DNA of 63,108 nt, the filler included, from Bigelowiella natans CCMP2755 (lineage: Eukaryota > Protista > Cercozoa), in NCBI GenBank assembly GCA_000320545.1. It is 7 parts of 7 records of this genome, joined end to end, with 100 filler letters (N's around TTAATTAATTAA, not from the genome) between each part and the next. Parts side by side here need not be neighbours in the genome. Positions count along the whole stretch, not along the records: positions 46,782 to 59,819 come from ADNK01003317.1; 6 more parts are not named here. One strand, given 5' to 3'. The notes under the pieces were generated by a model. It was given only the letters and a program-made list of their open reading frames with translations, did no database searches and had not been told where the DNA came from. Positions 1 through 63,108 of this stretch are shown here, in pieces (the stretch's first letter is position 1; every line of letters starts with the position of its first letter). Both the position numbers and the translations under genes were made by a program.

Positions 1-26916: not shown

Positions 26917-29301
26917 AATCGTTGTCATCGTCGTCGTTATCATCTTGCAGGTGCTCTTTCTGACCAGAAGAATATAGACAAATTGGCTGACCTCGCTGGC
27001 AAAGGACTCCAAAGTTTATCTGTAGGACGAGCATCCTCCATTCATCTCTCTCCCTCTTTCAACTATCCGAACAATCGTCTTTACTATGACCCTGACTTGG
27101 AGCAATCATAATCTTGATTAAACGATGACTGTCACCACTGTATCTCATATCAGGAAATTGCCGAGAAAGGCGACATAAAAGACAAGGGGGGAGATATAAT
27201 AAATAGCGCCCAGAAAGTCCTAAACCAAATCGCTGAGGGTGATAGTGATAGTAGTAGTAGTTGATGATGATAATGATGATGATGAAGTTGATCATTACGA
27301 TGACGTTGTTGTAGCAGTAGTATAGTGAAAATCGCGCCCAGCTTTGTACAGGAAGAAATCATCTGCTGCACAAAATCAATACCCGATCACTTCAAGGAGG
27401 ATGATAGTAATTATACAATGCAGCTGCTAAGCTTGAATTTGTTGTGTCAGGAAAGGGTCTTTCATCCGACGAATTACAGAAATGGTTAATGATCTTCCAT
27501 TTCTTCTTCCATTTTTCATATTAAGTATTAAGTTGTCCATCTATCTATCATAATCATCATAATCATCACATCAGGACGCAGTACGTTACAAGCTCCGAGA
27601 AGCAGAAGTCGAGCAAGCTTCAAGACGACCCAAATCTCGCCGCCATTCTAGGCAAGGCGAACAGTCTCCTGACGTCACCGGAGGCCATCAAGTTTATCAA
27701 GAACAAGAAAAATGGTCTATCAAAGGGGGGGGAGACGCTGTTAGGAAAGCTGGAAGGGGTGATGAAGGACAAGAAATCCAAGGATTTTATACAGAAGTGG
27801 GCAAAGTCTGGCCTTGACATTCTCCGAACAGCGACTGCTGACCGTGTATATACGATAAATCAAGGGTTTAAATTCCACGTTAGGAGCGAACCCAGCATGT
27901 CCAAAGCTTCCAAGAACGGCATCATCCTTCGCTCAGGAGATGTACGAATGCACGCCCCCCTGTCGTGTCGTCTTCGTTTTCCTTTTTTTGTCGACGATGA
28001 TGATGATGATGATGATGATTGAGCAGTAGTTGTGTTAACATCATGAAAACAATGGACGCGATGTGGGGGAGGGGGGAAAGAGAAGAATAAAAACAAAAAC
28101 AACACAACATCCTACTAATCAAACAGCTGCTAACACAATAACTCTGACAATACTAATAGTATCTGAATCATCCTTCATCATCATGGTCATCGTCGTTATC
28201 ATAGCTCACCATCGTCTTTCTCGTCGTCATTCACCAGGTATTCACGGTCTCAGAGGTGCGAGAAGACCCCAGCGGCAAACAGACATACCTAAAGCTGTCA
28301 GATGGTAGAGGGTGGGTATTCACAGATCATCCCAAGCCAGACGATAACCGAAAACTGGTGTCGGAGATCAATCTCACCCCGGAAGAAGAAAAGGAATTAA
28401 TGAATAAAGAAGAAAACGGTGGTAGCGATGATGGAAGCGGGGCGTCTGGCGCCAGTAGCAAGAAGGCCGGCGAGCTGCTACGTGCACAAAGGCGTTTTAA
28501 GCACAGAGGGAAGATGCTGCTCGATATCACAGGCAAGCGCTATCTAGGAAAGAGCGCCGATGAGCTGTTGTCGCACGGAGGGCGCTTGATGAAGGACAAC
28601 ATAGCCCGGAACGCGTTCTTGACGGAGATCAAGGACGCGAGCGTGGAGTTTCTTCTTTCCTATTTGCCCACGATGCAGGTGGGACCCATAGAGGGGGAGA
28701 AGGACAACGTCAAGTACAAGCTATGGGATATTGACTTGTCAGGCTTCAAGATCCTTTCCGAGCACGTCATGGTGAGTTTCAATGAGAAGACGATGGAGCT
28801 CACAGTCATAGCCACCAAACTATCGTGCAAAATGAAGCGCTTAGGCTGGCAGTACAAGCAGCAGAAGTTTCCCTATCTCTCAGGAAAGGGACTCGCTAAC
28901 GCGTACACCTCCAACGCGCGCTTTATCTTCGTGGTTAAGATTGAATTCATCAAACCGGAGGAGGCAGACAGGAGGAAGAAAGAGATTGAGAAGCGCGACA
29001 AGCAGCGTGAGGAGGAAGCGATCGCCAAGAAAAGATCGAAGGGATTCACAACCGCCACCCACTCGATTATCATCAATAAAAACAAGTCACCACAGAGAAC
29101 TAATAATAACACTGATGAAACGAGGAGTGGAGAGAGGAAAAAAGAGGAGAGGAAGGGTGAGGAGAAGAAGCGCGTCGGCACTGTGGTCGTTGACACAGCG
29201 GCAACGACGGCGGCGGCTGACATCAACAATGACGCGCCTCAGTCACCCACCCAGCAATCTGTTATAACAACTGAGGACAAAGAGAAACTGATCTTGCAGG
29301 T

Positions 29302-29335
<34 letters not shown>

Positions 29336-29706
29336 CGGTAACACCAGTCATCATGCATACGTGCGTGCGGTGAATTATGAGAGCAAGAGGAGGCAGGAGG
29401 ATGATGAAAAGATGACGATAGTGAAGAATTGTGATGTTGTTTCATATCTACTCTTATAGCAGCACGAACTCTTGCGCTTTACTTAAGACCGCATTATTAT
29501 TATTATTACATAATACTCCCCTCTGTAGGTGACTCTGACGAAGAAGAAGATGGTAATGACCGATTTGTCGCTTACGTTCGACACAGGTTGATGTTCTTGA
29601 CGTTGGTGCAGTGGAATGTGATGATGGTGATGATATGATAATGATGGAAATATGGACGATGGTGGTGGCATTGCACTCGCTTACATATTTCTATAATATG
29701 CATATG

Positions 29707-29756
<50 letters not shown>

Positions 29757-30250
29757 ATGTGTGTGTGTGCGTGTGTTGTGTTTTGTCTTTTTTCATTTTC
29801 TCTATCTCTCTCCTTCCGTATTTTTCTTGCTCTTCCACGCTCATACGTTCACGCATGTTACTAGGTGGAGGAGCCTCAACCTGGTTTTACAACAAGGTGT
29901 CCGCCATTTTCAAAGAAAGCATTCGTATGTACGTAGAAGAGCATCTTAACAAGTCCCTGGAGTCGTACAGCTACCTGATCCTCGATCTCTGTAACAAGTA
30001 CGCGCAGCAGTACTACTTAACACTGCTCGACATTGTGAAAGCAGCCAAGAAAGGCGCGTTGGAGAGCAAGAAGGGCGCTTCTTTGTCCCCGCAAAAGGGG
30101 AAGGATGCCTCTAATAGCACCAATAAACCGACCGATGACACAACGATAATAACGACAACGCAATCAGAAAATGGCGTTGCTGCTGAAACCGAGAAAACGA
30201 GAAATACTGTCGCTAGAGGCCGAACAAATAGCACAGAGCTCACCCTCTAA
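25383..30250 (+). CDS. Multi-exon protein with an SH3-like domain and a C-terminal TULIP (BPI/LBP-like) lipid-binding domain
   Basis: FHVRSEPS...LRSGD-VFTVSEV...YLKLSDGRGWVF (SH3b-like); LPTMQVGPIEG...IDLSGF...WQYKQQKFPYLSGKGLA...LSLTF-GGGASTWFYNKVSAIFKESIRMYVE (BPI N-terminal-like pattern). Confidence 0.7.
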
Positions 30251-31459
30251 GCTGCTTACAACACCAAGAACACCATTCTATAATTCTTTGGCATAGCTAG
30301 ATAGATAACACTGTTTAGTTTCGGTGCTAGCAGCAGCAGCAGCAGCAACAGGAAGTACCGTTAACTATATTACGGCAAAAAATAATGAGTTATTGAACAG
30401 AAAATAGATCACTCGGCTGTGGCAAAACCTTGTAAATCAGCATCCCAGCCGAAATTGTCACACAAATAGAATTTAATCATGGCATATTGTCATTGTGCAT
30501 GCTTCCCGAAATTGACAGGCATTGGTAGCACATTTCGATGAACTACGTCTCATTATGCCCGACGCGACGCACTTTGCATTGTGGCATTTAGACGTAGGAT
30601 GTAGTTGAATTGTTGAGTTCTGCGCAATTTACACGCACGCGCGCGCGCCCGTGCTAGCGTGTGGCACAGGCATGATGACTAGATGAGTGTGTTCGACATC
30701 AAGAGACAAACAACTTGCTAGCTTGGATCATGGCAAGATGATGGACACTGAGTGATGCAATGAGCACTCTTGCATCATGTGTCCATCATCAGGACACCAA
30801 GCTAGCAAGTGATGTGATGTGCACACTGCTAGACTGTGCACGTCCATTGTCGAGTGACAATGATGCTGGAATGCAACAAACACGTTGCATGGCTAGTGCA
30901 GCGCGCAGTGATCAGATGATGAACAAGGGAAAGAAACCAAAAAGACGAAGAATGGCGCGCTCTCCTCCTGCTCATCACTTCAAACTGACTGGCTGTGTCC
31001 ATTGCATCCGCCATGTTGCACCAGGTGCACACCTGCTAGCCTGACTTGCAACTCCAGAACTCTGGAACTGAATCAAGTGTTCCTCAGTTTCTTCAGAGCC
31101 ATCAGAATGTCGTTCAAGAAATCCTTGAACTCTTTGCATGTGGTCTGAGCAGACCGGCAAAGTGATTCTGGCACCAAGGGCAACTTCCTCCAAGTTCCCA
31201 GGGAAACACAACAAAATGCACAAGAAGAGCATTTTCCGTGTCTCTCAATTGGTGTCTCTCAATCCTGTTCCAGTTTCGCGTCGCCAACCGCATCGCAGTG
31301 ACCAACGGGAAGATCCAGGTCTACCATGCACATCTTGCACCAACTACCTGACAACATTGATTCTCTCTCTCTCTTGTGCATCATCCTGAAGAAAGAAAGA
31401 AACATGAGCTCTCTGAATCTCTCTTTCTCGTTGCTCACTCAATGAATGATTTGCAGTGA

Positions 31460-31520
31460 GAGATCCACGGAGATCCACGGAGATCCATGGAATATCCTAG
31501 GTTGGAGATCCACGGAGATT
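31460..31520. repeat. 10-bp tandem repeat GAGATCCAYG
   Basis: Copies at 31460, 31470, 31480 and 31505 plus a partial one, just upstream of the lipase start. Confidence 0.85.
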
Positions 31521-31563
31521 CTCCAAGAGCAATAACCGACACGTGCCGCTTCAGAGCAGAGTC

Positions 31564-32702
31564 ATGTTGTCCCCGACAACAATGGGTGCCCGTCAAATCC
31601 TCGTGTTGTGCCTTGGGCTGCTCTTTTCTCCGGGATGCTGCGAGCGCTTCGGTGCCGTTGACGTTGACTTTGACGTAGTTGAAGCCAACAAGACTCTTCA
31701 CCTGGCCTGGTCGGCCTACTGTAACGAAACTGCGCTGCAGGCATGGGATTGCGAATGGTGCACTGGACCCAACTCCATCCCCAATGTCAATCTCGTAAAG
31801 TACCTCAAAAACAAGGAAGCCGGGACGCAGGGATTTGTTGGAATTGACAATACGAGAAAGAGGGTTGTCGTAGCTTATCGGGGTTCCAAAAACTTCGAGA
31901 ACACGGTGCAGGACGCAGAGTTTTGGATGACAAGGTGGCCATTACATCATGTATGAATTTTTAGCGTCTATTCCAGCCTGATGATATATATTTTCAATAC
32001 AATGCGGGTGTAATCGTCAGATTCGGTCCCTCGGGTGTCAAGGTAGACCACGGATTTCTGTCTGCGTACATGTCCGTTCGCAACGAAACTCTTGTCGCCG
32101 TTAAAGCTGCACTCAACACGTGCAGCAGCAGCAGCGATACCAACAAGCCTTTGTCATCCGATTGTAGAAGTGTTTTGTTCACCGGGCACTCTCTTGGAGC
32201 TGCAATGGCTACCATTGGAGCTGCTGAAGTTGCAGCGAAAGATGACAGCATTTTTGCGAATGTTGAAGTAAATCTGTTCACCTTCGGCAGTCCTCGAGTG
32301 GGCAACAAAGAATTCGTCGCATGGGCTACGTCCAATTTGATTCACAGTGGAACAACCAGGAAGAAGGACGTCGGCAGAGTGGACAATAGCACGGTCGCAG
32401 CCCTTGCAGGCAGTGGCAGTTTGAGGAGAATGCGTAGGGAAAAGGACATTGTACCTTCTATTCCACCGAGATCTATTGGCTACAGGCATATGCCCACTGA
32501 GGTATGGAATAGGCATAACGACAGTGACAACAGCAGCAATAATTCGTATGTGCTATGCAACGGCTCTGGTGAAGATCCCAATTGTGGTGACCAGGAGGAG
32601 CGCCCTTTCTTCCCCCTGTATCTGTTGCACCTGAGCGGTGCTGAGCACACGCGCTACATGGGATATCAGGGAGGAGGATGTACTGGGGGCCACGATAACT
32701 GA
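31564..32702 (+). CDS. Secreted class 3 (fungal-type) lipase; one intron 31935-32020
   Basis: N-terminal hydrophobic signal, SAYC, VVAYRGS, VDHGF, FTGHSLGAA (GxSxG nucleophile), TFGSPRVGN, DIVPSIPP, GYRH..EVW, HTRY. Confidence 0.95.
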
Positions 32703-33441
32703 GCTGTAATTTAATGATGAGCAAGTTTATTTTGCATACGTATGTGTCATCTATACTGAATATACTTTCTAGTTTGCACATATATCTAGGTAATTTCGTG
32801 TGAGACGGATGTAATGAACAAATTAGATTTGTTCAATGGTCACCCTGATGTAGCTGTGCAAAGCGTGTACACATACAAAGACTAGATGACGTTCTACATA
32901 GCACATGTAGGCGACAGTATGCATTATACAATGCAAGTATTATTGTGATTACGGCGGGATCATGCGCTTCATATTTGTTTTCATATGGCTACGTTATTAT
33001 TGAATCTTGTTTTCTTCCAAATTTGCACATGCACACGGGCGCTTTATTCAACTGCCAAACGCATTTATTTAATGATACGCGCTATGTGATAAACGTCACT
33101 GCCTGTTCATAGGCGCTGCCTAAAGTAGATTAATTACGCTCTTTGTAGCAGCTGTTTGACTATAATGCAATAGACCATAGGAGGCACGTATACAATCGCC
33201 AAACTATAACAGACGCTATGTGCAACGAGCTATTCCACTAGCCATGGCTGCAAAGCTCTGCTAGCCAATATTTACGAATGTGATGCTGATGCAGCTGCTG
33301 CCGCCTGTCAATTTCACAAACGTTGCTTGAATTAATCTAGTAACACAGCGAGTGAATTTACATGTGGCCGTTATGTGTTATTGCACTCGTTGATCTCGTC
33401 GGTTTCCTAATTCTGCTATATCTCCATCATCATGTATGAAA

Positions 33442-35081
33442 CTATACGTCGCCTGTGAATTTGTAGGTGCGTTTGTAATCTTCGACTAAGATCTTGAACA
33501 CTGCTTTGCCGCCTTCGTCAAGATTCGCAAACATTTGCTTCATCTCGATCTGTTGGCGTCGGTGTTATCATGATGCGGAAACATAGAGATAATATCGTCA
33601 AAAATACAGCAACCCACCGACGAATGCCAATGCACCAGTGGCGATCGATGATGAATGAGGTCAAGAGAAAAATACCACACTGCTGCACGCATAATGCAAG
33701 ATGATGAGAGATGGCATGTACCTCGGAGCACAGTGCAAGGAGAGCGAAGACTCCTGGGAGGATTGAGTTCTTTTGTTTTGAATCCATTGGAAGCGCCCCA
33801 GTGCCTAGAGTGTTGACCAGCGTCGTCGCAATAAATGGAAGATGCCGCAACACCAACGATATCACAATGATCGAGATCATCACCATCATCATCACCATCA
33901 TCATCATGGCCATATTACGTTATTTTCTACTACTGCATCTACTTGACACAACTGACTATCATCGCATGCTGTTCATTCCACCATCCATTTGAAATGTTTG
34001 TGCTGGTTGTTGATGTTGTTGTTGTCGTTCAAAGTGGTAGATAAAAAGAAGGAACCTTCAGCGTACGCATGGATGACGTAGGGAATGTACTTGTTCACCA
34101 GTTTTATATGCTCCCGCTGGCCCTTTGGAGGGGGGGAGAGAAGCATCAGGGAAATTGATGTTTACCGAATTCCCAAAACCGCACACACAAACTCACACAG
34201 ATCTAGTCTAGAGAGAAAGAAAATTTAAATCAACATGTTCTGTACGAATTCTTCCCCTCCTCCTCCTCCTCCTCCTCCTCCTCCTCCTCCTCCCTCATTC
34301 CTCTCTTCTATCTTCTACTTCTTTCTCTCCATACCACAGCCTCAAAGACCCTCGATAGAGCATGCGCACACTCGATCGAAGATTGGTATTCCTCAAGATG
34401 TTGTTGCTCGTAGTATTGAGAAAAGTAGTGATAACGGGGGCTCTGAAGGGCACGGCCACGATAACTTGATGGGTGGCGCCAAAGTCTCTTCGTCGTCGAT
34501 TTAATTTTCACGATCATCGATGTGTTTGCTTCGCCATCAGTAGCTCCCCCCCCTGGGATGATAATTTATAGTAGCATGTATGTATTATCATCGAAGATGG
34601 TGTGCGTGACCGCGCGACATGAATACCATGCTACCTAGCAACATGTTGGCGATTGGGAGGACTCTTTTATATTGGATGTCGTCGTCGTATTTGATAAGGA
34701 TGATGATGATGATCATGATGATGATGATGGTGATGGCGGACAACCTGCCCGTCTACGCCAGATGTGAAGCAAGTAGTGCAGCAGCACGAGGAGCTGTTTG
34801 TTATATGCTGCGAACTTCAACGCCTAATGTGGTAGAAGTGACACTGATGAGAATAAAGGAATATGGGGGGGGGGGGGGAAGGGAGAAAACACCAACCATG
34901 GGGAAACTCGGTTGTGAATGTCAAAATGCGCCATCCTTCGCAGAGAGTTTTCTCAAAAATTAAGTTTGTGTGCGTGTGTGTGCGTTATTATACCAGAAGC
35001 TTAGCCCGGTGCTTGATGAGGAAGAGCAATGGTCGACACACGAGCAGAAACACCTGAAAAGAGGGATTACCAATCACTGAG

Positions 35082-35129
<48 letters not shown>

Positions 35130-35671
35130 GCTACGATGAAATCAAGCAGCAGCATGGGAAATCTTCTGCACATAGTATATTGGATAACCAACCTCATTTA
35201 ACTTGGAAATAGACAATAGCTTTCAAAATGATTATTGCAAATGGCGTGGGGGCGCGGAATGTACGAAGTATTCAGATTGATTGAAACAAAAAAAATGAAT
35301 GCCACCTTAAATACCGCCCTCCGCAGACGCGCGCCATGGCGGAGGGTGAGGGGAGACGCGAGTGTAGAGACAACATGTAGCGAGAGAGATATGTGCGATC
35401 CTGGCATTGGGGGATAATACTCAAAAGAGAAAGACATCAATTTGCATTGAATGTACATACACACACATGCACAGAGAGGGGGGGGGGGGGAGAGGGAGAG
35501 GGAGACGATGGTGCTAGCATACGCCAAAATACCTTTAAGGGAAATGCCCTTCTGGTTTGTAAGAAGGAGCGACAACACGCGGACGGCGGCACCAACCACT
35601 CGTTCGGACAATACCCGAATATTGCTACTCGTCCCTATAGGTGGTGGTGAGAAATTATTTAGAGGGAGAAA

Positions 35672-35710
<39 letters not shown>

Positions 35711-36653
35711 TGAAGAAGAGAAAAAGAAAAGGGGAAAGAAGGAAATAAATATTTAAAAAAGTAATCATATGATACCTCCTTTTTCAAAAAACTTTCATGT
35801 GAGAAAGAGGAGACAGAAAGGGAGAGAGAGGAAGAGAGAGAGAGAGAGAGTATCACTCTCGGCGCCCCGCCCTCTTCCCTCCAAAATCACGAAGTCAAGA
35901 ATGGGGGGAACATGAGAAAACCATGCTCTTAATTCTACCCCCACCAGCCCTATTTTAAACAATCTCCCACCGGAGAGCCACGTAGGGAGGAAGGCCGCCA
36001 CTGTGTGTGCAATTCGATGCAGGATTGATGACAGGTGTGCGTGCAGTATCTTTGAGCGGCGTTTTAGCGTCCCTTTCTTTATCAGCGCTGTTAGCCAATT
36101 TAAGCTCAACAGCGCCGCTTTAGGGCCAGTCATCAGCCGAGCATCACTGCCATCGTCGTGTTCATTGTCATTGCTATTTTCTTCGGCTTCATCCTGTTCC
36201 TTTTCGGATGACCCACCCCCCCTTCTTGGCCCGGAAGAAACGCCTTCCGCTTGCAGCATCCTGATGTTGTTAAGAGAGGGGAAGGAGGAGGAGGAGGAGG
36301 AGGAGGAGGAGGAGGAGAATGGCGTGTTGTGCTGTAGGTGAAAACAATTTAAAGCAGTGCTCTCTCTTCTTCGTTTATGCAATGGTGTGATGATGCCCCC
36401 CACCCAATAATAATACCCGTCAGCTGCATCTGTAAGATGATTGAGGGAGGCTTGTAGCAAATTGGAGAAGTCACGAGGACTTGCCGTGTGTAGGAGATAG
36501 TCAAACAGCGCAGCGGCCTTTACATTGTTGTTGCTACTGCTATTGCTGTGATTAACACCAGTAGTAGTAGTAGTAATGGTAGTAGTAGTATAGTATGGAG
36601 GGGAGGTAGGAAGGAGGTAATATTATTGCATCAGCTATTGCATTATAAGAGAC

Positions 36654-36697
<44 letters not shown>

Positions 36698-38800
36698 TCC
36701 ACGTGATATTTCCTGCTGCTCTCTCCTTCCTCCTCCTCCTCCTCCTCTCTTAGGGGGCGAAATGTACTCAAACACACACATATTTCTACAGAGCAGTAAT
36801 ACACACGCACACATATACACACACACTAGATTTTGCCTCTACCTACCCCCATTTGATCATACCCCTTTTGCAAACGCTGCAGCTGAATCTCACGTGCTTT
36901 GACATCAAGAATGCCAGCATTATATCCCTTTCCTCCTCCTCCTCCCCTCCTCGCAATTGTTCTTGGGTTTGTCGTCGCGACCGGAGTTATCGCTGTATGC
37001 GGCCTGGAAGCTCCTCTCATCATCATCATCATCATCCCTCGTTGGTGGTTCAGGTCGTAGCTGTAGTAGTTGAGTGCACTAAGATAGGCCATGACGCAAG
37101 GCATCGTTGCAGCCCCAAGGACCCCTCCTTTCCCGACTCCTGCCTCTCTCCCTCCTCCTCCTCCTCCTCCTCCTCCTCCTCCTCTATCTCCTTTTTCTCC
37201 TCGACTGCTGCCGCCATTCCTTCTTTTTCTTCTCTCCTGTTCGCCAGTAGTATTCAGATTGTTTGGGTTGGCAGCTACCTCCTCCTCCTCCTCCTCCTCG
37301 TCTTGCTTCGATATGTTCCCCCTCTTCTGCTTCTTGTTCTTCATCATAACCACTTCCAAAAGAAGGTCGGCTGCTGCAGCGCGCATGGGCGGCGTAGACA
37401 ACTTTGGATCTGATATCCACCCGAGACCAGCTGCGAGCAGCGAGCCAATCCCTAGCCCATCTACTGGATGATCGTAGTAATGGTCAAGCTCATCCTCTTC
37501 CTCCTCCTCCTCCTCTTTATTCTTATTCTTCTTCATGTTCTTTTTCTTCTTCTTCTTCTTCTTGCTCTTCTTCTCGTGCTCCACACCGTCCCGATCGTCG
37601 TCTCCACTCTGCCTTCTTCTACCACCAAATCGTCGCCGCACGCGAAGGCTGCACGCACACATGTCAAGCACGGCACAGAGGTACTCAGAGGATGGGGGTA
37701 CTGCTTTCACGAGCTGATTGCTTTCCTCCTCCTCCTCTTCCTTCTTTTTCTCGGTGGTGGTGGTTGTGAGGGCAGCCTCGATCATCGGTCGCAGGACCGA
37801 AGTACTACATAGCGCCCACACCCCCTCAGGAAGGGGAAGAATCGAGGAGGAAGAGGAAGGTGAGGCAGAGGAGAAAGCAGCATTCGTAGAAGGGTTTGCC
37901 ACCCCATTGAGGATCGCTGCGGCGCGTGATAGCAGCCACGCGGCACGGGAGTAGTCGTAACGAGAGCGAGCAGCCGATGATGGTGAGGAGGGGTAGCTGC
38001 GAGAGGACAGCATGGCCAATTGCTTCTTCAGACGCGGCACGAGGGATCTCAGGATTTTGGACAAGGATTCCCAAAGCGAAACTCCTCCTCCAGACGTGTC
38101 GTCGCTTCTTCCCGCTGCAAGGGCGGTGGATGCTAGGGAGGAGAGCGTTGACAATGTGTGTTGCTCTATTCCAACGCACAATCTCTTCAATGCACTCTGC
38201 TGCTGCCTTGGCTGCACAGCGATTGGTGTTGCTTCCCTCTCCCCCCCTCCTTGTTTTGGACGATGACGCTTTCGGTGGTGGTAGTGGCGGTGGTCATAGT
38301 AGGCTGTGATGACGACGACAGCGGACTCCGCCCTCGGTCCCCCTTCTCCGGTAGCATCCTCATCCAGGGATGATGCTAACGAAGACAAGCCTCCCCCCGC
38401 AGGAAAGGTGAGAGACGTGCAGTCGTATTGAAACACCAGCTCTGCCATCTTCCGTTTTGTAATCGCCTGATATGATGTGAGATCGGTGGTTGCGAATGAT
38501 GAAAAGGGGGGCGACGGTAATGGCGAATATCTTGAGGGGAGAGCAAGAAATAAGGGGGGGGGGCGGGGGAGGGGGCTAAGAAAGCATAATCTAGAGCGGC
38601 GGAGCGTCATCAGCATCTCCTCATCATTATTATCATTGTTCTCTCATTACCTTGGCAAAAGCGGTGGGATCCTCGAGGCAAATCCTCCTGAAGACCGATC
38701 GAACGTAGAGCATGATCTCTAGCATAGCTTTCCTCGCGTGCATGGACAAACGGGGGGCAAGATACCTTTTCATCCGATTTAACTCTGTTTTCCACTATCG
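33442..38800 (-). CDS. URB2: Nucleolar pre-ribosomal-associated protein URB2/Npa2-like, 5' partial, multi-exon
   Basis: C-terminal exons KLVNKYIPYVIHAY, NSILPGVFALLALCSE-IEMKQMFANLDEGGKAVFKILVEDYKRTYKFTGDV* match the Urb2 C-terminal domain pattern; upstream helical exons carry low-complexity runs. Confidence 0.85.
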
Positions 38801-39025
38801 CTACTCATGCGGAGATGATCTCCATTTCTATGTGTTTGAACGCGTATTCATCCATAATACATGCACTATTGTCTACGAAACAAAAACGATAAAAAGGCAC
38901 CCCGTGACGAGAAAACCCCGCCACACGTTCGAACAAATGGTGGTCCGCCATTATCATCATCATCATCATCATCATCATCATTATCATTATCATCATTCTC
39001 ACACCATCACCCTCAATCCTCACAG

Positions 39026-39102
<77 letters not shown>

Positions 39103-39214
39103 TGGATAGAGGGAGAGCGTGTGTGTGAGAAGATAGGCAGAAAGGAGTCAATGATGTGGCGAATAAACTACGCGCGCACCACTATGTGTGTGTGCGTGTG
39201 GGGGGGTTTTCTCG

Positions 39215-39314
39215 NNNNNNNNNNNNNNNNNNNNNNNNNNNNNNNNNNNNNNNNNNNNTTAATTAATTAANNNNNNNNNNNNNNNNNNNNNNNNNNNNNN
39301 NNNNNNNNNNNNNN
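39215..39314. other. Artificial assembly linker
   Basis: 44 N + TTAATTAATTAA + 44 N. Confidence 0.98.
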
Positions 39315-39371
39315 CCGTGACTGCCCGCGGAGAACCGAACATTCGAGTCATGACCAGACACTGTGAGACGA

Positions 39372-39409
<38 letters not shown>

Positions 39410-39662
39410 CCAAACACATTCAATGCAGTCGAAAATGAAAAAGAGGAAGAGGAAGATAATTAAAATTAGCTTTCGTTTCCAGCCAAAGCATACAAAAATG
39501 TGGCTTGACCCAAAACTTGGCCGACACATACATTTCATCGAGGTGAAACTTCGACAAAGTTTCCCAAAAACGTTGGTCAGGTGTTATCTATTCTCAAAAT
39601 CCCATACACATAAAACCCGGCCCCGGCAGATTGATACTTTGCTTAATCTCTGTACATCGCAT

Positions 39663-39720
<58 letters not shown>

Positions 39721-40474
39721 TCTTTCTCTCTCTTTTTCCTCCTTTCCCGGAACACTGAATGAATGACTGACTGACCTCCGTGTATTCCTTGGAATAATGG
39801 CTCTCGAAGCTCGCTACTGCTGGATGCACGTAGGAGAGAATGTACACCAGTGTAGTGACGACTAGGGATAAGCCTGAGACCACCCCGACAGGTTAAACAA
39901 CATTAAGAATGTAATAAAAACATGGTGTTGCCGATGTGTATTGAGTAGCCTGTCAGGCCGCTTGTATTTCTAGGAATAATATCCCCCCAGCCCGTGGACA
40001 TGTGTATATTACTGAAACTCAGCGCGTTCTCCTTCGTTCTCTTGTTAAGGTAGTCGTCACAGAGAGAGCTATTTTAGAGGGGTAGGACATCATTTATTGA
40101 TATCAGCTTTGCCCAAGCTTTGTTGAAAATTTATCATCTCGCTCGCGCTAATCCCCTCCCTCCTCCCTTCCCTTTCTCTCTTGTGTCTTCTTATCTCTGG
40201 ATTTCTTTGTGTATACGCTTATGTGTCTAATTTGAATAGAAGTATAGAATTAGTGCGTGACAAGAAATCTCAGTCATAGTTACCTTTCATCTATCATTCG
40301 CTGGTAACTTAGAGAGTCGCAGTAGCAATCAATTTCCGTTTGAGTTGCATTGCTGGTGCGAATATACTGCTCATATTTCGGCTCGCATTCTCCCTGACTC
40401 GGAAGTCCGGCCTGGAAACTACATATGAGGGCGAGGAGGGGAATAACGTTAGGTAGCAGCATTGCCATTCTGAT

Positions 40475-40526
<52 letters not shown>

Positions 40527-40772
40527 TTATTTTCATTCACACAATGCATCCTCCTCTACCCCTATTCTCTATTTCACACAAGAGACCTCTTCAAGTAAAC
40601 AACGGAGACGAAGGAGCCTATGATGATAATGACGACCTACACGAACAAGGCAATGAAGATGAGAAAAAGGGGAAGCGTATTCAGGAGAACATATTCAAAA
40701 ATGGTGCGTTTGTGTGAATTTGCTCTATTAAATCTATGGACGAAGAAGAAGAAGAAGAAGAAGAAGAAGAAG

Positions 40773-40815
<43 letters not shown>

Positions 40816-41241
40816 GCTGCCGCTGCTACCATCCAAAACCCGAACGTGCGATTTCGCCCTCGGATCGTGTCGGTGACATCAAGCCCTACACAGGGTACAA
40901 AGTTAATGGTTGAAGCCACCTATTTCTTCATGTCCACAGGGTGCATGGTAACAAGTGAGACGGTAGCGAATACCAACATGAACGCATGCTCCATCTATCC
41001 GCACCAAATGCACGTTCAGATAGCCCGCCAACGCATGCTACCTTCGAAGTTTATGTCCGAGGGATGCGGGGCGGCTTCGACTCTTAACACGTTGTCGAAA
41101 AAGAACCTAAATAATGACAGTTAGCTTCATTGTATGCTCATTTCCCCCGGCTCTATCCCACCGAAACACACAGACTCACTTATCGAGACACGAAAGAAGG
41201 TCGACATATTTGTATCATAGAAGCAAACATATTGCACTATG

Positions 41242-41284
<43 letters not shown>

Positions 41285-41287
41285 AGG

Positions 41288-41324
<37 letters not shown>

Positions 41325-43493
41325 GGAAAAGAAGGATCACAAGCTCTCATCATACCGGTTTCCTCCTCCAAGAAAGTTCGAGTAAAAATGCGAATTTATG
41401 CACGCATTTCTCTCATTAATCGTCGAAAACGTGACGTACGCAACCTAACACGACAATAGTGATATGGATGACGTCGGCAAAGTGTTGGCGTTCCTAAAGG
41501 CAAGTGGCTACACTTTCCGCATAATGACTCGATTGAGTACAATCGTTCGCATAAAGCTCTTCGTAGTACCACAGGACGCTTCGATGCCTCGTCGGCCCGG
41601 ATTTCCGCGATCTCCTTCTCCACTTGCGCTAGTTCATCTTTTTGCAGCTTTACGAGCTTCATCAATTCGTCACCTGCTCAGCACAGCGCAGAGAAGAAAG
41701 AGATGAGATGGATATACTTGGAGGGGAGAAAGCGGAATGGCAAGTTAAAAATAAAGCTTAGGAGACCTAATTGCCCTAATTTCCCTATTTTCCGACTTTT
41801 GAGCTCTCTTCTCTTTACGTGCAGCGCAACCTGTAAAGGCATTATATATAAGAACGAGGGAGAATCGACCGCCGGCATGATGTGCTTAGAGAGATAGGAG
41901 GGGTGGGGCGCGCGCGGGGGGGGGAACAGACCAATCGTGATCTATTGTATAGGATGGCAACATCGACGACTAGGCCTGTAGCATGGGCATGCAAAGAGAC
42001 AAGAGGTGAGAGAATGAATAAAATTAGTTGGATGAAAGGAAGAGGAGGAGAGAGCCTGATACTAGCTTAGCATACGAGATGTATGAATCATTCAAAAACC
42101 AGATGGTTTCTTTGTTCTTTGTCCTTGAATGTGCACAGATATAGTATAGTTGAAGATGTGGGTGATCGGCGTGTAAGAGCGATTACCAAATTCAGAGAAA
42201 TAGTCAATAAAATCCTCCGGCTCCAGCACGATCTCGGGGATATTTGTTACCTGTGTGGGTTGTCACCAGATTTTAGAATGTCGCATGCACAACAACAACA
42301 ACAACTACTACTACTACTACTATTACTGCAAACACTTTGTGCTGCTCAGTCATATGGCTAGTACCACTAATAGATTCATCAGGTCAAGGATGCTAGCATA
42401 TGATCTTTCAAAAGGGCAGAAAAGAGCTCACTGACTTTTACTGAGAAGTCCCTCGTCGTGGTCGCATGACCCTTTTTCTCTGCAACATATAGGCAAAACA
42501 TGCACGCGTGTGTATTTGTCTATTTTCCGATTAATTTGGAGGAGAAGCGTGTAGAGAAAGGAGGATACACAGGTTCATATCAATGAGGATATCAACGAGG
42601 GGAGACGGAAGCAACATTAGGGTATTTGAGCCAACTCTGTACTAGTTTTGCTCTGAATTGCCAGCGTTCTTATCAATATGATGTAAACAATCACACAGTA
42701 GCACCTTCTAAGTTCTTGTTTTGGTCCCACGAAAAAGCGTGAATCATATAGAATAGGTAACCAGATCTGAGCGAATACAGCAAAGTTTAACATATCGATT
42801 TCCCTAATCAATATCAACATCATCATCATCATCATCATCATCTCGTTGTTCTTCGTTTCCATCCTAAATGGCATGTGCGTACATGACGAAATCCATAAAG
42901 CTGCAATATAGTCCTATATCCGATCTGCTAACCCCTTTTAGTAAGAGAAGAGTGTGTCGTAAGAAGAGAACATATACAGCAAGTAAGAGGGGAAGGGTGG
43001 AGGGACAACGCAAATGTAAAGGCTGAGGAGCAATAGTGAGTATAACACACAAATACAACAGCTGCTGCAGTTTCTTATTGAAGATGTATGCAAATAATAC
43101 ATCGATATCATCATACCCTGAACATCTTGCGACTTGCCAGGATCTAAATTTGCTGAAAAATAATAGTATTAGGGAGGTTCACGTCGGCAAAAGCTGAAAC
43201 GACGCAAGCGTGCATATGGTCATGCTAATATTTGTCTCGTCGCGTCCTTCCTTCTTCTCATATTTCTTTCTCCGGACGTCTCATCTTACCTAACGTTCCA
43301 AGATTTCCCAGAGACAGCATGTCCAGTGCGGTAAAGAATGACTTTTGATACCTGTACATGCCAATCACGGCCATGATCAATTTCAGAGCGACGGTGGGAA
43401 TGGTGGTGGTTGTGAAGCTATTTCTATATTTTTTAATGACGCAGCTGCAGCAGTTTTTGGGATGATGTTGACGATGGGGTGGTGAGTCTGATA

Positions 43494-43526
<33 letters not shown>

Positions 43527-44809
43527 GCTGTGGCTATGTTGTGGTAGAGGAAGCAGCGTGCAATATACACGGCGCGCATGGACACGCCAGATAGAAAGGG
43601 AACATTAGTGGACGTGATTCTGTTTGTATCCCCTCCTTGGTTTAGCAGATGAAAAATAAGAAGCAATCTTCCCATTCCAAACCCAACCCCAGATCCCACT
43701 TACGCGTCCCCTAGAGAATACAAGACCATATCCGGCAGCTTCAGCACCTGACCGACATTAATAGAGAGCGAAGAAGAGGAAAATCAGCAGGTGTATGTAT
43801 CACTGACCGAAAACATCTTCTATTTTTCGGTATCGACCGACCCCCATGATCAGGAAAACAACCCCGAAGTAGGTTTGGGAGTGCATGAAGCTTAAAATCC
43901 CTTTGGAAAAAGACCATAACAAACCAAAGGCATCGATGAGTATGTGCACTCACTCAACACATTGAACATTGAACGCGGTCGATGACTAAAATACATGCGC
44001 AGAAATATGCACTGTATAATATGAGCGAAAAAGAGAAAGAGCGAGAAATTATGCAGGTGATATTTGTGAATGTGTGCATGCGGTGTGCGAATGTAGAGTA
44101 ATCCTATGACCTCCATTGATTTGCGGTAAGTTGCTCAGTTTTGTACTCCAGATTTCATATGGTGTTATTTTACCATCCTCATCCCTAAGATAGTCGCATC
44201 GTGTGTATAAGTAATTGAAATGACGGCTCCTAAGAAAGCTGGTGGCGACATTTCTCCCCATACCAACTGCATCATCATCGCAGTAGTTGTGTGCCTATGG
44301 TTCAACATTACTTTCTGTTGAAGAGCATCGCCTGTCTGAATCTCTCCGCTTTTTCCACTTGCGCAGGGCCACCATCGTCTTCAACAGCCAAAGTATGAAC
44401 GGTCGACAACCGATGCCTTACATTGCTTATCTGCAGTCCGGGGATGGAGTTTGAAGAGGTTAGGACAGGGCCCATGGGATCGAAGAATCTGTGCTTGTCT
44501 ATCTCTAAAAGCTCACTCATTGATGCCATCAAAATACCTTATTTCTCGTAGAGGTGCTTTGCCTTCTCAAATGCGTATTCACGTACCTAGAGACAAGAGC
44601 GATCAAGGAAATGCAACGAATAGCGAATGTCTATCTGTCTATGTGTGCATGTGTTTTGCGTTTTGTCGGGCGACGAGAAAGAGAGAGACTGAGAGCTGAT
44701 GGTTTAGAAGGGAGGAGTTTGATCATATGATTTGGGAAGAACATGTCTTTATTTCTAGTTTCACATTTTAAATATTTCCACACTTAATTGCCCATCTTTG
44801 TTGCACTAC

Positions 44810-44846
<37 letters not shown>

Positions 44847-45466
44847 TTCCCCCGTCTCCTTCTTATGTTCTATTGCTGACTTTTTAAAATCCGCTTTCCG
44901 GCTCCGATATTCTTGCTGCACAAGTGGACCGCTTCTCACGTGATCAGATATAAAAGCTCTTTTTTCATCTCTATGCATATGTACAGTTTGGATCCTCTTC
45001 TTGTCCAAGGACGTTGGCTGAGATGGCTCATTGATGCATTGTATCTGAAAGCCCGACTTTTGGTTATTGGCCTGCTGCTCCTTCAACAAGAAGCGTGAGC
45101 TGGAGCTAGCATCCTGGCGTGTGTTCGTAAGGCTGCCGCCATCATTCAGCCAAAAGCGCTGTGATAATTGTAGGGAGGAGGCGGGAGTGGAATCGGGGAC
45201 GCCTGCAATACGCGGGAAAATAAATTCAGTCCCGATAATCCCCAGCAATAAAGTACACCTTCCTCCCTCCTCCTCCCTACTATCTTGCAAAAGAAGAGAA
45301 CAGTACCTTTACGGGGAGTACATTGTAGTTCATCAGGTTGGGACAAGTTGGCTACGGGTTGTTGAGGAGAAATTGATGGCACAGAGCCGGGAAGATTATT
45401 AGAGTTTATTCCATCGCCTTTCTGCTCGATCGCCCGGATTCCCACTAGAGATGCCGTCCTCTTCAT
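39315..45466 (-). CDS. OSCA/TMEM63/CSC1-like channel, 3' partial, multi-exon
   Basis: Exons LDMLSLGNLG, TTRDFSVK-VTNIPE..FIDYFSEF, VVDVAI, VAYVTF, LRVEAAPHPSDINFE-GL, TM VVIIIIGSFVSVVYLK and Cys-rich loop IDCYC in the expected order. Confidence 0.82.
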
Positions 45467-46170
45467 GCTGGAGCGAGCTCAATTAAAACCAGGCCGCTCC
45501 TGGTCACTTCTTCAATTATTGGGATGTATCACATTCAGTCAGGTAACACTAAAATATGCACGTTCGCGTGGTGGCTCAACCCCAACCCTAAATCAGCCCG
45601 AATCATGCGCCACCAAGCAGCGAACGATAGTATTAAATTGAGCCGCTCACCTCTCGCTGTCCCGATCGCTCCCAGTCTCTGGGGGGCCAAGCTGCAGCTC
45701 GCAGCTATCAACTAGGCCTAGACCTCATCAACTGTAACGAACCGAAAGAAACAAGCGAACCCTCGAGAACTCTGGGAACTGTTACGTAGATCTAGATCTA
45801 GATCTATGCTTCAGTGCGAGCTGCTGTGTCGAGTTGACAGTAGAGAAACGTCCGTTGGTGGGAGAGGCTGCACCCGGAAGAGGATGGCTGGCCGTCTTTT
45901 CGTGCGACAAATAACCCAAACCCAAACTGAACAAAAGTAACTGGAAATAATGTGTCGTTCCGCAATTGGTAACCGCTCGGCGCACAGGTCTTCCGGGTGT
46001 CTTTTGGGCGATTATCCAAGCGCGTTTGTGCCGGGTTTTTGACGGGTTCAGAAGCATCTGCGAGCCTAGTCGCGAGCCAGAGCCCAACGGCGATCTTGCG
46101 CTTTTGGATTCCGTTCGAATTCGAAGGCTATTTCTGGGATGTCTCGCCGATATTTCCTTGTCGTAGGATT

Positions 46171-46605
46171 ATGAATCCAAACTTGCTAGTAGAGCACTCC
46201 CCACACCGGCGCAGACACAGATACCTGCTTCTTCTGTCTTGCGTTTCGAGCTGCTCCTCGCTTGCCGGTACAGCATTTTCTCCCCCCTCTCGGTTCGCAG
46301 AGGCTATACAAATTTCACTTCAAAATTTCATTTCCTTCACCTTCATGGGTAGGTACGGCAATGGCTTCCTGCCCCTCTGCAAGCGCAATGACGTCCATTG
46401 GAGCGGCAGCGAAGAGACGTCTCGCTGAACTCGTCACTATCCACAAATGGATGCCGAGGTGATGAGGGTGGATAATGATGACAGATGCATTTTCGCATTG
46501 ACGGTTCGTCATTGTGGTGTTCCGTTTGTTCTGAGATTTATGACTGCAGATACTCTTGGAAAGACCAGCTTCTCTCTGACACAATTGCTGGAATGACCGT
46601 GGGGG
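46171..46605 (+). CDS. SLC26/SulP anion transporter, 5' end only
   Basis: Exons join to ...LVTIHKWMPR-YSWKDQLLSDTIAGMTVG, the SLC26 W.P.Y...L..D..AG.TVG motif. Confidence 0.85.
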
Positions 46606-46613
46606 GTGACTTT

Positions 46614-46668
<55 letters not shown>

Positions 46669-46681
46669 GTCTCGTCTCGTC

Positions 46682-46781
46682 NNNNNNNNNNNNNNNNNNN
46701 NNNNNNNNNNNNNNNNNNNNNNNNNTTAATTAATTAANNNNNNNNNNNNNNNNNNNNNNNNNNNNNNNNNNNNNNNNNNNN
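46682..46781. other. Artificial assembly linker
   Basis: 44 N + TTAATTAATTAA + 44 N. Confidence 0.98.
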
Positions 46782-46955
46782 CATTGTACTCAAATATTAA
46801 ACCTAATACTGTTTACTTAAACGTATTTTACACACGCTATAGTTCATATCAATATAATATAACAGTATTGCTTCGTTGTTTGGCGTCCTTCATGTCTCAC
46901 TCCTCCCCTCCCCCCTCCCCATCGCTCTGTTTCCTATTCCTACTCGTGGACGCAG

Positions 46956-47053
46956 AAAATCGATGTGGATGGCGGTGGAGATATTGATGCTGATGAGCTC
47001 AAAGCGGTGTGTTGTTGCAGCTGAAATGCAGCATTCGCGCGCACACACACACA

Positions 47054-47090
<37 letters not shown>

Positions 47091-47496
47091 AACGTGAGTG
47101 CATGCATTATTCCGAATATATCTGTTGATGTGGGTACGTTTTAGAAGATGAATGTGTGAGCTTGTTTGCAATACGAGGCCTCCGTAAAATAAGATGAAAA
47201 GCTTTCACAATAGACATGCCATATACTTCCTTGGTTTTCGTTTCTTCGTTAAAATCACCATCATCACCACCATCACCATCACCATCATCATCATCATCAT
47301 CATGTTCCACTATCACCCCGCACTCATCACTCACGCTTCCCCTTCCCCCCCCCCCCCCCCCCTCCAGACGCTGCACAAGTTCGATCAGAAGATCACTGCG
47401 AACGACATCACGACCATAATCAAAGAGGTTGGGCGTGGTAAAACTGTCATCAACAGGGAAGATTTCCACGAATTCGTAGAGAAGTATCTTGGATGA
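46956..47496 (+). CDS. C-terminal EF-hand pair (calmodulin-like), 5' partial
   Basis: KIDVDGGGDIDADELKA (canonical EF loop) spliced to TLHKFDQKITANDITTIIKEVGRGKTVINREDFHEFVEKYLG*. Confidence 0.85.
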
Positions 47497-47949
47497 TGAG
47501 CTCTTTCATATCTCCAAAAGCATATAGCCAGGCGGAACTTAATCGCACGTCGCCCCATCTCGTTGGACCCCTCTCCCCCTCTCTGTCTCTCTCTAGCTAT
47601 TGTAATGTCGGGTTGTGCATTTCCGTCCTCATGGAAAATTTTCCTGGGAATTTTGCTCATATTCGTACAATTTTGTTTTGTTTTGCAAATGAATATATAT
47701 TCTGGTATCAAATTCCGAGGTTTAGCAATGATTCCTGCCGTTTTTACCATGTCGTGGAACGATAATAACCCGTTTGAGTTTTCTACGTGTAGAGAGCGTA
47801 TTACACAAAATGCATATAGTTCTCGTAGTTTCTGAAACGACGATATTATATATATATATATATATATTTATATGTATATGTATATGTATATATACATATA
47901 TCTAAATTATGCACACACCATGTCATTTGTTATTATTACAATTTAAATT

Positions 47950-49000
47950 CATAGTGAGCCATCATTGAGACATGTCTAGCATGTGCGCGAGCATTGTTCA
48001 CATAATCTGGTTGCATGTGCCGCGACAATGATGATAATAAATTAAACTTCACTACCTAGATTGCGTGCAGCAGCCGAATTTGCACGTAAACGTGTGTTCG
48101 AAATTGTGACTACTGAAGATTGTTATCATCTGTGCAGCAAACCAATGTGTGAACGTGAGTCTAATCTAAACACGATGATCGCACAATTCTGCATTTGCAG
48201 CACATCTAGACATGCGACATGTCTAGATGTGTGCACACGTCCATGCGCATTGGCGCAGGCTACTTCAGCGTTGATATCATAACGCCTATCATGCCTTCAT
48301 GTTTGCAAAGCAGTCTAGCTAGCTAGCTAGTATTATTAGTAATGCATGTTGTCTTGGCATGCATTTGGCATCATCAAGCTAGCAAGCTCTAGAGCAGCAA
48401 CGTTTTCAACTAGACAACATCGATTGTCGTCGCACCTAGACGCATGGATACTCTAGTACTTGCATGGAACATGCACACTGTCTAGACTGCGTGCGTAGCA
48501 CGATGCAGGCTAGCAGCAAGTGACACGACGCTAGGACGGCACACTTTCAAATGTCTAATCATGTGCCATCTAGCTACTACGTTGTGTGTTTGCTGTCTAG
48601 CTAGTTTGGTACTCACTAGCTCAGATGTACGTCTGCATGTACTCACACACGCACTAACAAATTTGTAAGCTAGTACGTCAAGCAAGTGCTCTCACATGCT
48701 AGCATGCATGCAGCATGTTTACATTCTGTTGTGTGCATCTCCAGCTAGCTAGCATGTAAATGCACCCGCAACTAGGCTACTAGGCAACCTATTACAGTAG
48801 TTTGTTATTGCAACGTGCATCAGCACAAAAATGCTATTGAGATATCTAGCTAGCTAGATCTAGAGATCTAGAGGTGCAAGTATTTCTGCATACCTAGATA
48901 CGTCTAGACGTGTATGCGCGCCATAAATGCCTACATTATGTAATACAATATCTAATGTCGTGCGCTTGTGTGCATCGTATCGTACCGATGCGCTAAACAT
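47950..49000. other. Strongest CTAG/GCTAGC/GCATGC-rich island
   Basis: Runs such as GTCTAGCTAGCTAGCTAG, CTAGCTAGCTAGATCTAGAGATCTAGA, GCTAGCATGCATGC. Confidence 0.75.
48201..48231. repeat. Perfect 14-bp inverted repeat with 3-nt spacer
   Basis: CACATCTAGACATG-CGA-CATGTCTAGATGTG. Confidence 0.9.
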
Positions 49001-51168
49001 TAGCATTAAAAACAAGAAGGCCAGGAAAATTGATGAGCACGACATAATCTCGTTATGCTAACGCCGCACAAAGTTTCCATTGTCAATGCAGAAACGAAGG
49101 TAAGCGCACATTCTGCTATAATTATATGTGTACATGTAATATATATAGCAGAAGTCGACAGACATCGTCGAAACTACATAAGAGTTAAGACTTATGTCTT
49201 GCACAAAAATACCTATTACAAAAATCGACGTATGTAAGTAGAGCAGCCTTGTTTCAACCACTACTATCTGCATGTACAACACCAAGAGCAATCGTCGCAG
49301 AAGCAAATTCCTTCAGTCGGGGGAGGGGGGCAGTGTGTTAATAAGTCTTGGATCGTTTGGTGGTGGATATTTAATGATAAGATGATATAATCATGGTACG
49401 TGGTGTGGTGATGGCAGGATGTTGTTTTCATATTAGAAAGAAGAACCTGTGGTTATCATAAAGTCTCTCAATCCTCTTCGCGGACTCGAGGGTGGCATTG
49501 GCGTATTAGCCTACTGCTGAGCGATTCAACGCGTTCTGCGAATTATCGCTTGAATATGTTCAAAGCAAGCTTTACCACCGAGCACACATTGCGTTTTTCT
49601 AATAATAGCTATCGTCACTGTTAGAAAATTAACAACCGAAACCGTGCATCTATGTGTACAGAAAAGCAAAATACTTCCGTTCTACGAAGAAAATAATGAA
49701 GGAAACGGAAACGTGATGGATGAAGCTCAGCTTTCATAAAGATAGTTCAACGCACATGGCTAGCCAATGGGCCTTTCTGTTCAGAATAAATTGTCAAGTA
49801 GCGCCAGCTTTACTGCCGTCAGACAACACGGATTGAGTCATTTTCTTTTAAATATGAAATCCATCAAAAATAGGAGAATACTGTGAGGCAGTGTTGCTTT
49901 GTTGTTATGGCACAGAGGAGGAGAGGATGTGCTCATGTTCAAATCATTGTCGTACCACCATCCACGTCCTAGCTGTCAGGGTTTAAGCAGTGCACATAAA
50001 CGCCAACCCCCCCCCATCGGATTGCTGGTGGCCACATCCGTTCTGTTTCGAGGTTGAGCAGGAGTGACCTCCATGTGAAAACAAGGCCGATGGACCATTG
50101 CAGGAACCGAGTACGCTGTGTTGCTAAGTACTACCTCAGTATTCCACTGCTTTTTTGTCCCATCTGATTCTTTGCTACGACAATCTTTTTTCCATTGTCG
50201 CAAGTCGTGAAAACCATTTCTTTTCGTAACTTCGTTGCGACTTTTTAGTGGGGGAAAAAGGACGTTCTCGCCGAGAAAAATGCTCTTTTCTCCCTCAAAA
50301 AGGAGACTCCACCATCCAAGAGAATTGGTCCTTTTTGTGCTCCTTCCAGCTGGGTACACGGCTTTCTGTGGTATGAACAGTGTGAACATTCTCCGCTGGG
50401 AGGAAATCTTGGTAAATTCGCCAGAAAATAATTGCGAGAACGTTCATGCGTGGCTTGCTCTTGGATGTATGTCGCCACAACTGAATGCACAGGATTCTGT
50501 TGGATGTGCTTGTACAGTCGCGATGCCAACGGACAGATCTAGGTCTAGTCCTTGTCTCTGACTAAAATCGGCCTTTGTTTCTTGGTCTAAATCAAATTGT
50601 CAGGAGGACAAATCCAACTTGGAAATATCAAGGAGAGAATCATGCAAGGAGGGTACCCATTGGAAGGAACATGAAGCACGTCGCATGAAGGGCCCCATTC
50701 GGATAAATCAGGGTTGTGAGTAGGAAGATTCAAGGTCTGTTCCTGTCTTAGTGCTATCATCTACATCGTGCGAAATACGAAGGAGATTCGTTAGGGTGAC
50801 AATGACCTTTGACTAAACACATTATTCCGCATTAAAATTTTCCTCGAATGAAGTTACTCTTCGAATGATTGTTTGTGAGTAGAAAGCTTCAAGGACTATT
50901 CCTCTCTAGAGCTGTCATCTGCCTCTACACAAATTGTACATTTATTGCCAAGAACTTCCAAATTAGATCTCAAATAATATTTCTCAACATCCAGGCGACC
51001 ATCGTCCCAAATCCACACCTGCCTCGTTTTTCAAGATTAATTTTTTGTTACAATGTGCATATCACACACATATGCATACATGAGCATCTTTACTATTAAT
51101 GCTTTTAAGCACAAATATCATCACCGTAGGCGAGAACAGGAGGATGATGGGCAAAGATAAGATACAGA

Positions 51169-54100
51169 ATGCAGCAACAAACTCAATACATCCCTTACAG
51201 CAGTGATGATGCCGTGGACTACGAGAAGGATCAGATGATTTTCCCTTCAAGTAGCAGGCTTTTGGGTGGGAGTCCCGACGATGATGAGAGTGATGGAGAA
51301 GACATGAAGGTGCCTTCAGATGGAGCTGTGAATATCGATGCGACCACGAAAACCACAAATGTATCAATCTCAAAGGCAGATACGAAGCATGGCAGCACAT
51401 CTCAGCCACTTATGGTAGCTAAGGGGAGTTATAGCAAAGACGAAAAGGCATCGTCAGATAGAACTACACATCTTAATGTGGGCCTTAAACTTCAAAGAAC
51501 ATCAGAATCAAAGGCAGATACAAAGCATGGTAGCACACCTCAGTCACCTCAACTAGCTAAAGACAGCACTGCCGTCCAAAATTTACCAAATATCCGTAAA
51601 ACATCGCATCATAATGAGAAGATAAATAGCAAAGACGAGAAGAAATGCCCATGCGATCCTCTATGGCGTGCAAGACTTCTCACTGCTACAAAACAATCGC
51701 TGCAAGAAATAACCCCAGTCGATAGGAAGACACCTCTAATAGAAGATAAAGAGAGAATACCATCAACCACAGCCTTGGTCACGGCACTAAATGACCCCAA
51801 TCGAACAGATAGACCGGCCCTGTGGCTCATGTTCAAAAAATATAACGTGCATTTCGCTAAACTACATTTTTCTGAATGCGAAGAGGAGCACATTAACCAA
51901 TATTGTGAGCTGGCCCGAGTGCAGCCCATAGACGAGAAGACGAGAAAACTTCTTAAAACTTACGTGGAAATTTGGAGAGAGAAACTCGAAGTCAACTTTG
52001 ATATGGAGATGTACTCTCAAGGAATCAAGATCATGCTACAGAATTTACATCCAGAATCCTTCAACGGCAATCCACTCCTTCTTTTGAAGCTTGGTAGTAG
52101 TTTGATCGAAGATTTACCTGATGACAAGCTTTGGTACACAGAGGGTACCTATGATTCACATAAAGATATGCTTTATTCTTTGCACTATACTCTCCTTAAA
52201 ATCAGGAGGGTGTGCGAGGATGAAAAGACCAAAGAAAAGTCTGAGGATGACAAGTGGCAGCCCGACGGACATGACAGTCTCTATAAGCGTTTCAAAGCAA
52301 AATTAGCCATCATTGAGAAATCTAAATACTACCCCTTCCGCTACCTTGCCCGTCTCACCCAACAAAGTTTAGCATTTTTCAGAGCAAAACCTGAGACGAG
52401 AAGCCGCCTCTGGAGCTTTTTCTATGGTGTAAAAGGAGGCTTCCAACTCGCAAAATTCTTCTTGATCATTGTGCTAGGTATTCCTACGTTTGGGGCTTCA
52501 TTTCTATTCGATTCGAACGACTTAGAGAATGGATTGAAGAACCTTGCAGTTCTCAAAACAGGGGACCCAAGCATCAAAGATGAAAGCGTCGAGGATGCAT
52601 TGAGTACGATACGGCAGCTCAAACTGAGCGACTGGTATAAGACCGTTCTGGAGCTGCAAATCTGTGCTTCGAAGTGTTGTCATAACGACGCATCTGATGA
52701 TGATTTCAAGTTATTTCGAACAAAGTTCGAAAATAGTTTTATGACTTTTTCTGGCAACAAAAGCGAACGCAAATGCCTACATTTCAGCCTTGCGAGACTA
52801 TTGAATGTGATAGGTGTGATTGGCCATCCTGTGGTGAGCAACTACTGTGTTAAATTTTGTCACGACGTACTTAAAGACAACAATAGAAACAATCCATGGA
52901 AGCAGGAGGCGGTAGTTTTCGAGGAACTACTTAATTGCCTCGACACCATAGCTTCTCAAAATCGAAACCAAGACACACGAAAGCGTGCTAGTAATGTTTT
53001 GCAATGGCTTTGTTCTTCTCTCCCTGCTAATGAATCTAAGGCGAGAAGAATTTTACCTTGGAAGTCGGAACCCTCCTGGATCACTTCTGCCCGTAACCAT
53101 TTTGCAAGAGACATCAGAAATAAGAAAAAGAACCAAATCACACAACATGCAACATCTTCAAAGATTCGATACAATGAAAGGATTCACTCCATAGTCACAG
53201 AAATGATAAAAGAAAAAACCAAAGAAAGGTGGATGGAAGCTGCCATCCATTGCCAAGCGATAAAGAAATCTCAAAAGCTTAAAAAACAGTTAAAGGAACT
53301 CAAAAAGAAGCAGGAGGAACTTTATGGTAGCGATGAATACGTAGAAATGAAGCCATTCCTACATGGCGATAAGCCATGGTCCATTGCCACATCTTTCATC
53401 CAGCTCGCTATCATCAAGAAGGAAGTCAAAAGAGGAGGAGAACAAGAAGCGAATACTGCCAACAAGAACCAAACGCGCGACGAGCTTTTAGAGAGTTATG
53501 AGAGCATATATGCTGAGAAGCAGAATATATCTTTCTACGATCTTCCTGGAATTTTCCAGAAAACCCGAAAGGTGGTGCTTCTTGGAAGAGCTGGCATCGG
53601 CAAGACTACCGTTTGCAAGAAGTTAGCGCACCTATGGGCTAAGGGGGAATGGGGTCGCCATTTTGAGGCTGTGTACGTCCTCTCCATAAGAGTCTTGAAC
53701 ACATACATAGGAGAAGCAGACCTGGAGCATGCCATTGCGAGGTTTTGCTTCAAAGACGGAAAGACTCTGGACGAAGAAAGAGTGAGGAAGAGAGATAAGC
53801 TAATAGAGCATCAGCTGAAAGAAAGAGGTGACAAGGTTCTACTGATCTTGGATGGGTTGGATGAAGCCAATGATTCAACCAAAAAACTTCTAAACCAAGC
53901 TAGCAACGAAGAGAAATATGGCAAATCCTCTCAGCTCTGGGTATCACGGCCTTATGGAGTTGAAGCAAATCACAAGAAAGGGGCGACAGTCATAAAGAAT
54001 GTCGGTTTTAGTAGTGGGCAGGTAGAAAGGTATGTTCGAACATATTTTGAACTGGAAGAGGGTAAAGAAGTCAGTGTTAGAGATGACTCCAAAAATGCAT

Positions 54101-56820
54101 CAAATGCAGCACATTCTCTGATCGCCTACCTCAAAGATCGTCCTGATGTGAAAGGTATCGCCCACGTGCCAATCAACTTGCAGATACTCTGCAACCTTTG
54201 GAAAAGCGGCAAGGATAAAGTAGAGGCGGCCAGTGGCAGCATGACCATACTATACGATTTGATGGTGAAGAAGGTGTGGGAGCGATACGAAAAACACGAG
54301 GATGGAGGGCGTTATGTGCGAGTTGATGGTGAAAAGGTCATCATCAGGGACGATAAGAAGAAGCTTATGAAACTCCTGGGATGTATCGCTTTGGCAAGCT
54401 TCCAGGAGGCAGAGCGACAGATACTCATTGACGAACAGATTAGCGAAGCTGAAATCAACAAAGCTGTGGAGACAAACAAGATGTATTCTGAGCATAACCA
54501 CAAAGGTGGAAAAAGGGCCTTGCGAGAGCTTTTGGCCCAAAGTGGATTTTTGCGTAAGACTGATGACGGATCAAAGAGTGAGTTTCTGCATCTCACTTTC
54601 CAAGAGCGTTTTGCAGGTACTGAGCTTGCCCTGCAGCTACTCTCTAAAGATGACAACGAGAAAGCCGAAGCCGCCAAATATATCTCTGCCAATAAGTACA
54701 AAAGTGAACTCAAAATCGTGTTTTCTTTTCTGGCTGGAAAGGTGTATCTGAAAGGAAGTGAGGAAGGGCTTCAAAGACTTCTAAGAGCACTCGACATGGC
54801 TCCTCAGGAGGAAATGGGTTTACAACATAATCTTTTGAAAGTGTTTTGTATAGAACAGTGTCTAGAAGTTGGGATGATCGAGGAAGAACTTAAATCGATA
54901 GCTGATTACAGTGCACTAGTGACGGAACTTACTTCTTCGGCAATTGAGGACCTAAGGGTTGCCAGTTTGAGAAGATCAGACCCAATGTTACCTCGGCTCC
55001 TTGCAAATCTACCATGTTGGATGAAAACAACTGGTTTAGCAAGGGTGTACACTGTGGACTTCGAAGCTAGGCATGATATTAATCGACGCATAAAATCAAT
55101 AGTGGAATTGGGCCGCTCGGCCACTGCGGAAGCGCAGTCGGGGCTAGTAAAGGCACTCAGAGATAAAGATAAAAATGTACGCTATGAAGCAGTCAAGGCT
55201 ATCGGATATCTGGGAAGCTCCGCCATACCGGAAGCGCAGTTGGGGCTAGTAAAGGCACTCAGAGATGAAGACAGAATTGTACGCAAGACTGCAGCCAGTG
55301 CCATCGGAAAATTGGGCAGCTCCTTCACAGCGGAAGCGCAGTTGGGGCTAGTAAAGGCACTCAGAGATAAAGATATATATGTATACTATGAAGCAGTCAA
55401 AGCCATCGGATATCTGGGAAGCTCTGCCATACCGGAAGCGCAGTCGGGGCTAGTGAAGGCACTCAGAGATGAAGATAAATATGTACGCTGGTTTGCAGCC
55501 AGTGCCATCGAAGATTTGGGCAGCTCCGCCACAGCGGAAGCGCAGTTGGGGCTAGTAAAGGCACTCAGGGATGAAGACAAAGATGTACGCCAGGCAGCAG
55601 CCAGTGCCATCGGAAAGTTGCGCAGCTCCGCCATACCGGAAGCGCAGTCGGGGCTAGTGAAGGCACTAAAAGATGAAGACGGAACTGTACGCTGGTTTGC
55701 AGCCAGTGCCATCGAAGATTTGGGCAGCTCCGCCACAGCGCAAGCGCAGTCGGGGCTATTAAAGGCACTCAGAGATGAAGACAAATATGTACGCCAGGAA
55801 GCAGCCAGTGCCATCGGATATCTGGGAAGCTCCGCCACAGCGGAAGCGCAGTCGGGGCTAGTAGAGACACTCGAAGATGAAGACAGAACTGTACGCTATG
55901 AGGCAGCCAGTGCCATCGGAAAATTAAGCAGCTCCGCCACAGCGCAAGCGCAGTCGGGGCTAGTAGAGGCACTCAGAAATGAAGACATATTTGTACGCTG
56001 GGCAGCAAAGCATGCCATCAAAAGATTGGGCAGCTCCGCCACAGCGAAAGCGCAGTTGGGGCTAGTAAAGGCACTCAGAGATGAAGACAAAGATGTACGC
56101 CTGAGAGCAGCCTATGCCATCGGAAAATTGGGCAGCTCCGCCACAGCGGAAGTGCAGTCGGGGCTAGTAAATGCACTCAGAGATGAAGATGAAGATGTAC
56201 GCCAGGAAGTAGCCTATGCCATGGGATTGATTGCCAATGCGGTCAGAGCGAAAGCTGCGGAATCGACTTTTGTTGATGTTCTTTTGGATGGTCTACTTCT
56301 AACTGCTCCAAATGCAGAGATAGTAAGAGAAGTTTTCCTCAACACTAACTCCATCTTTAGGATCCTAGCATATTGCAAATCCAAACAGAAACTCATTAGA
56401 GAAGTTTTGTCACCAATGATCATCAATGACATTCTATACCATGAGCGTTTAGTCATAACTGAACAGAAGCAGGTCTTTCTTTACCAACAAGTTGGCAGTA
56501 CTCCTTTAAATGGCCTTCCCAGAGAAGGCATCGAAGAACTCCAAATGGAAATAAAAGCTTATCGGAACTGTGCTTTCGAATCTTACAAGGCATACAAGTA
56601 ATCTCAGATATTGAATGTGCTCATGAAATAAATGTACTCACTGTTTTGTCATGGTTGTGGGTTGTCTAAACGTCTTCCCAGATCAGGCACTTCGGCAGGC
56701 ATGACAACTGGGGAAGGAAACAAAGATGTCAAGGAAGATCACGACGTCAAAGACAACGAAGATGCTGTGAAAGAAAAAGACGCCGAAGCAGATGAAAGAA
56801 AATGCCTCAACAACTGGTAG
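51169..56820 (+). CDS. NLR-like STAND protein: N-terminal helical region + NACHT NTPase + HEAT-like repeat array; 1810-codon exon 51169-56597 with a probable small last exon 56682-56820
   Basis: Walker A VLLGRAGIGKTT, Walker B LLILDGLDE, VSRPY, PINLQILC, winged-helix EFLHLTFQERFAG; eleven 34-aa HEAT/PBS-lyase-type repeats. Confidence 0.95.
55120..56241 (+). repeat. Coding tandem array, 11 x 102 bp (34-aa HEAT-like repeats)
   Basis: Unit ATAEAQSGLVKALRDEDxxVRxxAxxAIxxLGSS; GGGCTAGTAAAGGCACTCAGAGAT recurs with 102-bp period (55141, 55243, 55345...). Confidence 0.97.
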
Positions 56821-57619
56821 AGAGCGGGTAGAAATAGAGAAATGTGCACAAGGAAGCAACTAATTGTGCGATTGATTTTGTTGCAATTCAGACGACAATG
56901 AAGCAAGCAGAGCCACCTTCTTGGAGCACAAGCTGGAATGCCTGTGACAACGCAAACCATCATTGTGAACGCTGCAACATGACATGCACATGTCATGCAT
57001 GTAAGAGCACAAGGGGCATTTCTCATGGACACCTCTAGACCTCAATGCAATGCACACACTTGCTAGCTGTGCACACAATGTCACTGTGTCTGTTGTCATC
57101 ATCACAACTTTGATCCCAGAACGAGAGATGAAATGCAAAGCATGCTAGCATGGTGCACATGGTTAAATGTTTTGTGATGATCAGCGCGCGGCTATTTCTA
57201 GATTTGTTGCGGTCTCCTTTTCACGCAGTAGTGCACGATGCCACGGCTGCTTGCGCTTCATCGGATCGCTGCGCACGCATGAGCCACTGTGCGCAATGCT
57301 TGTCAATGCTGGAATGCCGTGTGCAATTCGACTTGCTGTGATGCTGTCACATGCGTGCTATGGTTTGACATTTGTTCACAAATGATGATGAAAGGGAGCT
57401 GATTTCCATGGATGCCAGCTGCTAATGGCATCGACGACGATGATGAAACCGCCGCTCCTCGGCATGCATGTTCTGTCGCCATTGACTTCATTCACTTCGA
57501 AATGGCCATTTTGCGTTGTTTTCCCTCCATCAGAGTCGTCCACCGGTCACGTGCATCACCACGCACTAGCGCAACAGCCGCATCCTGCCACCTCATCAGC
57601 ACGAGATCAACTACCTTAG

Positions 57620-58112
57620 CGACGGTGAGTTGGGTCTCTCATTTTTGAAGGAGAAGCTTCCCACAACAATTGCACATGCGAACATCACTGGTCGTAGCGC
57701 GCCCAAGGGGGTGGGGGCTCGCTCGCAGGGAGAGCGCTTTTCGAGTCGGGCGCACCTGAGGAATCATCGAAGAATTAAGGATGGAGATTCACGATATGTA
57801 ATAATAAGCTGGTTGTTTAGGCAGTTGTAGAAGTTAGAGTAGTAGTATTAGTAACGACAGTAGTGGTAGTTGCAGCATTACCGGGCGTTTTCAGCCCCAT
57901 CCCCATTTGGCCCCCAGCGATAAGCGCTCCTCCAGCTCCTTGCTGGTGGGCAGGGATCTGTAAGGATAAAACAGCATGATTCTATGATGAGCGTATGGCG
58001 AGTTGTTGTCATTTGCAGCCTCCAACGCTGCTAATATTCTAAAAATCGGATATGTGGATTTTTCGTCTTTTAAAGCTAAACTCGTTTTTGTGGAACTTTT
58101 CCTCTCTCCCTT

Positions 58113-58180
<68 letters not shown>

Positions 58181-58336
58181 TGCGTGGAATGGTGTGGTTT
58201 GGCGTTGTGTGTTTCTTCTCACAGGAAGCAGATTTGGCACTGCAGCGCCTGGGGCAATTCCGAATGAGGGGCCTGCCATGCTCCTAAAGCAATTTTATTC
58301 GAAATAAAACAGAATACGTTTAACATCATTGTTGAT

Positions 58337-58382
<46 letters not shown>

Positions 58383-59438
58383 GTGTGTATAATATTGATA
58401 ATGCGAATTATTAAGAGCTAGCAGCCAATCACGATAAGATTGAATTCTTGATGTCTAATCTTTATAACATCATATATTTTTGTTTTCGCATCGAAAAACA
58501 TCGTAAAATGGCAGCCCTCCTCACTCATTCATTGATTTATTTTTTACGCTGTTCTTCTTCCTCTCCCAACACTCCCTCTCTAGAAAAGGCAATGTCATCT
58601 AAGCATCGATGTCTTCAGCAGCGTCTCCCCTCTCATTCAATCCCCTGGTAAGTCGTTATTCTCAATGGTGTGTTTCTAGACGTACGGCGAAGGCATCAGC
58701 GGCTGTGGCTGTTTGATAAATAAAACAAAAAACATTTTTCCATCGTCAACACATCAATTCCGCTAGCAGAGAATTTCAATGAAATTGTCAAAATATTTAC
58801 GATCTCTTCTGTTTGTGCGCGTCCATTCTCAATTCTCAATGCATAGAAGCATCGTATTTACCTCGCCTCCTGCCATTGGCGGTGTTGCGCCCATTATGTT
58901 GGCTGATTTGGTACGATATTCATCCATCGAATTATTGACCTCTCGTCAAGACGTGGAATACATGACGACATCGACGACGATTATGAGGAGGAAGGGGTAA
59001 GGGGGAAGGGGGAAGGGTGTTTTTCTTGATGACAAAATCGATAGTGTTTTTACCAGATCATCACCATCATCATCATCATCATCATCATCATGATTCATCA
59101 TCACAACAACCTAGCGACATGGCGGGTGACTGCAGCGAAGACTGGAAAAACGACGGCACCGGCACACTTTAGATGTATATAGTAGGATAATAATACACGC
59201 AATAAATTCTTTTTAGAGAAGTTATAAATTATGATGATGATGACGACGATGAAGGTGATGGTGATGATGATCATGATCATGATGCTGATGATGCTGATGA
59301 CAGCGGAACAAAGCGTATATCCCCATCGTCATCATATTGTACGCATAGAATAGCACATACAATCAATCGATATACGACTTCATGCGTTAAAGTATCACCT
59401 TGGGTTCACCATATGTGCCAGATTTTGACCTGCGGATA

Positions 59439-59500
<62 letters not shown>

Positions 59501-59612
59501 AAAGGGCTCATCATCACACCCACTTCCATCGCTAATCATATCCCAAAATTAGCAGTATGAGTCTTACCGAAAGATGCCCCCCCTGGAGTCGGAGCTGATG
59601 GTTCGCGATACT
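57620..59612 (-). CDS. Low-complexity Pro/Gly/Met-rich protein C-terminus on many small exons, 5' partial
   Basis: In-phase small exons YREPSAPTPGGASF-QNLAHMVNP-VPVPSFFQSSLQSPAMSL-NIMGATPPMAGGE-PQPLMPSP..SMAGPSFGIAPGAAVPNLLP-IPAHQQGAGGALIAGGQMGMGLKTP; terminal exon uncertain. Confidence 0.5.
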
Positions 59613-59819
59613 GAATAGAGAGAGGGAGAGCGAGAGACAGAGAGAGAGAGAGAAAAAAGTTCACAACGTGCGGTTGCAAACATGCTTCTGATGCTTCGCC
59701 ATTATCACCTTCACCATCACCATCATCATCATCATCATCATCATTATCATCATCATCATTACCATCATCATCATCATCATTATCATCACCATCATCACCA
59801 TCGTCATCATCATCATCAC

Positions 59820-59919
59820 NNNNNNNNNNNNNNNNNNNNNNNNNNNNNNNNNNNNNNNNNNNNTTAATTAATTAANNNNNNNNNNNNNNNNNNNNNNNNN
59901 NNNNNNNNNNNNNNNNNNN
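59820..59919. other. Artificial assembly linker
   Basis: 44 N + TTAATTAATTAA + 44 N. Confidence 0.98.
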
Positions 59920-59952
59920 CCCCCCCCCCCCTCTACAAAGTAGGTTACCCAC

Positions 59953-60150
59953 CTCCTTTAGGAAAGTGCTGAACTCATTGTGACACTCCTCGTACTTTGT
60001 CGGATCCTGTGGGAATAATACAAAGGGGGGCGGGAGGGAGGGTTACGAGAAAACTAAGATCTCCCAGTTTTTTATCGAGCAGCTCATTGCACATTCTTTG
60101 CTTCATCGGGGAAGAACGGATATTAGTTTTTTCGTCAAAACCTAAAATAC

Positions 60151-60227
<77 letters not shown>

Positions 60228-60714
60228 GATCAATATCGCATGCTCTTTTACTTTTTTAAATAACCACCATATCGGCCCCCCACCCCCCCCTTCTTTCTTC
60301 CCCTCCTCACATTGTTGATTTTGTTGATAAGGGCGCTGTCCTGCATGTTCTCTCGTGAGATGTTCAGAGGAATGTCCTCGCTATCAACCTGAAAAACAGA
60401 ATACACCTTAAGGGAGAAGAAGATGGAGATCAAGATCAAAAACAAAAAAGACGCATTGAAAAACAAATAGAGCGACTCTTACTGCAGCTACCCAATCCCC
60501 CCCTCCACACACACATCGTGTCTGTTCTTGGTAGTACTGACGTTGAAATCCACATCACATCTTCTCTTCCACACACTATCTCTCTTGTTGTCGTCATCAT
60601 CAATCAATCCTCATCGTCAATCCTCATCATGAATCATCATATTCTCCTCACCACTCCCTTCACAAAGCGAAGCCATTCCGGCAGCAGCTTCTTGCTTTTC
60701 GGAGTGATCAAAAC
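59953..60714 (-). CDS. TRAP1: Mitochondrial HSP90-family chaperone (TRAP1/HSP75), internal fragment
   Basis: [54 protein letters not shown]...[23 protein letters not shown]; one apparent sequencing frameshift. Confidence 0.88.
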
Positions 60715-61402
60715 CTGGGCACGCACACACGCACACAGCGGCATAAAACACATAAATGGCGTCCGGCCAACACAGCTGCAATCGCCATTCATTGCGCATC
60801 AAACGTCGATAATAGGACACAAGTGCTTGCTGCCGTCCTCAATCAGCAGTTTGAAACAACACCGGTAAACAATAAAGGGCTCTCTCTGAAAGAGGCTTCG
60901 ATCATGACGGTTCGGGGCACAATGGCGTTGAAATAATGCGCTGTGCGGACGGGGAGGGGGGGGGGGGGGGGGGGAACTACAAAACCACTACTGTTACTAC
61001 TTCGGGAACATTTATTGCCACCCTCAGTGCCGTAATTGTTCCTATTTTTCCTCGGAAGGCTGGGGGACTCCTATCCTAATTTTTCCGGACTTCTCGTCCA
61101 TATCGGGGGACGGGGCGGCTAGTCTTCAGTTGTTGTTGTGGGTGGGGGAAATTGTAGAAAGTTTTCTCGTAATTGGGGATAGGGGAATAATATCTAGGAA
61201 TTTTTGTTATTGTTGGTATCAAAGAGGGGACGCAGGTTGGAGTGAGATCTGATAACATAAAGAGACTGTAACACAACGGAAACTCCAATGAAAGTCATAA
61301 TCAAAAAGATTCTGAAGAGTATTATTATACCGGAATCCCAGGAAAAAAAATTTGGTCTAGTCCAAAAGGATCGAAGTGGCCGCTTTTTAACGAGGAAGAG
61401 TG

Positions 61403-61502
61403 NNNNNNNNNNNNNNNNNNNNNNNNNNNNNNNNNNNNNNNNNNNNTTAATTAATTAANNNNNNNNNNNNNNNNNNNNNNNNNNNNNNNNNNNNNNNNNN
61501 NN
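61403..61502. other. Artificial assembly linker
   Basis: 44 N + TTAATTAATTAA + 44 N. Confidence 0.98.
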
Positions 61503-61978
61503 GTATGTTCTATGGAAGGGAAGGCAACAAAAATTGGGCTTTTGAGGATGAACCCCACACCCGCCGCCGGGAAATTCCGGGAAGGGTCAAACTAGTGCCT
61601 CCCCTACAATCTCTGGTGTTGCCGTAGTTCCATCCATGGTCGACGAAACTTTTATTTCCGGTTCAGTGTCTTTGATCTATCTTTTATTTGGGCAATAGTC
61701 GAAATTCTAGGTAACTTTCAGTGGTACCCGTCCACCTTTGAGCTTCTATCTGTGAGATCTGTGTCTTTTGTCGGTTCGAAGGCATTATATCATAAACTCT
61801 CTCGCTATTTTAAAATCTATTTTTGTAATTTTGGTGTTGTCAAAACTATTATAATGTTTTTAAAAACCCCCTTTTTATCGTGCCCCCCCCCCCCCCCCCC
61901 CCCTGCACATACTGGTTGTTGTTGCTTCTTCACCTTCTACGCTGCTCCCTATTCTTCGCTATCTCCTCTCTCCCCTAG

Positions 61979-62070
61979 GCTCGATGGCATGATGGAAGCT
62001 TACAAGAAGGAGGTCGTCAGAGAGAGGGGAACAAAGGAGAACTGGAAGATTTATGATGGGATGATGAAGC
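61979..62070 (+). CDS. Possible terminal exon of an unidentified gene
   Basis: Pyrimidine tract + AG at 61978 followed by purine-rich coding-like sequence; frame not determinable. Confidence 0.25.
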
Positions 62071-62071
62071 G

Positions 62072-62172
62072 CGCGCACACACACACACGCACACACACGC
62101 ACACACACGCACACACACGCACACACACGCACACACACGCACACACACGCACACACACGCACACACACGCAC
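62072..62172. repeat. Compound microsatellite (GCACACACAC)n
   Basis: 10-bp periodic CA repeat interrupted by G. Confidence 0.85.
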
Positions 62173-62908
62173 CCAACCGCATGCACACAAACATAGAAGC
62201 GCAAGTACTGAATCAATGCTTGACATGTCATGACGGCCAGGTTTTACCAAAGCATGGATACATCGTCAACGATGGAAAGGCAAGTCACCACCAACAACAG
62301 CCGCGCACAGCAACGGCAACCCCAAATGTGCTCTGTGCGAATCAATGCGGAAATCAATTCCAGCAGAGGGAATTGCCTTTGTTCATACCAAAACTCGCAC
62401 ACGCAGTGTGCACGGATTGAGCGAGCATGCACCGTGCATTACTCAAAAAACACATTTTCGAATACGCACGACAATGGAAACAGCCCGGCTATGATGTTCT
62501 TCTACTCTGGTTGGTGCCGTCGTTGTGATGATGACGGGTTGGTCAAAAAACAACTGGTGCTGTAGCTAGCGTTGTAGAGTGCCCTCATCTGACTACTTGC
62601 GTGCGCACGTTTTGCTGTGATTGCAGATTCAGCACAAAGCTTACGCGCAGTTCCTGAGAGCTGTTTCAAGGATCACTTCGCCCGATATGGGATGCAAGGG
62701 TTGATGATGATAATGATAGTGAGAATGATGATGATGGTGATGGTGTTGATGATGACCATGGTTAATTGTGGTAATCATACTGCTGTTTTCGTGGTCGTTG
62801 CCGTCATCAACGTGGTCGTCGCTGTATTAAGATTCATTCCTTCAGTCGTGTGCATGGAATTGCGTGCATCCCTCCATCCATCCATCCATTCACCCATCAT
62901 GCTTCTTG

Positions 62909-62951
<43 letters not shown>

Positions 62952-63056
62952 TTCATATGCATTTAGGTTCGCAACAACTTCAACCCCCCCGCTCAACGCT
63001 ATCGTCGTCGTTTTCAAAATGCGGACAGAATGTACGATCGATCATGCATATCGAAA

Positions 63057-63095
<39 letters not shown>

Positions 63096-63108
63096 ATCAG
63101 CTACTGCT

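Follow-up and report, generated by a model that had tools for sequence, protein, structure and literature searches.

A Bigelowiella natans NACHT protein carries eleven HEAT repeats whose variation is concentrated on one predicted helical face

The window analysed here is a stretch of 63,108 nucleotides from Bigelowiella natans CCMP2755 (assembly GCA_000320545.1) made of seven joined parts, in which positions 46,782 to 59,819 come from record ADNK01003317.1. This part carries a transcribed, intron-bearing eukaryotic gene whose ORF of 1810 codons contains an array of tandem HEAT repeats (Table 1). The loose end of the RNA-like contigs X15 and X16 maps exactly to 50703-50732, and the leader is partly duplicated, as judged by a local alignment of 50713-50761 with 50872-50920. 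An in-frame TGA at 51145 lies upstream of the ATG. Unspliced contigs from 50907, present in X15-X17, show that some transcripts keep intron 2, or start near 50907 and so bypass it. At the other end, the X15-X17 contigs align up to 56597 while their records extend 357-388 nt further, and the depth in the last bin fits 19 more letters from 56682, on the acceptor side of intron 3. The TAA at 56599 that closes the raw ORF would lie inside this putative intron. Exon 4, translated separately from 56683, would add 46 residues in total.

Table 1. Features of the gene and residues at the variable positions of the repeat units (positions count along the window).
Feature	Position	Strand	Protein residues	Remarks
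Exon 1, 5′ leader	50703..50789	+		start approximate; GT donor at 50790
Intron 1	50790..50879	+		90 nt, GT..AG; exact boundary placed from splice dinucleotides
Exon 2, 5′ leader	50880..50935	+		diverged copy of exon 1 start
Intron 2	50936..51129	+		194 nt, GT..AG; joint 50935->51130 in X15 and X16
Exon 3	51130..56597	+		CDS from ATG 51169; 1809 codons + 2 nt
N-terminal low-complexity region	51169..51756	+	1-196	duplicated short motif
N-domain	51757..53250	+	197 to ~694	all-helical ARM/HEAT-like solenoid, then long helix
NACHT NTPase	53569..54051	+	801-961	Pfam PF05729
Post-NACHT helical region and degenerate N-cap repeat	54052..55107	+	962-1313	N-cap helix in model
HEAT_2/PBS-type repeats, 11 × 34 aa (102 bp each)	55108..56229	+	1314-1687	TRF, profile, alphaRep matches, model
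C-terminal cap region	56230..56597	+	1688-1809	aligns to P0001/P0002 C-termini; low model confidence
Intron 3 (putative)	56598..56681	+		84 nt, GTAATC..CCCAG, phase 2; no listed joint
Exon 4, coding part	56682..56820	+		completes Lys codon, adds 45 charged residues; TAG 56818-56820
Hypervariable codons	unit positions 22, 23, 26, 27, 29, 30, 33, 34			register starting 55108
Eleven units, residue pairs	unit positions 22-23			KN,RI,IY,KY,KD,GT,KY,RT,IF,KD,ED
Eleven units, residue pairs	unit positions 26-27			YE,KT,YE,WF,QA,WF,QE,YE,WA,LR,QE
Eleven units, residue pairs	unit positions 29-30			VK,AS,VK,AS,AS,AS,AS,AS,KH,AY,AY
Eleven units, residue pairs	unit positions 33-34			GY,GK,GY,ED,GK,ED,GY,GK,KR,GK,GL

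The closest relatives of the protein are bacterial (see below) and its long ORF is a single exon, as one could expect if it were bacterial contamination, a chimera of the assembly or a dead fragment left by a horizontal transfer. Such an origin is nevertheless extremely unlikely. Two studies provide RNA-like contigs from which GT..AG introns have been spliced out, three runs of this kind stop at the intron 3 donor, and microsatellite-rich non-coding flanks are contiguous with the gene in one DNA contig, which contradicts the contaminant reading. Moreover, the 1810-codon frame and every NACHT motif are intact, and GC3 (0.45) fits the flanks (0.43-0.44) and not the bacterial kin (0.48-0.52). The gene is therefore eukaryotic and not contamination.

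From its N-terminus, which is disordered, the protein continues with an N-domain made of helices only, an intact NACHT, a helical linker, the HEAT array and a conserved C-terminal cap. No homologue was found for residues 1-196, and homology with the relative P0002 starts at residue 197, the first of the N-domain. This N-domain belongs to a rare family (78 homologues among 1.8 billion representatives), the best named homologues being from Bacteroidota MAGs with up to 49% identity. Structural searches with its AF2 model (pLDDT 83), by Foldseek and by a wide search, retrieved only generic ARM/HEAT solenoids with Z at most 10.7, so that no effector can be assigned to it. Pfam returned nothing for the query N-domain and ARM_5 in 5 of 41 kin. 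No match N-terminal of the NACHT was obtained with Pfam, NCBIfam or PADLOC, the latter giving only generic HEAT-ARM matches, and no death fold, TIR, HET, HeLo, nuclease or protease domain was recognised there.

The first-pass annotation had described the protein as NLR-like, and its NACHT bears this out. The match to PF05729 (E 4e-17) reaches 62.9 bits for a gathering cut-off of 26.7. The Walker A (GRAGIGKTT) and Walker B (LLILDGLDE) sequences conform to GxxxxGK[ST] and hhhhDGLDE, respectively, and are followed by a sensor-like SRP; all these motifs are invariant in the alignment of relatives (A1). The N-domain (residues 197-694), the NOD (801-961) and the HEAT array (1314-1687) together reproduce the tripartite layout of STAND/NLR proteins, and the post-NACHT region is conserved with both P0001 and P0002.

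TRF detected a 102-bp period with 11.0 copies at 55108-56226 (80% matches) and an additional 204-bp super-period. When the ORF is cut from 55108, eleven 34-aa units are obtained, all in frame. The array initially reported at 55120-56241 is the same one in a register offset by 12 nt; positions 18-19, 22-23, 25-26 and 29-30 of that register correspond to unit positions 22-23, 26-27, 29-30 and 33-34 here, and the four lists of residue pairs given at the time were reproduced exactly (44/44). Mean nucleotide identity between units is 81.5%, rising to 89.1% in the 26 scaffold codons and falling to 56.9% in the 8 variable codons. At the amino-acid level, the corresponding identities are 81% for the scaffold and 28% for the variable positions, and 68.5% for whole units compared pairwise (range 53-88%). 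The signatures formed by the variable positions are distinct in 11/11 units. The mean identity of units to their consensus, a Psim-like figure, is 0.79, above the threshold of at least 0.7 used for highly internally conserved (HIC) repeats (PMC13449251), and unit identity, both amino-acid and nucleotide, is below the other published threshold of at least 85% internal identity over at least 100 aa (PMC4986451).

The assignment of the units to HEAT-type repeats was confirmed by profile matches (HEAT_2, E 8.6e-55; HEAT_PBS, E 1e-15) and by the two-helix repeat fold of the model. Engineered alphaRep chains match the array by sequence (E 1e-55 to 5e-67), and the modelled array (pLDDT ~90) superposes on alphaRep with a Foldseek TM of 0.83-0.86 and an rmsd of 2.4-3.2 A. 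The binding face of alphaRep is formed by its variable positions 18, 19, 22, 23, 26 and 30 (PMC3754942). The variable positions of the array correspond to these six concave-face positions plus 25 and 29. They form one stripe on helix B of the model, confined to an arc of 160 degrees (P = 0.004). The earlier proposals that the variable residues occupy a single face of helix 2, and that this is the face randomised in alphaRep, thus agree with the predicted structure.

Amino-acid change had been said to concentrate in four pairs of adjacent codons per unit, and both the counts and the dN/dS values agree. Of 49 minimal amino-acid changes, 24 fall at the six alphaRep positions, which were set beforehand from the literature and make up 6 of the 34 columns (binomial P = 5e-7). 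A post-hoc multinomial test of concentration in the top 8 columns gave P = 0.075 and was replaced by tests on these positions fixed beforehand. By the pairwise Nei-Gojobori method, the 8 variable codons have a dN/dS of about 5.0 and the scaffold one of 0.65. Tree-based counts put omega at 4.1 for the six codons chosen a priori (P = 1.5e-8 vs omega = 1), at about 0.74 for the remaining 28 codons and at 3.6-3.7 when the 8 post-hoc codons are used; these values compare paralogous units within one allele, were obtained by parsimony on a tree open to distortion by unit exchange, and rely on ~25 synonymous sites in all, ~4 of them in variable codons. The per-codon comparison proposed with the initial description therefore gives omega > 1 at the variable codons, and the residues showing positive selection cluster on the predicted binding face. 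The accompanying statement that silent sites of the scaffold are almost invariant was overstated, since pS is 0.144 in both codon classes and ~15 synonymous changes, mapped on the unit tree, fall in scaffold codons. With equal pS, the variable codons are no older than the scaffold.

Alternatively, the pattern could have arisen by young amplification of one HEAT unit, the scaffold being constrained while exposed helix-B positions drifted or were inherited different; omega > 1 would then be spurious, produced by low counts, multi-nucleotide changes and exchange between units. The few synonymous sites and the post-hoc P value fit this explanation, as does the fact that these positions are naturally the most variable across the HEAT-like family, which is the basis of the alphaRep design (PMC3754942). 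However, relaxation alone would bring omega near 1, not to the measured 3.6-5 with its strong support at positions fixed beforehand. The equal pS of the two classes and the distinct signature of every unit also speak against it, and we consider amplification without positive selection unlikely.

No sequence difference was found over 5951 bases in four runs from four studies, possibly of one shared strain; the runs compared are short-read contig sets in which the array is broken into 111-229-nt pieces, the pieces present being identical in the four runs. This uniformity, together with an N-domain that is another helical solenoid, the failure to detect any death-fold, nuclease, TIR or other effector and the purely generic PADLOC matches, would suit a housekeeping or regulatory STAND scaffold (e.g. 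an assembly factor or adaptor) whose groove binds a fixed endogenous partner, the regularity of the array being a by-product of slippage. A fixed partner, in contrast, predicts purifying selection on the groove and not an omega near 4 with 11 signatures, and a strong association links highly conserved repeat arrays to NLR-type ATPases involved in non-self recognition (PMC13449251). A housekeeping role thus appears improbable, to about the same degree as amplification without selection. Still less probable is a het-like allorecognition locus, whose alleles would differ in repeat number and order and cause incompatibility upon cell fusion. The repeat design is indeed that of the Podospora HET-D/E-type NLRs, in which conservation and length polymorphism occur together (PMC4986451, PMC13449251), but the protein has no HET or HeLo-type domain and the four studies show no variation, with the reservation that the strain may be the same. 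A diversity-generating retroelement mechanism was also considered and dropped, the gene being eukaryotic with no reverse transcriptase or template repeat nearby.

The nearest relatives share ~50% identity with the query and are encoded on bacterial-type contigs or belong to Bacteroidota MAGs. P0002 aligns from residue 197 to the C-terminus and P0001 from residue 696, both with ~50% identity in the NACHT region. In the NACHT tree, the query, P0001 and P0002 form one group (support 100) within a 21-row clade (support 100) in which every member with known context is bacterial. Bacterial NACHT-HEAT sensors and repeated bacteria-to-eukaryote transfer of NACHT genes have been described (bioRxiv 10.1101/2022.07.19.500537). 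With a NACHT nested among bacterial-context members, bacterial closest kin and a eukaryotic gene structure, an old transfer of this gene from bacteria to a eukaryote is likely, its direction resting on a FastTree phylogeny whose rows mostly lack a taxon label. Highly regular arrays with identical variable positions are found in bacterial kin, for example in a Waddliaceae MAG protein. Among the matches listed in the GTDB genome scan, at least one locus was found, in a Francisellaceae MAG (26% identity), and the JGI metagenome scan gave distant kin only (21-38% identity). An array-focused protein search returned no array more than 43% identical, and so no close paralogue or donor array in the database. 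The protein of the window itself was not returned, suggesting that the proteome of the organism is absent from the protein database searched.

Taken together, this transcribed gene of a eukaryote probably encodes a STAND/NLR-type switch in which the array is the end that senses the ligand. In the scenario that we propose, the units would stem from tandem duplications of recent date, some of them of two-unit blocks, and from exchange between units, while selection would maintain or drive diversity at the contact residues. From such selection, it may be proposed that a long binding groove is built up from distinct patches, one per repeat. A non-self or altered-self protein bound there would release NACHT autoinhibition and trigger nucleotide-dependent oligomerisation. 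Because no enzymatic or death-fold effector is present, output could pass through the helical N-domain recruiting a partner. The gene was most likely acquired from a bacterium long ago, possibly a Bacteroidota-like symbiont or prey organism, and its leader introns and new 3′ exon would be later additions.

A bolder version of this sensor scenario, which we regard as doubtful, is that a captured bacterial NACHT-HEAT sensor was domesticated with leader introns and a 3′ exon and had its irregular HEAT region rebuilt as self-shuffling idealised 34-aa modules. These would form a natural alphaRep library, differing between strains in unit number and order and recognising symbiont, prey, viral or allelic proteins. 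The HIC-repeat mechanism of diversity would then have originated independently of the fungal NLRs, through a separate horizontal transfer.

NACHT-HEAT proteins, HIC-repeat NLRs and bacterial origins of eukaryotic NACHT genes have all been published, and current views are not overturned. If its proposed function is true, the gene would be a HEAT-repeat, non-fungal case of a NACHT switch combined with near-identical repeats carrying hypervariable contact residues. Since donor-side relatives are still identifiable, the rewiring of a bacterial STAND sensor after its transfer to a eukaryote could be followed by comparison. The closest known systems, over the N-domain, NACHT, array and C-cap, are bacterial NACHT-HEAT STAND proteins (bNACHT-type 'antigen receptor') of Bacteroidota, Chlamydiota, Cyanobacteriota and others, many of which have regular HEAT arrays varying at the same positions as the query. 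What sets the query apart from them is its eukaryotic gene structure, with introns, microsatellite flanks, a 3′ exon and a low-complexity region added at the N-terminus. P0001 and P0002, its nearest kin, have irregular arrays, unlike the query, and an anti-phage role does not apply to it.

Among eukaryotic systems, NLRs whose highly internally conserved repeats evolve under diversifying selection are already known (PMC4986451; PMC13449251), and the parallel with fungal NLRs drawn in the first-pass annotation is apt in this respect. In fungal HIC-repeat NLRs (Podospora HET-D/E, the NWD family and others including one NACHT-HEAT gene), as in the query, a NACHT is followed by near-identical repeats whose changes concentrate, with omega > 1, at a handful of surface positions on the face predicted to bind. 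In contrast, the query repeats are HEAT and not WD40, ANK or TPR, no HET, HeLo, PNP_UDP or sesB effector is present, and its NACHT belongs to a different clade. With neither a HET nor a WD40 match, the resemblance to Podospora HET-E/HNWD (HET + NACHT + WD40) is an analogy only. Nor is the query an animal NLR (NACHT-LRR), no LRR being present and the fish NLRC3-like rows being distant in the tree. Fungal N-NACHT/HEAT NLRs and the NACHT-HEAT(-TIR) proteins of Mortierellaceae and bdelloid rotifers also associate a eukaryotic NACHT with HEAT_2 and are of suspected bacterial origin; their NACHT regions, in the other half of the tree, are 24-27% identical to that of the query, and their arrays at most 43%.

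Finally, in this array a natural protein parallels an engineered binder scaffold. The array shares with alphaRep and its natural template family (PBS-lyase/HEAT_2-type, e.g. MTH187) the repeat fold and the scaffold motif ...L[IV]KAL[KR]DEDxxVRxxAxxA[LI]Gx..., at ~36-39% identity. Its units have 34 aa instead of 31, with three extra loop residues, and it varies at two positions beyond the alphaRep library; the six library positions and these two could inform binder design. Whereas alphaRep stands alone with designed caps, the array is part of a 1.8-kaa protein, in which it is joined to a NACHT ATPase.

The 102-bp array of the NACHT-HEAT gene was delimited by Tandem Repeats Finder, and cutting the ORF frame from 55108 gave eleven 34-aa units. 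This is the array that the first-pass annotation had placed at 55120-56241, in a register offset by 12 nt, and every residue in its four lists of variable pairs was reproduced from the in-frame units. DNA identity between units averaged 81.5%, with 89.1% for the 26 scaffold codons versus 56.9% for the eight variable codons, and all eleven units carried distinct eight-residue variable signatures. The 204-bp super-period additionally reported by Tandem Repeats Finder arises because ...ATAEAQ... and ...AIPEAQ... unit types alternate in the first six units (55108-55719); units 6-10 are of the ...ATAEAQ... type throughout. The alternation points to amplification by two-unit blocks.

The array matched Pfam HEAT_2 (E 8.6e-55) and HEAT_PBS, and its top PDB-sequence matches were designs of the engineered alphaRep binders (E 1e-55 to 5e-67), followed by their natural template MTH187. 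In an AlphaFold2 model of aa 1271-1810, the array (pLDDT ~90) consisted of alternating 10- and 17-residue helices, and Foldseek superposed it on structures of alphaRep proteins (TM 0.83-0.86, rmsd 2.4-3.2 Å). The eight variable positions all fell within the long helix at i, i+1, i+4, i+5, i+7, i+8, i+11 and i+12, an arc of 160 degrees on the predicted helix (P = 0.004 versus random choices of 8 among 17 positions), as the one-face placement proposed initially would have it. Their counterparts in alphaRep make up the concave surface that binds the target in complexes (PMC3754942), and by this homology the variable residues of the array are probably exposed.

Because the variable codons had been chosen from the same data, the test set was fixed beforehand as the six positions randomised in alphaRep (18, 19, 22, 23, 26 and 30; PMC3754942), which correspond by sequence alignment to unit positions 22, 23, 26, 27, 30 and 34. 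Minimal amino-acid changes numbered 49 in all, and 24 of them fell at these six positions (P = 5e-7 by a binomial test). Parsimony counts on a neighbour-joining unit tree gave an omega of 4.1 at the preset positions (P = 1.5e-8 versus omega = 1) and 0.74 at the remaining 28 codons, values that derive from a single allele, from units able to exchange sequence and from only ~25 synonymous sites. Omega was 3.6-3.7 at the eight post-hoc codons; pairwise Nei-Gojobori dN/dS was ~5.0 at the eight codons versus 0.65 in the scaffold. Since pS was 0.144 in both codon classes, the variable codons are not merely older, and the earlier description of silent sites as almost invariant was overstated.

Array regularity is not unusual as a type within the family. 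When compared with themselves at one lag of 29-42 aa, 16 of 54 NACHT-region relatives were at least 50% identical over 170 aa, and several surpass the query in regularity, such as a Waddliaceae MAG protein (31-aa units) and the related protein P0017 (33-aa units); regular arrays of relatives vary at the same DEDxxVRx..x..x positions, and a second search recovered additional ones. The arrays of the nearest kin, P0001 and P0002, are irregular, and homogenisation of the query array is therefore lineage-specific. An array-focused protein search found no array more than 43% identical to it. In the DNA run the array contigs had a depth, which is not copy number, of 88-134 versus 78-83 for the flanks, and this speaks weakly against a large number of paralogous arrays of near-identical sequence. 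The array-focused search also detected NACHT-HEAT proteins in Mortierellaceae, Xylariaceae and bdelloid rotifers. The latter (Adineta, Rotaria; P0145, P0149, P0160, P0187 and P0209, four of the five with a TIR_2 Pfam match) are a further eukaryotic lineage with this architecture and are rich in horizontally acquired genes.

The closest NACHT-region matches were two metagenomic proteins of ~50% identity, P0002, aligning from aa 197 through the C-terminus, and P0001, aligning from aa 696. On the 21.6-kb bacterial-type contig of P0001 (L001), two further NACHT-HEAT genes stand in tandem with it, and a resolvase gene and a PIN gene are also present. The three paralogues occupy L001:1-17015, P0001 being additionally fused to TPR and OTU-like domains; with the resolvase and PIN gene downstream this looks like a mobile island, possibly from a host-associated bacterium. 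P0002 lies among tightly packed co-directional genes, and two other relatives adjoin dnaA, uvrD and prfA-type genes (P0003) or lie between yidC/dnaN and murB in a Bacteroidota MAG (P0004). The best named N-domain relatives are likewise Bacteroidota MAG proteins. In a FastTree phylogeny of 50 NACHT regions, the query, P0001 and P0002 formed a group (support 100) nested in a clade of 21 rows (support 100), where every member with known context is bacterial; sequences from fungi, Glomeribacter and fish were placed elsewhere. GC3 of the gene (0.45) matches its flanks (0.43-0.44) and differs from the bacterial contigs (0.48-0.52). Most simply, the gene would have passed from a bacterium to a eukaryote long ago, with introns and terminal exons gained later; as many tree rows are unlabelled, we regard this direction as no more than likely. 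Such a transfer agrees with the published view that NACHT genes moved from bacteria into eukaryotes on several occasions, in many cases with intracellular bacteria as donors (bioRxiv 10.1101/2022.07.19.500537).

The gene is eukaryotic, transcribed and spliced. Its stretch was present in 14 DNA-like runs and six smaller runs presumed to be RNA, and contigs of four runs from four studies showed no base differences over 50750-56700. In RNA-like runs, a joint excises 50936-51129 (194 nt, GT..AG), and a loose contig end matching 50703-50732 implies a further 90-nt GT..AG intron. Contigs of all three RNA-like runs ceased matching at 56597, with records extending 357-388 nt beyond; GTAATC begins at 56598, a CCCAG acceptor finishes at 56681, and last-bin depth fits exactly 19 additional letters starting at 56682. 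We infer a third, 84-nt GT..AG intron (56598-56681), and on these grounds the TAA at 56599 closing the 1810-codon ORF is most likely intronic. Splicing-blind gene callers would truncate the protein. Exons were analysed singly. An in-frame TGA at 51145 precludes a translation start upstream of 51169 inside exon 3. A 20-codon upstream ORF (51144-51206, ATGATG...) overlaps this main start in a different frame and may affect translation. Diverged copies of a 49-nt segment (50713-50761 and 50872-50920) begin leader exons 1 and 2, which suggests local duplication of a promoter-proximal exon. In one RNA-like run, X17, most transcripts were unspliced and started at ~50907. The flanks (46782-50700 and 56821-59819) contain no other credible ORF and are microsatellite-dense, with (CA)25, (ATC)17, (AT)30, (CTCT)11, (TG)20, (TA)19, (ATG)23, (AG)n and, at the end of the piece, a long CAT/CATCAT tract.

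Features of the NACHT-HEAT gene and its product
Feature	Extent	Strand	Remarks
Long ORF	51169-56601	+	1810 codons; only long ORF in its piece; contains the array
Low-complexity N-terminus	aa 1-196, 51169-51756	+	no detectable relatives
All-helical N-domain	aa 197 to ~694	+	model pLDDT 83
NACHT domain	aa 801-961	+	Walker A, Walker B and sensor motifs intact
Helical linker	between NACHT and array	+	-
Repeat array	aa 1314-1687, 55108-56226	+	11.0 copies, 80% matches
C-terminal cap, ~120 aa	3' of array	+	conserved among relatives
Exon 4, coding part	56683-56820 plus Lys-codon completion	+	adds 45 mostly charged residues; TAG 56818-56820

The N-terminal extension, absent from bacterial-type relatives, contains the motif SKADTKHGST twice, ~46 residues apart. 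A search of 1.8 billion cluster representatives gave just 78 relatives of the N-domain. Pfam ARM_5 was matched by 5 of 41 relatives, and the modelled structure of the domain resembled nothing more specific than ARM/HEAT solenoids. A hydrophobic stretch in a low-confidence loop of its model, FQLAKFFLIIVLGIPTFGASFLF (aa 421-463, 52429-52560), has seven residues opposite a gap in P0002 and the others opposite residues that are not hydrophobic; possibly it is a segment peculiar to this lineage that associates with membranes. Domain and defence-system profile searches found no enzymatic or death-fold effector in the protein. Architecture, fold, bacterial affinity, transcription and splicing are established, as are the placement of the variable residues and their pattern of selection. 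Beyond this, we somewhat favour a sensor-receptor with the following proposed mechanism: the HEAT groove would bind a variable or foreign ligand, binding would release NACHT-driven oligomerisation, and the helical N-domain would recruit a downstream partner.

NACHT-HEAT architectures have been described in bacteria (bioRxiv 10.1101/2022.07.19.500537) and in fungi and Rickettsiales (PMC12258605). Fungal NLRs carry near-identical WD40, ANK and TPR repeats with positively selected binding-face residues, HEAT being noted as well (PMC4986451), and a Podospora NACHT gene whose HEAT repeats are highly internally conserved is on record (PMC13449251). Repeats of this sort are reported from NLRs across all domains of life, and their presence is associated with length polymorphism (PMC13449251). 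The query array, at 0.79, exceeds the similarity threshold of 0.7 used there but falls short of the older 85% (PMC4986451). It belongs to an already described kind of NLR repeat, and is distinguished by its HEAT repeat type, by a one-to-one correspondence with the library of an engineered binder and by a traceable bacterial ancestry in a eukaryote.
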